This document shows positions 1 through 64,000 of a DNA stretch of 64,000 bases, piece by piece. Location of the stretch: positions 34,279-98,278 of the forward strand of contig JBKAGE010000045.1 in assembly GCA_046290225.1 (NCBI GenBank). Reading direction: 5' to 3'. A program made the position numbers and the translations under genes. The notes under the pieces were generated by a model that had not been told where the DNA came from, did no database searches, and worked only from the letters and a program-made list of their open reading frames with translations. The stretch is from Bradymonadia bacterium (GTDB lineage: Bacteria; Myxococcota_A; Bradymonadia; UBA7976; UBA1532). Positions within the stretch are counted from its first letter, which is position 1. Each line of letters opens with the position of its first letter.

Positions 1-919
1 GCGACAACGAGCCAGCCAGCTCAGGCAAAGTCGTAATGCCTTGCTTGACCGTGGCGAAGAGCTTGTCGGAGACGTCGGCGGCCGTGAGGCCCTCGTCAGA
101 GTAAGTGTTCAGTATCGACGCAAAGAGACGCACGGTCTCCTCGGTCTCACCCAGCCCGGCTTCCGCAGCTCGCACGGCCTGGGTGAGCACGTCCATCGCT
201 CCCCCGGCGCCTTCGGTGGCGGGGATACCAGCAGAGATGGTCTGGTAAAGGCCGCGCGTGACGTCCAGCAGTTCTTTCGATGTCGTTTCCGAGAGTTTGA
301 GCAACTGGCCTCGGTAGCGCTCGATGGGCACGGTGCCCTCGTCAAGGAGGGTGTTCACCTGCGCGAGGCCCTCATCGAATGACGCAGCGAAGGTGACCGC
401 TTTCTTCCCAGCGGCTCCAGCTGTGGAAGCTGCCACCAGCAGACCCAGGGCCCCAGTGACGGATTTGATCTTCGAGACCAGGCCATCAGCTACGCGCTCA
501 ATGCGGCCCCCGAGTCGATCAAAGGCGCCAGCGACCCCCCTCGAGGCCTTGTTGGCTTCTTTTGGGAGGTCCTGGAAGCCTTGCCCGGCCTTCTTCCCAG
601 CCTTCGCGGTCTTGTCCGAGGCGCGTTGAGCCGCCGTCGCAGTCTTGCCCATCGCTGCAGCCGTTGCCGTGGCGGATTTTTGGGCCTCCGTTGCGGCAAT
701 CTTGTGGGCCGTTCCCTGAGCCTTCAGCGCGGCCACTGTCTTCTTTGAGCTTTGGCGTGTCACCGCCTCGATCTTCAGGAGATCGCTCGCGATCTTGCGC
801 TGGGCTTTCTCTGCGTTCTCCGCGAGCTCACGTACGGCCTTCGAGGCGCGCAGCACGCCTTGGACGAATTTCTGGGTCGATGCAGCAAGCCGCAGCGTGG
901 GGATACTCTGGGTGGTCAT
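1..919 (-). CDS. Phage tail tape measure protein (TP901-type core), partial; runs off the window edge
   Basis: Absent from the ORF track, translated by hand. ATG at 919 with GGAGG SD, open to position 1: MTTQSIPTLRL..., an Ala/Lys-rich helical stretch, then FAASFDEGLAQVNTLL...GLYQTISAG...DKLFATVKQGITTLPELAG. Confidence 0.85.
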   Translation of the reverse strand, partial: MTTQSIPTLRLAASTQKFVQGVLRASKAVRELAENAEKAQRKIASDLLKIEAVTRQSSKKTVAALKAQGTAHKIAATEAQKSATATAAAMGKTATAAQRASDKTAKAGKKAGQGFQDLPKEANKASRGVAGAFDRLGGRIERVADGLVSKIKSVTGALGLLVAASTAGAAGKKAVTFAASFDEGLAQVNTLLDEGTVPIERYRGQLLKLSETTSKELLDVTRGLYQTISAGIPATEGAGGAMDVLTQAVRAAEAGLGETEETVRLFASILNTYSDEGLTAADVSDKLFATVKQGITTLPELAGSLS

Positions 920-1002
920 AGACGCCTCCAAGGAGAGAGGCGTCAGGATGGGTTACGGGCTTCCTGAAGGGCTAAACAGGACAACGTCCGTGATGGATGG
1001 AT

Positions 1003-2196
1003 TCAGTCACTGAGAATCGAAAACAGCACGACGACCGCAAAGCTGCTGGTTTCTTCGCTCACCAGTGATGGGAGGTTGAGATCCTCAAAGCCTTGAATCA
1101 AGCGTAACCCGATCCCAAATCCAGCTCGACCGAGATCCAATCCCCCACCTAAAACAGCGCTGAAGTCTCGTTCTGAGATGTCCTCGGAGGTGATGGATGC
1201 AGATGTGCGGAACTTTTGCGCCAACAGCCATGCCATTTCAGCTCCAGCACAAACATAAAACGAATCTTTCGTAATGTACCCATCCCGTTTCGTACCAAAA
1301 TCGTACCTGATGAGTCCTTGAGTGATGATGTAGTTGAATTCGGCTGTAGAGTCCTCAAACTCTGCCAGAGAGTGCTTACCTCCTCGTGGCGTATACCCAG
1401 CTTCAAGATGAAGCCCCAGACCGAAGTCAGTTTTGAAAATCCCTCCGACAGTACCGAAGAATCGAGTGAAACCCTCCTCTTGTTGAGAGGAGTTGAAGTC
1501 TCTCTCACTGCTAAGGCCAGACGAGTGTATTTCCGAATAAGAAACCCCCAAATTTAGCACTATTTGAATGCCAAATGAACCAGATTTTAGCCCAAGTCTA
1601 GACTCTCTCAGCCTGTCTTTGTCATTAGAGAGAATTTGTTGTTCTTCATCTGAGAGAGCGTTTGATGTTGGAGGTGGCTTTGGTGATTGGTTGCCATTGC
1701 CCTCCAAGTCATTCTGAGGGTGGCGCAAGGGCTTGAGTAGCCTTGAGACCGCTTCCTTGATGGGGTCTTCAAGCTCAAGGAGTCGAGTAGCGGTAGCGAT
1801 CTCCTGGCCTTGCAGAGCTGAGGATTCTGTATCGTAGAGCCGAACCGAGAACTTCAGGCTTCCATCAAATCTAATGACCTCGCCTGTCAAAACATAAGAA
1901 GCTCCGATGTTGCGACCCGTCTCTACCTCACATCCGCCTTCGCAGCTTGCTAGGTCAACACCAGGAGGTAGCATCTCGAGGATATTCTCCCGGGTCATCA
2001 CCAAATATGTCGACTGGTCGAGGTTGAGCGCCTCGCCTCGGACTAAATTGGCCAGATAGTCGACCTCTGCCTGATTCAGGCCTGCAGCATTCGCGAACTC
2101 CAAGACTGCAATTCGCTTCTTTGAAGCTGCAGCAGATGATGTCGTGAATATCTGCGCCCACATCAGAGGGATGCATAGAAGCAGGAATCTAGCCAT
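1003..2196 (-). CDS. Secreted protein with N-terminal CsgG/TolB-N-like domain and C-terminal outer-membrane beta-barrel (moron-like)
   Basis: Signal peptide; RIAVLEF...RENILEML...CEGGCEVETGRNIGASYVLTGEV; C-terminal amphipathic beta strands; visibly more AT-rich than the phage core genes. Confidence 0.65.
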   Translation of the reverse strand: MARFLLLCIPLMWAQIFTTSSAAASKKRIAVLEFANAAGLNQAEVDYLANLVRGEALNLDQSTYLVMTRENILEMLPPGVDLASCEGGCEVETGRNIGASYVLTGEVIRFDGSLKFSVRLYDTESSALQGQEIATATRLLELEDPIKEAVSRLLKPLRHPQNDLEGNGNQSPKPPPTSNALSDEEQQILSNDKDRLRESRLGLKSGSFGIQIVLNLGVSYSEIHSSGLSSERDFNSSQQEEGFTRFFGTVGGIFKTDFGLGLHLEAGYTPRGGKHSLAEFEDSTAEFNYIITQGLIRYDFGTKRDGYITKDSFYVCAGAEMAWLLAQKFRTSASITSEDISERDFSAVLGGGLDLGRAGFGIGLRLIQGFEDLNLPSLVSEETSSFAVVVLFSILSD

Positions 2197-2302
2197 GAAA
2201 GTGCCCTCTCGATTAAGCCGGAGGCAGGCTATGACCGCTGCATATAACTAGTCAACGGCGCTCACACTCGCCGCAGCAAATCCGCTCGAATGCGCGACAG
2301 CA

Positions 2303-2545
2303 TCAGCTCTCCACTGAGCGTGGTTCTGGCAGGGGCTCGTCCCACTTGAAGAGCCGCCAGGGCTCCACCCCCAGGGCCGAGCAGTAGGCTTCGATCTGGT
2401 GAAGACTCCAAGTACGGGCGCCGCGCTCAAGAGCACTGAAGGTGCGGTTGTTCAAGCCGTGCTCGCGCTCAAGGTCAGTGAGGCTTTTCCCAGTGGCCTT
2501 GCGCCAAGCTCGCGCCCGCTCTCCGAATGCTCTGTTCAACTGCAC
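2303..2545 (-). CDS. XRE-family HTH regulator
   Basis: FGERARAWRKATGKSLTDLE...FSALERG...LHQIEAYCSALGVEPWRLF. Confidence 0.85.
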   Translation of the reverse strand: MQLNRAFGERARAWRKATGKSLTDLEREHGLNNRTFSALERGARTWSLHQIEAYCSALGVEPWRLFKWDEPLPEPRSVES

Positions 2546-2547
2546 TT

Positions 2548-2618
2548 TTTCTTCGCTCCGAAGATATTTGCTTGCGAGGCCCGCTCGCTTCCTCTACATT
2601 ATCTTCAGAGCGAAGAAA
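2548..2618 (+). promoter_or_regulatory. Two palindromic operators flanking a sigma70-like promoter
   Basis: TTTCTTCGCTCCGAAGATA (2548-2566) and TATCTTCAGAGCGAAGAAA (2600-2618) are inverted copies (18/19). TTGCGA(2572)-17-TACATT(2595) lies between them. Confidence 0.7.
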
Positions 2619-2692
2619 CAGCAATCGAATACACCATCCCCCTGCCGGCCAATCCAGCCAAAGACTCACCGACAGGAGGGGAGGAGCGACAG

Positions 2693-2893
2693 ATGTTAGA
2701 GCGCAGCGATGTAGATCGCAATGGAGCGATCCACCCATCCCCTCGCGACGAAGCCATCCACCGGGCCCTCAATGTCGTTTTAGCCCAGTGCGGTGATCCG
2801 CTGCATTTCCTGGCCCAAGCCTGCGAGTTCTGCGCAGAGCTGAGCGATCGCACGCTTACCAAGCTGCCGGTCGAACTACAGGGCCGAGGCTGA
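2693..2893 (+). CDS. Small hypothetical protein (66 aa)
   Basis: ATG with GGAG SD, downstream of the predicted promoter; ends 13 bp before tnpB. Confidence 0.55.
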   Translation: MLERSDVDRNGAIHPSPRDEAIHRALNVVLAQCGDPLHFLAQACEFCAELSDRTLTKLPVELQGRG

Positions 2894-2906
2894 GAAGGGG
2901 GCGGCG

Positions 2907-4133
2907 GTGCTGATCCAGCAAGCATATAAGTTCGAGCTTCGGCCCAATGGGGCCCAGCGCCGCCTGATGCACGTCTTCGCGGGCCAGTGCCGCTACGTCT
3001 ACAACAGGGCGCTGGCGATGCAGCGCGACCGCTACAAGGCCGAAGAAAAGAAGCTCGGGTACGCAGGCCTGTGCAAGGCACTGACGCAGTGGCGCAACGA
3101 CCACGAGACGTCGTGGCTCAAGATGGGCTCTGTGAGCACTCAGCAACAAGCCTTGTGTGACCTTGAGCGGGCGTACATCAACTTCTTCGCGGGGCGTGCC
3201 TCGTTCCCCAGCTTCAAGCGCAAGGGGGAGTATGAGAGCTTCCGCTTTCCCAATGCCAAGCAGTTCTACATCTGCCAGGGGCACAGCCGCATCAAGCTGC
3301 CCAAGCTGGGATGGGTGCGCTACCGCAACAGCCGTCGCATCGAAGGCACCCCAAAGAACGCCACGGTGAGCCTTCGGGCGGGCAAGTGGTACGTCTCTAT
3401 CCAGACAGAGCGAGAGGTGCCTGAGCCGGTACACCCTTCGCGCACGATGGTGGGCATCGACATGGGGGTGGCCCGACTTGCCACCTTGTCAGATAGCACG
3501 GTGTACGAACCGCTCAACAGCTTCAAGAAGCACCAGAGAGCCCTGGCCAATGCCCAGCGGGCAATGTCCCGCAAGGTGAAGTTCAGCCAGAACTGGCGCA
3601 AGGCAAAGGCCCGCATCCAGCGCATCCAGGCCCGAATCGCGAACGCTCGCAGGGACTACCTACACAAAGCCTCGAACGACATCAGCAAGAACCACGCGGT
3701 GGTCGTCCTCGAAGACCTCAAGGTGTCCAACATGAGCAAGAGCGCCAAGGGCACAGCGGAAGCGCCGGGCAAGAACGTGAAGGCCAAGTCGGGGCTCAAC
3801 AAGGCCATCCTCGACCAGGGGTGGGGTGAGTTCCGACGCCAGCTCGAATACAAGCAGAAGTGGCGGGGTGGTGAGGTGATAGCGGTGAATCCACGCAACA
3901 CCTCCCGCACCTGCCTACAGTGCGGCCATGTGTCAGCGGATAACCGCAAGACACAGGCCCGCTTCAAGTGCATCTCTTGCGGCTTTGAGGGCCATGCGGA
4001 CCTCGTTGCTGCGGAGAACATCAGAAGGGCAGGGCATGCCCGGATTGCCTGTGGAGGAGAGCCTGTAGAGGCCCCAGTGAAGCAGGAACCCATCGAGACG
4101 ACCTGCAACGCTGTCCAGCTGGGCTTGTTGTAG
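2907..4133 (+). CDS. tnpB: RNA-guided endonuclease TnpB (IS200/IS605 OrfB)
   Basis: AYKFELRPN...CRYVYN N-terminus; RuvC residues GIDMG, VLEDL, ADLVAAENI; CxxC...CxxC zinc ribbon. Confidence 0.97.
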   Translation: MLIQQAYKFELRPNGAQRRLMHVFAGQCRYVYNRALAMQRDRYKAEEKKLGYAGLCKALTQWRNDHETSWLKMGSVSTQQQALCDLERAYINFFAGRASFPSFKRKGEYESFRFPNAKQFYICQGHSRIKLPKLGWVRYRNSRRIEGTPKNATVSLRAGKWYVSIQTEREVPEPVHPSRTMVGIDMGVARLATLSDSTVYEPLNSFKKHQRALANAQRAMSRKVKFSQNWRKAKARIQRIQARIANARRDYLHKASNDISKNHAVVVLEDLKVSNMSKSAKGTAEAPGKNVKAKSGLNKAILDQGWGEFRRQLEYKQKWRGGEVIAVNPRNTSRTCLQCGHVSADNRKTQARFKCISCGFEGHADLVAAENIRRAGHARIACGGEPVEAPVKQEPIETTCNAVQLGLL

Positions 4134-4141
4134 GCGTGGTA

Positions 4142-4173
4142 GGGAATCCTCGTTACGACGGGGAGGATATCAA
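4142..4173 (+). mobile_element. IS200/IS605-type right end (3' end of the omegaRNA scaffold)
   Basis: GGGAATCCTCGTTACGACGGGGAGGATATCAA: imperfect subterminal hairpin ending in TCAA directly after tnpB. Confidence 0.75.
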
Positions 4174-4805
4174 TGTTCCTTGAGGAGGTTTTCTGGGCGG
4201 GTAACGATATAGCCAAGTGGAAAGAGCCCAGGTAGCTGCTCCGCAGAAACCACCTCGAACCCTGCACCCGAAATGAGCTGCTCAAGCGATGTGAGATCGA
4301 ACCGTGTGTGAGCAACGAATGGCGATACCATACTGAGTGCTCGGGACAGCCCACGTCTGAAGGCGTCGATATTGTGCAGGAATGTAGGTGCGATGAGCAC
4401 TCCTTCCGGCTTCAATACGCGGTGGAACTCGGAGAGCGCCTGCACCGGATCGTCCATCACATGAAGCGCATTGGCGCAGAATACGCCATCAAAGCTCCCA
4501 TCCGGTGCGTCGATATCGTATGCACTCATGACTGTGCATTCGACATTCTGAAGGCTCAGTTCGTCCATCCGTACTTGCAGTCGGGTGACCATTTCGGGTG
4601 AAATGTCAGTTGCCAGAAGGTGCTCGGCTTGTCCTGCCAGGTTGGGGGTGAATTGCCCCGTTCCTGCCGCGATCTCCAGCAGTCGTCCGCCAGAAGGCAG
4701 GTCGTGGCTCAGTCGTTCTCGTACCTTGTCGTAGCTTGAGTCGAACAAACGCACAACGGTGTCATAGCGGCCAGCGAGACGGTCCCATACACGTGCTTCA
4801 CTCAT
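4170..4805 (-). CDS. Class I SAM-dependent methyltransferase
   Basis: LLEIAAGTG motif I, ATDIS, SFDGVFCANALH, EFHRVLKPEG. Confidence 0.9.
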   Translation of the reverse strand: MSEARVWDRLAGRYDTVVRLFDSSYDKVRERLSHDLPSGGRLLEIAAGTGQFTPNLAGQAEHLLATDISPEMVTRLQVRMDELSLQNVECTVMSAYDIDAPDGSFDGVFCANALHVMDDPVQALSEFHRVLKPEGVLIAPTFLHNIDAFRRGLSRALSMVSPFVAHTRFDLTSLEQLISGAGFEVVSAEQLPGLFPLGYIVTRPENLLKEH

Positions 4806-7800
4806 ACCTTAACCTCTTCAAACTCCGCACCTGGGAGTTCATCTTCGTTGTCTTCATCGATTGCCATGCCGCCGAGCCAGCTGTACACAGCTGGCAACAC
4901 GAAGAGTGTTAGGAGGGTAGCGGTTATCAACCCCCCAATTACGACAGTGGCAAGTGGTCGTTGAACCTCGGCTCCGGCTGTCGTTGAGATGGCCATGGGA
5001 AGGAAGCCGATGCCATCCGTCAGTGCGGTCATCAGCACTGCACGAAGCCGAAGGCGAGCCCCTTTCTCAGTCGCGTCCATCAGCGAGAGTCCTTCACGCT
5101 GAAGGTCCCGGATGTAAGAGACCATGACGACACCATTGAGTACCGCGATGCCTGATAGGGCGATGAACCCCACTGCTGCAGAGATGGAGAATGGCATCTC
5201 ACGAAGCCAGAGGGCCAGGACACCACCAACTGCAGCCATGGGGATGTTCATATAGATAATGAGCGCTGGGCGAGCTGAGGCGAACGTCGTGTAGAGGAGC
5301 AGGAAGATCAGGAGAAGCGCGGCTGGTACAGCCACCGCGAGTCGAGCGCTCGCAGCTTGGAGGTTCTCGAACTGGCCTCCCCATGTAACGAAGTAGCCAG
5401 GTGGTAGACTCCCCTCGATGAGGATACGCTTCTGAGCTTCAGTAACAAAGCCGGCGAGATCGCGCCCACGTACATTGACCTGAATGGTCATACGTCGCTG
5501 AGCGCTCTCTCGGCTGACGACTGCTGGTCCTTCCTCCAAGAGAACCTGTGCGACCTGTCCGAGGGGTACACGCTTACCCCCTGGCACGGAGATGAGCAGT
5601 TCCCGCAGGGATTCAGGGTTGGCCCTGGATGCTTCCCGTAGTCGAACTTGGAGAGCGAAGCGTTGCTGTCCTTCGAAGACAATACCCACTTGCCGGCCCC
5701 CCACCGCAGCTACAGCATCGAGGATCTCAGATGCGTTGATGCCGTAGCGAGCAGCCACTCGGCGGTTGACGACGATTCGGAGTGATGGCAGCCCGGCTAC
5801 CTGGTCAGCGTTGACGTCCGCAGCTCCCGCGATCGAGCGCAACAACCGCATCACCCGCGCCCCGGTTCGCTCTAGCTCCTCAAAATCAGGCCCATAGAGG
5901 TTGATGGCGACATCTGAGCGCACTCCACTGATGAGCTCGTTGGTCCTAAGCTCGATTGGCTGAGAGAAAGAGTAGTTCTGGCCAGGCACCTGTTGCTCAA
6001 GCGTTGCGGCAATAGCCTCGACGAGCTTGGTCTTCGAATCCGCATGTGTCCACTGCTCAACTGGATGGAGCATGATGTAGATGTCAGAGAGCTCAACCCC
6101 CATTGGGTCTGTCGCGATTTCAGCTCTCCCGGTACGAGAGATGATTGTTTCTACCTCGTCAGGGAATGCTTCGATGAGCGTCTGCTCCACCCGGCTGGTG
6201 GCTGCTACTGATTCCTCAAGTGACACCGATGGAGGCCGAATCGCCTGCATCGCGATAGCCCCTTCGTCGAGTGTGGGGATGAATACCGCCCCCATCGTCG
6301 AGGCAAGCCACACACCACCAGCGATCACCATGATGGCGATGGCGATGACCAACAGGCGGAAACGTAAAGCAATCCTCAATGCTGGCTCATAGAGTCGCCT
6401 CGTGAGCCGAACAATAATGGGCTCTTTTTCGGATAGCCCACCATGGTAGAGCCAGGTGGCAGCTGCTGGCACCAGCGTGATGGCCAACACAAGGGCCGCC
6501 GCCAACGCCGACAGCACCACAATTGCCATCGGGCGGAACATCTTCCCTTCGATCCCCTGCAGCGAGAGGATTGGGATGTAGACGATCATGATAATCGCTG
6601 TCCCAAACAGAACTGGCCGCAGCACCTGCGTCGTGGCTCGACGCACCTCACCCTTGACGGCACGCCCTGTTGCTCTGCCTTCGGACAGCCGTCGTGAGAC
6701 GTTCTCGATAACGACGATTGCGCCGTCAATGATCAACCCGAAGTCGAGTGCCCCCATGCTCATCAGGTTCCCTGACACGCCGAAGAATCTCATTGAAATG
6801 AGTGTAAACAACAGGGATAGCGGGATGACTGCAGCTATGAGCAAACCACCACGCAGGTTCCCGAGCATCAGCAGGAACACGACAACGACGAGGACTCCAC
6901 CCTCAATGAGGTTGACGATGACAGTGTGGATGGTGCGATCAACCAGTACGGAACGATCGTAATAGGTAGCTATAGTCACCCCGGGCGGCAGCCCTGGGGC
7001 AAGCTCATCAAGGCGCTTGCGGACCGCCCGTGAGACATCGCCAGAGTTGGCACCCATCAACATCATCACCGAGGCTGTGACAACCTCTCCTCGGCCATCT
7101 CGGGTCACCGCACCTTGCCTGACCATGGGGGCAAATGTAACGTTGGCCACATCGCGGATGAAGATGGGTGTGTTGTTGCGGGTTGCGATCCGAACATCGC
7201 GAACATCATCGAGACTGGTGATGAGTCCTTCTCCGCGAACAATACGCTGCTCACCGCTGCGGACGATGTAGCCACCACCCTCGTTGGCGTTGTTTGCTTC
7301 AAGTGCGTTGAAGACCTCGCTCAGGCTGAGCCCTAGCGCGTTCAGCCTCCCCGGATCTACCTGGGCCTCGTAGGTCTTCAGTTCTCCACCAAACGGGTTG
7401 ACCTCAACCACACCAGGGATGGGACGGAGCTGGAATGCGACATACCAGTCGAGGATTGTGCGCAGCTCCATGAGTGAGTAGCACTCGTCGGTGTCTGGGC
7501 CTTCAGTAGGGCACATGGGATCGCCACGGACCTCAAACTGGTATATCTCCCCAAGTCCGGTCGAGATTGGCCCCATCTCCGGTGAGCCATACCCCTCTGG
7601 GATAGATTCGCGAGCCTCGGAGAGTCGCTCGGCAACCATCTGGCGCGCAAAGTAGATATTGGTTCCTTCCTCGAAAACCACCGTCACAGCTGACAAGCCA
7701 AAGCGTGACAAGCTGCGAACTTCCTCGACGTGAGGCAGGCCGCTCATCACTGTCTCGACCGGCACGGTGACGTACTGCTCAACCTCAATGGGACCGAGTG

Positions 7801-7960
7801 CGGGAGCGTTGGTGAGGACCTGTACCTGGACATTGGTTACGTCAGGAACGGCATCAATTGGGAGATGTTGTGCGGTGCGTACGCCGAGGGCTCCAATGAG
7901 CAGGACGACGAAGATGACGAGGAACCGATGCCGAACACAGAATGCGATGAATCTATTCAT
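4802..7960 (-). CDS. czcA: CusA/CzcA heavy-metal RND efflux permease
   Basis: 1052 aa; LPIDAVPDVTNVQVQ, NLMSMGALDFGLIIDGAIVVIEN, GIEGKMFRPMA, GAEVQRPLATVVIGG. Confidence 0.96.
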   Translation of the reverse strand: MNRFIAFCVRHRFLVIFVVLLIGALGVRTAQHLPIDAVPDVTNVQVQVLTNAPALGPIEVEQYVTVPVETVMSGLPHVEEVRSLSRFGLSAVTVVFEEGTNIYFARQMVAERLSEARESIPEGYGSPEMGPISTGLGEIYQFEVRGDPMCPTEGPDTDECYSLMELRTILDWYVAFQLRPIPGVVEVNPFGGELKTYEAQVDPGRLNALGLSLSEVFNALEANNANEGGGYIVRSGEQRIVRGEGLITSLDDVRDVRIATRNNTPIFIRDVANVTFAPMVRQGAVTRDGRGEVVTASVMMLMGANSGDVSRAVRKRLDELAPGLPPGVTIATYYDRSVLVDRTIHTVIVNLIEGGVLVVVVFLLMLGNLRGGLLIAAVIPLSLLFTLISMRFFGVSGNLMSMGALDFGLIIDGAIVVIENVSRRLSEGRATGRAVKGEVRRATTQVLRPVLFGTAIIMIVYIPILSLQGIEGKMFRPMAIVVLSALAAALVLAITLVPAAATWLYHGGLSEKEPIIVRLTRRLYEPALRIALRFRLLVIAIAIMVIAGGVWLASTMGAVFIPTLDEGAIAMQAIRPPSVSLEESVAATSRVEQTLIEAFPDEVETIISRTGRAEIATDPMGVELSDIYIMLHPVEQWTHADSKTKLVEAIAATLEQQVPGQNYSFSQPIELRTNELISGVRSDVAINLYGPDFEELERTGARVMRLLRSIAGAADVNADQVAGLPSLRIVVNRRVAARYGINASEILDAVAAVGGRQVGIVFEGQQRFALQVRLREASRANPESLRELLISVPGGKRVPLGQVAQVLLEEGPAVVSRESAQRRMTIQVNVRGRDLAGFVTEAQKRILIEGSLPPGYFVTWGGQFENLQAASARLAVAVPAALLLIFLLLYTTFASARPALIIYMNIPMAAVGGVLALWLREMPFSISAAVGFIALSGIAVLNGVVMVSYIRDLQREGLSLMDATEKGARLRLRAVLMTALTDGIGFLPMAISTTAGAEVQRPLATVVIGGLITATLLTLFVLPAVYSWLGGMAIDEDNEDELPGAEFEEVKV

Positions 7961-7969
7961 CTCGTATTC

Positions 7970-9223
7970 TCAGTGTGCGTGACCGTGGCCAAGCTCGCCA
8001 CGCATCAACTCAGACTTAAGAATGAAAGCCCCTTCCACGACGACCTGTGCCCCAGGCTCAAGCCCCGTGAGCACCTCGGCCAGCCGCGCGCTCTTTTTGC
8101 CGAGCGTCACTGGGTGGACAACAAATTCACCTTCTTCATCGCCAGGAGTGAACACAACAGTCTGCTCTTTGAGTATCTGAATCGATGAGAGTGGGAGGAC
8201 GACGGATGTGGGGGCTGGCTTGGTCGACGCGAGTCGAAGAGACCCGAAGAGGCCAGGGCGAAGTCGGCCGTCGGGGTTGTCGAGTTCTACGCGGACAGGC
8301 AGGGTACGAGTTGATTCGTCGAGTGTTGTGCCTACAAAATCGACAGTGCCCGTCCAATGACGGCTTGGATAGGCGTTCAGTGTAAGGGTTGCGCTCATTC
8401 CAAGAGCGGCTTGTGCGATCTGTTGCTCATAGACTCGGCCAATGACCCACACCCTCGAGAGGTCAGCTACGATAAAAAGTGTGTCTTGAGGCGAGACGTT
8501 CTCACCGCGAGTCGCGTGTCGCTCGACTACAACTCCAGTGATTGGGCTCTCCAGTGTCATGTCAGGCCCGCTGCCACCACGAAGCCCGAAGACCCGGAGG
8601 TGAGAGCGAGCTGCATCGCGCTCTGCATCGGCTTGCTTGTAGGCCAGCTCCGCTTCAAGCAAGCTGCGCTTGGAGCTGATGCCCTCCTTGCGCAAACGCC
8701 TCTGCCTGTCTCTGTTCTGCTCTGCGACGTTGCGCAATGAGTTCGTGCGGCTGAGCTCCGCACGAGCCTGCCCGAGCTCAACACTCCTCAGTTTCGCGAG
8801 CTGGGTTTTAGTCTCCACCTGGTCGCCCAACGTGACGTCTACGCTCAACAACTGCCCTTCAACGAGGGGGCTGATGTGAGCGACCCGGTCGGGGTTGAGT
8901 TGAACTTCTGCAGGAACCTCAATGGCATCAGTGAGTACGCCGGATTCTGCGATCCCTAGACGAATCCCACTCGTACTCTGGGCTTGAGGAGAGATCCGCA
9001 CCAATAGCTCTTCGGAACCTTCCTCGCCGTGGCTACGGTCTTCGTGCCCTTCCACTTCATCCATGTGTGGTTGCTGATCATGATTGTGCTCGTCGTTTGC
9101 ATGGAGCTCGTGGCTAGCTTGATCTTCATGAGATTCGTTCACATGATCATGACCGTTGGTGTCTTGACAGCCTGATCCCATTGGTAGAGCACAAATCAGA
9201 ATGAGCTGCATGGCGCGTTTCAT
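7970..9223 (-). CDS. czcB: CzcB-like periplasmic adaptor (membrane fusion protein) with His-rich N-terminus
   Basis: His-rich segment, SPITGVVVER, DLSRVWV, LRPGLF, ends GHGHAH; ATGA overlap with czcC. Confidence 0.92.
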   Translation of the reverse strand: MKRAMQLILICALPMGSGCQDTNGHDHVNESHEDQASHELHANDEHNHDQQPHMDEVEGHEDRSHGEEGSEELLVRISPQAQSTSGIRLGIAESGVLTDAIEVPAEVQLNPDRVAHISPLVEGQLLSVDVTLGDQVETKTQLAKLRSVELGQARAELSRTNSLRNVAEQNRDRQRRLRKEGISSKRSLLEAELAYKQADAERDAARSHLRVFGLRGGSGPDMTLESPITGVVVERHATRGENVSPQDTLFIVADLSRVWVIGRVYEQQIAQAALGMSATLTLNAYPSRHWTGTVDFVGTTLDESTRTLPVRVELDNPDGRLRPGLFGSLRLASTKPAPTSVVLPLSSIQILKEQTVVFTPGDEEGEFVVHPVTLGKKSARLAEVLTGLEPGAQVVVEGAFILKSELMRGELGHGHAH

Positions 9224-10599
9224 GGGGCGCTCTCCTTGTCGGGCCACAGCTCTGTGCCGACCAGGCCTTCGAGGGTTGCAGCGGTTTCGTGGTAGGTGAT
9301 GCGTGCGTCGATGTATTGCCCAGTTGCGGTCAATAGCCGCTCGCGCGTCTGTGAGACTTGGTGAACGTCAACTTCACCAAGCTCGTAGGCTCGTTGGAGC
9401 AATGAGAGATTCGCCTCGAGCTGTGGGACGACATCTGTCTCGTATAGAGCGACACGCTCTACAGCTGCGTTAAGTGCGATTGCGGCCTGAAGGAGCTCAC
9501 CCCGAAGCTTAGCTGCCGTTGCTTTGCGCTCTCTGCCCGCAACTACCAGCTTGGCCTCGGCGAGCGCGCGGCCATCCTGGTTGGTCCGCCAGACTGGAAT
9601 CGGGAAGGTCAGATTAAAAAGCCAGATGTCGGCCTCTCCCTCTGGGCCGGGGGCGGCCTCTCGGCTATAAGAGAAGCCAACAGTAGGCTCAGGCCACGCT
9701 TCTCGATCTTCCAGCGAGAGCCGACTCTGACCCGCAACCACGGCAAGCTCACGGGTGCGAAGTGAGGGGTGGTTCTCAGCCATCAATACTAAAAGTGCAT
9801 CTGTGTCTGCCGCAGGCCGCACACCTGGCAGTGTGCCTTGGACCTCAGGTAGCGTTGTCTCTGGCCAGCCGATGACTGCGGCTAGCCGGGCGGTCAGCGA
9901 CTCCCCTGTTTGCTGAGCCTCAATGACCGCCTCACGAGTTTGCGCCAGATCAGCGTCAGCCACCAGCAAGATGAGGGGTGACGACTCTCCTGCCTTCACC
10001 TGTTGAGCCGCGATATTGCGCATGGATTGCGCGAAAGCCACGAAACGCTCCGCCTGAGCAAGCCGCTCGCGTACCAGCAGGATATCGACGAAGAGTCGGT
10101 GCACCTCCACATGTACGCTCCATCGGATCTCATTGACGGCTGCTTCGCTGAGACGTTGTTGATCCTCCGCAGCATCGAGCCTCAGCCCCGGCTCACCGGC
10201 AATCTCAAGTTGCTGCTGAACAGCCACCTCAAACTCGAAGCCAGTCGCGTTCTCGACCGTGCGCCTACCAACGCCGAAGCTAAACTGCGGATTCGCAGGG
10301 AGCACGATGTTGGCGCCAATTACCCCCGCCTTGGCTAACCCGACCCGTGCCCATGCTGTTTGAATCACCGGAGAGTGTGAATCAGCGTATATCAACGCCT
10401 GCTCAAGTGTCAGTGCGGATATTTTCGACGGTTCTATAGGCTTCCCAGCTGGAACATATGGCAGGACTGTCTCCGCTGGTGCGTAGACGCCTGGCTTTGG
10501 CAGAGGCCTTGTCATTCGGGTTGGTGCACACGCTGTCACCAAGCTACTACTGGTGATAGTAATTGAAGGTAGCAACCAGCCAAGGAGAGTACGCCACAT
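9220..10599 (-). CDS. czcC: CzcC/TolC-family outer-membrane factor
   Basis: Lipoprotein-like Cys, PANPQF, LQRAYELGEVD; operon position. Confidence 0.88.
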   Translation of the reverse strand: MWRTLLGWLLPSITITSSSLVTACAPTRMTRPLPKPGVYAPAETVLPYVPAGKPIEPSKISALTLEQALIYADSHSPVIQTAWARVGLAKAGVIGANIVLPANPQFSFGVGRRTVENATGFEFEVAVQQQLEIAGEPGLRLDAAEDQQRLSEAAVNEIRWSVHVEVHRLFVDILLVRERLAQAERFVAFAQSMRNIAAQQVKAGESSPLILLVADADLAQTREAVIEAQQTGESLTARLAAVIGWPETTLPEVQGTLPGVRPAADTDALLVLMAENHPSLRTRELAVVAGQSRLSLEDREAWPEPTVGFSYSREAAPGPEGEADIWLFNLTFPIPVWRTNQDGRALAEAKLVVAGRERKATAAKLRGELLQAAIALNAAVERVALYETDVVPQLEANLSLLQRAYELGEVDVHQVSQTRERLLTATGQYIDARITYHETAATLEGLVGTELWPDKESAP

Positions 10600-10611
10600 A
10601 CGAACCTCGAC

Positions 10612-11619
10612 TTAGAGCAGGGAGTGGAGCAGGCGCTCCACCTCAAAATGGAAATATTCGAGCAACCCCAGGTTGTCGATATGAGGCGTGGTGAGGGAGG
10701 CAAAAACGCCAACAGCCAGGACTATGTGGCCAATGGTGCGTACAGGAGCTGGAGGCCCATTCATAAGCAGCTCGAGCCGTAGCTTGAGCGCAGCTCCATT
10801 GTGACCACAGAGCGCCACACCATGCGATAGAAGGCCTTCACAGCGGAACTTGGCGGCTCGAACAATCCCCTCAGCCAAAGCGAGAGGCTCTCCGCCTCGG
10901 TGGACTGCTTCACTATCGCAGACAGCTTCGCGCGCTGCACGCCATCGCTCGAAGTCAGGAGAGAGGAGAGCACTGGTAGGATTGACGGCAAGGCAGAGAC
11001 GAGCGAGGAAGCCTCTGAGCGTATCCAGTCCAGCAATATGAGCGTGCTCATGCAGGAGCACCGCGTGTAGGACTTCTGGGTCTGAGTCTCGAATGAAGCA
11101 AGCGTCGACCACCACAATGGGACGCAACAAGCCCAACGTGTAGATCGGCTCAGTCGACTTGCGCACCACTACAATACGTAGAGAGTGGAGATGGGCATCT
11201 TGTTCAGCGGTGTCCATGATCCGTCTGACGAGGTCGTGTTCACACCCCAGCCGTTGGAGCTTAGCTCGGGGCCACTCCCGCCAGAGTCGAACAGCAATCA
11301 TGCCTGTCATTCCAACCACCAGAAACCCAAGCAACAGCAGCGTGTCGACGCAGATCGTTGCTTCCATGTGATTGATGAAACAGGAGTCTGAGTTATGTGC
11401 TGGCTCGCTCTGATGGAGCACTGACGAAGTCAGCCACAGTACAGGAAACAAGGTTGGTGCAACGAGCCAGGCGAAGGTTGCTTCCGAACCAAAGCTTGCC
11501 CAGTTCGCAGCTCGCCGGCGGTTAAGTGAGAGCGCAACTCGGCTCCCCAACGTCAGCAGTGGGATCAAGACGAGGAATGTCGCAGCGACCGCAGTGAGCG
11601 GAAAAAAGAGATCATTCAT
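10612..11619 (-). CDS. M56 (BlaR1-like) membrane metallopeptidase
   Basis: TM segments, [16 protein letters not shown] (HExxH), REAVCD. Confidence 0.88.
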
Positions 11620-12038
11620 GATCCCCCTCTTCTTCGCTTGCGAATCAGGACTTCCAGACGGTCCAATTCCGCATCATCAGCCTCCGCAACCCGTTCGACC
11701 AAGAATGCAACTGCAGCCTCCTGGCCCACAGGAGGAAGGCTCCCGAGCACCTCTCGGGTCATCGCCTGGATGAACTCGGACCGGCCCATTGTGGATTGAT
11801 AGAGGTAACGCCGGCCTTCCTTGCGCCTGGTCAGAAGCTCCTTGTCATAGAGCCGGCTGACTGTGGTCATCACCGTCGTGTACGCAATCTCTCGTTGGCC
11901 CTCGAGTATTTCGTGGACATCGGTGACCGCGAACTCGTCCCACCCCTTCTCCCAGACAGCCTCCATAATCTCGGCTTCGAGATCATACAGCGATGTGCGC
12001 AGCCCATCCTGCTCAGGCCGAATTCGAATGCCTTTCAC
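11616..12038 (-). CDS. BlaI/MecI/CopY-family repressor
   Basis: [10 protein letters not shown]...[33 protein letters not shown] start with GGAGG SD. Confidence 0.93.
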
Positions 12039-12084
12039 AACTGCCTCCACGCACAATTGCGTCGGTTAGGGAACTTGACCTCAC

Positions 12085-12114
12085 AAAACTACTACTTGCG
12101 GTAGTAGATATCAA
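12085..12114 (-). promoter_or_regulatory. Promoter of the blaI-czc operon with BlaI-type operator
   Basis: Minus strand TTGATA-17-TAGTTT; palindrome CTACTAC-TTGCG-GTAGTAG at 12089-12107. Confidence 0.8.
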
Positions 12115-12345
12115 GGAGGAGCCTTTCAGGTAATCAAGGACCTTTTGATCTTACCTTGTTGACGACAGACCAAGTGAGCACCTCCTCGACGGCTTCTCTA
12201 CCCAGGGGGTGGCTTCAGCTCTCAGGTCTTGCCCCCCGATCCTCCTGCTATCACCTAAGTATCCCTCCACAGGAAGTAGGACTACGCATACGTGAGCATG
12301 CGGGCAGGCTGGTAGAACAGCCAGACGCACCTGCCCGGGATTCAT

Positions 12346-12795
12346 ATGCGCCAACTTCTTCTGCTCCTCTGTCTGCCCTCTGCAGCCCTGGCGTCCCCAG
12401 AGCCACCTGATGGCCATGCAAGCTGGGACGAGGGACATGAACGCAGAGGAGCAAGCAGCATGGACGCAGAAGCAGAGCAGCAGCCCTACGGCTGGGAGAA
12501 GAGTTGGGTCGACACGCAACAGGGCGACGGAGCGTGGACCCAAGGGGAGTGCTATCTCTACATGCGATGGGCAAGCAGCAATGCCTACTGGACAGCCAGG
12601 TGGTTTGGTGGTGAGAGCACCCGTCGCTTCAGAGGTGGGCGTTTCGAGGACGTTGCGCCAGCGGCGTTCAGAGCGGCCAGAGAGCTTCTGGTGGAGACAG
12701 GCCGGCTGCCTGAGATCTCCCCCGGGGAGGAGGCCTCCCACGGGCATGCAGGTACCCAAGGTGCGCGCAGCATCGACACCGGGGCCGTCGAGTGA
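12346..12795 (+). CDS. Hypothetical secreted protein
   Basis: Signal-peptide-like N-terminus; stop overlaps the next GTG start. Confidence 0.45.
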   Translation: MRQLLLLLCLPSAALASPEPPDGHASWDEGHERRGASSMDAEAEQQPYGWEKSWVDTQQGDGAWTQGECYLYMRWASSNAYWTARWFGGESTRRFRGGRFEDVAPAAFRAARELLVETGRLPEISPGEEASHGHAGTQGARSIDTGAVE

Positions 12796-13316
12796 CGGAC
12801 CAGAGCCCGAGGTGGCTCAACCTGAGGGGCCGCGACATCACCCCTCAGGATCTACTCACCGGGTGTGGTGTGATGCATCCGCCGGTGCCCATCTTCGAAC
12901 TCGCCCGGTGGCTCGACGTGCGTGTCGACTTCAGCGCGAACCACGCGGATGGGCACATGGTGCTCTCCAGCTCAGCCCTCATCGTGCTCAATAGCCGCAA
13001 GCCCGCGGTGCGTCAGCGCTTCACCCTTGCCCACCTCGTCGCGCACATGCTGCTGCACACCGACGTCGTGGAGCTCGTCGAGGACTTTAACACGCGAGAC
13101 ATGGGCCCTGTGGCCCAGCGCCGGCAACCGCATCTGTGGGAGAGGGAGCGCGAGGCCGATGACTTCGCCGCCGAGCTGCTCGTGCCCAGCAAGATGCTTG
13201 ACCTGGACCTGCTCGAGGAGAAGTGGCGAGACCCCGACCTGCTGGCGCAGCGGTATCAGGTCTCGCCCACCACGATGCAGGTGCGGTTGAAGGAGTTGCT
13301 CAAGCCTGGGCCCTGA
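12792..13316 (+). CDS. ImmA/IrrE (DUF955) family protein with degenerate active site
   Basis: PPVPIFELAR...RQRFTLAHLVAH...EREADDFAAELLVP...LAQRYQVS. Confidence 0.85.
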   Translation: MTDQSPRWLNLRGRDITPQDLLTGCGVMHPPVPIFELARWLDVRVDFSANHADGHMVLSSSALIVLNSRKPAVRQRFTLAHLVAHMLLHTDVVELVEDFNTRDMGPVAQRRQPHLWEREREADDFAAELLVPSKMLDLDLLEEKWRDPDLLAQRYQVSPTTMQVRLKELLKPGP

Positions 13317-13325
13317 TCTGCCCCG

Positions 13326-13709
13326 TCAGGCGGCGTGGAACTCTTCGGCGATGCCCAGCAGGATTTCGGTGGGGATCCCAAGGCCCACGTGGAGCTTGCG
13401 GATCATGTCGAGCGAGAGGCTGCGCTTACCGGAGAGCACCTCCGACACACGGCCACTGTGCCCGATGTAGGGCTCCAGGTCCTTACGGCTGAGCCCCTGC
13501 TGCTCCATGCGAAACTTGATGGCCTCGATGGGCGAGGGCGGTGGCAGAGCATGGTGCCGGCGCTCGTATTCGTCGATGAGCACCGAGAGCACTTCCATGG
13601 CGTCGCGGGCGTCCTGGTCAGACGCCAGCCGAGGCCACAGATCGTCGACGAGAGCCACAGCACGGGCGTGATCTGCATCATCACGGATGGGGCGGATTTC
13701 GATGCTCAT
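13326..13709 (-). CDS. higA: HigA-type antitoxin/HTH regulator (orphan)
   Basis: IRPIRDDAD...LIDEYE...PSPIEAIKFRMEQQGLSRKDL...SEVLSGKRSLSLDMIRKLH. Confidence 0.9.
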   Translation of the reverse strand: MSIEIRPIRDDADHARAVALVDDLWPRLASDQDARDAMEVLSVLIDEYERRHHALPPPSPIEAIKFRMEQQGLSRKDLEPYIGHSGRVSEVLSGKRSLSLDMIRKLHVGLGIPTEILLGIAEEFHAA

Positions 13710-13742
13710 GCTGTGCTCCTCTGAGGATGCACCATTGATGGC

Positions 13743-15764
13743 TCATGTCTTGAGCCCCTTCAAGTACTCCGCCCACCTCGAGGCGATGACGCCCCAGTCC
13801 AACCCGCGGGCGCGCTCCACTGCCTCACCTGCCAGCCGGCGACGCATCGCAGCATCAGCGATGGCCTGAGCGACTGCCTCTTCGAGATCATCATGGGGCA
13901 CGACAAGGGCATCTTGGTCGTGGGTGGCGTACTCGTCGACGCCGCGGCACTGAGTGCTCACGAGGGTGGCGCCAGAGGCCATCGCTTCGAGGCCAGTGAG
14001 CCCGAAACCCTGGTACTCGCTGGGCTCGACAACGATGTCCACCTGGGCCATCAGCTCGGCGAGGTCCCTTCGGCCCAGGCGACCGTGGCGACCGCAGGCG
14101 CCGACACAGCTGGGCACGTTCGCTTCGTGGCCCGTCCACCCGAACAGCTCGAGGGAGATGCGATCTCCAAAGCGGCGGTGCAGGCCTTCGTACACCTGGC
14201 GCAAGCGAGCCATGCCCCGACGCACCGCGGTCTTGGGCCGCCACATGGCGAGTACTCGCACTCGGCGGTTGTCGCGGGGCCCTCGGGGATGGAACAGGGC
14301 CGTGTCTACGCCGGCGGGAATGACGGAGTACTTCTCCCGCTGCAGCCCGAGGTCCTCGGCGGCGGTGTCGAGGATCCAACGCGAGACGCCGATGCCGCGG
14401 CCGATGTCGATGAACCCGCGGATCATCTCTTCGGTCATGCCCCGGCGACCGTTGCCCTCGAACCAGTCTTCTCGATCCTGGAGCACCGTGGTCAGCTGGA
14501 GGTCGGGGTTGCTGTCCACGATCTCTCGGGCCACCTTCCCAGCACCCCAGTGGCTGGCCACGACGATGCCCTCGCTCCAGCCCAGGTGCCGGCGCCAGTC
14601 GGTCTTGAGCTGCGAGGGATGGCGCACCATGACCGGCGGCACCTGCGGGCGGAACTGGTGCGGTGTGAGGCTGTGCCCCACGACCTGAGCCCAGACGCCG
14701 TGCTTGTGGAGTCGATCTGCCAGCTCGAGCAAGAGAAGTACTCCACCCCAGGGGCCGACGTTGGAGGTGTAGAGTGCCACCGGCAGGCCTTGTGGCCGAT
14801 GGTATGCCACTGCAGCACGGGCTGCGCTCGTCTCGATACCCCAACACGATGATGCGCCGCCGTCGGTGTCCACGAGCTCGCTGATGGGCCCAGGTCGATC
14901 ATGGGCCCGCCACACGAAGGCGCTCTGACACACCACGGTGGTGCTTCGGATGCACGGGCGCTTGCCCTCGGCCATCTGTGCCACCAAGGGGCCGCACAGC
15001 AGCAGCACCCCGGGGTGTCTGGGGCAACCAGGGATCGGGGGCAGGGCAGATCCCCTGAGGGCAGCATCGATCTCCGCCGGCGGCAGGCCACCTCGGATCC
15101 GGGGATGAGGGCTTGTGGCATCGCCGGGGGCGGGCAGGTCCGTCGGGGCGCTCACGTTGCACAGAGGCACGACCGCGCCGGCGCCGTTGGCCTCCCGTGC
15201 TGCCAGAAGACGATCACCGAGGCCTTCGCCGACGACGACACCGTGCTCGATGATCAGTGCAGCCCCGACATTGCCCTCGTCGAGGATCGGACCGAGCAGG
15301 TGGTGAAGCCGACCGCCCTCGAGGAGATCAGCCGCGGTGTCATCGGGGCCCAACTGGATCTCAACGAGGGGCCCATCGGTGTATGCCGAGATCTCCAGCT
15401 GCTGCTGCGGCGCATCCATGGGACCCCCACCAAAGGGGCTGTCGATGGCCCGACCTGGCCAGGGCTCAGCGCCGTTGTGTCGGTTGCTCATGACGGCCTT
15501 TCGTTTCTTGGGCGGCTCGGGGCGTAGAGGGCGTGCCAGGGCCTGTCGTGGCTCTGGGGCATACCCGAGGCGGGCCGAGACCTCCTTGGGCTCCAGAGCG
15601 GCGCCCAGGTGGCTCACGGCGTCGTTCGGAAGGTGCCTGTAGTGCCAGGCCAGGATGTAGTCACCCGGACGCACCTCGATGGGTGCCTGCCCAGGCAAAG
15701 ACAGCGTCGTCGGCGCCGGGCCCCCATACCTGCGCCACAGCTCGAGGTCGAGGATGCTCCTCAT
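13743..15764 (-). CDS. Multidomain glycosyltransferase with C-terminal GT4 (GT-B) domain
   Basis: IPAGVDTALF, DIVVEPSEYQGFGLTGLEAMASG; start chosen at the TGATG overlap with the upstream gene. Confidence 0.85.
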   Translation of the reverse strand: MRSILDLELWRRYGGPAPTTLSLPGQAPIEVRPGDYILAWHYRHLPNDAVSHLGAALEPKEVSARLGYAPEPRQALARPLRPEPPKKRKAVMSNRHNGAEPWPGRAIDSPFGGGPMDAPQQQLEISAYTDGPLVEIQLGPDDTAADLLEGGRLHHLLGPILDEGNVGAALIIEHGVVVGEGLGDRLLAAREANGAGAVVPLCNVSAPTDLPAPGDATSPHPRIRGGLPPAEIDAALRGSALPPIPGCPRHPGVLLLCGPLVAQMAEGKRPCIRSTTVVCQSAFVWRAHDRPGPISELVDTDGGASSCWGIETSAARAAVAYHRPQGLPVALYTSNVGPWGGVLLLLELADRLHKHGVWAQVVGHSLTPHQFRPQVPPVMVRHPSQLKTDWRRHLGWSEGIVVASHWGAGKVAREIVDSNPDLQLTTVLQDREDWFEGNGRRGMTEEMIRGFIDIGRGIGVSRWILDTAAEDLGLQREKYSVIPAGVDTALFHPRGPRDNRRVRVLAMWRPKTAVRRGMARLRQVYEGLHRRFGDRISLELFGWTGHEANVPSCVGACGRHGRLGRRDLAELMAQVDIVVEPSEYQGFGLTGLEAMASGATLVSTQCRGVDEYATHDQDALVVPHDDLEEAVAQAIADAAMRRRLAGEAVERARGLDWGVIASRWAEYLKGLKT

Positions 15765-15988
15765 CAGCCAACCCCCTTGAGCCAGGACCAGAGCGCCCGC
15801 CAGTAGTTGCGGACGTAGGGCGACACGTAGACCAAGAGCCGCCCAGTGAAGGGCAGATGCTCTGTGAGGACGCAGGGCCACCCATCGAGCCTCGAGCACT
15901 GCTCGTTGGAGCACAGGCGGTGCGGTAAGCCGTAGTACACCACCCGGTGCTGGTGGGCGCCGCAGGACGGGCACTGGTCGGTCGTCAT
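15764..15988 (-). CDS. Small Cys-rich hypothetical protein
   Basis: CPSC...C..C; coupled to both neighbours. Confidence 0.55.
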   Translation of the reverse strand: MTTDQCPSCGAHQHRVVYYGLPHRLCSNEQCSRLDGWPCVLTEHLPFTGRLLVYVSPYVRNYWRALWSWLKGVG

Positions 15989-16602
15989 CGAAGCTGCTCC
16001 AGAAGATCGAGGCTGTTCAGGATCAAACTCCGAGTGCCCCTCGCGTCGCCCAAAGCGGTGTGGAGACCACCATGTGGGATCTCAGCGCCGAGGTAGCTCC
16101 AGGCATCAGCAGTGCCCACGAACTCAGGCGGCATAGCGCCGGTGGAGGCCAGGGCCAGCTGTAGAGCGTGGGTGTCGACCAGCCTGTGGCTGAAGAAGCG
16201 CCGGAAGAAGCCAGGCTCGAGGGCGAGATGCTCGAGCCGCAGCAAGAACCCCCAATCGAAGTGGGCGTTATGCGCCCCGAAGAGCAGCGGTGCCCCGCGG
16301 TGATCTGGACGTTGCTCGGCGCAGCGCTGGGCGATGGGCGTCAAGAAGCGTTCGATCTGCCTGAGGGCCTCGGCGGGCAGGACACCCTCGTCGCGCACAA
16401 CCTCGAGGTCGATCTTGTTCACCTCGAGGGCCTCTTGCTCGACGGAGAGCTCGGGCTCTCTCACGTAGAGGCGAAGCTCTTCGCCATCGGGCCCCACGAG
16501 TCCTACCTCAAGGAGCGAGTGGAGCCAGGGATCTGTGCCCCCGGTCTCCACGTCGACGGCGACAATGCGATCTCGCATCTGCTGCAGCGACGGCGGCCTC
16601 AA
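15985..16602 (-). CDS. DEDDh 3'-5' exonuclease (DnaQ/RNase T-like)
   Basis: VDVETGG, AHNAHFD, LHTALGDA. Confidence 0.92.
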   Translation of the reverse strand: MRPPSLQQMRDRIVAVDVETGGTDPWLHSLLEVGLVGPDGEELRLYVREPELSVEQEALEVNKIDLEVVRDEGVLPAEALRQIERFLTPIAQRCAEQRPDHRGAPLLFGAHNAHFDWGFLLRLEHLALEPGFFRRFFSHRLVDTHALQLALASTGAMPPEFVGTADAWSYLGAEIPHGGLHTALGDARGTRSLILNSLDLLEQLR

Positions 16603-17360
16603 GGGAACTGCCTGCGGGTGGGAGGTGGCAGCATCTGATGAAAGCGATCAGTGAGCTCGCGGTACATCTCCATGTGATGCTTTGCCGCATCGGTCTTGAT
16701 GGCGGTCCCGAGCTCGCCGTCTTTGACTTCAGTGATGGCGCCAGCGCCAGACCCCTTCCGGCGATGCAGGGCAGCCTCGGCGATGGTGAGGAGCCGACTG
16801 ATGTCCTGACCCTCGCAGTCCTGTGCTGTGGCATACCGAGTCGTGTTGTAGCTGAAGACCACGCTGTGCACCTGCACCGGCGTCGGCATCAGGTAGACGC
16901 TGGCTTCGCTGCTGTCCCGATCGTTGTAAGTCACCCCTTCGCCGAGGAGGCGCGACAGCGCCTTGCGCTCCCGGGCCAGGATGGCCACCGCCGAGGGCTC
17001 GATGGAGGTGCGGGTTCCGATCTCATTGATGGGTCGACCCAGGCTCTGGCCGAGCAGTCCCAGGACGTGACCCCACCCCTGCCAGGACGACACCCCAGGG
17101 CTCTGGTCCAAGGGCCACCAGACGTGACGCAGGCCCACGGCACCCTCGGGAAGGGGCTGGTACACTTGCTGCCCGGGTACAGTCTGAAAGGTACCAACAC
17201 CTGTGCGAGGGCGGTGGTTGTTCAGGATCTCGAGCCCCTCGATGATGGCCCCGTCGACCATCACGTCCGGCACGCTGACTGTGTCCTTGGGATACCCGAC
17301 CGCCGTTCGCAGGTACTCGCGCAAGGCGTGCGGGGTCCCAATGCGCTCTCTGAGCGTCAT
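16599..17360 (-). CDS. Putative head-tail adaptor/neck protein (T4 gp13-like)
   Basis: LREYLRTAVGYP...VDGAIIEGLEIL resembles the gp13 N-terminus; C-terminal helix ending in PPP. Confidence 0.5.
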   Translation of the reverse strand: MTLRERIGTPHALREYLRTAVGYPKDTVSVPDVMVDGAIIEGLEILNNHRPRTGVGTFQTVPGQQVYQPLPEGAVGLRHVWWPLDQSPGVSSWQGWGHVLGLLGQSLGRPINEIGTRTSIEPSAVAILARERKALSRLLGEGVTYNDRDSSEASVYLMPTPVQVHSVVFSYNTTRYATAQDCEGQDISRLLTIAEAALHRRKGSGAGAITEVKDGELGTAIKTDAAKHHMEMYRELTDRFHQMLPPPTRRQFP

Positions 17361-17403
17361 CGTCTGGCTCCTTGATGTGAGAGGAAGGTGGGGTGGGCGT
17401 CTG

Positions 17404-18063
17404 TCAGCTGACGGCTGAGCCCTTGCGGCTGCTCATGCCCAGGGAGGCCATGCGCTCTTCGTTGCGCTGGTCCCTGATGAGCACTGAGAAGTGCAGAACT
17501 GGCGGGCGGCTGTCGAACTCCTCTACGAACCGCTTGATGGCGTCGTTGCTCTGCCGGCTCATGATGAAGTGCTGAGCCTGGAACACCGAGTGGTGGATCT
17601 GCTCCCCCTCCCGAGTCACATACCCATCGTAGTCGGTGCCTTTGGTGTAGTAGCAGGTTTCGATTCGCTGCCCTTTGTGATCAAAGTAGGCCTTCGACGG
17701 GACGTCCTTGGGCTTTGCCGGTGGGATGACGTCGAGCGTTGGCAACACCGCGCGACCGTCTGGCCACTGTTTCGTGTATGCCTTGATGAGGTTGCGGGCC
17801 TGCTTCACCGTCAGCTCGGGCGTCACGCCGAAGGGTCCGACCTCCACCTGCCGGAAGGCTTGCTGCTTCGCCCCAATGGGCATGTTGATGGTGATGGTGC
17901 CAAGCCCCAGATGTACCAAACGCACCTTCGCTGTGGCCTGAAGCCCGTCGAGGGCCTTGAGACCACCAAGAGGCCTTGCCAGTCCGCCCTGGCCCTCCTC
18001 CATGACTCCTGACTGATCTGCGCCGCTCTGGCTGGCAGCTTCTGTTCCTCGCTTGCTGGGCAT
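17404..18063 (-). CDS. Hypothetical phage protein
   Basis: ATG with AGGAG SD; codon style matches neighbours. Confidence 0.6.
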   Translation of the reverse strand: MPSKRGTEAASQSGADQSGVMEEGQGGLARPLGGLKALDGLQATAKVRLVHLGLGTITINMPIGAKQQAFRQVEVGPFGVTPELTVKQARNLIKAYTKQWPDGRAVLPTLDVIPPAKPKDVPSKAYFDHKGQRIETCYYTKGTDYDGYVTREGEQIHHSVFQAQHFIMSRQSNDAIKRFVEEFDSRPPVLHFSVLIRDQRNEERMASLGMSSRKGSAVS

Positions 18064-18191
18064 CTTTGCTCCTGTTTCCTTGCTGTGCTTGCCTGCGAGA
18101 AACAGTGCAATCAGCGCAGCAAAGATGGCGAAACGCGTTCGAGGCTCAGCGCTGGCTCGAGGGTCAACACGAGGGCAACACAAAAAACGTG

Positions 18192-18220
18192 TTGACTGAA
18201 CATAGGGTCAGTTGTAGGGT
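18192..18220 (+). promoter_or_regulatory. Sigma70-like promoter facing opposite to the flanking genes
   Basis: TTGACT-17-TAGGGT; overlapped by CAACAC-N7-GTGTTG. Confidence 0.6.
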
Positions 18221-18226
18221 TTCCCT

Positions 18227-18348
18227 CGGTGGGCCGGTTGGTCTTGGGGCCCTGCCCCGCCCCCCACACCCAAGGGCGGCCGACTCCACCAATCTTCTTG
18301 AACCCCCCCGAGCAACCTTGACTCCCTGCTCGGGGGGGTTTTGTTTTT
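18227..18348 (+). ncRNA. Candidate ~120-nt structured small RNA
   Basis: Lies between a promoter and an intrinsic terminator; long imperfect hairpin GGTGG...CTTGGG/CCCAAG...CCACC; no start codon with SD. Confidence 0.45.
18301..18348 (+). terminator. Intrinsic terminator
   Basis: 14-bp perfect stem AACCCCCCCGAGCA/TGCTCGGGGGGGTT followed by a T-rich tail on +. Confidence 0.75.
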
Positions 18349-18352
18349 GGGC

Positions 18353-21274
18353 TCAGCCCACCTTTCCCCCAAGCACAGTCCATCCCTTGAACCGTCCCAG
18401 GAGACCAAGCCCGGGCACATTCGCTTGGTAGGTGCCGGTGTTGCGCAGATGGCAGCGACGTTGGCCCGGGATCTGGGTTTGGGCCACGATGGCCACATAC
18501 CCGCGGGGTCGGAGCACCCTGCGCACCTCTTGGAGCAGGGGAGCGAGCTCGGCGTCGGTCATCTCTTCGACGCCGCCGGCGAGCAGCAGATCACTGGCAT
18601 CGTCCGCGGGGAGATTTGCGATCGTCGACGAATCGACGATGCGCGCCTCGATGTCCTTGCTGCCCAGCATCTCTACAGCAACCTGAGCCCACGCCCCGAG
18701 AGCCAACACCGGGCCGTGTCGACGGCGCAGGCGTACGAACTCGATGCTCTCGATGCACTTGGCCAGGGCCTGCGCTTGAGCATCCTCGAGAGCGCCCACC
18801 TGGGGCATCGCGCCGACTACAGCTGAGCACTTTGGCAGCGGTAGAGGATCACCCCAGGGCCCGGCGGACATGATGACTGCCGTCTGTGCCTCGTCGCCGG
18901 CTTGCACGGCTTGGTCGTAGATGCTCCCGGCTGGATCTTTGATGATCTGGAACTCACCTTCCTCCCGGGCCAGAGCCACCATGGGCACACCCTGATCCCG
19001 CGCGGCCAGCGCAACGAAGAGATCTGCCATGTTGGGTTGGGTAAACATCTCCAGTCTCAGGGCCAGCGTCGAGGTGTGGTAGGCCATCACACCAGTCCCG
19101 AGCACATGGACCGGCGTATCGGCATCAGACGCTTCGGTCATGTGGCGGACCGTTCGATCCTGATAGTACGAGCCCACGTCCCCATGCAGAACGGCCCCGT
19201 GAAACCCAAGCACGGCCTGGCGCTGGTAGTTCTCGATGCGCGCCGCGAGCACTGAGGCGTACAGCTGCGGATACTCGATGTCGTCGTCGACAAGCAGGTG
19301 GTATGCCCCCTGGCCCTGCCGGAACTTCCACAGCAGGCGCTCGCTGCGATCGGCGTAGTAGGCCTCGGAGAGGAGATCCTCGACCCAGAGCATCTTGCCG
19401 GCGTCGCCGAGGGTGTTGTCCTCGAGGCGCACCGTGATCCAGGGCCTGTCGAGCCACTCAGGTGCTTCGTCCCAGCCGTTGAGGCAGATGTTCAAATGGT
19501 CGACTTGACCCTCGAGCCGGCGGACCACCTCTCGCAATGACTCTGCCCGCCGTGGGATCGCAGCCATCGACGCGATGACGGGGCAGGCAAGGTGGTGGGC
19601 CAACTGCCAGCAGCGGTCATCGCCGTCGACGTGGTTGATGGTGATCAGATCAACCTTGGCCCGAGCCTCAGGGTTCATCATGGATTCACCATACAGGTGC
19701 ACCACCAGGCTGCCCTTCACCCGATACTGATGCAGGCCTGCGCCATCGAGGGCCCGAGAGAGCATCATGCCCACCCCACACGAGAGTGATGGGTCTTGGT
19801 CCCATCGATCCGCCGGCGGCTCGGGGCATGTCCACTCCATGGCCTCATGAAAGACTCGATCCGCGGCGAAGGCGCCATCGACCCAACTGATCTCATCAAC
19901 CGGACCTCGACCCACAGGCGTGTGCCCCGTCCAGCAGGTGGTGTCAGGGCTATTGCGTGCCGAGTCGATGTGGAGCACCAGCGTGGCTCGATCTTCCTCG
20001 GGCGCAGATGCCCAGGCCTCGTCGAGGCGCTCGAAGAACCTGTCACACAGGCGCATATCGTCATCGAAGTACACCCACAGGCGCGGTGACTCGAGGCGCT
20101 GAGCGGCCATCTGCAGGCCACGCCATCGGCAGTACCCTCGCTTGCCATGGTTCGTGTCGGCCCTGACGTAGAGCCACCCCTTCTCGGCAAGGAAGCGCCG
20201 CACCACCAGCATGTCAGCGGTGCTGGCATCGTCGTATACCTGCACCCCGATCTGGGTCGAGGTCGCCTCGCTCTCCCGGGCCAGGTCGAGCAGTAGATCG
20301 AGCAGCTGCCCAGGGCGGTTGAAGGTCGAGATCACCACCTGCACGCCCCCGGTGGGGCACTGGGGCACTGCCAGAGCCGGCAGGTCAACCCCTGAGACGA
20401 TGCCGAGCTGCTCGAGCCACCAGTCCGCCTCGGCTTTGATCTCGGCGGCCTTCTGCTCCCTGCGGGCCTGCTTCTCGTTCTGGCCCTTTGTGCGCCCCTT
20501 GTCCTTGCGGTGGGGCTGGTGGAGGATCCGAACACTCGCCAGCAGCCGGATGTCGAGGACACCCTCTCGCTGCAGCCCCTTGAGGCGGTCGATGATCTCC
20601 TCTTTGTTGCCACCCCAGCCGGTGAAGTACTCGTCGAAGCCCCCGAGAGCCTTGAGGATGGCCCGGGGGATGATGGGCATGCCCTCGGGCAGGTCCGACA
20701 CCCTCACGCTCGCCGGCGGCCCAGGCTGGTATCGATCCAGGAACCCAGAGTGCACGGGCTCGAACTCATCGAACTTGCCCACGAGATCGGCCCAGGTCTG
20801 CTTCCCCTTGACCCATGAGCTCGACGCGCGGATCCACTTCGAGGGTGTGCCGGTGATGCCACCCATGCACGGCGTCAATACCGCGGGCAGGCCCCGATGC
20901 GTCGCCGCGGTCAACTCGGCCAGGGCGTGAGTGATCGCGTGGGGCGGGAGGATGAAATCGCCATCCATGATCCAGCACCACAGCGCCGTCGACGCTCGCC
21001 ACGCTGCGTTGCGCGCGTGGTTGCGGTGGGGCAGCTTGGCCCCCTCGGGCCGGGGGCTGTCCACCACCATGACGTCATGACGGCACGTGGGGGCCAGCTC
21101 GGCCACCAGCGCCTGCACAACACCATCGGGATCTGGTCCATCGACGGCGACGATGACGTCGAAGAGATCTGGTGCGCAGTCTTGGGCGCTCAGAGACAGC
21201 AACTGGCGCCGAAGCAGCTCGACTCGATCAGACGCCGAAGACGTTGGGATACAGACGGACAGATAGGCAGACAT
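18353..21274 (-). CDS. Giant glycosyltransferase: three GT-A (GT2-like) domains plus C-terminal methyltransferase-like domain
   Basis: SVCIPT...MDGDF...GGFDEYFTGWGG; VVISTFNR...YDDAS...FDDD; AAIPRR...DAGK...VDDDIEYP...GTG; EVRRVLRPRG. Confidence 0.85.
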   Translation of the reverse strand: MSAYLSVCIPTSSASDRVELLRRQLLSLSAQDCAPDLFDVIVAVDGPDPDGVVQALVAELAPTCRHDVMVVDSPRPEGAKLPHRNHARNAAWRASTALWCWIMDGDFILPPHAITHALAELTAATHRGLPAVLTPCMGGITGTPSKWIRASSSWVKGKQTWADLVGKFDEFEPVHSGFLDRYQPGPPASVRVSDLPEGMPIIPRAILKALGGFDEYFTGWGGNKEEIIDRLKGLQREGVLDIRLLASVRILHQPHRKDKGRTKGQNEKQARREQKAAEIKAEADWWLEQLGIVSGVDLPALAVPQCPTGGVQVVISTFNRPGQLLDLLLDLARESEATSTQIGVQVYDDASTADMLVVRRFLAEKGWLYVRADTNHGKRGYCRWRGLQMAAQRLESPRLWVYFDDDMRLCDRFFERLDEAWASAPEEDRATLVLHIDSARNSPDTTCWTGHTPVGRGPVDEISWVDGAFAADRVFHEAMEWTCPEPPADRWDQDPSLSCGVGMMLSRALDGAGLHQYRVKGSLVVHLYGESMMNPEARAKVDLITINHVDGDDRCWQLAHHLACPVIASMAAIPRRAESLREVVRRLEGQVDHLNICLNGWDEAPEWLDRPWITVRLEDNTLGDAGKMLWVEDLLSEAYYADRSERLLWKFRQGQGAYHLLVDDDIEYPQLYASVLAARIENYQRQAVLGFHGAVLHGDVGSYYQDRTVRHMTEASDADTPVHVLGTGVMAYHTSTLALRLEMFTQPNMADLFVALAARDQGVPMVALAREEGEFQIIKDPAGSIYDQAVQAGDEAQTAVIMSAGPWGDPLPLPKCSAVVGAMPQVGALEDAQAQALAKCIESIEFVRLRRRHGPVLALGAWAQVAVEMLGSKDIEARIVDSSTIANLPADDASDLLLAGGVEEMTDAELAPLLQEVRRVLRPRGYVAIVAQTQIPGQRRCHLRNTGTYQANVPGLGLLGRFKGWTVLGGKVG

Positions 21275-21394
21275 CGTTTGCTCCTATACGGGTGTCCGTG
21301 GAGCCTCTCAGCGCCTCCCGAGATGCGACGAAACCGGAAGAGGGAGGAGGAGCAAGCGCGCCGCTGTGGATCGCGAGAGAGCGTTCGACGACGA

Positions 21395-21429
21395 CAGTGA
21401 TCCAGGCGGTGCCAGCACCTGGATCACTG
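21395..21429. repeat. Perfect 12-bp inverted repeat
   Basis: CAGTGATCCAGG-N11-CCTGGATCACTG in the intergenic region. Confidence 0.8.
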
Positions 21430-21473
21430 CGAAGCAAGTACAGGCAAGGACGGCGACGACGACTGTGAGCGGA

Positions 21474-21911
21474 TCAGCCTGCCTTCTGGGCCGGGGCGGC
21501 GCCTACCAGATCCAAGGCCTCGGGGTGGGCGTCGAGTACTCGGAGCAGGTTCGACAGTGCCTGACTCGGCACGATGGAACCCGACTCATACTTATTGAAG
21601 GCTTTGACCCCGCCGCCGAGACGGATCCCAGCCTGTCGCTGGCTCAACCCGAGGCGCTCACGGATCGTCCGAACCTGGGCCGGCGAGAGCACCCCCTTGG
21701 CCTCGGCGCGCAGTTCCTGGTGTGCCTCGAAGCTCATGCGCGCCTCTGCACCAGTGAACAGGGCCTCGCCACATGCATTGCACCACCAGCCGGGCTGCAT
21801 GATCTCACGAGAGAGGGTCACACCCCCATCGGTGTACTCAACGACGTCGGGGCGCGTCTCATGGACCATGCCAGGGGCGCCACAGGACGGACACGTGGGT
21901 TGCTTGCTCAT
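21474..21911 (-). CDS. mqsA: MqsA-family antitoxin (Zn ribbon + HTH)
   Basis: CPSC...CNACGE; IRERLGLSQRQA...GGGVKAFNKYESG. Confidence 0.93.
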   Translation of the reverse strand: MSKQPTCPSCGAPGMVHETRPDVVEYTDGGVTLSREIMQPGWWCNACGEALFTGAEARMSFEAHQELRAEAKGVLSPAQVRTIRERLGLSQRQAGIRLGGGVKAFNKYESGSIVPSQALSNLLRVLDAHPEALDLVGAAPAQKAG

Positions 21912-21934
21912 GTCGATTCTCCTGGCCTGCGGCC

Positions 21935-22252
21935 TTACTTCTCTTTGAACGAGATCAGCCGGTAGCTGAACTCGATGATCTGATCCTCGCCGAACTTCAC
22001 ATACAGCATGCGACCCTCAACCCTGATGCAGGGCACATGGTAGACGTCCTGCCACTTCCTGTGATCGCCGTGGACCGTCATGCTCTTGTAGCAATGGCGA
22101 GGCTTGATGGTCTCGATCAGGGTCAAGATCTCGGCTTCATAGTACCCGAGATCCCTGGCGGTCTTCGTGGCCGTTCGGGTGATGCTCAACCCACCCTCGC
22201 TCATCTGCTTCTTGATGGCGTCGAGAGAGTAGTGTGCGCTTCGCTTTTCCAT
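21935..22252 (-). CDS. mqsR: MqsR-family mRNA interferase toxin
   Basis: MEKRSAHYSLDAIK...TRTA...YKSMT...WQDVYH...YVK...ISFKEK. Confidence 0.95.
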   Translation of the reverse strand: MEKRSAHYSLDAIKKQMSEGGLSITRTATKTARDLGYYEAEILTLIETIKPRHCYKSMTVHGDHRKWQDVYHVPCIRVEGRMLYVKFGEDQIIEFSYRLISFKEK

Positions 22253-22270
22253 AATCCCTCGCCCAAACCG

Positions 22271-22306
22271 TGTCATCATTGTGGTGACATTGGAGTAAAG
22301 AGTCAA
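22271..22306 (-). promoter_or_regulatory. mqsRA promoter and operator
   Basis: TTGACT-17-CACAAT; palindrome TGTCA-N9-TGACA (22271-22289) overlapping the -10. Confidence 0.65.
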
Positions 22307-22307
22307 T

Positions 22308-22325
22308 GGGGGGCGATTGCCCCCC
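22308..22325 (-). terminator. Hairpin after the cassette-1 gene
   Basis: GGGGGGC-AATC-GCCCCCC on the minus strand. Confidence 0.6.
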
Positions 22326-22332
22326 GTGCGTT

Positions 22333-22656
22333 TCAGTAGACCCGGCAACGACCAGAGATGAGTGCGCGGTCCTCTTCGAGGCCGAAGATGGTGTCGAAGA
22401 CGACATGCAGGGTGCCGACATGCTCACCGCATTCGAAGCACACCGCGTTGGGATCTTGCGCATCCCGATCAGTGATCGTCTTGGGGCCCTGGCCCTGGAT
22501 GCGGGGCGTCTCCGATCCACAGCAAGGGCACCTCTCCGGCTGCAGGTGGTTCACCGGGCGGTCTGAGCGACGCCCGAGGTAGACGAACTTGGCGCCCTCG
22601 TTGGGCAGGGTGCAGTGGAAGGTGTGACCGTCAGTGGTGATGAGGGTGATGTTCAT
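22333..22656 (-). CDS. Small Zn-finger hypothetical protein (leader cassette 1)
   Basis: CPCCG...CFECG; ATG is the last codon of the repeated leader. Confidence 0.7.
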   Translation of the reverse strand: MNITLITTDGHTFHCTLPNEGAKFVYLGRRSDRPVNHLQPERCPCCGSETPRIQGQGPKTITDRDAQDPNAVCFECGEHVGTLHVVFDTIFGLEEDRALISGRCRVY

Positions 22657-22698
22657 GGTGTGTCTCCGAAGGGAGTGTCCGAGGTCCGCTCGGTCGGG
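22654..22698 (-). repeat. Repeated structured leader, copy 1
   Basis: CCCGACCGAGCGGACCTCGGACACTCCCTTCGGAGACACACCATG. Confidence 0.95.
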
Positions 22699-22724
22699 TT
22701 GTTGACCATCGCCAACTGATAAAG

Positions 22725-22816
22725 ACTCTATCACCGACCTCCCTCTGTGGCAACCCTAAACAAAAACAAGTTTGTGTTGTTTTGGTGTTGACTCGAAGGA
22801 GGGGCTTCGGTATAAC
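22725..22816. promoter_or_regulatory. Divergent sigma70 promoters
   Basis: Minus: TTGCCA(22753)-17-TAGAGT. Plus: TTGACT(22788)-17-TATAAC. A/C-rich spacer between them. Confidence 0.8.
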
Positions 22817-22842
22817 CATAATCACTGAGCGACACAGAGTTG

Positions 22843-22891
22843 CTCACCCGGCCGAGCGGACCTCGGACACTCCCTTCGGAGACACACCATG
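22843..22891 (+). repeat. Repeated structured leader, copy 2
   Basis: CTCACCCGGCCGAGCGGACCTCGGACACTCCCTTCGGAGACACACCATG. Confidence 0.95.
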
Positions 22892-23122
22892 AACGCCATC
22901 AACACCAACTCCACCCTCAAGCCCACCACCAACGGCGCCATCTTCTCGGTGGCCCACTTCCACGCTCGCAACCGTGAGGGTGGCACCTACCGTGCCGCCT
23001 TCGCAGCCACCCTTCGGGCCATCACCACCATCCTGAAGACCTTCGAGGCTCGCTTCGACTGCGAGCCCGAGGACTGCGAGTGGAGCGAACTCTGCTACTT
23101 CCTCAACACCGCCCTCGACTGA
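22889..23122 (+). CDS. Small hypothetical protein (leader cassette 2)
   Basis: Strong C-ending codon bias; promoter, leader and terminator all present. Confidence 0.75.
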   Translation: MNAINTNSTLKPTTNGAIFSVAHFHARNREGGTYRAAFAATLRAITTILKTFEARFDCEPEDCEWSELCYFLNTALD

Positions 23123-23129
23123 GGGCAAC

Positions 23130-23152
23130 GGGGGGCGCAAGCCCCCCTGTTT
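23130..23152 (+). terminator. Intrinsic terminator
   Basis: GGGGGGC-GCAA-GCCCCCC-TGTTT. Confidence 0.75.
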
Positions 23153-23251
23153 CGGCCTGCTACCACGCGATGTGAGACCGGTGACCCCTTCGTCAAGAGG
23201 GTCACCATCCGACCGGGAGGACCCCGGAAGTCCCCATGTGGAGATGCACCC

Positions 23252-23797
23252 ATGATCATTACCCCCTTCATGACGGCCTCTGAGGTCCAAGCATCGGCCG
23301 AGAGCCAGGCAACCTATGCCCAGGTCCAGGCTGAGCCACTGAGGGCGCTGTATGCGTCCCTGTGGGCCGATCCCCATCGAACCGCTGGCGTCTATGCGAG
23401 GGCGTGCGGGCTTGGCGAGATCGATGCGCTACGTCGGCTGAACCAGCTTCAACGCCTCGGGCTTGTGGAGTCGAGCCCCGTCGAGTGGATCGGAGATCGC
23501 GTCATCAGCTGGAGCCCTTGTGGCTTCCGCCCTGGCGCCGTGGGCTTCAGTCTCAGTGATCAGACCATCCGCTGGACCGGGATGCATGGCAGCCGCACCA
23601 TCTCATGGGCCGAGCACGACAAGCTCATCGATGTCTTTGGCGCCACGTCCTGGCATGTAGAGGCCTGGACCCCGCTCCACTGGGCACGGCTGATGGCCCA
23701 CCCCATGGGCTCCACCTGGGCCCTGCGCTCCCTCCTGTGGACAGGGCTGTGTCACGACGTGGCGCTGCTTCCCGTCGCCGAGCGGGGAGTCTCATGA
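23252..23797 (+). CDS. Hypothetical protein, possible wHTH
   Basis: YARACGLGEIDALRRLNQLQRLGLVE; GGAG SD. Confidence 0.6.
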   Translation: MIITPFMTASEVQASAESQATYAQVQAEPLRALYASLWADPHRTAGVYARACGLGEIDALRRLNQLQRLGLVESSPVEWIGDRVISWSPCGFRPGAVGFSLSDQTIRWTGMHGSRTISWAEHDKLIDVFGATSWHVEAWTPLHWARLMAHPMGSTWALRSLLWTGLCHDVALLPVAERGVS

Positions 23798-24012
23798 GCC
23801 ACGTGTGTCAGCCCTGGAATGTGGCCTGGTTGACCTACGGTGGACCGGTCTTCGCCGTGTTGAGCGGTGGGGAAATTATCAGCGGAGAGGCGACGGACCG
23901 CCGTCTGGGACCAGGTGTTCCGCTGATCCGGGTAAGCCAGCCGGAGTCAGGTCGTGAGGTGTGGCTGCACCCTCGATATGTCTGGCCACGCTGGAAGCCG
24001 CCAGAGTCCTGA
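23794..24012 (+). CDS. Small hypothetical protein
   Basis: ATGA coupling with the upstream gene. Confidence 0.5.
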   Translation: MSHVCQPWNVAWLTYGGPVFAVLSGGEIISGEATDRRLGPGVPLIRVSQPESGREVWLHPRYVWPRWKPPES

Positions 24013-24118
24013 TGAATGCCCGAGGGGCACCAAAGGCCATACCCCGGGGCGGATGCCCCCTTTCCTTGAGCTGGGCGATATGATGTTTGACCCTCATGGG
24101 CCACGAGATGGAGATCTG

Positions 24119-24946
24119 ATGAGCGAAACTTACACCACCGTTGCCGGCGAGAAGATCACCTACGACGCTCCGGAAGCTCCGATCATGAGCTTCCTGCTTG
24201 AGGTCATGCACACGGCTGCAGATCCGAAGGTAAGCACCATGGCCCTGTACGATCTCGTGCACGGGGTACGTAACCCGATCCTCCGCCAGGGGGTCGTGCC
24301 TGGGCGAGGCATCGTGACTGATGAGGCCTACGACGATCCCGTCTACCGCATCATGCTCGATCAGATCGCCCTCAAGCGCATCGCACGGGGCGACGCCGAC
24401 ACCTCCACCGAGGGCGCCAAGATCTTCAACCTCTCCGTCTCTGAGGCGGCCGAGATCATCGGCATCTCGCCGCAGGGCGTGCGCAACTCGCTGAGCCGTG
24501 GATCTTGGCCGTACGTCCGCAAGGACGGCCGCATGATGATGGCCATCGAAGATGCCGAGCGGTGGCGCGACAAGCATCAGAACCGAGGCGCCGGGGGCAG
24601 CAAGACCCCAGGCCAGGCCGAGGCGGCGCCGTCGGGGGCTCTTCAAGTCCGCCTCGGCAACGTCAAGGGGCTGTCGTTCTTCGTGAAGAATGCGGCACCA
24701 GACCTGGCGAACAAGCGAGCCGATGGACGCCACGTGCATTGCGGCGAGATCCCCGAAGGCTGGCAGCGGATCGCAGTCAAGAGAGCTGAGGGCAAGAAGA
24801 GCACCATGTTCGTGCTCGAGCCCGGGCCGGAAGAGGCAGAGATCGAGTGGAAGGGGTTCTATGTCCGCGGGCGGTTCACCATCACACAGAAGATCAACAA
24901 CGCCCGCGAGATCAGCGCGGCATGGAAGGCGTTCGAGCCTGCTTGA
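24119..24946 (+). CDS. HTH_17 (excisionase-like) domain protein
   Basis: LSVSEAAEIIGISPQGVRNSL...RKDGR; GGAG SD. Confidence 0.7.
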   Translation: MSETYTTVAGEKITYDAPEAPIMSFLLEVMHTAADPKVSTMALYDLVHGVRNPILRQGVVPGRGIVTDEAYDDPVYRIMLDQIALKRIARGDADTSTEGAKIFNLSVSEAAEIIGISPQGVRNSLSRGSWPYVRKDGRMMMAIEDAERWRDKHQNRGAGGSKTPGQAEAAPSGALQVRLGNVKGLSFFVKNAAPDLANKRADGRHVHCGEIPEGWQRIAVKRAEGKKSTMFVLEPGPEEAEIEWKGFYVRGRFTITQKINNAREISAAWKAFEPA

Positions 24947-24990
24947 GGGGGCCGATTTTCTAATTTTCGCAAACCGGCCTCGCCCTTACC

Positions 24991-25443
24991 TCAGGCCCCT
25001 TCCAGAGCCTCCCGCACCGCTTCTCGGATGGCCTCAACCCCACCTTGTTGCTCACGGATGTTCGCCATCCACATCTTGGTGAAGTCGCACTGCTCTTCCA
25101 CCGCTATAGGGCGGAAGCGCACAGGCCGATCGGCGCCATCGAGCTCAAGGGCCTCCTGGAAGTATGGGGGGATGGACCTCGAGAAGCTCACCGGCAGCCA
25201 TGCATCAGTGGCTTCGATGTAGATGAACTCCATGTCAGGATCTGAGCACATGTCGCCGTTTTGCAGGAAGTAGTGAGCCACCGAGAACCGGTGCTCAGTC
25301 AGGCGGTTCACATAAACCGCCATGTATACGCCGTCACTGTTATCGAATTTGATGCCCTGGCCTTCTTTCAGCCCATCAGTAAGCGCCTTGAGGACGTCCG
25401 AGACCTGAGTGATGCCTTCGTCGCCAAAGAGGAAATTTGTCAT
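24991..25443 (-). CDS. DUF6908/DUF1249-like protein (leader cassette 3)
   Basis: YMAVYV...SVAHYFLQNGDMCSDPDMEF...WMANIREQ. Confidence 0.75.
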   Translation of the reverse strand: MTNFLFGDEGITQVSDVLKALTDGLKEGQGIKFDNSDGVYMAVYVNRLTEHRFSVAHYFLQNGDMCSDPDMEFIYIEATDAWLPVSFSRSIPPYFQEALELDGADRPVRFRPIAVEEQCDFTKMWMANIREQQGGVEAIREAVREALEGA

Positions 25444-25489
25444 GGTGTGTCTCCAAAGGGAGTGTCCGAGGTCCGCTCGGTCGGGTGAG
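25441..25489 (-). repeat. Repeated structured leader, copy 3
   Basis: CTCACCCGACCGAGCGGACCTCGGACACTCCCTTTGGAGACACACCATG. Confidence 0.95.
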
Positions 25490-25515
25490 AGGCTCAACGC
25501 CCATCAGTGAGTACA

Positions 25516-25544
25516 TTTATACTCGCTCTGTCTTGCCTTGTCAA
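25516..25544 (-). promoter_or_regulatory. Near-consensus sigma70 promoter
   Basis: TTGACA-17-TATAAA. Confidence 0.85.
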
Positions 25545-25656
25545 CACGGATTCAGCACAACGGTGTGTTGTTTTTGTTGTCTGGTGAGGTGGATCTGTTT
25601 CGTCAAAGATGTCTGAAGGGTGTGAGGCTCTCCTGTGACTTGCACAGGAGGTCCGA

Positions 25657-26478
25657 ATGTCTGAACTGCTCGACGACATCAACGATATCCAAACGCTGTT
25701 CCTCGAGGGGGCTGGCGAGGATTTCCCGCACCAAGATGAGATCCTGGCCCTGCTCTCACGTGTCGCCTTCGAGGTGCGTGATCTGGAGAGAGAGGCGGGC
25801 CTCCTTGCCCTCGACGAGGCCGAGCCCCCCACGCAGGCCGATGACATCGTCAAACAGGCAGGTGAGCAGGCGCTCGCCTGGGCCATTGGCCAGTGGGAGA
25901 TCGACATCCGAGAGCCTCGGCGTGGTGATCTCAACGGCGCCGAGCACATCGATGGCTACATCCGCGGAGAGTCGGGTCTGAGCTGGCGCAGTGCAGATCG
26001 CAAACGCCTGGGGCAGGCCATCGCCTACACCCGCAACAATCAGTTCCATTGGTGTGGTGCGTTCGCCGCTGCAGCGTGGGGCAACACGAATTGGCCTGTG
26101 GAGCTGGAGTACCGCCAGGACGACTTCGCTTCTGTGGATCGACTCTTCTCCTGGGGATGGGATCGGGAGGCGAAGAGGCCCAACCTGCGGCGGATCCCAC
26201 TCGACGAGATGCGAGCGGGCGACATCCTGGTGATGGGCAACCGGAAACGGAAGCGCCGGCCCTCGCGCTGGCCCGGTGCCCACATCGCGATTGTGGACCA
26301 CATCGAGGGAGACAGCGTGCACACCGTCGAGGGCAATGCCATCGGGGTCTTCCCAGATAGCACTCAGGGCGAGGGCGTGGTGCGGTGCGTTCGCCCGATG
26401 CGCTACACCCCCGGGCTCACCGACTACTATGCGATGTACGCCTACCGCCCTCTACTCGAAGATCTCGTACTGGGCTGA
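25657..26478 (+). CDS. CHAP-domain peptidoglycan hydrolase (probable endolysin)
   Basis: WCGAFA, AGDILV, HIAIV...HTVEGN. Confidence 0.85.
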   Translation: MSELLDDINDIQTLFLEGAGEDFPHQDEILALLSRVAFEVRDLEREAGLLALDEAEPPTQADDIVKQAGEQALAWAIGQWEIDIREPRRGDLNGAEHIDGYIRGESGLSWRSADRKRLGQAIAYTRNNQFHWCGAFAAAAWGNTNWPVELEYRQDDFASVDRLFSWGWDREAKRPNLRRIPLDEMRAGDILVMGNRKRKRRPSRWPGAHIAIVDHIEGDSVHTVEGNAIGVFPDSTQGEGVVRCVRPMRYTPGLTDYYAMYAYRPLLEDLVLG

Positions 26479-26544
26479 TCTGCACCTCAGGCGAGGCCTG
26501 TCCGCGCGCCCCTCTGCGCCACATCACCAGCACAGGGCGATGTC

Positions 26545-28203
26545 TTACCGCCGGCGGCGACGCATGGCGCGAGCTGCCTCTCTCTGTGCCCTGCGCTGCT
26601 CTCGTTGTAGTTCGCGTGCCGCATCGCGCTCCAGCCGGGCCAGATTCTTCTGGTCTCGCCGGCGCTGCTCGATGGGGTTCTGTGTCGGTGGGAGCTCTTT
26701 ATCTCGAGGCCGATCGATGGGGGCAGCGCCCTCGGCCATGAGGGTGCCCAGATCCTCGAGGCCCTGGCTCAACGCGTCAACGCGGTCATCGTGGGCCGCG
26801 GTGGGAAAGTCGGCGTGCTCTTCTATGAAGGCCGGCACCCACGCTGCCTCTTCGGGGTGTGGCACGTAGACGTTGCCCGAGGCGACGTAGCCGAGGATCC
26901 CATCCGCACGCTGCACCTTGCCCCTGCCGGCCACCTTCACCGCCGTGAGGCCTGCCACCGGGGCCGGCGAGAGTTGGCACAGGGCGATGCCGTTGCCCGA
27001 GAACTCCATCAGGTGCTTGCGAGCGACCCTGGCGTGCATCGCGGCGAAGAGCTTCACCTCCGCAACCAGGGTTGGGAACTCCATCCGGGCGCGGCGCTCG
27101 TCGAGGACGAAGAAGTCGGGGCCGGTGGCTGCGATGGCGAGGCCCACGGTCCAGTCGGAGGTGTCTGAGTCGGTCTTGTTCGGATCCCACGACGTCAACC
27201 CAGCGTGGAACTCTTCGTCGTCGGGGCGCAGCACACAGATCGGGCCGTTGCTCGGATCCGTGTTCACCTTCGAGGGATCCCGCGTCCAGTACCGCCACCA
27301 GGTGCGTTTGAACTTCGCGCCGGCGTCGGAGACTGGATCCTGCTGCCTCTGGGCCCGAATGACCGCTGGTGACGTGCTCTTCGGCACCACCTGGGCGATG
27401 GCCTCTTCGTCGAAGCGCTCGGGGAAGAGCAGCTCACCCTCTTCGGTGCGCCAGTCCTCGAAGCCGATCGACGTCGAGCAGTGCAGGCGCTTCTCGTACC
27501 GCTCCGGCAGTGACAAGATCTCCCAATCATCTCCCTCGGAGTCTTTGAGGCTGCCCACCAGGTCTTTGGCGTGCAGGCGCTGCATGATGATGACGAAGGC
27601 GCTTCGCTTTGGATCTCGCACACGGGTGCGGGCCTCAGTGTTGAACCAGCGCACGTGGTTCTGCAGCTCGACCGTGTAGATGCCGCTGGCCCTGAGGGGA
27701 TCATCGATGACGAAGCGGTCGTAGTGAGCCCCGGTAACGCCCTTTTCGACGGATCCGGTCGCCATCTCCCCGCTCCGGCTGTTGGTGAAGCGCAGCTTGT
27801 TGTCTTCGCCGCGGGGGATCTCCCAGCCGGGTTCGAGATCTGACATGTACCAGGAGGAAGCCATCAAAGATCGGCGCCGGAGGCTCTCAGCCTTTGTTCG
27901 ATCCTGCGCGTAGGCTGTGAACATCCACCGCTTCTCGGGGAGATGCAGCCACTCCCAGCATGGCCACGTCTGCTGGGTCAAAGTGGTCTTCGAGTAGCCC
28001 GGGGGGATGTTGATGATGAGGCGCGTGATGTCGCCGCGGGTGATGGCCTCGAGGTGCTCGCAGATGGCATCGTGGTGCCGACCCCATACCAGGGGCGTGC
28101 CCGGGTTGAGCAGTGGCCATGCCATATGGGAGAAGCTGCGCAGGTTGTCTATCGAGTCAGCCAATGCCGAGAGCCAGATCGCCTCATCCTCTGTAAACTT
28201 CAT
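26545..28203 (-). CDS. terL: Terminase large subunit
   Basis: RLIINIPPGYSKT, FVIDDP, IIMQRLH..D, HDDRVDALSQ. Confidence 0.95.
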   Translation of the reverse strand: MKFTEDEAIWLSALADSIDNLRSFSHMAWPLLNPGTPLVWGRHHDAICEHLEAITRGDITRLIINIPPGYSKTTLTQQTWPCWEWLHLPEKRWMFTAYAQDRTKAESLRRRSLMASSWYMSDLEPGWEIPRGEDNKLRFTNSRSGEMATGSVEKGVTGAHYDRFVIDDPLRASGIYTVELQNHVRWFNTEARTRVRDPKRSAFVIIMQRLHAKDLVGSLKDSEGDDWEILSLPERYEKRLHCSTSIGFEDWRTEEGELLFPERFDEEAIAQVVPKSTSPAVIRAQRQQDPVSDAGAKFKRTWWRYWTRDPSKVNTDPSNGPICVLRPDDEEFHAGLTSWDPNKTDSDTSDWTVGLAIAATGPDFFVLDERRARMEFPTLVAEVKLFAAMHARVARKHLMEFSGNGIALCQLSPAPVAGLTAVKVAGRGKVQRADGILGYVASGNVYVPHPEEAAWVPAFIEEHADFPTAAHDDRVDALSQGLEDLGTLMAEGAAPIDRPRDKELPPTQNPIEQRRRDQKNLARLERDAARELQREQRRAQREAARAMRRRRR

Positions 28204-28664
28204 GCCTGGGCCTTCTCCGCCTCAAACTTCTCCTTCGCCATCTGACGGGCTGCTCGGAGCTGGTCCTGGTTATGGACTGATACAGCCACGTTGACTGCCA
28301 TGGGTGGGTTGTTGGTGAGAACACCATCGAGCTGCAGCTTCCTCACCGCGATGGACTCCGCCGCTCGGATCGCCCGCACATCCCCCTGATCGACCTTCTC
28401 CATCAGAGCGTTCCACAGGTACTCCAGCCGGCCTCTGTTCTTCGCGAGTCGCTCTTTGCGACCCTCAAGCCCATCAGCAACTGCATCTTGGGCCCACTGC
28501 TTTCGGATCTTCTCCACGTATCGCAAGGCCTGCCGGAGGCTGACGCCGTACTGGCTCACCGCCGCCCGGGCGACTGCGCGATCCCGTTGGCCCTGAAGCA
28601 TCAAGCGCTCACAGAACTCCAGTCGCTCCTTGACCTCTGCTTTTGTCGCCTTCTTGTTTGACAC
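28200..28664 (-). CDS. Probable terminase small subunit
   Basis: N-terminal HTH plus helices, coupled directly upstream of terL. Confidence 0.7.
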   Translation of the reverse strand: MSNKKATKAEVKERLEFCERLMLQGQRDRAVARAAVSQYGVSLRQALRYVEKIRKQWAQDAVADGLEGRKERLAKNRGRLEYLWNALMEKVDQGDVRAIRAAESIAVRKLQLDGVLTNNPPMAVNVAVSVHNQDQLRAARQMAKEKFEAEKAQA

Positions 28665-28694
28665 GGCTCGCCTTGCTCCTGCGCGCGTGACAGA

Positions 28695-28979
28695 TCAGTC
28701 ATTGCCCCAGCTCGGATCCCACTTGCCGTCGGACACGTTGACCGCCCTCTCGTCCTTGAGCGTCTCCCGGATGCCGAACGGTTCGAGCCACTCGATGGCC
28801 CAGTCAAGCAGCTGGCTCACGAGGCACGGCTGCACGACCGTTGTTGTGCGCCTGTCTATCCGTCGAGTGCCCTGGCATACAGTGAGATGCGCCGCACCAA
28901 CAGCATCGACATACATGTTGAACGTGATGTTGCCGCACTTGATGCGTGCCCACCCTTGCCCTGATTCGATGTCTGGCAT
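28695..28979 (-). CDS. Hypothetical protein
   Basis: Fills the gap in the operon; start uncertain. Confidence 0.45.
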   Translation of the reverse strand: MPDIESGQGWARIKCGNITFNMYVDAVGAAHLTVCQGTRRIDRRTTTVVQPCLVSQLLDWAIEWLEPFGIRETLKDERAVNVSDGKWDPSWGND

Positions 28980-29071
28980 TCTCGGTACTCGCTCTCTGTG
29001 TGGATCCGCACTCATATGGAGCGGTCATCGCACCACAGCTCGATGCATCGTGACTAAAGGGGTCGAGCGCT

Positions 29072-30604
29072 CTATCTGGCCTCGAGGGAGAGCAGGGCCA
29101 GGCTGACGTCGCCGAAGAGGGTGGGCTGCACGCTGAGCACCAGGAACTTGCGCTCTGTCCACCCGGCGGCAGCATCAGTCACAGCTACGACGTCGAGGGG
29201 GCGTGCAAGGAACCACGGTGTGGGTAGCCCCGAGTAGGCAACGGTATCTCGGATGCCGTTGAGTGTCCGGGCGTGCTGGGTCAGCAGCTGGAAGGCCGTG
29301 CCGTCGTCGGGGGCGTCGGGGGCCTCGAGTCGGCTCACCCCTGAGGGGCCATACCGAGTCAGGGCGCCCTGGCACCCACCGTGGTTCTCGGGCGTGAACT
29401 CTCGGATCTTTGTCATGCTCCCCTCGAAGCCGTCGAAAGCGTAGCTCAATGAGATCTCGGTGAGCACGTCGTCGATGCTCGTCTCTCCGATCTGAGAGCG
29501 ATCGTGGACGTCTTGGCCGTAGGTGAGGGTGTGCTGGACTACAGCGTCGGGCCCGGGCAGCGCGGTGCAGTCCCAGCCCATGCGCCCGCCCTGCAGGCCC
29601 ACACTCACCGGGAACTGACTCTGGATCCGACTGGCGATGGTGCGCAGTAGGGTGCCGCCGGTCTGGATGCGGTTGAAGACGAAGGCCACCCGGTAGCGGT
29701 TGAGCCCCGTCCGGGCATACCAGGCCCTGGCTCGATCCAACTCGTGGAAGTCCTCGCCGGCGTAGGTGCCCCACAGGTGCAAGAGCACATCACCGAGTGC
29801 ATCGAGCAAGCGGCCCTCAGGTGCTACCCAGCCCTCCACCTCTTCGGCATGCACCGCATCACCAACACCGTCGAGGTCGACACCGGAGAGGGTGACATAG
29901 CTGTATGGCTCGCCGCGGCCATCGGTGCCCTGCTCCACCGCCTTCGGGGTGCCCAGAGCTGCGCCGTCTGGATCTCGCACCTGGATGGTGGTGCTTCGGA
30001 TCGGGTGTCCGGCCACAAGGAAGCGCCGGGCCGGGTAGTCTGCCGGATCCTCGGGCGCCGGTGACGGTGCTGCATCCAGGGCCGGGAGGGGTACGCCTCG
30101 GGCTCTGCCGTAGATCACGGGCACGGCTTGGCCTGCGGAGTTGCTCGGGGCGTCGGGGAATCGATCCTCGTCGCCCACCGCCGAGGGCGGGAACTGCACG
30201 TCGGGCACCCTCGAGGGCGCCGCCACCTCGAACCGTACCTGCCCCGCCTCCAAGTCCCAGGTCGGGCTCCGTGGCTGGCCTCGATAGATCTCGTGGAGCT
30301 GCTCGTCGAAGGGCTCGTCGTCGGGCCACCACCAGATGCGCACGTTGATGGTTTGGATCGGCACTCCATCTCGGATGGCCCACAGGTCGAGTACTTCAAG
30401 ATCCAGGGCCAGGGAGATGGTGCCCCCGCTGCTGCTCGATCCCTGCAGCGAGACGGATCGAGCAGGCAGATCACTGTCGAGGGCGATCCCCTCCGCGAAC
30501 TCCACCTCGTCGCCGTCGATGGACACGACGAGCCCCTCGCCTTCGACCTCGAAGCCATGTCGGGCACCGGCGACGTCGAGCAGGACCAGGACACAAGCGC
30601 TCAT
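29072..30604 (-). CDS. Putative tail/baseplate structural protein
   Basis: GQAVPVIYG motif; beta-rich, acidic; hub-like C-terminus. Confidence 0.55.
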   Translation of the reverse strand: MSACVLVLLDVAGARHGFEVEGEGLVVSIDGDEVEFAEGIALDSDLPARSVSLQGSSSSGGTISLALDLEVLDLWAIRDGVPIQTINVRIWWWPDDEPFDEQLHEIYRGQPRSPTWDLEAGQVRFEVAAPSRVPDVQFPPSAVGDEDRFPDAPSNSAGQAVPVIYGRARGVPLPALDAAPSPAPEDPADYPARRFLVAGHPIRSTTIQVRDPDGAALGTPKAVEQGTDGRGEPYSYVTLSGVDLDGVGDAVHAEEVEGWVAPEGRLLDALGDVLLHLWGTYAGEDFHELDRARAWYARTGLNRYRVAFVFNRIQTGGTLLRTIASRIQSQFPVSVGLQGGRMGWDCTALPGPDAVVQHTLTYGQDVHDRSQIGETSIDDVLTEISLSYAFDGFEGSMTKIREFTPENHGGCQGALTRYGPSGVSRLEAPDAPDDGTAFQLLTQHARTLNGIRDTVAYSGLPTPWFLARPLDVVAVTDAAAGWTERKFLVLSVQPTLFGDVSLALLSLEAR

Positions 30605-31044
30605 CAGGACTCACCCGGGCTCAGGCGCACCTCTACCGAAGATCCGCCGGCGCCGCGGAACTGCATCTCGGTGGGTGGGGTGATCTCAGTGTCGGGCGTG
30701 AGTAGGCCCGATCTCGACGTCTTCAACCGGGCCAGGAGACCAGAGTGCCGGCCCCCGAGGCCACCGACGACGACACGGCCCTTGAGGATGCCCTCGGTCA
30801 TGGCCACAGCTTCCTTCATGTCGAGCACACCTGCGGCGACCAGGTACACCTTGGTGCCCTCGGCCCGGTAGACGTCGTACACGGTGAACCTCGGGCCCTG
30901 GCGGCCTCGGATCCAAGCGCGCACCTCAAGGTTGCGCTGCCTCGCCTCGCGGGCGATCGGCTGGGCCTCTTGACGAAGCAGGGCGCCGGTGTGGTCGTAG
31001 AGAGCGACCTCGGCCGATCCCATCTCGCGTGCTGTGCGGATCAT
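30604..31044 (-). CDS. Hypothetical protein
   Basis: Coupled ORF with typical codon usage. Confidence 0.55.
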   Translation of the reverse strand: MIRTAREMGSAEVALYDHTGALLRQEAQPIAREARQRNLEVRAWIRGRQGPRFTVYDVYRAEGTKVYLVAAGVLDMKEAVAMTEGILKGRVVVGGLGGRHSGLLARLKTSRSGLLTPDTEITPPTEMQFRGAGGSSVEVRLSPGES

Positions 31045-31047
31045 GCG

Positions 31048-31620
31048 CTACTCCTTGGGCTCGCTCTTCGGCTTCTTTGGTGCTGGCGGCAGCTCGATGA
31101 AGTCGAATGGGCCCCTCACCTGCGAACTCAGAGCCGCGGCGGCATGGAGCGCCCGGCGTACCTTCTCGTGAGCATCGAAGGCGAGCGTTGAATGTAGGGA
31201 GCCCAGGGCGAACTGCTCGCCGGTGCCGATGGCGTCGTAGCCACGCTTGTGGCGGAAGAACCCGAAGTCGGGCCCCAAACGGTAGAGACCACCGCGGTAC
31301 CCGATGAGCGCCTCGCCGCCATACCCGGCGTCGCCGTCCTGGTCGAGGTAGTTGGCGGCACTGAGCGCCTTGCGCATCTCTTCGACGCAGCGATAGAGGA
31401 ACGCCTCGTCTTCTTCACCGGGCTGTGGATCTGGATAGGCCACATCATGGAGCAGGATCTGAGCGAAGCGGATCGAGCCACCCGGTGCGATGATCAGCTC
31501 ACCGCGCCTTGCGCACTTGGGCTGGCTCTCGATGCTGCTTGAGACATCGTTGCCTACGAATGAGTCGGCGCCGATGATTACGCGGCCATCACTGGCTTCG
31601 AGGCCTACGATGCAGGTCAT
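31048..31620 (-). CDS. HslV/proteasome-beta-like Ntn peptidase
   Basis: Thr2 nucleophile MTCIVG...IGADS, PK, AIGTGEQFALGSL. Confidence 0.85.
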   Translation of the reverse strand: MTCIVGLEASDGRVIIGADSFVGNDVSSSIESQPKCARRGELIIAPGGSIRFAQILLHDVAYPDPQPGEEDEAFLYRCVEEMRKALSAANYLDQDGDAGYGGEALIGYRGGLYRLGPDFGFFRHKRGYDAIGTGEQFALGSLHSTLAFDAHEKVRRALHAAAALSSQVRGPFDFIELPPAPKKPKSEPKE

Positions 31621-31636
31621 ATGACACCCCTATTCT

Positions 31637-32035
31637 CTACAGAGGGGTGCGTGTCGGCTCCGTCCCTCTGGCCAATGCGCTGGACCATCTCTCGACTTCC
31701 ACCTGCAAGGCTCGGCTCACGCCCCCCCCGGACAGGGTACGAAGAGCCGCGAGCCGAGCCGCAGGCTTGAGATTGCGCGCACTGGCAAGACGCCACACTC
31801 TCTCTTCACTCGACAAATCCGGGGCGCCGAGCTCCACCTCCTCGACGGCCCTTTCATGGAAGCCAGACAGATCTGAGACATGCATCACACCAGCATCGTC
31901 GACCCATCTGATCCCACCGGGACCCACCTCGAGTACGATCGCAATGCGCCCCCCACGCAGGACGGCAGATCCTCTCGACCACTCCCCTGGGGTCTCGTCG
32001 AGGGCCTCGGTGATGGACGCCTGTAGATTGATCAT
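31637..32035 (-). CDS. Hypothetical protein
   Basis: GAGGAGG SD; coupled. Confidence 0.55.
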   Translation of the reverse strand: MINLQASITEALDETPGEWSRGSAVLRGGRIAIVLEVGPGGIRWVDDAGVMHVSDLSGFHERAVEEVELGAPDLSSEERVWRLASARNLKPAARLAALRTLSGGGVSRALQVEVERWSSALARGTEPTRTPL

Positions 32036-32481
32036 GCTGCGCCCCTCCTCGCGGCCTGTGCTTCGCTCTTGAGCCGGCTGCGTCTCGCGTCGAGCAGTGA
32101 AGTCAGAGCCTCGGCGACGAGCGCCGGCATGTCCGGCTGCACTGCCAGCCACACCTCGCCTCTATTTCCGATCCACCCCGCCCAGTTCGAGCAACGGGTG
32201 CCTTGAATCTCAATGGGGCCCGGGCAGATCCTCACCTCCACACCGTCGAGGATCTTCTCGGCCAGCCCCGGCGCTCGGCCTTCGGACCAGGTGGTGATCG
32301 CCTCGTCGATGGATCGAGTCACCGCCAACTGGTTCACGAGGATCCCGCGGTGCCAGATCTTGACGCCCTGGTGCTCGATGTCTGGGCCGAATGCCCGAGT
32401 CCAGGCAGACCTCGCCTCCGAGATCACCCCCTGGGCTGTATGAGTGAGCCTCTCTCTCACCGCTCTGAGTCTGCGCCGCAT
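32032..32481 (-). CDS. Hypothetical protein
   Basis: GAGG SD; follows the MuF-like gene. Confidence 0.55.
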   Translation of the reverse strand: MRRRLRAVRERLTHTAQGVISEARSAWTRAFGPDIEHQGVKIWHRGILVNQLAVTRSIDEAITTWSEGRAPGLAEKILDGVEVRICPGPIEIQGTRCSNWAGWIGNRGEVWLAVQPDMPALVAEALTSLLDARRSRLKSEAQAARRGAA

Positions 32482-32482
32482 A

Positions 32483-33997
32483 TCAACCTCGCTCCTGCCA
32501 CCTCGCGGCGGCGACGTCTGTGGAGAGGCCCGCCACCAGAGCCTCGACTTCATGGGCAGGGCCTCGGATCCAACTGCCCAGGGCCAGCACGAGCTCGTCC
32601 CATCGATCCGACATCGGCCCCACCTCCACCGGGCGCTCGACCTCAACGAGCTGCTCGAGCAAGCCCAGGTGTGCCTCAAGTGCGGCTGCCGCCCCCGGCG
32701 CCACCAGCTGCACCGTGATCTCACGAGACGGATCCGGCAGCGTGTCTTGGCGCTCTACCGACTCGCAGCTGTGTGTGGCGCAGCAGTGGGCCCCATGGTG
32801 ATGATCATGCGCCGGCGCCGACTCCTGGCCCAGACGACCCCCGAAGGCTGATGCAGGTGCACCGGCGGCCTTGAGCAGGCCCTCAAAGTCGGGCACCGCT
32901 GGCAACGTGGGCGGCAACCCACCGAGCATCTCCGCCAACCTCTTGTTGGCCTCGTCGAGGGCCCCCTGCACAGCCTTGCTCTGGGCCCTGTGGATGGTGG
33001 TGCCGTCGATGCCCCGGGCGTGCACCAGGTTGTCGACCTGGGGCCCCGTGATGTCGCGCGCCGTAATCACCTCGCCGACGCTGAACGTCGGGGTGTGGTG
33101 GATGCCGTTGTCCTTGAGCAGCTTGTTGAGCCTGGCGTTGACCGACTGCCGCTGGCGAAGCCACTGACGCCGCTCAGCGTCGGTGGAGGCGTGCGCCGCC
33201 TTGCGCCGGGCGTGGTTGATGCGCATCTCCAGATCTCGAATCTGTCGAAGCTCACCCGGTGTCGGATGCCGGCGACCTGGTGGCGGCGGCGGTGGAGTGC
33301 CCAGTGCTCGATTCAGAGGTGATGAGGTGCTCCCCCCAAGACGCAGGGACGGATCCGAGGCGCTCTGCCTTTGCTGGATAGGTCGATACTCGAGGTAGCA
33401 GCAGCAGTTGGTCCTGCACTGCGTCTCGCCACTTCGAGGCACCGTGGGCAGCGTCTCTTGGGTGTAAGGGCTTGAGATGGCCAGCGCTGGGCAGTCGTCG
33501 CAGTGCTCGCAGGCGCCAAGGCGCCAATAGATGCGGTACCCCGGGGGATGGGTGTCCACCGTGGCCTGCTGGAAGGTGCCCTCGAGGGCCTTCGTGTAGA
33601 GCGCGCTGCGGTTGCCCGGGCTCATCCGCCCCGGCGCCGAGATCACACCCCGAGCCAGGTCGACGGCGAAGCGCATCGCGAAGAGCTTCTGGCGCTTGAG
33701 GTACCTGCGCAGGGAGTTGGCATCCGGTGCACCACCCTGAGGCCCCCAGAAGCTGCGCCCCGCGGCATATGCTGCGCTGTGGCCTTCGTCGATGGCCGCA
33801 TTCCACTCTTGGATGAGCTCGGCCAGCGCTGACTTGCGCCGGCGCTTGATCTCTTCAGGGCCCAGGGCACCCGCGGTGGCCTCGAGCAAGATCTGATTCG
33901 ACTCGAAGCGCGCCAGCGCCGTTGCCCACCGCTGCTCGAAGCGATCCTGCACCTGCCCCAGGGCCGCGGCTGCCCCCTGGGTCGTTGCCGGCTCCAT
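32483..33997 (-). CDS. MuF/SPP1 gp7-like head morphogenesis protein with C-terminal extension
   Basis: Directly after portal; W...EHCDDC...PY...LPTVP...CRTNCCC. Confidence 0.7.
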   Translation of the reverse strand: MEPATTQGAAAALGQVQDRFEQRWATALARFESNQILLEATAGALGPEEIKRRRKSALAELIQEWNAAIDEGHSAAYAAGRSFWGPQGGAPDANSLRRYLKRQKLFAMRFAVDLARGVISAPGRMSPGNRSALYTKALEGTFQQATVDTHPPGYRIYWRLGACEHCDDCPALAISSPYTQETLPTVPRSGETQCRTNCCCYLEYRPIQQRQSASDPSLRLGGSTSSPLNRALGTPPPPPPGRRHPTPGELRQIRDLEMRINHARRKAAHASTDAERRQWLRQRQSVNARLNKLLKDNGIHHTPTFSVGEVITARDITGPQVDNLVHARGIDGTTIHRAQSKAVQGALDEANKRLAEMLGGLPPTLPAVPDFEGLLKAAGAPASAFGGRLGQESAPAHDHHHGAHCCATHSCESVERQDTLPDPSREITVQLVAPGAAAALEAHLGLLEQLVEVERPVEVGPMSDRWDELVLALGSWIRGPAHEVEALVAGLSTDVAAARWQERG

Positions 33998-35586
33998 TAC
34001 TGCTCCCCAGACAGCATGCCCTCAGGCAGACGGTTCTCGGGCAGGTTGGCCCGGGGCGCAGGGTTGACCTTCACGCCCTCTTGCCCAGTGTCGAAGATCT
34101 CCCCCATCAGCGCTCTCGCCTCACTGTCCAGATCCTCAAGATCCCCCTGCTCTGCGATGCGCGGCAGCACCCCCTCGAGGGCCTTTTCTTTGGAGGTGTC
34201 ATCAGCGATCCGCTCAGCGTCCATCTTCGACAACCCGGCGCCGTGCTGCAGGGCCAACACCAGGGGTACCCCTGCGATGACATATTGGGCCGTCGCCCGG
34301 GCCCTGGAGAACGCCACGTCGGCGCGGAGCTGCTCGTCGAAGGCCGTCGGCGGCTTCATCTCGATGTGCCACTCACCGTCCTTGGGTGTGATCCCCTCAA
34401 GCATCAGGCTGCGCAGGTGCAGATCTGCCATCAGCTCGGCACAGTCCTGCTGGCCCTCGATGATCTGCTGAGCGTAGACCTTGCCCTGCACCTCGGCGCT
34501 GTTCTTGCCGTTGATGTCCTTCTCGTGGCCCAGGAGGATAGGCGGTGTACCCACGTCGATGAACTTGTGACGCTCCAGCGCCTCGAAGACTTTGAGGCAG
34601 GCCTCGATGGATGGGGCCCGGCGCTGATGGAAGCTCGGCCCCTTGCCCGTCGTCGACGGCTTGAAGGGGATGATCTTGGGGATCATGCGCAGCAGCTCGA
34701 CGGGGCGCTTTACCATGGTGCCCTGGGCGTCGAACCACACCTGGTCATCGAGGTTGTCTTCGATGTTCTCGATGAACTCTGCGATGTCGGCCGGTGTTTG
34801 ATAGTTGAAGGGCCACAGGATGGACTCGCCACCCTGCCCCTCCTGAAGCACCTGCAGCATGATCACATCGAGGATGGCCTCAGCCTTGCGCCGGGTGCTG
34901 CGCCCCGAGTGCCACATGGATCGGCCATAGTGACTGTTCAGGGGTCGATCTGGCGCGTAATGGAGCACGAAGAAGGGGTGCACCCGGCGCCATGAGTGCC
35001 CGCTCTCTCGTAGCTCGTAGTAGTTCCCCTGAGCGCTGATCATCACTCGCATGTGCTCTGCAGCGTGTGGCCGCACGCCGAGGAACCCGGTCTTGTCTGC
35101 CATGAGCTCGACGATGCCATCTCCGACCCACCGCCCCTCTTCGAGCAGGCCTCGCACCAGCGTGTGGGTGTTGAGCCGGGTCTGATCTGCAGCGAGCAGA
35201 CGCTTCACCTCTGGGCGGGCGCCGTCATCCACGTGGAGAATGTAGCTGGCTCGACTGCCGGTGGGCGTCTTCGCAGCCTGGGACTGTGGTGCGAAGACCA
35301 TCTCCTGCCACCGGCGAAGTGCCCGGTAGTAGATCCCCTCCTCGTCCGCCATCTCCCGGTATTCGGCGTAGCGTTGCTGGCGAGACGCCTCATGCGCCTG
35401 GTGCATCTGGCGCAACCATGCGTCGGCCTGCTGTGCATGGCCCATGTTGGCATGGTGTGGGGTGGAGCGTTTCTGGTGGCGCTGGAAGGTAGGCCCCGCC
35501 GGGGTCATCAGGGAGACCTGGACGGACGGTTGGGCGGCAATGCGGCCCACCCTCGAGATGATGGCGTTGGAGAGACGGTCGAACAT
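33997..35586 (-). CDS. Probable portal protein
   Basis: 529 aa; RYAEYREM, GDGIVEL, VLHY...YGRS, GTPPILLG; upstream of the MuF-like gene. Confidence 0.75.
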   Translation of the reverse strand: MFDRLSNAIISRVGRIAAQPSVQVSLMTPAGPTFQRHQKRSTPHHANMGHAQQADAWLRQMHQAHEASRQQRYAEYREMADEEGIYYRALRRWQEMVFAPQSQAAKTPTGSRASYILHVDDGARPEVKRLLAADQTRLNTHTLVRGLLEEGRWVGDGIVELMADKTGFLGVRPHAAEHMRVMISAQGNYYELRESGHSWRRVHPFFVLHYAPDRPLNSHYGRSMWHSGRSTRRKAEAILDVIMLQVLQEGQGGESILWPFNYQTPADIAEFIENIEDNLDDQVWFDAQGTMVKRPVELLRMIPKIIPFKPSTTGKGPSFHQRRAPSIEACLKVFEALERHKFIDVGTPPILLGHEKDINGKNSAEVQGKVYAQQIIEGQQDCAELMADLHLRSLMLEGITPKDGEWHIEMKPPTAFDEQLRADVAFSRARATAQYVIAGVPLVLALQHGAGLSKMDAERIADDTSKEKALEGVLPRIAEQGDLEDLDSEARALMGEIFDTGQEGVKVNPAPRANLPENRLPEGMLSGEQ

Positions 35587-35592
35587 GAGAGA

Positions 35593-35778
35593 TCACCCTC
35601 GCCGGGGTTGATCCCCCCGTGCTTCTTGTGCGGGCCTCATCCCATCACGGCCCTCGAACTGTTGGCAGATCCGGACGAGCTCCCCCTGGGCCAATCGAGC
35701 GGCTGAGTCGCCCTGAATTGCGCATCGTTGGCCGTTGTTGTGGCGGCAAAGGCCGCACAAATGCGTGTCTCGATTCAT
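35593..35778 (-). CDS. Small Cys-rich protein
   Basis: CGLCRH...C...CQQF; coupled. Confidence 0.5.
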   Translation of the reverse strand: MNRDTHLCGLCRHNNGQRCAIQGDSAARLAQGELVRICQQFEGRDGMRPAQEARGDQPRRG

Positions 35779-36326
35779 GCTGCCCCCTCATCCTCGAGGA
35801 TGGCGATCACCCCCTCAGGCAAACCGGGATCCAGCGACGGGGCTGCTCGGCGCGAGCGCCCGGCCTTCTTGCGCTTCAGTTTGAGGCAGGTCTCTTCGAC
35901 CTTGAGCTGATCCATGGTGTGAAGGACCTCTTCCGGGATCCGGCTTGGGGGCACCCCCTGCCACTGTTTCTTGAGGTCTGTCTTGTGTCGGTGGATCCGG
36001 GCGAGCTGCTCCTCTTGGATCGGGGCAGGATGTGGTGGGCCGCACCGCACCACCACCACTCGGCGGGGCAGCTCGACGCCGAAGATCTGCGCCAGGTCTT
36101 GGCCAGAGGCCTCAGAGTTGGAGACGTGCCCACTCATCACGTCCATGAGTACTCGGGTGCCGATGGAGATGTCGGGGTGCACGTTGTCGCCGATCGCGAG
36201 CACCTCGCCGATGAGATGCGTGCCCGCCCTCCTCGATGTGGGCATGTGAATGGCTCCCCGCTTCTCTGGCTCAGGCTCCACCACGACGATGACGTGCCCC
36301 GCGAGGGGCCGAACAGAGGCGTTCAT
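35775..36326 (-). CDS. GroES-like co-chaperonin with C-terminal extension
   Basis: VRPLAGHVIV...GAIHMP...GEVLAIG...ISIGTRVL. Confidence 0.75.
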   Translation of the reverse strand: MNASVRPLAGHVIVVVEPEPEKRGAIHMPTSRRAGTHLIGEVLAIGDNVHPDISIGTRVLMDVMSGHVSNSEASGQDLAQIFGVELPRRVVVVRCGPPHPAPIQEEQLARIHRHKTDLKKQWQGVPPSRIPEEVLHTMDQLKVEETCLKLKRKKAGRSRRAAPSLDPGLPEGVIAILEDEGAA

Positions 36327-37357
36327 CGTTGCACCGCCTTCAGATGCTCATAGGCCTCCTGGGCCGAGCGATGGGAAGCCTCCGCCATCCGGTAGATCTG
36401 CTCAGCTCGAGCAAGCTCCTCGGAAGCCGCCTCGACTCTCTGGGCAAGCTCCGCCTCCACCTGCTCGGGGTGGGTCAACGCCGAGGCTTTGATGTCGCCG
36501 CTGAGGTACTGGGCCAACTCGTCTCGGGCGCTTCGGATCTCAGCCACCCGCTTGGCCACTTCTGGGCGGATCTGATCGAACCTCGCCCGGGCCTCCTCAT
36601 CACCCCGCAGGAACCGAGCGCCAGGCATCGAGGCGACGAGCAGATCTTCAAGGCGAGCCCGATCCTCAACCCCGAGCGCCTCCAGGCCCTTGCCGAGGAT
36701 GGTGGAGAGATCTTCCTGGTCCTGTGGGTAGAGCTGGCCGTGTTCTTCTTGGTTCGAGGTGATCATGCGAACGAGCTCCCCCACCCGCAGCGTCCACCTC
36801 GGCTCTGAGCCGGCGAACCTCGCCTGCCCCTCCTCATTGACCTCGAGCTGGCTGAGAAGCGTGATCACCCCACCTTGGAAGGCCCGCGAGCAGACCTCAC
36901 CCAGCTCTTCGATGAAGGCGTCGAGCTGGTTGTCTTCCTCAGCCCCCTCCCCAAGCACATCTCTGGCGAAGTCGAGGATGCTCAGCACGAAGGTGGTGGT
37001 GAGCTGCTCGACGCTGGGGATCGCCTCGCTCAGGCCATCGAAGGCACCCACCCGAATGAAGATGGGGGTCAACCCTTCGAGAGGGACCATGGCCCCGTGA
37101 GTGGCGCGTCTGGCCCATGCACGACCCTTGCGTAGGGCTCGCACCTGGTTGACCTTGGCCACCACCACATCGCGGGCCTCTTCGGGGTAGACAGGGCCAC
37201 CCTTGATGTCGAGGTGCTCGAAAACTTGGACCTCGAGCACGACCTCGCTGCCCCAACCCTCGACCGAAAACTCCATCCCCAGAGGGTGGGCCCACTCTGC
37301 ATTCAGACTTGCGAGGAAGCCTGAATCAATCAGCTCCCTCAAGGTCATGTTTCTCAC
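36323..37357 (-). CDS. Hypothetical phage protein, coiled-coil C-terminus
   Basis: 344-aa coupled ORF. Confidence 0.65.
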   Translation of the reverse strand: MRNMTLRELIDSGFLASLNAEWAHPLGMEFSVEGWGSEVVLEVQVFEHLDIKGGPVYPEEARDVVVAKVNQVRALRKGRAWARRATHGAMVPLEGLTPIFIRVGAFDGLSEAIPSVEQLTTTFVLSILDFARDVLGEGAEEDNQLDAFIEELGEVCSRAFQGGVITLLSQLEVNEEGQARFAGSEPRWTLRVGELVRMITSNQEEHGQLYPQDQEDLSTILGKGLEALGVEDRARLEDLLVASMPGARFLRGDEEARARFDQIRPEVAKRVAEIRSARDELAQYLSGDIKASALTHPEQVEAELAQRVEAASEELARAEQIYRMAEASHRSAQEAYEHLKAVQR

Positions 37358-37704
37358 GCTGCTTGCTCCTCATCTGCCGAGGTCAGACGCCTCAGCGCTT
37401 CGCTCTCGATGGACCATCCGGCTTCGATGTAGGCGCACACCGCCGCGGAGAAGCTCTCGTCGGTGCGTGCGCACCGCTCGTCGAGCCACTCGACACACTC
37501 AGTGGGTAGGCGAATGGTCGTCTTGCCCCCACCGTCGTCTCGACGGCGGCGCTTGAGCGGGCGGGGATCTTTGGGGGCGATTGTTCGCACGAGACTGATG
37601 AGGCGGCGGATCTCGCTCGCCACCGAGCAGCCATTGGTCGCAGCCTTGTCTGTCAATGCCTTGAGACGTATCTGACCCAGGCTCACGCTCACTCTGATCA
37701 TCAT
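37354..37704 (-). CDS. Putative double ribbon-helix-helix DNA-binding protein
   Basis: IRVSVSL...SVASEIRRLI and KTTIRLP...SFSAAVCAYI. Confidence 0.6.
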   Translation of the reverse strand: MMIRVSVSLGQIRLKALTDKAATNGCSVASEIRRLISLVRTIAPKDPRPLKRRRRDDGGGKTTIRLPTECVEWLDERCARTDESFSAAVCAYIEAGWSIESEALRRLTSADEEQAA

Positions 37705-37832
37705 GTGCAAGGCCCCGTATTCGGTGTTTGCCTGCACAAGAGCGTGGGGCACTGAACATTTGAACGGCGAATCCGGTTCCAGGTATATTGAGTACGCGGT
37801 CCGCGTACCGGGGCCGTTCAAAGGGGTAGACG

Positions 37833-38543
37833 ATGAGCAGCGCTGAATTCAGCTTGGAGATCCAGGAGGCCCCGCCCAGGGAGGGCAGGGGTGCTGGCGC
37901 TGGGTACAAGGTGGCTGGTCGCTCTTCTACGCGACGCCCACCTCGTCGAAGCGCTCACAGGGGTTTGGAGGGGCCGGTTCAGACCGCCTTCAACTTCGAT
38001 GTGCGACGTGTCCAAAAGAACAGGCAGCCGAGAACGCGCAGCGTCAAGACCAAGTCCAGGACGTGGCGCACCATCAGCGCCAGCGAGGCTCGCTCATACT
38101 TTGAGCAGGTCGATGATGATCATCTGGGCCATGAGCAGCTGCCGACGAAGCCCCGGACCCGAGCAGAGTGTGACTCTGTGCCCAGGCCGTGCCCCTTCGT
38201 CAGCTGCAAGTACAACCTGGCCATCCGGCTCAGCGACGGCGACATCAGGTTCTCGAGCGCACACACCGGCCACTCGCATGGGGATCAACGCACCCCGTAT
38301 CAGCGCCTCGAGGAGCTCATCAACAACGTCGTCGACGGCGTCCACGGTACCAACTGCGCTCTCGACTATGCAGACAGGGTCGCCAAGGGCGATCAGATGA
38401 GCACCGAATCTGTGGGCAAAGTTCTCGGTTACACCAGGGAGATGGTTCGACAGATCCAGAAGAGCGGGCTGCAGAAGATTCGCGCCAGCCTCGCTGAGAT
38501 GGGATTCGCAGGCGACATCAAGTGGGAAGATGAAGCCGCCTGA
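37833..38543 (+). CDS. Sigma70 region-4 HTH protein with Cys-rich domain
   Basis: PRTRAEC...RPCPFVSCKYNL...CALD...VGKVLGYTREMVRQIQKSGLQKI. Confidence 0.8.
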   Translation: MSSAEFSLEIQEAPPREGRGAGAGYKVAGRSSTRRPPRRSAHRGLEGPVQTAFNFDVRRVQKNRQPRTRSVKTKSRTWRTISASEARSYFEQVDDDHLGHEQLPTKPRTRAECDSVPRPCPFVSCKYNLAIRLSDGDIRFSSAHTGHSHGDQRTPYQRLEELINNVVDGVHGTNCALDYADRVAKGDQMSTESVGKVLGYTREMVRQIQKSGLQKIRASLAEMGFAGDIKWEDEAA

Positions 38544-38590
38544 GTAAGGCAACAACTGCTCCACACAGGAGCAAGAAAGGGGCAATAGAA

Positions 38591-38902
38591 ATGTCAGACA
38601 ATTGGTACATCCGGGGCTCGAAGCCCGACCGCAACTTCGAGGCCTTCCTCCTCGTCGCTGCTCCGTTTTTATTGGGCGCAGCCATCAAGCAAGACCGCAG
38701 CCTCGCAGTTGAAGGCTTGACCCGTGCCCTTGGCGCCGGCAGCGCTCAGAGCGAGCATCGAGTGAAAGATCGAGCCTCAGCCAACCAGCGCAACCAGCAG
38801 CTGGCCAAGCCTGTGGCCGATCTCATCAACGCCCTTTGGGATCGTCACGACCAGCACCGAGCACCCCTCAGTTCATCCGAGCGCGCACTTCGAGGGGGAT
38901 GA
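38591..38902 (+). CDS. Hypothetical protein
   Basis: Purine-rich SD region; overlaps the convergent gene by 35 bp. Confidence 0.4.
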   Translation: MSDNWYIRGSKPDRNFEAFLLVAAPFLLGAAIKQDRSLAVEGLTRALGAGSAQSEHRVKDRASANQRNQQLAKPVADLINALWDRHDQHRAPLSSSERALRGG

Positions 38903-39218
38903 ATCCCTTTCGAGGATGCACTCTCGTCCGACCATCGGGGTACGTCACCTCGAACTCTCCCCTGTACTTACCCGGGGCGTTGGTGAAATCCGCCGGTAGC
39001 AAAGCCTCGACGTCAGCTTGATCTGCATCGATCCGCGTGATGTCTCCATCCTCGACGATCTCAATGTCAGCTGCGGGATCTCCGTCCTCTGGCATGTAGT
39101 GGAACTTCAGGGTGGCATCGGCGAGCACGATGGGTGTCTCGTCGTTGCCAGTGGTCAGCCTGGCTTTCACTGTCGGCCGAGCCTCTCCGACTTTGAAATG
39201 TTGTGTGGCGATGCTCAT
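38868..39218 (-). CDS. BppU-like baseplate upper domain protein
   Basis: KVGEARPTVKARL...LADATLKFHY...GKYRGEFEVTYPDG. Confidence 0.7.
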   Translation of the reverse strand: MSIATQHFKVGEARPTVKARLTTGNDETPIVLADATLKFHYMPEDGDPAADIEIVEDGDITRIDADQADVEALLPADFTNAPGKYRGEFEVTYPDGRTRVHPRKGFIPLEVRARMN

Positions 39219-39631
39219 TCGTGCGCTCCTGTGTCTTCTGGCGTTACCTCTGCCTGCGCCGCACCACCAGCGGCATGAGCGTCTGCAGCCGAGCTTCCTG
39301 ACGCTGCTGCTTCCATCTCCTCGATGGTGAGCCCTGGGCGCCGTGGGGTCAGTTGCACCGACTCTCCAGATCGGGGCAGCACAATGCCGCCCTTGTCTTC
39401 GAGCAGCCAAATGCCCAGTGCCCGATCCGCAAGTGTGACTGTGCACTTCTCGTCGAAGGCCTCGACGAAGGCCTCGTCGACGACAAGTTCAACGTGCCCA
39501 TCCCCGATGATGAGCACGGTCGCCGGCGCTGCGATCACACCGAGGGAGAGCCGAGCCCACGGATCAAAGCCGCCACGGCTCGTGAAGGCCCCCAGTGTCG
39601 TCGCAGCCCATGGGTCCAGGCCCAGTGGCAT
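39215..39631 (-). CDS. Hypothetical virion-associated protein
   Basis: Coupled; LDPWA motif occurs twice. Confidence 0.5.
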   Translation of the reverse strand: MPLGLDPWAATTLGAFTSRGGFDPWARLSLGVIAAPATVLIIGDGHVELVVDEAFVEAFDEKCTVTLADRALGIWLLEDKGGIVLPRSGESVQLTPRRPGLTIEEMEAAASGSSAADAHAAGGAAQAEVTPEDTGAHE

Positions 39632-39633
39632 CT

Positions 39634-41871
39634 TCAGCTCTCCCGCGTCGAAGTCTGCTCGTTGCCGAGGTTGAGCTCGCGCACCACCATGCCGTTGTCG
39701 GCGGTGAACTCGACCTCGGTGGGCACCCCTGACTCGTCTTCTGAGATCACACGGCGCCGCGTGTTGCCGGTGGCCCCGACACGACGAGCGACGTCGTTCA
39801 CCTCGCCCTTGATGTTCGCCAGCGTGGCCTTCTCTTCAGCGCTCAGGCCGGATCCGGTGTTGACCTCGATGGTCCGCACAATGGCGCTCTCCCGCAGCTT
39901 CAACCGCGCGCCGGCGCCTTGGTCCCACGGATCACCCACGGCGCCCTCGAGGGAGACGTTGCCCACAACGTCGAGGACTCGATCCGCCTCAACGGTGATG
40001 CGCCAGGGGTGCTGGATGAAGATGGTGGCACCAGCGGCGGTACTGCCTTCGACCCTCACGGGGATCGGAAGGCCCAGGCGGGCCCCGTCAGCGCCGACAA
40101 ACCAGTCGGTGATGGCCGAGGCCAACTCCACTGCGTCGACCTCATCGAGGGTCGGATCCATCGAGAACCGAAAGCCTGTGGTGTCCACCGCTGAGAGCAG
40201 CCCGATCGGAGGAGCCTCATACACGCGGTTCGCCGACGGCGCAGCGGCGAGTGCCAGGGCCGTGGTGTTGGTGATGGTGGCCTGGGCGGCGACGGCCTGG
40301 GCCACAGTGCGCCCAGCAACGACCAGCACCACAGGAGCGTCGGTCCCCGCGGATCCGGCGCCACGCTGAGCGTTGTTGGCGTAGTCGTAGTTGAAGGTTG
40401 CAGATCCGGCACCACCCACCAGGCCTGCGATGGGGTTGCCCCCGGCGTCCTGCACGATGAGAGCTTGCTCGGTGCCGTAGTCGCGGCCCAGATCACCCCC
40501 GGCGTCGTCGGTGAGGAAGATCAGTGCAAAGCGGGCCTCCGGATCTGCCTGGGCCTCAGCGCCGAAGGTGATCGAGAGGGCCACCGAGGGCAGCGGCTGG
40601 AGTACTTCACCGTCGAGACCCTCGAAGATGGCGTCATCTGCACCCTGGCCCAGCCCCTCGAAGAAGACCCCCGGGCGCCCCCGGAGCTGCTCGCCTTGGA
40701 ACTCAGCAAGCAGGGGCTTCGTCCGGTTGGCCTCAAGGCGGAGCCAATACTGAGCGAAGGTGTACGCCTGCTGTGGTGTGCCCCCGTTGGCCTGCACGAT
40801 CACGTTGAAGCGCCCGGTGACACCGCCCACAGTTCGATCCACAGGCTCGGCAAGCTCGGCGACGGACATACCCAAGTAGAGAGCGAGGCTCTGCACCTCG
40901 GCGTCGGAGGCCACCACGTTGCCGTCGATGGCCACATTGAGGGTGAGGCCATAGGTCTGGGCCCTGAGGCTGCCAAACTGCTCAGCCACGTTGATCGACG
41001 CGAACGTCTTACCCGCGGGCCTCAGGCGCACCACGAAGTAGGGATCCGCCTCGGCTGACTCGGCTGTGATGTCGATCAGGTCATCGAAGGTGCCCGGTGA
41101 CAGGTCGAAGGGGGCCCCAGCGGCACCCAACTGGCCATATGCCTGGTCAGCCCCGTCGATGATGTTGAGGGCCTTCACGTTGGCATACTTCGCCGTCACG
41201 TCCGTGGGGTCTGGCCCGGACCAAATCTCAAGCCCGGTGCTGCGCAGGAAGGCGAGAGAACCAGCGGCGAAGGCCCACCCGTTGAAGAGCACGATCTTGT
41301 CCGGGGTTCTCGGGAGCAGTGGGAAGTCGATGAAGGGGTACTCGTCGACCAAGCGCCACAGGTCCTTGAGCCACGAGTAGAGCGCCGCCCCTGTGATGGC
41401 ACTCGCCAGGGTGAGCACCTTGGCCCCGGTGTCGAGGGTGACGCCACCGCCGGCCGAGCCCGGCACATACACCAGATCATCAGGCTCGAGGGGGAGGTCG
41501 ATGGTCTCCCCGGTGTTGGTCTGCTCCTTCACCGAGGACGCAGGCCGGTAGTCAGGGTGGAGGATGACCGCCTTGACCTCGGACCCCTCACCAGCACCGA
41601 AGAAGCCCACGTCTTCGATGACGGTGTCAGCTGAAACCGTGGGGTCGATGCCGCCGACGGCGAAGCCATTGATGACCCTGAACACACGCAGCTCTGCCCC
41701 GGTGACGCCCTGGGCAGGGGCGAGCGCCTTCCGAGCTCGCACAGTCAACGGAGCCAGGACGATGGGGTCGTTCTCGCCGCGCTGATTGGACCTGATGGTG
41801 AAGCCGTCCACCTTCACGGTGTTCGTCTTCGGGAGGAACGAGATGCTGAAGCCTGAGAGACGCCGTCGCAT
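39634..41871 (-). CDS. Putative tail fibre/structural protein
   Basis: 745 aa, Ala/Gly/Thr-rich, beta-prone; C-terminal GSGLSAEE coiled segment. Confidence 0.6.
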   Translation of the reverse strand: MRRRLSGFSISFLPKTNTVKVDGFTIRSNQRGENDPIVLAPLTVRARKALAPAQGVTGAELRVFRVINGFAVGGIDPTVSADTVIEDVGFFGAGEGSEVKAVILHPDYRPASSVKEQTNTGETIDLPLEPDDLVYVPGSAGGGVTLDTGAKVLTLASAITGAALYSWLKDLWRLVDEYPFIDFPLLPRTPDKIVLFNGWAFAAGSLAFLRSTGLEIWSGPDPTDVTAKYANVKALNIIDGADQAYGQLGAAGAPFDLSPGTFDDLIDITAESAEADPYFVVRLRPAGKTFASINVAEQFGSLRAQTYGLTLNVAIDGNVVASDAEVQSLALYLGMSVAELAEPVDRTVGGVTGRFNVIVQANGGTPQQAYTFAQYWLRLEANRTKPLLAEFQGEQLRGRPGVFFEGLGQGADDAIFEGLDGEVLQPLPSVALSITFGAEAQADPEARFALIFLTDDAGGDLGRDYGTEQALIVQDAGGNPIAGLVGGAGSATFNYDYANNAQRGAGSAGTDAPVVLVVAGRTVAQAVAAQATITNTTALALAAAPSANRVYEAPPIGLLSAVDTTGFRFSMDPTLDEVDAVELASAITDWFVGADGARLGLPIPVRVEGSTAAGATIFIQHPWRITVEADRVLDVVGNVSLEGAVGDPWDQGAGARLKLRESAIVRTIEVNTGSGLSAEEKATLANIKGEVNDVARRVGATGNTRRRVISEDESGVPTEVEFTADNGMVVRELNLGNEQTSTRES

Positions 41872-41873
41872 AA

Positions 41874-43274
41874 TCAGGACTCCGCAAGCTGGCCACTGAA
41901 GAGCAGGAAGTTCGCAGTCGTTGTCGCGCGCACACCCCAGTAGAAGTCAGCGTAGGCAATGGAGCCGGGCTCCACATCCTCAGGCGTCGTCACCTCGAGG
42001 CGCCGCGCTGTGAGGTTCGACCCGAGGTAGGAGTTCGCGGACCAACTCGCAGGCGATGCGGGGAGGGTAGCCCCGGCCCCGTTCACCTTCGTCGTGATGG
42101 GCCCGCTGAGCCCTGTCCCGCCCGCCGCCTTGTAGTAGACATCAATCCACGCATCGGCCGTTGTGGCTCGACCGTCGAGGTCGTCGTCGAGGAGAAGCTC
42201 GAGGGCAATCGTCACCGGCGCTGCCTCGGTGTGCTGCAGTTGCTGCTCGAAGTCGGTGTGTAGTGGTCGTGTGGGTGAAATCTGATGCTCGACCGTCGTC
42301 GGGTAGAGCGCCAACGAGAACGGCTCACCATCGAGGTTGAGCCCCGCAAGCGTTGGCTCGTTCGACAGTGAGGCATCAAGGATGCCCTGAGTCCGGCCAG
42401 AGACCTGCCTGAACTGCCCATCCACAATGCACGTGTAGACGCCGTTGTCTGTCTTGTTGGTGACGTTGTTCGGGTGGCGCGGCTGCATCAGGCCGATGTT
42501 CGACGCGTCGCGCACAAACACGTTGGCCCCAACCTCGAAGAGGAAGTCCTCGGCCCGTGCGTTGGTGACGGTCACGCGGTGGATTCGGATCCGGTTCCCG
42601 CCGTCGAAGTTCGAGAGGCCACCTGCCCGAATGTACCCGCTCGAGTATCGCTCCGAGGCCAGGTCAGTGATCTCGATGACCAAGTCTTTGATGATGGCGT
42701 AGTTGCCATAGTCGCGGATGTTGAGGCCTGGGCCGTTGTCATTGTTCCGACCATGAGCCAACTCAAGGCGATTGATGTAGACCGCGCCGTTGAGCTGCCC
42801 ATCGACCACGTTAACGTAGCGAGCACCGAGAGAGGTCGGGTTGCCCTCGCCTCGGATGGTCACCATGTGAGTGGAGGGTCCCTGAAGTTGGATGAAACCG
42901 AGGCCATCTCCGCCTGGCTTGTAGGACGTGATCTTGGCTCCGGGCGTGTTGCTCCAGGTGTAGATGTACTTGGGGAACTCCAGCCGGTGGCTGTAGAAGG
43001 TCCCGAGCTGAACCCGCACCTCGACATCCATGATGCCGTCTATCTCGCCAGGGTCGGCGACCCGGAGCATGAAGAGCGCGCTCTCAGAGCCATACTCGTG
43101 GATGAGGAAGTTGTTGTTCGCGACGAAGACCCCGCCGGAGATGGTGGCGGTGTCGGCCGCAGCGTTGAAGGTGCCGTCCCACCCCCCGTTGCCCTGCAGG
43201 AAGTCCTCCTGGTTGGCCGGAGTGTTCGGAGCGAGCCCGTTTCCGGCGGCGCCCCAGGCGAAGAAGTAGTCCAT
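41874..43274 (-). CDS. Putative tail spike/receptor-binding protein
   Basis: Asn/Gly-rich, beta-helix-like composition. Confidence 0.5.
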   Translation of the reverse strand: MDYFFAWGAAGNGLAPNTPANQEDFLQGNGGWDGTFNAAADTATISGGVFVANNNFLIHEYGSESALFMLRVADPGEIDGIMDVEVRVQLGTFYSHRLEFPKYIYTWSNTPGAKITSYKPGGDGLGFIQLQGPSTHMVTIRGEGNPTSLGARYVNVVDGQLNGAVYINRLELAHGRNNDNGPGLNIRDYGNYAIIKDLVIEITDLASERYSSGYIRAGGLSNFDGGNRIRIHRVTVTNARAEDFLFEVGANVFVRDASNIGLMQPRHPNNVTNKTDNGVYTCIVDGQFRQVSGRTQGILDASLSNEPTLAGLNLDGEPFSLALYPTTVEHQISPTRPLHTDFEQQLQHTEAAPVTIALELLLDDDLDGRATTADAWIDVYYKAAGGTGLSGPITTKVNGAGATLPASPASWSANSYLGSNLTARRLEVTTPEDVEPGSIAYADFYWGVRATTTANFLLFSGQLAES

Positions 43275-43277
43275 CGC

Positions 43278-43529
43278 TCAGCCCTCCCCAGGGTGACGGG
43301 CTGCCACAGCAATGCAGCACTCGAGCAGGGTCCCAGCCTGTTCCCAGGAGCCCTGGCTCACCCTCGTTCCATCCTCGATGCGCGTGAACAGGTAAGGCTC
43401 AAGGCCCATGATGGCCATCGCTGCTTCGTCTACGGAGACTTCGCTCACGGTGGCTCCACCTTGCCGGTCCAGCACGTCCACCAGGGGGTGTTTTGTTGAT
43501 GCGTCCATCACCTCAAATCGCCAATCCAC
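43278..43529 (-). CDS. Hypothetical protein
   Basis: GAGG SD; fills the gap. Confidence 0.45.
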   Translation of the reverse strand: MDWRFEVMDASTKHPLVDVLDRQGGATVSEVSVDEAAMAIMGLEPYLFTRIEDGTRVSQGSWEQAGTLLECCIAVAARHPGEG

Positions 43530-43541
43530 AGGCCACCTCTT

Positions 43542-44198
43542 TCAACCAATTTTCAGGATCGAAGAGCCGGCCGATGGCACTCGCTCTCGAAGATCAACAT
43601 CAGATCCATCCGGCGCCTGGTTGCCCCAGATCTGCCAGCCTGGGGCTCTCTCCCGAGCAAACATCTCAAGACGCGCCACATCACCACACAGCTCGACGAT
43701 CCTCTGCCGGAAGACATCAGGCTTGGCGCTGTGGGCCCCACGGGGTGCATAGATGGCCTCGGCCTCTGCGCCGGCGGCCTCCACAATCTGACTCACGCTT
43801 CGAGACTCGACCTTCGGAGATCCCCGAGTGCCCAGCAGTAAGATCTCGGCATTGGCTCGGGTGTAATGGCCCATGCCCGTCACCGGTGTCCCAGCCTTCG
43901 GGTTGGTCTTCACCCACACGAAGCCGCAGGTCTTGTATGTGAAGCCCCACGCACTGAAGACGCTGAGCGCCTCAGTCAGCAGCGGCCACGTCGCCCACAG
44001 AAAGAGGATGGCGTCGTCCTCCGCGACACCAGCAACGTCGAGGCCTTTGATCCAGTCGATGCTCTGCGTCGGGTATTTGTGCTGTGCGCCCCGCTTCCCC
44101 GCGTCGCAGGTGTCCCGATACGCCCACGGCGGATCTGCGTAGATCACGCTGAAGCGCGGACAAGGGTCGACATCCAAGAGTGCGAGTTGCGCGTTCAT
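43542..44198 (-). CDS. MT-A70 family adenine methyltransferase
   Basis: VIYADPPW, LFLWAT, WGFTYKT, HSAKP, LEMFARE, WGNQ. Confidence 0.95.
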   Translation of the reverse strand: MNAQLALLDVDPCPRFSVIYADPPWAYRDTCDAGKRGAQHKYPTQSIDWIKGLDVAGVAEDDAILFLWATWPLLTEALSVFSAWGFTYKTCGFVWVKTNPKAGTPVTGMGHYTRANAEILLLGTRGSPKVESRSVSQIVEAAGAEAEAIYAPRGAHSAKPDVFRQRIVELCGDVARLEMFARERAPGWQIWGNQAPDGSDVDLRERVPSAGSSILKIG

Positions 44199-44280
44199 GG
44201 CTAAATCCTGTGTGTCTCTTCGCCGGGATGGCGAAACCTGTAATGGATAGATGGGTGGGGATTGGGTGGCCGGGTAGCCT

Positions 44281-45723
44281 CTACCAGGGGATGGGCTCCT
44301 GCTCGCCCCCAACGACAACCGGCTTGCGCTCTGTGACGCGGTTGGTGCTCAGGTCGATGTTCATCAGCGCCGAGCCGAGGCCGCCCTCTCTCCCCTTGGC
44401 CTTGATGACCTCGAGGAGCCGACAGCCCTTGTCCTGTGTGTAGTAGGCCGGGCGGTACACGAAGAGAATGTCATCAGCCACCTGCTCGATGACGCCCGCT
44501 CCCTCGAGGTCCGACATCCGCGGGCGCTTGTCGTCTCGATCTTCGAGCTTTCGACTCAGCTGGGCCAGCAGCATCAGTGAGCAGCCTGTACTGGTGAGGG
44601 CCTTGAACTGCTTCACCAGCGTCGGCAGACGCCCATACTTGTCCTTGCCCAGGGACAGGTCCATCGCGTGGAGATGATCGAAGACCACTAGGCCAAGCGG
44701 CAGCCCGGAGCGCGCTTGGATCTGCTCGAGGTGTAGATGAACGTCGCTCATCTGGCCCCTGGGCAGATCGACAAACCACGTGTTGCGCATGGACTGCAGT
44801 TCCACAGTGGAGCGCATCAACTCTTCCATCTCGCCAGCGTTGACTTCACCGCGGTTGATGGTCCTCATCGGCACCCCAGAGAGGCTCGCCGCGGAGCGGG
44901 TGTAGTAGGGGAACACCGGCGTCTCCAGGCTGAAGAAGACGTGCGCCCTGTCTGTGTAGCGAGCAGCCACGTTGAGGAAGCAGTTGTTGGCCAGGGTCGT
45001 CTTCCCCATGGATGGTCGCCCACCCATGATGATCATCTGGCCCGCCTTGGCCCCGCCGGTGGCGTTGTCGAGACTCTGGAAGCCGAAACTCATGCCCTCC
45101 ACGAGCTCGCCGGCTCTGCGGTTCTCGACCTTCTGTCGAGCCTCGGCGAGGCCTTGCGTCGCCATATCTGCGAAGTTGTGAAGAGGGCTCGCCCCGCTCT
45201 TGCTCTCACCCAGCGCGAGGATCTGCTCCTGGGCAGTGCGCAAGATCTCAGCAGCTTTGTGGGGGGAGCCCTTCGCCGCCGCTTCCTTGATGGCCTCGGC
45301 CACCGCATCAAGGCGCCGCAGCTCAGCAGCCTGGGCGATGAAGCTCGACAGCTCCTTGCACGAGTTGCCATCCCCGGCCTGGGCCACCAGTCGATCTACC
45401 CAGCCCTGGCTCTGGCCCGTGGCGTCCGCGAGGGCCACACTCGTGAGTCGGCTACCTACTGTCGAGATCTCACAAGCCTCCACGAAGGCCCGACGCAGGA
45501 TCGCATCTGAGAAGTCCTCTGGGCCGAGTAGAGATCTGGCCAGGGGCAACTGCACACCACCATCGCGGATGATCTGTCCGATCAGTTGCCGCTCGGCTCG
45601 CCCGATGTGGGCATTTCGATCTGCACGCTCAGGATCTGGCCCTCGAGCGTGCATCTGGTCTTCGAGGGCGATGGAGTTGCCCGGGTTCTCTCGAAGGTGG
45701 TCGTCAAAGTCAGCGCTGCTCAC
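44281..45723 (-). CDS. dnaB: DnaB-like replicative helicase
   Basis: GGRPSMGKT, FSLE, LAQLSR...DKRPRMSDL...IEQVAD. Confidence 0.95.
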   Translation of the reverse strand: MSSADFDDHLRENPGNSIALEDQMHARGPDPERADRNAHIGRAERQLIGQIIRDGGVQLPLARSLLGPEDFSDAILRRAFVEACEISTVGSRLTSVALADATGQSQGWVDRLVAQAGDGNSCKELSSFIAQAAELRRLDAVAEAIKEAAAKGSPHKAAEILRTAQEQILALGESKSGASPLHNFADMATQGLAEARQKVENRRAGELVEGMSFGFQSLDNATGGAKAGQMIIMGGRPSMGKTTLANNCFLNVAARYTDRAHVFFSLETPVFPYYTRSAASLSGVPMRTINRGEVNAGEMEELMRSTVELQSMRNTWFVDLPRGQMSDVHLHLEQIQARSGLPLGLVVFDHLHAMDLSLGKDKYGRLPTLVKQFKALTSTGCSLMLLAQLSRKLEDRDDKRPRMSDLEGAGVIEQVADDILFVYRPAYYTQDKGCRLLEVIKAKGREGGLGSALMNIDLSTNRVTERKPVVVGGEQEPIPW

Positions 45724-46964
45724 CAGGCACCTCGGTAAATTTGATGGGTTTCGCCCAGGGCATCGAGGATCTCTTGGGCATATCGCTCACCGGCCTCATC
45801 CGGATCGGTGAACACGTAGATGGGTACGTCTTTCGGGAGGCGCCTTCGCAACTCCCGGAACGCCTTGAAGCTGCCAGAGGTACCCCCGAACACAGCTCGC
45901 CGGCGATTGGGGGTGCGCATGCACTCTTTGAGGCCCGCCAGCCAGCAGGTGATGCCCTCGGTGATCCAAATCCCCGACAAGCCCTCGGGCCGCTCGCCGC
46001 GGAGCAGGGCTCTCGCCGATCGGTCAGCCATCAGGAGGCCTTCGGCTGAGCCAGTTCCCCGACGTGGCCAGATGGTCTTGGGCCCTGCCTTCCACTGGCA
46101 TTTGGGGCATTTTCGGCCGTCGAGGGGAGTCTCGCAGCGCTCGCAGATCTGCTGCCCATCTCTCACGAGAGGTACTGCTCTGCCATGCACCGAGACCCCG
46201 CGACCTTCGATGTCAAAGGCCGGCACCACAATGCGATATCGAGAACCCCACTTCGCGGGCCACCACTGCGGCCACCCGCCAGGAGGTCCCTCAAGGGGGG
46301 TCACACGCACCAGTGCGGAATCGAACTTTGCCAGGAGCTGGCGTCGCTCCAAGAACAACTCCGGCTCGACGTCGAGGGGGCCCGACTCGCCGTCGAAAAG
46401 CCACTCACTGACCTCTGGATGCACCGCAGCACCAGTCTCTCTTGAGAGATCTTCGAGGATCTGAATCGGGGGCCTCAGATCGTAGCTCGGCACATTGGCG
46501 TCGAGGGGCCGGCAGGCCTTCCAGAAGGGCCCCAACTCCTGGGCCGGAGGTGGGCTCGCCCTCTTGGGCTCCGCAGGTGGCTTCACCTTCACCACCGCAG
46601 CCTTCTTGGCGCGTCGAGGATCTGGCTTGTGATCCGACGGGCCATCGCAGAAGCCGTGATCTGCATACCAGCGCCAGACCATCTCGTGCTGGTCCCGACT
46701 GAGGCCCTTGAACTTGGCACCGGTGAGGGTATAGGCCACGGCGTCGAGATGGCCACCGTTGGCCTGGCAGTCCCCGCGCTGACACTGCCAACCACCTCGG
46801 TCCAGCACATTCACCGGAGGCCTTCGGTCTGAAGATCCCCGCTGCTCTGCACCGCAGGCTGGACAGGGCCACACCTGGTTGGGGTTGCGCCTGGGCCGAA
46901 TACCCAGGAGATGCAGCACGTGCATGGTCTTCACGCTTCGAGCCTGATCGATCCAGCTGATCAT
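45720..46964 (-). CDS. Primase-like protein (Zn-binding + TOPRIM)
   Basis: CPAC...C..C; ITEG...DPDEAGERYA. Confidence 0.75.
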   Translation of the reverse strand: MISWIDQARSVKTMHVLHLLGIRPRRNPNQVWPCPACGAEQRGSSDRRPPVNVLDRGGWQCQRGDCQANGGHLDAVAYTLTGAKFKGLSRDQHEMVWRWYADHGFCDGPSDHKPDPRRAKKAAVVKVKPPAEPKRASPPPAQELGPFWKACRPLDANVPSYDLRPPIQILEDLSRETGAAVHPEVSEWLFDGESGPLDVEPELFLERRQLLAKFDSALVRVTPLEGPPGGWPQWWPAKWGSRYRIVVPAFDIEGRGVSVHGRAVPLVRDGQQICERCETPLDGRKCPKCQWKAGPKTIWPRRGTGSAEGLLMADRSARALLRGERPEGLSGIWITEGITCWLAGLKECMRTPNRRRAVFGGTSGSFKAFRELRRRLPKDVPIYVFTDPDEAGERYAQEILDALGETHQIYRGAW

Positions 46965-47680
46965 GGCTCAAACCCCCGGGGCGTACGGCAGTGCACTATG
47001 TGGGTGCCTTCTCGAACCCTTCGAGCAGCTTGAGCCCCAATCACATCTTCGAGCTCTTCCGGCAGGATGTTTGATGTCCACACCGTGGGCAGCCGTGCCT
47101 CGTATCGATGAGAGATCATCGCCAAGAGCCAGTCAGTGGTGCTGTTGGTCCTCTGGGCCGTCATGCCCAAGTCATCGAAGATCAGCAGCGGGATTCTCTG
47201 CAGTTCCGAAAGCAGGTGCGCAGGATCTCCCGAGGCTCGGTCTGAGTAGCGAGATCGCATCTCAAGGAAGAAGTCGGCCTCGGTCCAGTACATGAGATCT
47301 GCGCCCCTTGGCGCCATCTTCACCAGGAAGCGCCCAAGCTGCACAGCCCGAGTGGTCTTCCAGGTACCCGTTTCTCCATGCAGGTAGATGGAGACCCCAG
47401 CCATCAGACTCCTTATCAGCTTTGGGATCTCATCGCGGATGTGAGCCTCGGCACCCTCCTTCAAGAAAGAGATGTGTCGCTGACTGAGGCGAGACTTTCC
47501 CCAGCGTCGCCACTTTGCTGCGACGTCCGCGAGCTCTGAGGATTTTGCTCTGGCATCCCGCTCGGCTCTATCCGAGCAAGGCTGGCACCGAATGGGGTGC
47601 CACATCTCATTGCCTTTGAACCTCACCGGAGCCACATCACAACCGCAGCCGACGCACTGTGGCGCCTTTCTCTCAAACAT
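46961..47680 (-). CDS. DnaC/IstB-like helicase loader ATPase
   Basis: N-terminal CxxC; YLHGETGTWKT; LLIFDDLG; RY...PTVWTSN. Confidence 0.9.
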   Translation of the reverse strand: MFERKAPQCVGCGCDVAPVRFKGNEMWHPIRCQPCSDRAERDARAKSSELADVAAKWRRWGKSRLSQRHISFLKEGAEAHIRDEIPKLIRSLMAGVSIYLHGETGTWKTTRAVQLGRFLVKMAPRGADLMYWTEADFFLEMRSRYSDRASGDPAHLLSELQRIPLLIFDDLGMTAQRTNSTTDWLLAMISHRYEARLPTVWTSNILPEELEDVIGAQAARRVREGTHIVHCRTPRGFEP

Positions 47681-48875
47681 CGTAGTTCTCCGCATCGAGG
47701 CGAAGGCGCCCTGCGTAGCACTCGCGGTACACCCAGTCTTCATTGAGACGGCGGGTCAGGGCTTCAGTGTCTCGTGCGTATTCTGGGCGTCCGGCGATGA
47801 GCGACCTGGCTTTCTTCGACCGTGCGAGCTCGCCCTCAGTGATCCCCATCGGTGCGATGAGACCCATCTGCTGGTGCTCTTGAGTCCAGTTGCCTCGGAG
47901 CAGCTGCCAAAGCGCGTTGTACTGCTTTCCATTCCCGTCCGTACCCATCGCCCGACCACTCGCCCGAGCGCCGTCGATCACAGCGATGAGATCCGCAAGG
48001 CTCCAGCCCTCATCGAGGCGCTCGAACGTTGCCTCGAGGTCTTTGCTCTTGGCTTTGCCTAACACCAGCGAAGCAGCGGGCAATGCCATCACCCGGCAGT
48101 GGTACTGCACTAGCCGGATGGCATCTGCGATCACGGTGGGGGCCCTACCCACTTCGATTTGGGTCCTAAGCCACCTCCCCGTCGCCAGCTTCCGGTCCCT
48201 CTGCTCGCCCACCCAGTGGGCTGCCCCTTCGACCTGCACCACGACCGCGCCGCCAAGCTCCACCCGCGTCCAGCCGTGCATCCACAACTTGCCCAGGGCC
48301 GCCACTGCCGCGATCGGATCATCAGACTCCAGGGCCACCATGGGATCTGGCTTTCGCTCCGGCGCCGGCGGGAAGTACTTCGAGAGATCGCCTACGATCG
48401 GAGGGATCATGTTGCCGTCGAACGCCTCTTGGATCCGTCGACGCTTCTCTGCGGCTCTCTGGGCCACGGGATTGGCCTGACCCTCACCTGGGGTGGGGCT
48501 GACACCTGAACACCCGTTCTCACCCATTTCTCGGGCTTCTGAGTGGGCTTGCTTTGCGCAGTCGCCGGCCGCTTCAGCTTCGATCTCTTGGAGGAAGGCT
48601 TCGATCTCAGGATCGATCTCCTGACGAGGCACCCACGTCTGGCCCGGGATGTATGGGTTATCTGAGACCTTCTCGGCCCTGATCTCATCAACCCTCGAAA
48701 AATCGTCCTGATTTCCCTCGGTGGTGCTGCGGCGCATCTGGGGCACGTCGGCTCTGGCTTCCCGAGCCTCGCTGAGCTCAGCCTGGCCGGGCACGCCCTC
48801 GCGTGCGTCTACGTTCCCCGAGCCGGGCATTGCACCACCAATATTTTGATATTTGATTTGGCCGGGAGCGCACAT
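47673..48875 (-). CDS. Replication-region protein (probable C-terminal part of initiator)
   Basis: Upstream of DnaC; RLDEGWSLADLIAVID; frame stays open upstream to ~49091 with no ATG/GTG/TTG. Confidence 0.6.
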   Translation of the reverse strand: MCAPGQIKYQNIGGAMPGSGNVDAREGVPGQAELSEAREARADVPQMRRSTTEGNQDDFSRVDEIRAEKVSDNPYIPGQTWVPRQEIDPEIEAFLQEIEAEAAGDCAKQAHSEAREMGENGCSGVSPTPGEGQANPVAQRAAEKRRRIQEAFDGNMIPPIVGDLSKYFPPAPERKPDPMVALESDDPIAAVAALGKLWMHGWTRVELGGAVVVQVEGAAHWVGEQRDRKLATGRWLRTQIEVGRAPTVIADAIRLVQYHCRVMALPAASLVLGKAKSKDLEATFERLDEGWSLADLIAVIDGARASGRAMGTDGNGKQYNALWQLLRGNWTQEHQQMGLIAPMGITEGELARSKKARSLIAGRPEYARDTEALTRRLNEDWVYRECYAGRLRLDAENYDV

Positions 48876-48904
48876 AAGGCCTTCCGGCTGACTTACGTCA
48901 GCCG

Positions 48905-49570
48905 TCAGGCTCTTAGTATGTATGTTCTTAGTGAAATGCGCGCGCCCGGAGTCTGAGGATCGCGCATGTGTATGCCCGCAGGGGGGAGCCCCCCCTTGAG
49001 CCCCCCCTTGAGCCCCCCTTTGAGCCCCCCTTTGAGTGCCCCCTTGAGTCCCCGAGTCCCCGCTCGATTGAGGTATGCCGATGAGCCCAGATCAGGGAAT
49101 TGGAGGACAGGGGCCGCATTCATGATTTCACGCGCATGCTCATAAGCATCAGCTACAAGAAGCCTGAGCTGTTGCCCCTGGCTAAGCTCGACTTGACAGG
49201 ACCACGCTTGACCCGGCTTGGTCTGCTGAGTCGTCAAGACACCAATTGTCTTGAGTCGGTAGATGCTGCTTTGGACTGATCTGATCGTAACGCTCAAGTA
49301 GGAGGCAACACTCCTTCTGGTCACAGTCTCTTCGGACTTCTTCATACGCATGATGGCGATGAGAACTTTGAGGTCACCATGCGAGACTTGGTCAACTCCA
49401 AATTCTGAGTCGGCCTCAGTTTGGATAGAAGCGACTACTTCAAGGCTCAGGCCTGGGTGAACCGTCCTTCCTCTTCGAGAGGGCGGTCCTACATCTCTCC
49501 TACGAGATGAGTGGAATGAAACCGTGGCCTGGGATGTAGAAGGTCTGCGATGGGCTTTGTGGGATGACAC
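48905..49570 (-). CDS. wHTH replication initiator (N-terminal part)
   Basis: DLKVLIAI...TRRSVASYLSVTIRSVQSSIYRLKTIGVL. Confidence 0.65.
   Translation of the reverse strand: MSSHKAHRRPSTSQATVSFHSSRRRDVGPPSRRGRTVHPGLSLEVVASIQTEADSEFGVDQVSHGDLKVLIAIMRMKKSEETVTRRSVASYLSVTIRSVQSSIYRLKTIGVLTTQQTKPGQAWSCQVELSQGQQLRLLVADAYEHAREIMNAAPVLQFPDLGSSAYLNRAGTRGLKGALKGGLKGGLKGGLKGGLPPAGIHMRDPQTPGARISLRTYILRA
48986..49061. repeat. ~5 tandem 12-bp G-rich repeats (iteron-like)
   Basis: Minus-strand unit CTCAAGGGGGGG/CTCAAAGGGGGG, degenerating at one end. Confidence 0.9.
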
Positions 49571-49806
49571 ACCTCACTCCTTGCCTGGAAATGTGGGTTC
49601 CACTTTTGGCAGAGGGGACCAGAGCGGAAGAACCTCTGGTCCAGCCGTCAGCAATGGTTCAACGGCCAACGAAACGAACAAATAACGTCACAGACGGTTT
49701 TTAGGCAATCAAAAAACCACCGCTGATGTTTTTTGTTCGTGTGGCTTTCACACTGAACGCGTTTTCAGGTACAAGGTTCAGAACCTTGGGTGCAAAAGAG
49801 GGCAAA

Positions 49807-50016
49807 ATGAGTGATCAGGCCAAAGGTGGGATGACCGATTCGCGAACCTTCAGCTTAAACGGCGTTGAGGTCAGCACGACGTTGAATGATGTAGATATGG
49901 TGGAAGAATTATTGAGGTGGCTTGGGGAAATCTACCGGCAAAGGGGAGAGAATCCTACTCTTCCCTCGTCTGACGAAACATCTCAGAGAAACGACCACTG
50001 CACATCGACAAGATGA
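49807..50016 (+). CDS. Small hypothetical protein
   Basis: GAGG SD; overlaps the repressor 3' end. Confidence 0.35.
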   Translation: MSDQAKGGMTDSRTFSLNGVEVSTTLNDVDMVEELLRWLGEIYRQRGENPTLPSSDETSQRNDHCTSTR

Positions 50017-50377
50017 AGGGAATATCTCCTCTTTCCCAGGCTTTAGCGACCAAGACAGCTTCCGCTCCAAAGGCTGGCAGTCCTGAACTAGATCCGCTTT
50101 CACTCGGAGACCGTTGCGTTTCCCCTCCCCATCCACTCATCACTTCAAAGGGATCTTTGCCTGCACCCTGACACCAGGCTGAGATGTGTTGGGCAGTGAT
50201 CCACACGTCGCCCCGCTCTACAGCACTGATCGCACTTTGCTTGTACTGCTCATTGAGAGCAGCTGAGAGTTCGATCTGGCTTAAGCCTGCGCCCTTTCGA
50301 ATATCTCTGAGCCTTCCTCCCAACTCCACATTGAAAGAATTACCACTAGGGAAGGTTTTGGAGTTGACGTCTAACAT
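49955..50377 (-). CDS. CI-like XRE repressor
   Basis: LGGRLRDIRKGAGLSQIELS...QSAISAVERG; divergent from the Cro-like gene. Confidence 0.8.
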   Translation of the reverse strand: MLDVNSKTFPSGNSFNVELGGRLRDIRKGAGLSQIELSAALNEQYKQSAISAVERGDVWITAQHISAWCQGAGKDPFEVMSGWGGETQRSPSESGSSSGLPAFGAEAVLVAKAWERGDIPFILSMCSGRFSEMFRQTREE

Positions 50378-50424
50378 CTCAGACGGTATTCCTTTCAACG
50401 GCAGCATGATGAAGGGTTTTGAGA

Positions 50425-50691
50425 ATGAAAGGGAGCAGGGCGACTGGGCTTGGCAGAGGGAAACCCATCGCAGACACGGCTTTTTCGAGATGGGCTCAAA
50501 GGATGGGGGGGCGAGATATCGTTGCGAAAATCCTGGACATCTCTGACAGCTGGGCGGAGAAGCTCGCTCAAGGAAAAAACCGTCCCAGCTTCCCTCTCGC
50601 CGCCAAGATCGAGAAGTACAGTCGAGGCCAAGTCACCATGGCCATGATGGATGAAGACTTTCAACGATGCTCCGGCAAACGGACAGCTTAG
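50425..50691 (+). CDS. Cro/YdaS-like HTH protein
   Basis: VAKILDISDSWAEKLAQGKNRPSFPLAAKIEKYSRGQV. Confidence 0.8.
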   Translation: MKGSRATGLGRGKPIADTAFSRWAQRMGGRDIVAKILDISDSWAEKLAQGKNRPSFPLAAKIEKYSRGQVTMAMMDEDFQRCSGKRTA

Positions 50692-50766
50692 ACGCTTAAT
50701 ATCGCTTTGTGCGGTATTCGTCTAGACGGTATTCCCGCCGATGGAGAGATCTGTGGAGATGGGTTT

Positions 50767-51153
50767 GTGATTATCGAAGAGATCGATAGAGAGCTGCTGT
50801 GCGACATGACCGAGGAGGAGCAACGCCTCCGCGGTATTGAGCTGGCTGAGCTCACTGCTCAGTTTAAAGAGCTGGAAGCAGAGAAGAAGGCTGCCGCCAA
50901 GGAGTATGGAGATCGCATCAAGGCGATGCGCGAGAAGCTCGAGAGCCTCAGCAAAGATGTGGAGTCATGCACCGAGAAGCGCAGGGTGGCCTGCCACATC
51001 GAGGGTGAGATCCGATCGGGTGAGGTGCAGATCCGCCGCCTCGACACTCGAGAGGTCGTCGAGACACGAGACGCCACTGCCAAAGAGATGCAGCTGATGA
51101 ACAGGAGGGTACAGGGCAGCTTCCCTGGCCTCGACGGGCCGACTGCTCACTAA
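50767..51153 (+). CDS. Hypothetical coiled-coil phage protein
   Basis: GTG with GGAG SD; IRRLDTREVVETR motif. Confidence 0.65.
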   Translation: MIIEEIDRELLCDMTEEEQRLRGIELAELTAQFKELEAEKKAAAKEYGDRIKAMREKLESLSKDVESCTEKRRVACHIEGEIRSGEVQIRRLDTREVVETRDATAKEMQLMNRRVQGSFPGLDGPTAH

Positions 51154-51198
51154 AGCAGTCATACCTACAGCCATATAAACACATAGAAGAGGCCTCCC

Positions 51199-51564
51199 AT
51201 GGATAGGGATACATCCCCACAGGATAAGTGCGGCCTCGAGGCGCACGTGGACATTGAAGATCTCAAGCACATGCCTGAATTGGCACGAGATGCGATGCAC
51301 GAGTTCGATAACTACGTGCGCGCAGCAGCCATCGTGATGCGGCCACCCACTATGGCGGAGCAAATGATCCGGCGTAGCATCGAGGCCTCAATCTACGTTT
51401 ACGGGGCGGTCTTTACGATGCAAGAGAACGCCAAGCTGCGAGAAGAGCTGGCGTTCAAGGAGAAGCAGAGAGAGCTCTCAACGAAAAGGGTAGAGCGGGC
51501 GCTGGCGCCTCGACGACTGACCCCGCCGGCTGGGCTGGGTCGACACAGGATCAGCAGGGTCTAA
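51199..51564 (+). CDS. Hypothetical protein
   Basis: GAGG SD. Confidence 0.6.
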   Translation: MDRDTSPQDKCGLEAHVDIEDLKHMPELARDAMHEFDNYVRAAAIVMRPPTMAEQMIRRSIEASIYVYGAVFTMQENAKLREELAFKEKQRELSTKRVERALAPRRLTPPAGLGRHRISRV

Positions 51565-51593
51565 ACACAGGCAACACATACAGAGGTCTGAAG

Positions 51594-52673
51594 ATGCCAT
51601 TCAAAAAGATGGAGAGGGCGAAGTACGCCCCGCGCCAGTGGTCGTTGGCTGGATACCCCGGCGCCGGCAAGTCCACCTTCGCGGCCCAGATGAAGGGGCC
51701 CCTGCTGCCCATTGACGCTGATCATCGCTTCCAAGAGGTGCTCAGCAGCGTCGAGGGTGATGTCTTCGCGTTGAGTGACACACCCTCTGACAATGTGGAT
51801 CCCGATCGCATCTCCACGTTGCTCAACCAGAACATGCCCGGGGCTGGGGTGCAGACCATCGTGGTCGACTCACTCACCGCCATCATCACCCCCATCGTGG
51901 TGCAGGCCATGCTCGACCACGACAAGGGCCGAGCCCGCAACCTGTCAGCGGCCTTCAAGACCAAGGCCCTGGCCATGCGCCAGCTGCAAGACGCCGTCAC
52001 CCGCTGGGGCTGCGACGTCCTCTGGATCTACCACCTGCAAGACGGCCGCGACGCCCAGGCCCGCGAGGGCACCAGGTCGAGCATCAGCCCAACCGAGTTG
52101 GCCCGACTGCACCGCAGCATCAACTGCCACCTCGAGATCATCGAGGACGGCGAGGGTCAGCGCGGTGTGAGGGTGGTCTGGTGCCGGCGGGGCCGATCCG
52201 GAATGACCCTCTGGGACGAGACCGGCGGCTTCGTGGGTATGCCCGAAAAGCTCGAGGCTGCCATGTACGACGGCCTCACCGACGAAGAGCAAGATCGCAT
52301 CGAGGGTGCCCTCCCTCAGATCTTCTCTGGGCCGGATGAGGCCATCGCCTGGGGCTTCGAGCAGGAGGGCGTATTCGCAGCCCTGCAGCATGCTCGCAAC
52401 GCATACGACAAGCTCAAGCGCGAGCACAGCCCCCGCGATGCGCGGGAGATGGCCCAGCTTTGGGTCGGAGAGGTCTACCGGCGCCTGGTCGAAGGCTGCC
52501 CCGAGGAGGCGCTCATGCCTCTGGCCCAGCTCGTCAGTGAGCACGCAGTGCACCAACTCAACACTGAGGGCCCCGACACGGTTCGGTCAGAGCTGCCGAG
52601 CATGCTGCACCAATCACAGGTGCCGCTCTCGCTGGTGCGGCAAACCGTCACCGACAACTCGCCCCCGAACTGA
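51594..52673 (+). CDS. AAA/RecA-like ATPase (Sak4-like recombination protein)
   Basis: GYPGAGKST, TIVVDSLT, WIYH. Confidence 0.75.
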   Translation: MPFKKMERAKYAPRQWSLAGYPGAGKSTFAAQMKGPLLPIDADHRFQEVLSSVEGDVFALSDTPSDNVDPDRISTLLNQNMPGAGVQTIVVDSLTAIITPIVVQAMLDHDKGRARNLSAAFKTKALAMRQLQDAVTRWGCDVLWIYHLQDGRDAQAREGTRSSISPTELARLHRSINCHLEIIEDGEGQRGVRVVWCRRGRSGMTLWDETGGFVGMPEKLEAAMYDGLTDEEQDRIEGALPQIFSGPDEAIAWGFEQEGVFAALQHARNAYDKLKREHSPRDAREMAQLWVGEVYRRLVEGCPEEALMPLAQLVSEHAVHQLNTEGPDTVRSELPSMLHQSQVPLSLVRQTVTDNSPPN

Positions 52674-52683
52674 GGAGCCACCC

Positions 52684-53844
52684 ATGCACGCCAAGACGCT
52701 CACCGCCGACAAGGCCGCCGCCGCGTTCACTTGCCCTGCCTACGAGAGGCGCATGACCGGCAAGCAGTGCTCACAGAGCTGGACGCTGCTGAACCTTCAA
52801 ACGCCGAGCGTTCAACTCAAGCGTGCCCGAGCCAAATGCATCAACTGCCCCATCGGGCAACTACGCACCGAAGCTCTGGCAAACGCCAAGCCCGGTGAGA
52901 TCGAGAAGCCCAGCCAGGCATCGCCCTTTGATGTCGAGCTGAACCCCCAAGAGCAAAGGGAGTCACCCATGCCAAACAAGCCCAAGTCGTTCAAATGTTA
53001 CGTGTGTACTGCAACCGCAGTCAGCGTCAGACCTGACGATCACCCACTCCACGGTGCCTGCAACCACTGCATTGAGACCGGCCGAGGGCGTGTGCGACGC
53101 CGGCGGCAAGCAGAGGGGCTCAAATCCGGCGGTACCCAAGAAGATGTACGCGAAGCCCTCCAGGTGCTCGCAGCTGAGCATCAAGAGGCTCGAGAGCGCT
53201 CAGCTGAAAAGGCCAAGCTCGAGGCCGAGTCACCTGCCAAGCAGCCTGCCTCGAAGAAGCCTGCTGCAAAGAAGCCCGCTCCCAAGCGTACCACCAGGGC
53301 AGTCACGAAGAAGCCCGCGGCGAAGAAGCCTGCAGCGAAAAAGCCCGTGGCGAAGAAGCCTGCCGAAGACACCAAGGTACCTGACATCGCGCCGGTGGTG
53401 CCCCGCATCACCAATGAGGCGAAGGCAGACAATGTCAACGCTGATGAAGCCCCACAGCGCGAGCCTTCGGCACCCCTGCCGGCAGCGGTCTTGAGCGCGC
53501 CGGCAAAGCTGGAGGCGGTGCCAGACGTTGGCGCAGACGCAGAAGAAGAGATGTGCGAGGTGCCCATCTTTGACCTACACCTCCCCAGTAAGCCGAAGAG
53601 TGGGATCTCCCCTCAAAGAGAGGCCGAGATTCTTCGAGAGGCCCTCATGAACGCCAATGGTGGGCTCTTCAGTGCAGAGGTTGCCCTCAAGGCTGCAGAC
53701 ATCGCCATAGCGCTGCTCCGAGAGCCAGAGCTTGAGCACCTGGTGCTTGATCTGATGAAGCCTTCATCGCCGGCCCCGAGCGTCCACGAGGTGGGCATGG
53801 CTGGCGAAGACGAAGGGTTCGAGTACGAGGCGGCTGCGGGATGA
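52684..53844 (+). CDS. Cys-containing protein with histone-like KKPAA repeats
   Basis: CxxC pairs; KKPAAKKPAP...KKPAAKKPAAKKPVAKKPA. Confidence 0.7.
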   Translation: MHAKTLTADKAAAAFTCPAYERRMTGKQCSQSWTLLNLQTPSVQLKRARAKCINCPIGQLRTEALANAKPGEIEKPSQASPFDVELNPQEQRESPMPNKPKSFKCYVCTATAVSVRPDDHPLHGACNHCIETGRGRVRRRRQAEGLKSGGTQEDVREALQVLAAEHQEARERSAEKAKLEAESPAKQPASKKPAAKKPAPKRTTRAVTKKPAAKKPAAKKPVAKKPAEDTKVPDIAPVVPRITNEAKADNVNADEAPQREPSAPLPAAVLSAPAKLEAVPDVGADAEEEMCEVPIFDLHLPSKPKSGISPQREAEILREALMNANGGLFSAEVALKAADIAIALLREPELEHLVLDLMKPSSPAPSVHEVGMAGEDEGFEYEAAAG

Positions 53845-54446
53845 TCACTCTGCCACAGGATCTGCCAGTGTCAGAGGATGAGGCGCGGGCAGCATTCCAC
53901 TGCAGCATCCTCGGCCTTTCGATGACTGGCGACCTGTGCGCCAGCCGATTTCTCAAGGCCACCAAGGCCGCCCAATGCTCGTGCTGCAACGGCTGCCACT
54001 TCGGCAAGCGGCGGGCAGCCTTGCTTGAGCCTGACCAGTGCAGAGCTGCGGTAGCACGTCACGACAAGAGGAACCCTCCGCCTCGGCGGGGCAAGAAGAC
54101 CGTTGAGCGGTGGTGCGCGGAGTGCCTGGCGCCCTACAGAACCGCGAAGGGCCCAGAGCACCCAACCTACGCCTTCTGTCGAAAGTGCGTCAGCAAAGGG
54201 CGGGCACGCTGCAAGACGAAGCTGGGCCATGGGGGCACCCCGTCTCAGCAGGCAGATGCCTTGAGGCGGGCGCGCCTGAGCCATCAGCCGCAGCTCGAAG
54301 CACTCATCGCACAGCGCGAGATCTACCGAGGAGCCCTCGCGTCGGTTTCACCAGAAGCACTCAAAGAGGCGGACGATGCCTTCGCACAGCTTGAGTTTGG
54401 AGAGGACCTTGAAGAGCCCAATGCATCTGACACCGACGCTGCCTGA
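53841..54446 (+). CDS. Cys-rich hypothetical protein
   Basis: Several CxxC; similar Cys layout to the upstream gene. Confidence 0.6.
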   Translation: MITLPQDLPVSEDEARAAFHCSILGLSMTGDLCASRFLKATKAAQCSCCNGCHFGKRRAALLEPDQCRAAVARHDKRNPPPRRGKKTVERWCAECLAPYRTAKGPEHPTYAFCRKCVSKGRARCKTKLGHGGTPSQQADALRRARLSHQPQLEALIAQREIYRGALASVSPEALKEADDAFAQLEFGEDLEEPNASDTDAA

Positions 54447-54506
54447 AGTCATCTCGCCCGTCACCGAGCTCGCGAAGCATTGCGAGAGCACCAAGGGGGT
54501 GGAGTC

Positions 54507-54755
54507 ATGATGGCCTGGATCCGCTGGGCCGACGAAGGCCCCAAAGCTGACGCGCCCGCGGCGCTGCCCGAGGGGGTGAAGGTGCACGACATGCCCATCC
54601 TCGAAGGGGGTCGTGGCTACGGCTGGGTCGAGGGCCCCACCCTCGAGGACTGCAGGCTCGCCGTCGAGAGCCTGCGTCATGTCACTGAATGGCACTCATG
54701 TGGCGAGCGAGATCCGAAGTGGACGCCGCCCATCATTGGTGGAGCACGAGCATGA
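54507..54755 (+). CDS. Hypothetical protein
   Basis: GGAG SD; coupled to the helicase. Confidence 0.5.
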   Translation: MMAWIRWADEGPKADAPAALPEGVKVHDMPILEGGRGYGWVEGPTLEDCRLAVESLRHVTEWHSCGERDPKWTPPIIGGARA

Positions 54756-56398
54756 TCTTCTCACCCACCGCAGAGCAGCGGGCCATCTTCGGCTACATGG
54801 CCGATCCGGACAGCGGCCACCTCATCATCGAGGCCCGGGCCGGCGCTGGAAAGACGTCGACGATGGAGGAGGCCCTCAACCATGCACCAGAGGCCATGAC
54901 GGGCAGCGTGCTGGTGTGCGCCTTCAACAAGGACATCGTCGGGGAATTCCGAAAGCGCGTGAAGAGGTCCGGGCGCGGTGATCGCGTGAAGACCATGACC
55001 CTGCACGGCTTTGGACTGCGCTTTCTGCGAGCAGCCTCGGGTCAAGATGTGATCCCCAGGGATGGGCACGACTTCGAGATCGCACGCACCATTACAGATC
55101 GCATGTGGGGCGGCGCGTTCCCGACGCCTCGCAATGGTGGGCACCGAGTGCCGTCGATGCTCGCACGTGCTGTGGCGACCATCGCCTCCTGGGGCAAGAA
55201 CACGCTCACCGTCGACGCCAAGGCCCTGCTCGAGGCAGCTGCGGAGCATGACATGTTCCCGAAGAACTTGCCTCGATACGCCCAGCTGACGCGGGAGCAG
55301 ATGGTCGAGACGGCTCTTGAGAGCATGCGCGATGCGATCAGACTCTTCAGGATCGGGTCTAACGATGTCTCCCATGATGACTGCATCTTCCTGCCCTGGG
55401 CCCTGGACCTCCAGTGCCCCGGGATGCAGAAGGATCTGGTCATCGTGGACGAGGGCCAAGACCTCAACGAGGCCCAGAAGGATCTCATCAAGCGCGTCTG
55501 CCGTGGGCGCATCGTCGTCGTAGGAGATCCCAAACAGGCCATCTACGAGTGGCGCGGTGCCACCGAGGCGGCCCTGGAGAAGATGGCGATTGAGCTCGAG
55601 GCCACCACGCTGCCCCTCACAGTGACGTTTCGCTGTCCTCGTCGAGTGGTGGACGCAGCCAACACACTGGTGTCGGACTTCCAGCCCAGGCCTGGGGCCC
55701 CGCTGGGCCTCGTTGAGTGCATCCACCCCTCAGAGCTGGCAAGTCAGGCCAGCGAGGGTGCCTTCGTCATCGCCCGCACCAACGCCTGGGCCGTACGGGC
55801 ATGCCTGGCGCTCATCAAGGCCAACTTGAAGGCCACAGTGCTGGGTCGTGATATCGGCAAGGCTCTCATCAGTCGCATCCATGACGTGTACCCACCCGGC
55901 GAGGGCGGCAAGCGCTGGACGAAGGTGCTGGTGCGCAAGCTCAAGGCGCACCTCGACAGGGAGCGCATGTTCCTCGAGCAGATGGGCCGCTTCGAGGCCA
56001 TTCGATCACGCACCGACGAGGTGGATGCCATCACGGTGTTGTGTGAGGGGCATCAGTACGTCGAGGACGTCGAAAAGCGTATCAGCAAGACCTTCAGCGA
56101 GGGCCGGGCCCAGGGTCGCATCGTGTGCATGACGGCACACAAGTCGAAAGGACTCGAGGCTGACACGGTCTTCCTCATGGATGAGTCCTTCGGACAGTCA
56201 CCACACGCGAACATCGACTACGTGGCCATGACGCGAGCCAAGCGCCGGCTGGTCTTCTGCGGCAGCCGCCAGGGGCACTTTGAGCTGCAGATGAACGCCG
56301 CCGGCGTGCCGCGCAAGGGTGATCAAACCTCCCACGAGAGAGACCAGATGCGCCTCAACGCAGCAGTCGAGAGCCTCCCACTCTTCAACGTGGCATAG
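54752..56398 (+). CDS. UvrD/Rep superfamily-1 helicase
   Basis: ARAGAGKT, VDEGQD, VGDPKQAIY.WRGA, TFRCP, HKSKGLE, YVAMTRAK. Confidence 0.95.
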   Translation: MIFSPTAEQRAIFGYMADPDSGHLIIEARAGAGKTSTMEEALNHAPEAMTGSVLVCAFNKDIVGEFRKRVKRSGRGDRVKTMTLHGFGLRFLRAASGQDVIPRDGHDFEIARTITDRMWGGAFPTPRNGGHRVPSMLARAVATIASWGKNTLTVDAKALLEAAAEHDMFPKNLPRYAQLTREQMVETALESMRDAIRLFRIGSNDVSHDDCIFLPWALDLQCPGMQKDLVIVDEGQDLNEAQKDLIKRVCRGRIVVVGDPKQAIYEWRGATEAALEKMAIELEATTLPLTVTFRCPRRVVDAANTLVSDFQPRPGAPLGLVECIHPSELASQASEGAFVIARTNAWAVRACLALIKANLKATVLGRDIGKALISRIHDVYPPGEGGKRWTKVLVRKLKAHLDRERMFLEQMGRFEAIRSRTDEVDAITVLCEGHQYVEDVEKRISKTFSEGRAQGRIVCMTAHKSKGLEADTVFLMDESFGQSPHANIDYVAMTRAKRRLVFCGSRQGHFELQMNAAGVPRKGDQTSHERDQMRLNAAVESLPLFNVA

Positions 56399-56442
56399 AG
56401 GCCGATCAGGGCGAGAATACAGGGCACCAACGCCCAGAACAG

Positions 56443-56844
56443 ATGAGATGGAGTGAGCCAATGCCTTCACAGAAAACATGGGTGAGGTGCGCCCAAATGA
56501 CTGTCTACGCCAAGCATCCGAGTTCATGGATGTGGCTTGAAGTAGGCACTCTCGTCGGTGCTCGCCGTGTCGCCCGCGGCTTCGAGGGCGGGACCTTCAC
56601 CGAGACGCCTGGTTGGCAGCAGACCCAGGAATACCCCGGTGGCCCGCCGCTGGCCGAGTGGCAGGTCGATCAGGTGCAGGGTGTCATCGAGGGCCTGCAG
56701 GAGGGGCGGCGACTCTTCGGAAACAACCAAGTGATCTACGACGCCAAGGGAGTGCAACTGGCGAGCAAATCCACGCTGCGAGGTGCCCGGCATCGCAGAT
56801 CCCACGCAGGCCCGTCTAAAAGCCGTCGAGGGGGTGCAGCATGA
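56443..56844 (+). CDS. Hypothetical protein
   Basis: Coupled to the downstream gene. Confidence 0.5.
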   Translation: MRWSEPMPSQKTWVRCAQMTVYAKHPSSWMWLEVGTLVGARRVARGFEGGTFTETPGWQQTQEYPGGPPLAEWQVDQVQGVIEGLQEGRRLFGNNQVIYDAKGVQLASKSTLRGARHRRSHAGPSKSRRGGAA

Positions 56845-58322
56845 ACACGCCAGTCGGCAACCAAGATGGCCTCGTGCACGGGGATCTCATTCGCCGAACG
56901 GTCCAGCTTCGCGAAGATGCGCTGGGGCGGGTTGAGGAAGCGCTCGGCCTCCTTGAGCGGGTGAAAACCCTGATGGGCGAGGCTGCCGAACTTCGCGCCG
57001 CCGCAACCGCTGATCTGTGTGGCGCTGATCACATCGACATCAAGGCCTGGGGCCGTCTCTTCGGCCTGCCTGGCGCTGAAACTTTGGAGTCGGCACGGCG
57101 CGTCATCGATGCAGGGTGCTGGTCCAACTTGCTCGAACAGTCGGGGTTCCAGAAGCTCATGGACCACCAGGCCCGGCAGGAGTTCGCCGCAAGCCTCGAA
57201 GGTGACACACCACCCTTTGAGCTGGAGCACGTCGAGGCGACCGTAAAGGGCCTCCTGGAGAACAGCCACGACACCTACTTGCGCGGTGTCGCCAACGCCT
57301 TCTCCGGGTTGGATCGACGCTTCAAGTCCCACGATGGCTTCAAGTTCGGGCGGCGCATCATCTTCGCTGGCGTCTTCGATGAATCTGGCTACCTGAACTG
57401 GAGGCACCCCGTCTTGGAGCGCCTCGAAGACGTCTGTCGGATCTTCGCCCTGATGAATGGCGATGAGATCCCCGAGGGGAGCCTTGTGCGGGGCTGGTTG
57501 ACCGAGGGTCGCGACGCCTTTCACATCTGTCAGACCACGGTGGACACCCCTTACTTTCGGCTCAAGACCTTCAAGAACGGCAACTGCCATCTCTGGCTGA
57601 CGGAGCAAGACCTCGTCGAGCAGGTCAACCTCTGCCTGGCTGAGTTCTACGGCGAGGTCCTCGGCGACGCGGTGCCCAAGGGGAGCCCGAAGATCTCCAC
57701 AGCGCTGGCGAAGGATCTGCAGTTCTACGCCACACCCCAAAAGGTGGCGAGGGAGCTGGTGCGTCTGCTCGACGGGGCCCCGAGCCGCATCCTTGAGCCC
57801 AGCGCCGGCGAGGGCGCCCTGCTCGAAGCCCTGCGGGACCGCTTCAGCGACTGGCACACGGAGTGGCGCTGCGATGCCTACGAGGTCCACGAGGGCCGCG
57901 CCCGTACAGCCAGGCTTCGCATGGCGGCTGATCCCCGCTTCAAGGTGCAGGTGGCCAACTTCCTTGATGTGCCAACGCCATCAGCGGGCCGGCTCTACGA
58001 TGCCGTGGTCATGAATCCCCCCTTCGCCGGCACCCACTGGATGCACCACGTGCGCCATGCGTGGAGCTTCCTCCGGCCTGGGGGTGATCTGCTGGCTGTG
58101 TTGCCGATTTCAGCGCAGTTGAGCGAGGCCAAGGCCAACACAGAGTTTCGAGCCTGGGCCAAGGCGGAGTGCACCAGGGACGGCCTGCGCCTTTGGGGCC
58201 GAGAGCCCATGTCCTTCCATGACCTCGAGGTCGGAGCCTTCCGCAGCTCTGGCACGAACGTATCCACCTGCATCTTGCACATGGAAAAGCCGGACTCAGA
58301 TAGAGACACAATCAATTGGTGA
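56841..58322 (+). CDS. DUF4942-type amino (N6A/N4C) DNA methyltransferase
   Basis: FKNGNCHL, QFYATP, ILEPSAGEG, VMNPPF, SGTNV. Confidence 0.9.
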   Translation: MNTPVGNQDGLVHGDLIRRTVQLREDALGRVEEALGLLERVKTLMGEAAELRAAATADLCGADHIDIKAWGRLFGLPGAETLESARRVIDAGCWSNLLEQSGFQKLMDHQARQEFAASLEGDTPPFELEHVEATVKGLLENSHDTYLRGVANAFSGLDRRFKSHDGFKFGRRIIFAGVFDESGYLNWRHPVLERLEDVCRIFALMNGDEIPEGSLVRGWLTEGRDAFHICQTTVDTPYFRLKTFKNGNCHLWLTEQDLVEQVNLCLAEFYGEVLGDAVPKGSPKISTALAKDLQFYATPQKVARELVRLLDGAPSRILEPSAGEGALLEALRDRFSDWHTEWRCDAYEVHEGRARTARLRMAADPRFKVQVANFLDVPTPSAGRLYDAVVMNPPFAGTHWMHHVRHAWSFLRPGGDLLAVLPISAQLSEAKANTEFRAWAKAECTRDGLRLWGREPMSFHDLEVGAFRSSGTNVSTCILHMEKPDSDRDTINW

Positions 58323-58326
58323 TGTG

Positions 58327-58515
58327 ATGCATCACACCAGCAATACAGGGGCATTGAAAATGGATAGAGCTGCATACGTACGCGATTTGTGTACTCAGAA
58401 GGGCTACACACTCGCATGGCCCAATGGGAATGGGATCTGGCGCATCACACGGCATGGGCGTGTGTTGCGTCGCGGCACCCTGGTCGAGCTTGAGCAGTGG
58501 CTGGTCTTCGGGTGA
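58327..58515 (+). CDS. Small hypothetical protein
   Basis: Fills the gap; coupled. Confidence 0.4.
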   Translation: MHHTSNTGALKMDRAAYVRDLCTQKGYTLAWPNGNGIWRITRHGRVLRRGTLVELEQWLVFG

Positions 58516-59003
58516 TCACGTTGAGCGCCTCACTCACAGCTCAGCTCGAGCATCGCCACGCCCTGCTGTTTCTGCTCAGTGGTGGAGCCACCCTCACCGT
58601 CAGCTTCGTATCTGGCGGCAGCAGGCTCTCATTCACCTATCGGGCAGAGGCGTTTGCCTCGCGTGAGCATGGCACGAAGGGCCAGAGGCACGTGGCGGTG
58701 TACTTCACCTCCTACGGGCAGCGAAGCATCTTCGGGATCATCAACCCGCGGCGCATCAGGGCCAAGGGGCGTGGCTACAGCTTCGCCCGGCATGCCGAGG
58801 TCAGCGAGGACCACCTCGCTCCCGAGGTCTTCTCCAGAGCATGGAAGAGCCTGTGCGAGGGCAATGCGCTCACCGGCGTCGAGCTGACACACCCGGGGCG
58901 GTGCGGATACTGCGGGCGCGATCTGTCTGTCGAAGAGACTGCTTTGGGCCTCCATCCCCAATGCAGAGAACAACTCATCATTGAACTGAAGAAGGACCAG
59001 TAA
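58512..59003 (+). CDS. Hypothetical protein with C-terminal Zn finger (DUF6011-like)
   Basis: GGATLT...FTYR...GRCGYCGRDL...GLHPQC. Confidence 0.65.
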   Translation: MITLSASLTAQLEHRHALLFLLSGGATLTVSFVSGGSRLSFTYRAEAFASREHGTKGQRHVAVYFTSYGQRSIFGIINPRRIRAKGRGYSFARHAEVSEDHLAPEVFSRAWKSLCEGNALTGVELTHPGRCGYCGRDLSVEETALGLHPQCREQLIIELKKDQ

Positions 59004-60118
59004 TGGCTAACACAAAGATACAGTGGTCAGATCGCACCTGGAATTGTCTCATCGGCTGCTCGAAGGTCTCCCAGGGCTGCAAGCACTGCTACGCCGAGCG
59101 CCAGGCCCCGAGCGTCCTCAGGCGGCTCAGGACTACAGCCAAGTCTCCGAGAGGACTCGCCACCGTCGATGCCTATGAGCAGGCCCTCGACCTGAGCGGA
59201 GAGACGCCGCGATGGTCTGGCTGTGCGGTGCCCATGCTGCACAAGCTCTTCGAGCCCCTGACGTGGCGCAAACCCCAGCTCGTGTTCGTAAACTCGATGT
59301 CGGATGTGTTCCATCCGTCGGTGCCCTTCGAGTTCATCTCGGCGATGTTCGGCGTGATGGCTGCCGCCTCCCATCTGACTTTTCAGATTCTCACGAAGCA
59401 CCCTGAGAGGGCCCTGGAGTGGCACCGGTGGGTCGTCAACACCAACGAGAATTACAACCCATTGCTCGAAAGCGTCTTCTGGGCTCTCCAGCACGAGCAA
59501 AGGCTATCTGAAAAATTCGACTGCAGTATGCCCATGCACAGACACAAAAGTGCAGACCCAGACGGGCCCTGGCCTCTGCCCAATGTCTGGATCGGCGTCT
59601 CGGTGGAGGACCAGATCACCGCCGAGCAGCGTATCCCGCAACTGCTGAAGCTCCCCGCCCATGTGAGATGGGTGAGCTTTGAGCCTGCCCTTGAGTACGT
59701 GGACTTTTGGCCCTGGATCTCGAAGGACGACTCCCGGCTCGAATGGATCACTACCGGTGGCGAGGGTGGCCCCAAGGATCTGCCCTCGATCCCAGAGGAT
59801 GATCCCCGGCTCGACTGGATCGTTGTCGGTGGCGAGAGCGGCTCCAAGGCCCGGCCCTTCTGCCTGTCCTGGGCTGCGTCGGTCATCTACCAGGGCCAAA
59901 GTCACGGTGTGCCTGTTTTCGTGAAGCAGCTTGGGGCTCACCCGGCAGAGATCATCGCCAAGGGCCACAAGCTCAAGGACTGCCATGGGGGTGATCCCCG
60001 GGAATGGCCTGCTGGGCTCAACGTGCGCCAGTTTCCCAAGGACTACACCAAAGAGCAGACGGAGCTGGTGCAATGCATCACACCAGCTCCGAAGGCAGAT
60101 GATGAGCGGCTTCGATGA
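59003..60118 (+). CDS. DUF5131 (phage Gp37/Gp68) radical-SAM-like protein
   Basis: TKIQWSDRTWN..GCSKVSQGCKHCYA, FVNSMSD, FQILTK, NVWIGVSVE, WIVVGGESG. Confidence 0.93.
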   Translation: MANTKIQWSDRTWNCLIGCSKVSQGCKHCYAERQAPSVLRRLRTTAKSPRGLATVDAYEQALDLSGETPRWSGCAVPMLHKLFEPLTWRKPQLVFVNSMSDVFHPSVPFEFISAMFGVMAAASHLTFQILTKHPERALEWHRWVVNTNENYNPLLESVFWALQHEQRLSEKFDCSMPMHRHKSADPDGPWPLPNVWIGVSVEDQITAEQRIPQLLKLPAHVRWVSFEPALEYVDFWPWISKDDSRLEWITTGGEGGPKDLPSIPEDDPRLDWIVVGGESGSKARPFCLSWAASVIYQGQSHGVPVFVKQLGAHPAEIIAKGHKLKDCHGGDPREWPAGLNVRQFPKDYTKEQTELVQCITPAPKADDERLR

Positions 60119-60429
60119 CTCATGACATGCATACAGGGAGCAACAGAATGACGGACCCGAAGTTGGAGCCCATGGCTATCCCCGTCGAGAACCTGCCGAG
60201 GTGCCCTGCATGTGGGGGGCGCCCAGCGATCGTGCCGGCCACGCCATTCAGCAGCGGATTCTACGGAGCCCAAGTCTGGTGTGATGGCGACGACAACAAA
60301 CAGCCATGCGGGCTCCAGGTCCACACACACATCGAGTACAGCACTGAGCGCGACGCCGAGAACGCAGCCTGTGAGCTGTGGACGGCCCTGACGAACCCGC
60401 TGGGGTGGGTGAGGGAGTTCATCGGATGA
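60115..60429 (+). CDS. Lar-like restriction-alleviation Zn-finger protein
   Basis: LPRCPACGGRP...C...C...A..LW. Confidence 0.5.
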   Translation: MTHDMHTGSNRMTDPKLEPMAIPVENLPRCPACGGRPAIVPATPFSSGFYGAQVWCDGDDNKQPCGLQVHTHIEYSTERDAENAACELWTALTNPLGWVREFIG

Positions 60430-60890
60430 ACGACGAACTCAAAGCCCTGGCCCTTCGCGCCGTCGCTTGTGATGGGTGGCGGGAAACGCCTGGGATGCGC
60501 TTCGTACACCCTACAGAGCCCGGCTTCTGCCGGTGTGTGGGCGAGGTGGGTGGTGAATTGGCCTGGGCTCGCGTGTCCGCGAAGTGGATGAGCGGCCTTC
60601 CCGATTTGACCGACCCCCCAACCCTGAGGTGCCTGCTGGAGTTGGTGCGGGAGGCGTGGGGGTGCGACGGGTTCCGCAGGCTTGGCGTTGAGCCAGCTGG
60701 CCGTGGGTGTTGTGTGGTCGTCCGCAACGGTCGGCACCGGCCCCCGAGCCGCAGCCAAGGCGGGTGGGACCTGTGCAAACAGGCACACCCACCACGGGGG
60801 CTCCCTCAGCCCTTTGGTCGGAACGTCTTCGACACCGAAGCAGAAGCTCTCGTGGCAGCCCTTGAGGCAGCACCGAAGCGGGAGGGGTGA
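60426..60890 (+). CDS. Hypothetical phage protein
   Basis: LPDLTDPPTLRCLLELVREAW...TEAEALVAALEAA. Confidence 0.65.
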   Translation: MNDELKALALRAVACDGWRETPGMRFVHPTEPGFCRCVGEVGGELAWARVSAKWMSGLPDLTDPPTLRCLLELVREAWGCDGFRRLGVEPAGRGCCVVVRNGRHRPPSRSQGGWDLCKQAHPPRGLPQPFGRNVFDTEAEALVAALEAAPKREG

Positions 60891-60893
60891 GAG

Positions 60894-61331
60894 ATGCTGA
60901 ACCTGGACTCCGCAATGAAGGCCCTTGAGGGAGAGCCATGGGTGCACGACCTGAAGGTCGGTGGTGGGAATATTCCGTCACTCAGGATCGGCACCAGCAT
61001 CACCATGATTGATGGGCATCAGGTTGATGTGTGGCTGAAGTTCTATGAGCCGGGCCCCTTGCTCACGGACCTGCGCGGCATCAACAGCTTACTTGAGGGC
61101 CTACGCCCTCACTCGCCTGAACCACTCTATGCCGCAGCAAAGGAGCGGGTGGAGTGGCATCACCGGGAGATAGAGTTCGATGAGGACTATGCGGGCGGTG
61201 ATTACTACAGACGCTCAACCAGCAAGACCCCAGAAGCCCTTCAGATCGAGGTGTATTGGTTCGCACACCGGCTCGCCGAGTTGCTCTTGGTTGGCTACGA
61301 GGCTGCATCGGACAGCAAGGAGATGGCATGA
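60894..61331 (+). CDS. Hypothetical protein
   Basis: SD present; coupled. Confidence 0.55.
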   Translation: MLNLDSAMKALEGEPWVHDLKVGGGNIPSLRIGTSITMIDGHQVDVWLKFYEPGPLLTDLRGINSLLEGLRPHSPEPLYAAAKERVEWHHREIEFDEDYAGGDYYRRSTSKTPEALQIEVYWFAHRLAELLLVGYEAASDSKEMA

Positions 61332-63031
61332 CTGATCGTACCTACAACGTCTTGCACGTCTTCTGTGGCGCCGGCGGCGGGGGCTTGGGCTTCAAGCGCG
61401 CCAGCGCCACCTTCCGCGGGATCAAGGCCCGCTTTCAATGCATTGGGGCCCTCGATGCTGATCCGCGAGCCGTAGCCGACTACTCGATCGTTACAGACGG
61501 TGATCGGGCGACAGTGGCAGACCTCTTCACCCGAGAAGACTACGAGCTTTTCCATGGCCACCCGCCACCTGAGAGCTGGCGCGAGCTCACCCCGAGCGAC
61601 CTCGTGCAGATCACCGGCGGGCGACGCCCCGACGTGGTGTTCGGCTCGCCGCCCTGCAAGGGCCTGTCTGGGCTGCTCTCGAAGAAGATGGCGGACACTC
61701 AGAGGTACCAGGCCCTCAACCGCCTCGTGACCAGGTGGTTGTTCCTCGTCCTCGAGGCATGGCGCGATGATCCCCCGGGCCTGCTCCTCCTCGAGAACGT
61801 GCCCCGCATCGCACAGCGCGGCGCAGAGATGCTCAACACCGTTCGAGGCCTGCTCTCGAGCTATGGCTACGCCGTCCACGAGGGCACCCACGACTGCGGC
61901 GAACTCGGCGCCCTCGGGCAATCGCGCAAGCGCTTCCTGCTCGTGGCTCGCAGGGTCGACCGGGTAAGTGCGATCCTCTTCGAGCCTCCGCGGCAAGCAC
62001 TGAGGTCGATCTCGGACATCATCAGCCACCTCCCGACGCCCGGCGCCGGCGGCGGTGCCATGCACGTCCTGCCCAAGCTTGCCTCCAAGACCTGGATCCG
62101 GCTGGCGCTGGTCCGCGCGGGCAAAGACTGGAGAGATCTCGCAAAGCGCTGGGCCCCGGGCCGATGGCACCTTCGACAGATCGGCCCAGCTCAATGGCGT
62201 CTCGTCGAGGGCTGCGGCCCTGGCATCCCCATCAAGGATCCAGCTGCAGGCCCATGGCATTCGTGCGTGCTCGGTGTTCGCACCATGGGTGAGGCCTGCG
62301 GCACCGTCACCGGCGGCGCTGCCCCAACCACCGGCGCGTTCTCGGTGGCGGATCCACGTCTGGGCTGCTCGCCCTCAGGGGCCACCCTGCGCGTGCGCCC
62401 TGTCGATGGTCCTTCGCCCACGGTGGTGGCCTGCTGTGACGTCTGGAGCAGCGGTGGCTTCGGCGTGGCAGATCCACGACTCAAGGGCGTGCGCCACAAC
62501 AACGTCTTCCGGGTCCAGGGCGCCGGCGACACCTCACGCACCGTCACCGGCGGTGGCCTGCCCACGTCGGGCGGCCTGTGCGTGGCAGACCCCTTACTGG
62601 GCTGCGCTCCCCGCAACGGCACAATGGGCGTGCAAGACTGGGCAAAGTCAGGCGCTACCGTGACCGCGGCTCTCGACGTGCACTCTGGCCCAGGTGCGGT
62701 CTCAGATCCCCGCGCCACCTTCGAGGCATGCGATCTGCCGATCATCATCAGCGACGATGGGTGCTGGCACCGCCCACTCACGACCCTCGAGCTGGCTGCC
62801 CTGCAGGGGTTTCCGGTGGACCGGCCCGGAGGCCTGGTGCTGTCGGGCAAATCTGCGACCTGGTGGCGTACCGCCATCGGCAACGCTGTGCCCCCACCGA
62901 CAGCGCAGGCAATCGCCGAAGAGATGCTGCGCACCCTGCTCGTCAGCGAAGAGGGCGCATTCGTGCTCAGCGGCGACGGCGGCGTCTGGGTCAACGGCTA
63001 CAAGCAGCAGACCATGGAGTTGGTCCGATGA
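61328..63031 (+). CDS. C5 cytosine DNA methyltransferase with repeat-expanded variable region
   Basis: FCGAGG, GSPPC, ENV, QSRKR, RPLTTLELAALQGF, IGNAVPP. Confidence 0.95.
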   Translation: MTDRTYNVLHVFCGAGGGGLGFKRASATFRGIKARFQCIGALDADPRAVADYSIVTDGDRATVADLFTREDYELFHGHPPPESWRELTPSDLVQITGGRRPDVVFGSPPCKGLSGLLSKKMADTQRYQALNRLVTRWLFLVLEAWRDDPPGLLLLENVPRIAQRGAEMLNTVRGLLSSYGYAVHEGTHDCGELGALGQSRKRFLLVARRVDRVSAILFEPPRQALRSISDIISHLPTPGAGGGAMHVLPKLASKTWIRLALVRAGKDWRDLAKRWAPGRWHLRQIGPAQWRLVEGCGPGIPIKDPAAGPWHSCVLGVRTMGEACGTVTGGAAPTTGAFSVADPRLGCSPSGATLRVRPVDGPSPTVVACCDVWSSGGFGVADPRLKGVRHNNVFRVQGAGDTSRTVTGGGLPTSGGLCVADPLLGCAPRNGTMGVQDWAKSGATVTAALDVHSGPGAVSDPRATFEACDLPIIISDDGCWHRPLTTLELAALQGFPVDRPGGLVLSGKSATWWRTAIGNAVPPPTAQAIAEEMLRTLLVSEEGAFVLSGDGGVWVNGYKQQTMELVR

Positions 63032-63555
63032 AAGAGCGTCCCATCCTCTTCAAGCCCCGGCTGGTACGAGCCATCCTCAGTGGCCAAAAGACTCAGACAC
63101 GGCGCCTCGCCAAGAACGGTCGCCGCTCCATAGAAACAGGCGACCACCTCTGGGTGCGAGAGAGCCACTTCTTCACCGAGGGGCCCGTCGCCTGGTATCC
63201 CGATATGCCTCACCGGCAAGGCGTATACAAAGATCAGCCGGTGACGGTTCAGTACCGCGCGGCCTTCCATGGCACAGAGCCAAGCCGCTGGCGGCCCTCG
63301 ATCCATATGCCGAAGTGGGCATCACGCATCACCCTCGAGGTCACCGAGGTGCGCTGGCAACGCCTGCAGGAGATCACCCCACAAGACATCCTGGCTGAGG
63401 GGGTCGGGGATCCCAGTCTCTCAGACGAGGCACTCCTTCTTCTCTGGAAGAACCTCTGGGACAGCATCAACGGCAAGAAACCCGGTGCGTCCTGGGACGA
63501 CGATCCCGAGGTGTGGGCCTACACCTTCAAAGTTATCAATGGAGACACACCATGA
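63028..63555 (+). CDS. ASCH-domain phage protein
   Basis: PILF...AILSGQKTQTRR...GDHLWVRE...WRPSIHMP. Confidence 0.88.
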   Translation: MKERPILFKPRLVRAILSGQKTQTRRLAKNGRRSIETGDHLWVRESHFFTEGPVAWYPDMPHRQGVYKDQPVTVQYRAAFHGTEPSRWRPSIHMPKWASRITLEVTEVRWQRLQEITPQDILAEGVGDPSLSDEALLLLWKNLWDSINGKKPGASWDDDPEVWAYTFKVINGDTP

Positions 63556-63905
63556 GCAGCACTGGTGCAGAGCGCATCGCCATCGAACGTCACAGGCAGC
63601 TCACTGCTGAGGGTTGGACCCACCAGCACGACGCCAAACATACAGGCCATGAGATAACTCTTGCAGCCATCGCATACGCCGCCTCGGCGCTTCCGAATGG
63701 GAACGCAGTCATTCTGGCAAAGCCTGGTGAGCACGGGCGTCGCCTCTATCTGGATCCTTTTCCCTGGGACAGTTCTTGGGACAAGCGCCCCACGGGCAGT
63801 TCGTCCATCAGAGAGAAAATCCGAGCCCTGGAGAAAGCGGGCGCCCTTCTCGCTGCTGAGATAGATCGACTCAAAGCGCAGGCGTTCTATGAGGTCGCTC
63901 ACTGA
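63552..63905 (+). CDS. Conserved phage hypothetical protein
   Basis: IAIERHRQ..EGWT..HD...KAGALLAAEIDRL. Confidence 0.75.
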   Translation: MSSTGAERIAIERHRQLTAEGWTHQHDAKHTGHEITLAAIAYAASALPNGNAVILAKPGEHGRRLYLDPFPWDSSWDKRPTGSSSIREKIRALEKAGALLAAEIDRLKAQAFYEVAH

Positions 63906-64000
63906 TGCGTATCCCCCCAGGCGTTGGACACATTTGGGGCCTGGAAAACCCCTGGGTGTCCCGGGTAATTTGAAGGCATGAGCAACACGAAACGAGCGAA

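Follow-up and report, generated by a model that had tools for sequence, protein, structure and literature searches.

Phage leader repeats known so far (PeSLs, SAS elements and Aca motifs) are each bound to one phage group or one regulator. In the excerpts of the literature cited here, the PeSLs of T4-type phages are repeated intergenic units of sigma70 promoter, stem-loop, SD and ATG before variable ORFans; the promoter belongs to the repeat, the stem-loops lie mostly between the -35 and -10 boxes or over the -10 box and act as terminators, and the repeats have been proposed as homology for shuffling (PMC2839356, PMC4122927). The SAS/ESAS repeats are described at translation starts of non-structural genes in Cluster K mycobacteriophages, one cluster only, as an asymmetric sequence of 13 bp located right at the RBS and preceded by inverted repeats of 17 bp, and a function in translation initiation has been put forward purely as a proposal (PMC3203893). 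The Aca1- and Aca2-bound 5' UTR motifs of acr-aca operons combine an inverted-repeat promoter and a structured 5' UTR with small cargo and a downstream HTH gene, and one regulator serves several operons; the motifs described are hairpins, each tied to its own Aca family, and the word pseudoknot is absent from the paper (PMC13551039). In plasmids of the pLS20 family, conserved upstream elements (EGeRS) group variable establishment genes into a regulon, but EGeRS1 is 400-600 bp long, EGeRS2 acts via a ribbon-helix-helix repressor at promoters, and both are plasmid-borne (PMC8708921).

We analysed a leader array in a window of 64,000 nt, located on a 98-kb temperate-phage contig with an integrase, ParA and a repressor-like gene. 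The original prediction described three leaders of about 45 bp with 1-2 differences between copies, each ending at the ATG of a different small gene. Exact matches to a 25-nt core at 22669-22693(-), 22852-22876(+) and 25456-25480(-), with none in 100 shuffles, together with the ORFs, confirmed this; the 45-nt copies 1-3 differ mutually by 1-2 bases, and each terminates at the ATG of a separate ORF (107, 77 and 150 aa). The leader spans first proposed were real, except that the ends placed at 22843 and 25489 take in 4 further bases that two copies have in common, and the common CCCG start lies at 22698, 22847 and 25485. These three are the only near-exact copies in the whole 8.58-Mb assembly. 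A descriptor search added a fourth, diverged copy at 23209-23227; genome-wide there are seven descriptor matches, four of them inside one 2.8-kb stretch. The fourth copy, a sequence-variable hairpin (P1) preceding each of the four copies, and an HTH gene within the array had all been overlooked earlier. The copies face both directions, and the features of the array are as follows.

22308..22325, minus strand: G/C-run hairpin after ORF 1; no U tract
22333..22656, minus strand: cargo ORF 1, 107 aa; two CxxC pairs; orphan with one 81%-identical homologue
22654..22678, minus strand: SD in a weak 4-bp hairpin, spacer and ATG of copy 1; near-identical across copies 1-3
22679..22697, minus strand: conserved core, copy 1; predicted pseudoknot made of CCG, purine and 5-bp stem with loop CGGAC
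22701..22716, minus strand: variable 5' hairpin (P1), copy 1; predicted fold
22725..22753, minus strand: predicted sigma70 promoter, cassette 1; -35 at 22748-22753, extended -10 at 22725-22730
22766..22780, no strand: candidate DNA operator separating the divergent promoters 1 and 2; near-palindromic ACAA-N7-TTGT tract
22788..22816, plus strand: predicted sigma70 promoter, cassette 2; absent from strict consensus scan
22826..22846, plus strand: variable 5' hairpin (P1), copy 2; predicted, 8 bp, -10.2 kcal/mol
22848..22866, plus strand: conserved core, copy 2; exact-core match and descriptor
22889..23122, plus strand: cargo ORF 2, 77 aa; no family
23130..23147, plus strand: G/C-run hairpin behind ORF 2; has no more than a short U tract
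23180..23206, plus strand: variable hairpin (P1), copy 4; predicted
23209..23227, plus strand: diverged core, copy 4; loop AGGAC; own consensus promoter absent
23252..23797, plus strand: cargo ORF 4, 181 aa; no family
23794..24012, plus strand: 72-aa ORF coupled to ORF 4; no family
24046..24059, plus strand: terminator-like hairpin ahead of the HTH gene; from the terminator scan
24119..24946, plus strand: three-part HTH protein, 275 aa; central HTH_17 (Xis/MerR-like) domain; candidate regulator of array promoters
24991..25443, minus strand: cargo ORF 3, 150 aa; DUF6908
25466..25484, minus strand: conserved core, copy 3; exact-core match and descriptor
25486..25506, minus strand: variable 5' hairpin (P1), copy 3; predicted
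25516..25544, minus strand: predicted sigma70 promoter, cassette 3; absent from strict consensus scan
25557..25571, no strand: candidate DNA operator upstream of promoter 3; inverted repeat ACAAC-N5-GTTGT

Sigma70 promoters with 17-bp spacing had been claimed for the three cassettes. Hexamers 17 bp apart are present (22753/22725, 22788/22816 and 25544/25516) with the leader 26-30 nt and the core start 27-31 nt downstream of the -10 box, and their spacers are unrelated; two of the three lack the final T of the -10 box and were not listed by the consensus scan. As in PeSLs, three of the four copies combine a sigma70-like promoter, preceded by an AT-rich region, with SD and ATG inside a single intergenic module. 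Inverted repeats similar to the candidate operator at 22766-22780 adjoin the -35 box in records G063, G067 and L512. The G/C-run hairpins said to close two cassettes do exist, but the terminator scan lists neither. Likewise, both hairpins claimed for the leader, including the one that pairs the SD, are predicted to fold, but their z-scores against shuffles are only 0 to -1.8, and the stem of the SD-pairing hairpin (-3.3 kcal/mol) was found in none of the 20 other records discussed below. We therefore rejected SD masking as a defining part of the element and regard it as local to this phage.

Nineteen nucleotides define the conserved core: CCG, a purine, and a 5-bp stem with a loop of CGG plus 2-4 nt. 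We found it in 20 other records (15 viral, 4 metagenome and 1 bacterial contig), four of which hold several copies each. The 32 core elements counted exclude two of the 34 descriptor rows (L456+10962 and L471-4652), which were judged to be chance matches and are still contained in the spacing and flank figures. The distance from stem end to start codon is 17-33 nt, with a median of 22 (the descriptor permitted 9-43); the core lies both downstream of promoters and in promoterless intergenic spacers, and always points toward an SD, which comes next with no U tract in between. No protein is common to all 19 records compared. Flank identity is 0.56 within a record versus 0.32 between records, which supports the conclusion that the leader was copied locally within each phage.

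Pairing of the stem was assessed in several scans. In a viral-versus-cellular scan that fixed promoter and unpaired bases only and scored four Watson-Crick pairs at free stem positions, 5/15 distinct viral matches were fully paired versus 0/116 distinct cellular ones (Fisher 1e-5), as were 5/8 of the viral matches beginning with C. Another scan gave 10 fully paired among 22 distinct matches, a figure that fell to 1/21 when the CCG and the loop C of the pattern were altered. An SD, a start codon and an ORF of at least 83 aa followed 10/10 fully paired matches versus 2/12 others. Full pairing was seen in just 1/37 distinct matches of one relaxed viral scan, and in 6/116 of a metagenome scan with one pair fixed beforehand. 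The 5-bp stem covaries in a set of 20 sequences chosen for pairing, and within the present phage copy 4 carries a compensatory A-U to G-C change with both arms altered.

Searches for further relatives gave little. Rfam covariance models returned nothing near gathering score, the exact 23-nt leader had no match in viral contigs, and BLAST against 60 relatives, as well as searches of annotated phage and plasmid collections, gave only chance matches, short ones in the latter. A model (R1) search of 112 other genomes of the class, scoring 45 candidates per genome, yielded 4 weak matches (E 0.009-0.06), none in a leader context; a pattern search of 401 genomes of the phylum yielded 4, none convincing, with a pattern that also missed the own-genome copies. 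The proposal of an undescribed cis-acting RNA module before variable small genes is supported by copies in unrelated phages, a covarying stem and the lack of an Rfam match.

The core likely forms a compact RNA pseudoknot, because the upstream CCG is complementary to the loop CGG and two variants alter both sides. The predicted geometry is a 3-bp stem, a 1-nt linker, the 5-bp stem and a 2-4-nt linker, although pseudoknot linkers as short as 1 and 2 nt leave little steric room. Where scans put no constraint on the upstream bases, CCG lay 1-2 nt 5' of 7/12 hairpins (background 7.4%, P 7e-6). The loop is asymmetric and one-stranded; its CGG is constant, and its tail varies (AC, AA, AT, GT, ACC, ACT, TTC, ACCC). 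The two variants, CCC/GGG in G069 and ACTC/GAGT in L334, change both sides of the short stem in array members and were chosen by eye from arrays with several spacers. Among 20 sequences, 95% of short-stem cells are paired and 0/3 pairs are changed on both sides, and a scan built to find compensated short stems found none. The short stem of copy 4 contains a G-A mismatch, and GCG replaces CCG in two weak matches. The variable hairpin often sits directly 5' of the predicted pseudoknot.

We compared the leader with the described systems. The original prediction suggested kinship with PeSLs, which is not supported: in this temperate phage the conserved stem follows the -10 box and immediately precedes the RBS, the copies have different promoters and point in both directions, and unrelated phages have the core in common. 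Membership of SAS/ESAS was rejected, as the consensus differs, the flanks vary between records, and the core, whose stem covaries, is placed ahead of the RBS. The Aca RNA operator class fits the leader in part. An inverted repeat at the promoter is present, as a predicted operator; however, the core here is mostly found without the HTH gene, and the gene in the array encodes an HTH_17 protein.

We tentatively favour, at somewhat less than an even chance, the reading that the 19-nt core is a pseudoknot that promotes translation, a docking and insulating site for host ribosomes beside any following gene. Precedents are the tisB and timP mRNAs, in which ribosomes can initiate at a sequestered RBS thanks to a structure or pseudoknot upstream of it, as we propose for the leader: a 5' structure is required for S1/30S standby on tisB, and translation of timP requires a pseudoknot (PMC6690012, PMC11228461). 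As the excerpts describe them, both are single chromosomal toxin genes under long-range, antisense-RNA control (PMC6690012, PMC11228461), whereas no antisense partner was found here; for a candidate small RNA at 18224-18350, predicted pairing with the leaders did not exceed that of shuffled sequences (24-177 of 200 shuffles did as well). A host factor, the 30S subunit or S1, may read the core, because the core is the same in phages without a common protein. Against this stands the cited excerpt according to which the preQ1 pseudoknot, a compact and stable fold, is not bound by S1 (PMC7038950). Ribosomes docked at the leader would open the weak SD hairpin in this phage, although the hairpin that standby would relieve is not general among the records. 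Each phage would duplicate its own leader version, and a newly captured ORF would therefore come with an expression signal.

Position alone cannot separate a translation module from a decay roadblock or an operator. The 17-33-nt spacing fits equally well a pseudoknot that blocks 5'-to-3' decay of the RNase J type just outside the ribosome footprint and, with the G/C hairpin, brackets the cargo as a stable monocistronic message. Internal copies without a promoter exist, G/C hairpins without U tracts lie behind cargo ORFs here and in G063, G067 and G424, an RNase J-like gene is present in the host (E 4e-96, short of the family cut-off), and flaviviral xrRNAs offer a precedent, in the excerpt cited (PMC5760640). 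Promoter-proximal copies, however, already carry a 5' hairpin and would seem to need no second block, and the ring-like topology of xrRNAs is not evident; we consider a stability module rather unlikely.

The HTH protein bears on whether the leader is an RNA operator for a phage repressor, as with Aca1 and Aca2, in which case the HTH_17 protein would bind both the promoter inverted repeat and the leader RNA and end cargo translation after an early burst. Leader and cargo are followed by a full-length HTH homologue in G063, G067 and G424 (the last identified through protein search alone), inverted repeats adjoin -35 boxes, and Aca-bound RNA motifs occupy the same 5' UTR position (PMC13551039). 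Yet a homologue occurs in only 2/18 other records compared and is absent from 16, many of which are fragments; the leader stands beside only one of four full-length homologues from 400 genomes; and L512 has the same cargo family without the leader. Further, an Aca motif goes together with its protein, but this core stays constant from one unrelated phage to the next, and it does not overlap the SD. An RNA operator is thus unlikely, whereas control of the array promoters at the DNA level by the neighbouring HTH protein is likely. A fold search with the HTH model gave nothing at E 0.001, only matches to small MerR/Xis-type domains.

Antitermination elements such as put and boxB form a further class. 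A promoter-proximal element of this kind, letting polymerase read through the hairpins behind cargo genes, would accord with a core near the 5' end of predicted early transcripts and with ORF 4 and the HTH gene lying behind hairpins without their own consensus promoter; it is very unlikely, as the fixed distance is to the start codon and not the promoter, arrays carry one copy per gene, most downstream hairpins lack U tracts, and no boxA-like element was seen. A module that acts solely as DNA and has no function as RNA, be it a palindromic operator or a homology patch of the PeSL kind copied from cassette to cassette, would account for the near-identity of three copies over 45 nt, the higher flank identity within records, a stem that is also a DNA palindrome and the unremarkable folding z-scores. 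It is already weakened, and equally improbable, since the core is conserved between phages without other common DNA, single-copy ones included, its loop is strand-specific, the arms of copy 4 change together within one phage, and its orientation is always toward the SD.

CsrA recognises A(N)GGA in a loop and GGA in the SD, with A preferred before GGA, and two GGA sites at such spacing are a known target arrangement. Repression of translation by host CsrA/RsmA is the least probable reading, a slim chance: the host has CsrA, the loop and SD GGAs lie about 20 nt apart and copy 4 has an AGGA loop, but C precedes GG nearly everywhere, the loop GGA is missing from four copies (in G074 three with CGGTTC, in G424 one with CGGGT), and the upstream CCG is left unexplained.

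DUF6908 is the only named family among the array cargo, and fusions of DUF6908 hint at an anti-defence role, which we take as a lead only. PADLOC found nothing in the cargo, a search for loci related to that of ORF 3 found none, and host assignment by way of one cargo protein gave no match. In the other records, 3/24 downstream proteins have a clear Pfam family (an FAD oxidoreductase, HU and a PD-(D/E)XK nuclease), the HU and nuclease cases coming from weaker members of the leader set.

The recurrence of the same core in phages without a common protein suggests that a host factor reads it and that swapped-in genes are expressed in a general way. It is possible, if doubtful, that unrelated phages have in common one minimal sequence-specific RNA pseudoknot that brings in the host ribosome, a portable element for translation entry in bacteria, stamped before captured early genes and thus also a tag for counter-defence proteins of uncultured hosts. 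If the core promotes translation or blocks decay, it would serve synthetic biology as a compact part. Under any mechanism, the core flags orphan genes close to promoters, a place where counter-defence proteins are often situated, and therefore offers a homology-free way to list counter-defence candidates.

The three near-identical leaders of about 45 nt, each ending at the ATG of a different small ORF (ORFs 1-3), were confirmed at the positions first reported, with 0 matches in 100 shuffles, and the whole assembly contained no further near-exact copy. A genome-wide descriptor comprising a 5-bp stem, an NGGAC loop, a Shine-Dalgarno (SD) sequence and a start codon matched seven times, four of these inside the block of cassettes (promoter, leader and small cargo ORF). 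A diverged fourth copy (23209-23227), in which an A-U stem pair has become G-C, precedes the 181-aa ORF 4 and has no consensus promoter. The original prediction gave each leader its own promoter with a 17-bp spacer; the hexamers were present at all three copies, but the final T of the -10 box was missing in two. The hairpin said to pair the SD was predicted in copies 1-3 (SD 3-4% unpaired; -3.3 kcal/mol) but did not recur in other records. Folding z-scores of the leaders were unremarkable, and every window copy had a hairpin immediately 5' of the 19-nt core, different each time. The 3' end of the leader alone (SD to ATG, 16 nt) was seen again at 63540-63555 (plus strand), before another ORF and behind a different hairpin, possibly by chance or as a remnant. 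The 2.6 kb between copies 2 and 3, which point towards each other, could invert.

The exact leader had no match elsewhere in the collections searched, and we therefore relaxed the pattern. A first relaxed scan returned 74 loci, and all convincing ones carried the loop CGGAC. With two stem pairs left free, both were paired in 10 of 39 rows, against about 1 in 16 by chance. In the cleanest test, promoter, CCG plus purine and loop were fixed, and stem and SD were free. Four Watson-Crick pairs were found in 5 of 15 distinct viral matches (20 rows), four of the five with an SD and an ORF, in contrast to 0 of 116 distinct cellular matches among those listed (at least 120 rows; Fisher 1e-5), the cellular pattern having one more base fixed than the viral one. 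In a further scan, 10 of the 22 distinct matches were fully paired, five of them new and five already found by our earlier scans; all 10 had an SD, a start codon and an ORF of at least 83 aa, compared to 2 of the 12 others. Altering the CCG and the loop C in the pattern reduced full pairing to 1/21 (Fisher 0.004). Two other scans had weaker outcomes, with full pairing in 1/37 distinct matches and, in metagenomes with one pair fixed beforehand, in 6/116.

We then ran a family descriptor on 25 hand-chosen sources and obtained 34 rows. After removal of two apparent chance matches, the 32 remaining elements came from 21 records: this contig, 15 viral records, 4 from metagenomes and 1 bacterial. 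The covariation check supported the stem, three inner pairs varying on both sides (19 cells; 0/500 shuffles) in a set that was picked for pairing. The stem ended 17-33 nt from the start codon (median 22; the descriptor allowed 9-43), and 18 of 31 elements, against 10 expected, had a hairpin abutting the core. Four other records (G068, G069, G074 and L334) carried several copies before different small ORFs. Flank identity was 0.56 within a record (20 pairs) and 0.32 between records (541 pairs), and each phage therefore copies its own version of the leader. Such a locally copied leader probably also supplies homology for cassette exchange. Array spacers at two loci (L451:8500-9330 and L449:4800-6400) had a common longer frame of stop codon, CCTGA and G-run/C-run (G/C) hairpin even without the core, possibly a second motif.

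The CCG located 1-2 nt 5' of the stem is complementary to the CGG opening the loop. When the upstream bases were left free, CCG was present in 7 of 12 hairpins (background 7.4%, P 7e-6); the loop CGG was constant, and the loop tail varied in length and sequence. Two array members showed changes on both sides (CCC/GGG in G069, ACTC/GAGT in L334). A nested variant in four viral records (L122, L126, L146, L167) keeps CCG and CGGACC right after the promoter within a plain nested stem, and would form no pseudoknot because the outer stem partner sits 5' of CCG. Against a pseudoknot, the short stem is invariant apart from the two array members, a scan for compensated short-stem forms found none, copy 4 has a mismatch there, and the linkers are very short by the known rules of linker geometry. 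On balance, it is reasonably likely that the core folds as a pseudoknot.

The contig (C45; 98,278 bp in an 8.58-Mb assembly, the window being its final 64 kb) reads as one temperate phage, with terminase, DnaB, DnaC, a Sak4-like annealing protein, methyltransferases and a repressor-like HTH in the window, and an integrase, ParA and a tape-measure-like gene outside it. The cassette array lies in an accessory block flanked by an MqsRA pair and a CHAP-domain gene that adjoins the terminase. This MqsR/MqsA toxin-antitoxin pair (21474-22306, minus strand) lies immediately 3' of cassette 1, and a promoter-like site closely follows the cassette hairpin. The contig also carries an RND efflux set (4802-12056, minus strand; AcrB-family pump, membrane-fusion and outer-membrane proteins, BlaI/BlaR-like regulators) adjoined by a transposase (2907-4133) and, beyond the window, an ABC-three-component-type locus (CTD10, DUF2326; L536:7104-10029, plus strand). 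An identical 16-nt word near both contig ends (97-112 and 98165-98180), with no other exact occurrence in the assembly, is a possible attachment core or assembly trace, and close to the replication genes (48986-49045) at least four tandem copies of a 12-bp repeat are possible origin iterons. A candidate small RNA (18192-18350, plus strand) has a promoter whose upstream inverted repeat resembles the ones at the cassettes; it is predicted to fold into a three-way junction and has a strong terminator (z -3.1). It had no Rfam match near the gathering score, a 67-nt junction copy (94% identical) lies on contig C61:11026-11092, and it is not antisense to the leader.

When the proteins of 19 motif-bearing records were compared all against all, none was shared by every record; the widest cluster, terminase, spanned five. 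The 275-aa HTH_17 protein inside the array (24119-24946, plus strand) has full-length homologues, 32% identical, in records G063 and G067, where the order is promoter with inverted repeat, leader, 102-aa ORF, G/C hairpin and HTH. Members of its unnamed three-part family (58 proteins; homologues P0008-P0065) recur behind a small cargo gene and a G/C hairpin, and the promoter there bears an inverted repeat; the layout resembles acr-aca operons as described in PMC13551039. The family is a candidate Aca-like regulator, and we infer that the HTH_17 protein acts on the promoter inverted repeats. Searching 400 genomes with this protein gave seven loci, four full-length, only one of which (L511) had the leader; at L512 the same cargo family occurs but the leader is missing, and regulator and leader are therefore separable modules. 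The cargo family of about 102 aa (weak phrog_3543 match) lies 5' of the HTH gene at four loci and is a candidate counter-defence family:

L456:5859-6167, minus strand, ~102-aa cargo ahead of HTH gene
L452:5452-5760, minus strand, ~102-aa cargo ahead of HTH gene
L511:934-1248, plus strand, ~102-aa cargo ahead of HTH gene
L512:1096-1419, plus strand, ~102-aa cargo ahead of HTH gene

In the window, ORFs 1, 2 and 4 matched no family. ORF 3 is a DUF6908 protein, and DUF6908 is elsewhere fused to ArdcN, Peptidase_M78 or LPD11, which PMC5512222 describes among the domains that make up polyvalent proteins in phages and conjugative elements; a link to early counter-defence is a lead, no more. Among downstream proteins of other records, 21/24 were without a clear Pfam family.

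A ribosome covers about 20 nt, and the constant feature of the leaders, in promoter-proximal and internal copies, is a core-to-start-codon distance just beyond the covered region. A host reader is the most economical, because no phage protein is common to the records. We tentatively propose, as our preferred reading, that the leader is a docking and insulating site that promotes translation and would be read by a host factor, with tisB and timP as analogues for a translation-promoting 5' structure (PMC6690012, PMC11228461). The host genome encodes an RNase J-like gene, and a roadblock to 5' decay is an unlikely alternative reading of the same structure. Slightly less likely again is an RNA operator of the Aca type, whose motifs, as far as given in PMC13551039, the leader fits in part only. 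Sequence does not tell these three functions apart. An antiterminator of the kind known from the put and boxB families is improbable, and equally so is DNA homology as the sole role; the leader very probably functions at the RNA level. The host encodes CsrA, and a CsrA target, judged by the CsrA consensus, is the least probable of all.

Membership of the T4-type promoter-early stem-loops (PeSL) was not supported, the leader lacking defining features described for them in PMC2839356 and PMC4122927. It likewise differs from SAS/ESAS in defining features (PMC3203893); PMC7038950 and PMC8708921 were used for comparison. No description of the motif was found in the literature searched, mostly outside subscription papers. 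Six of the supplement files of a viral structured-RNA screen (PMC10690425) held no match, and the motif may sit unnamed among its candidates. The leader, which has no Rfam match, is a real and virus-enriched RNA motif, apparently undescribed. It belongs with the cis-acting leader modules of phages; its stem is well supported, its pseudoknot is likely and its function is putative.
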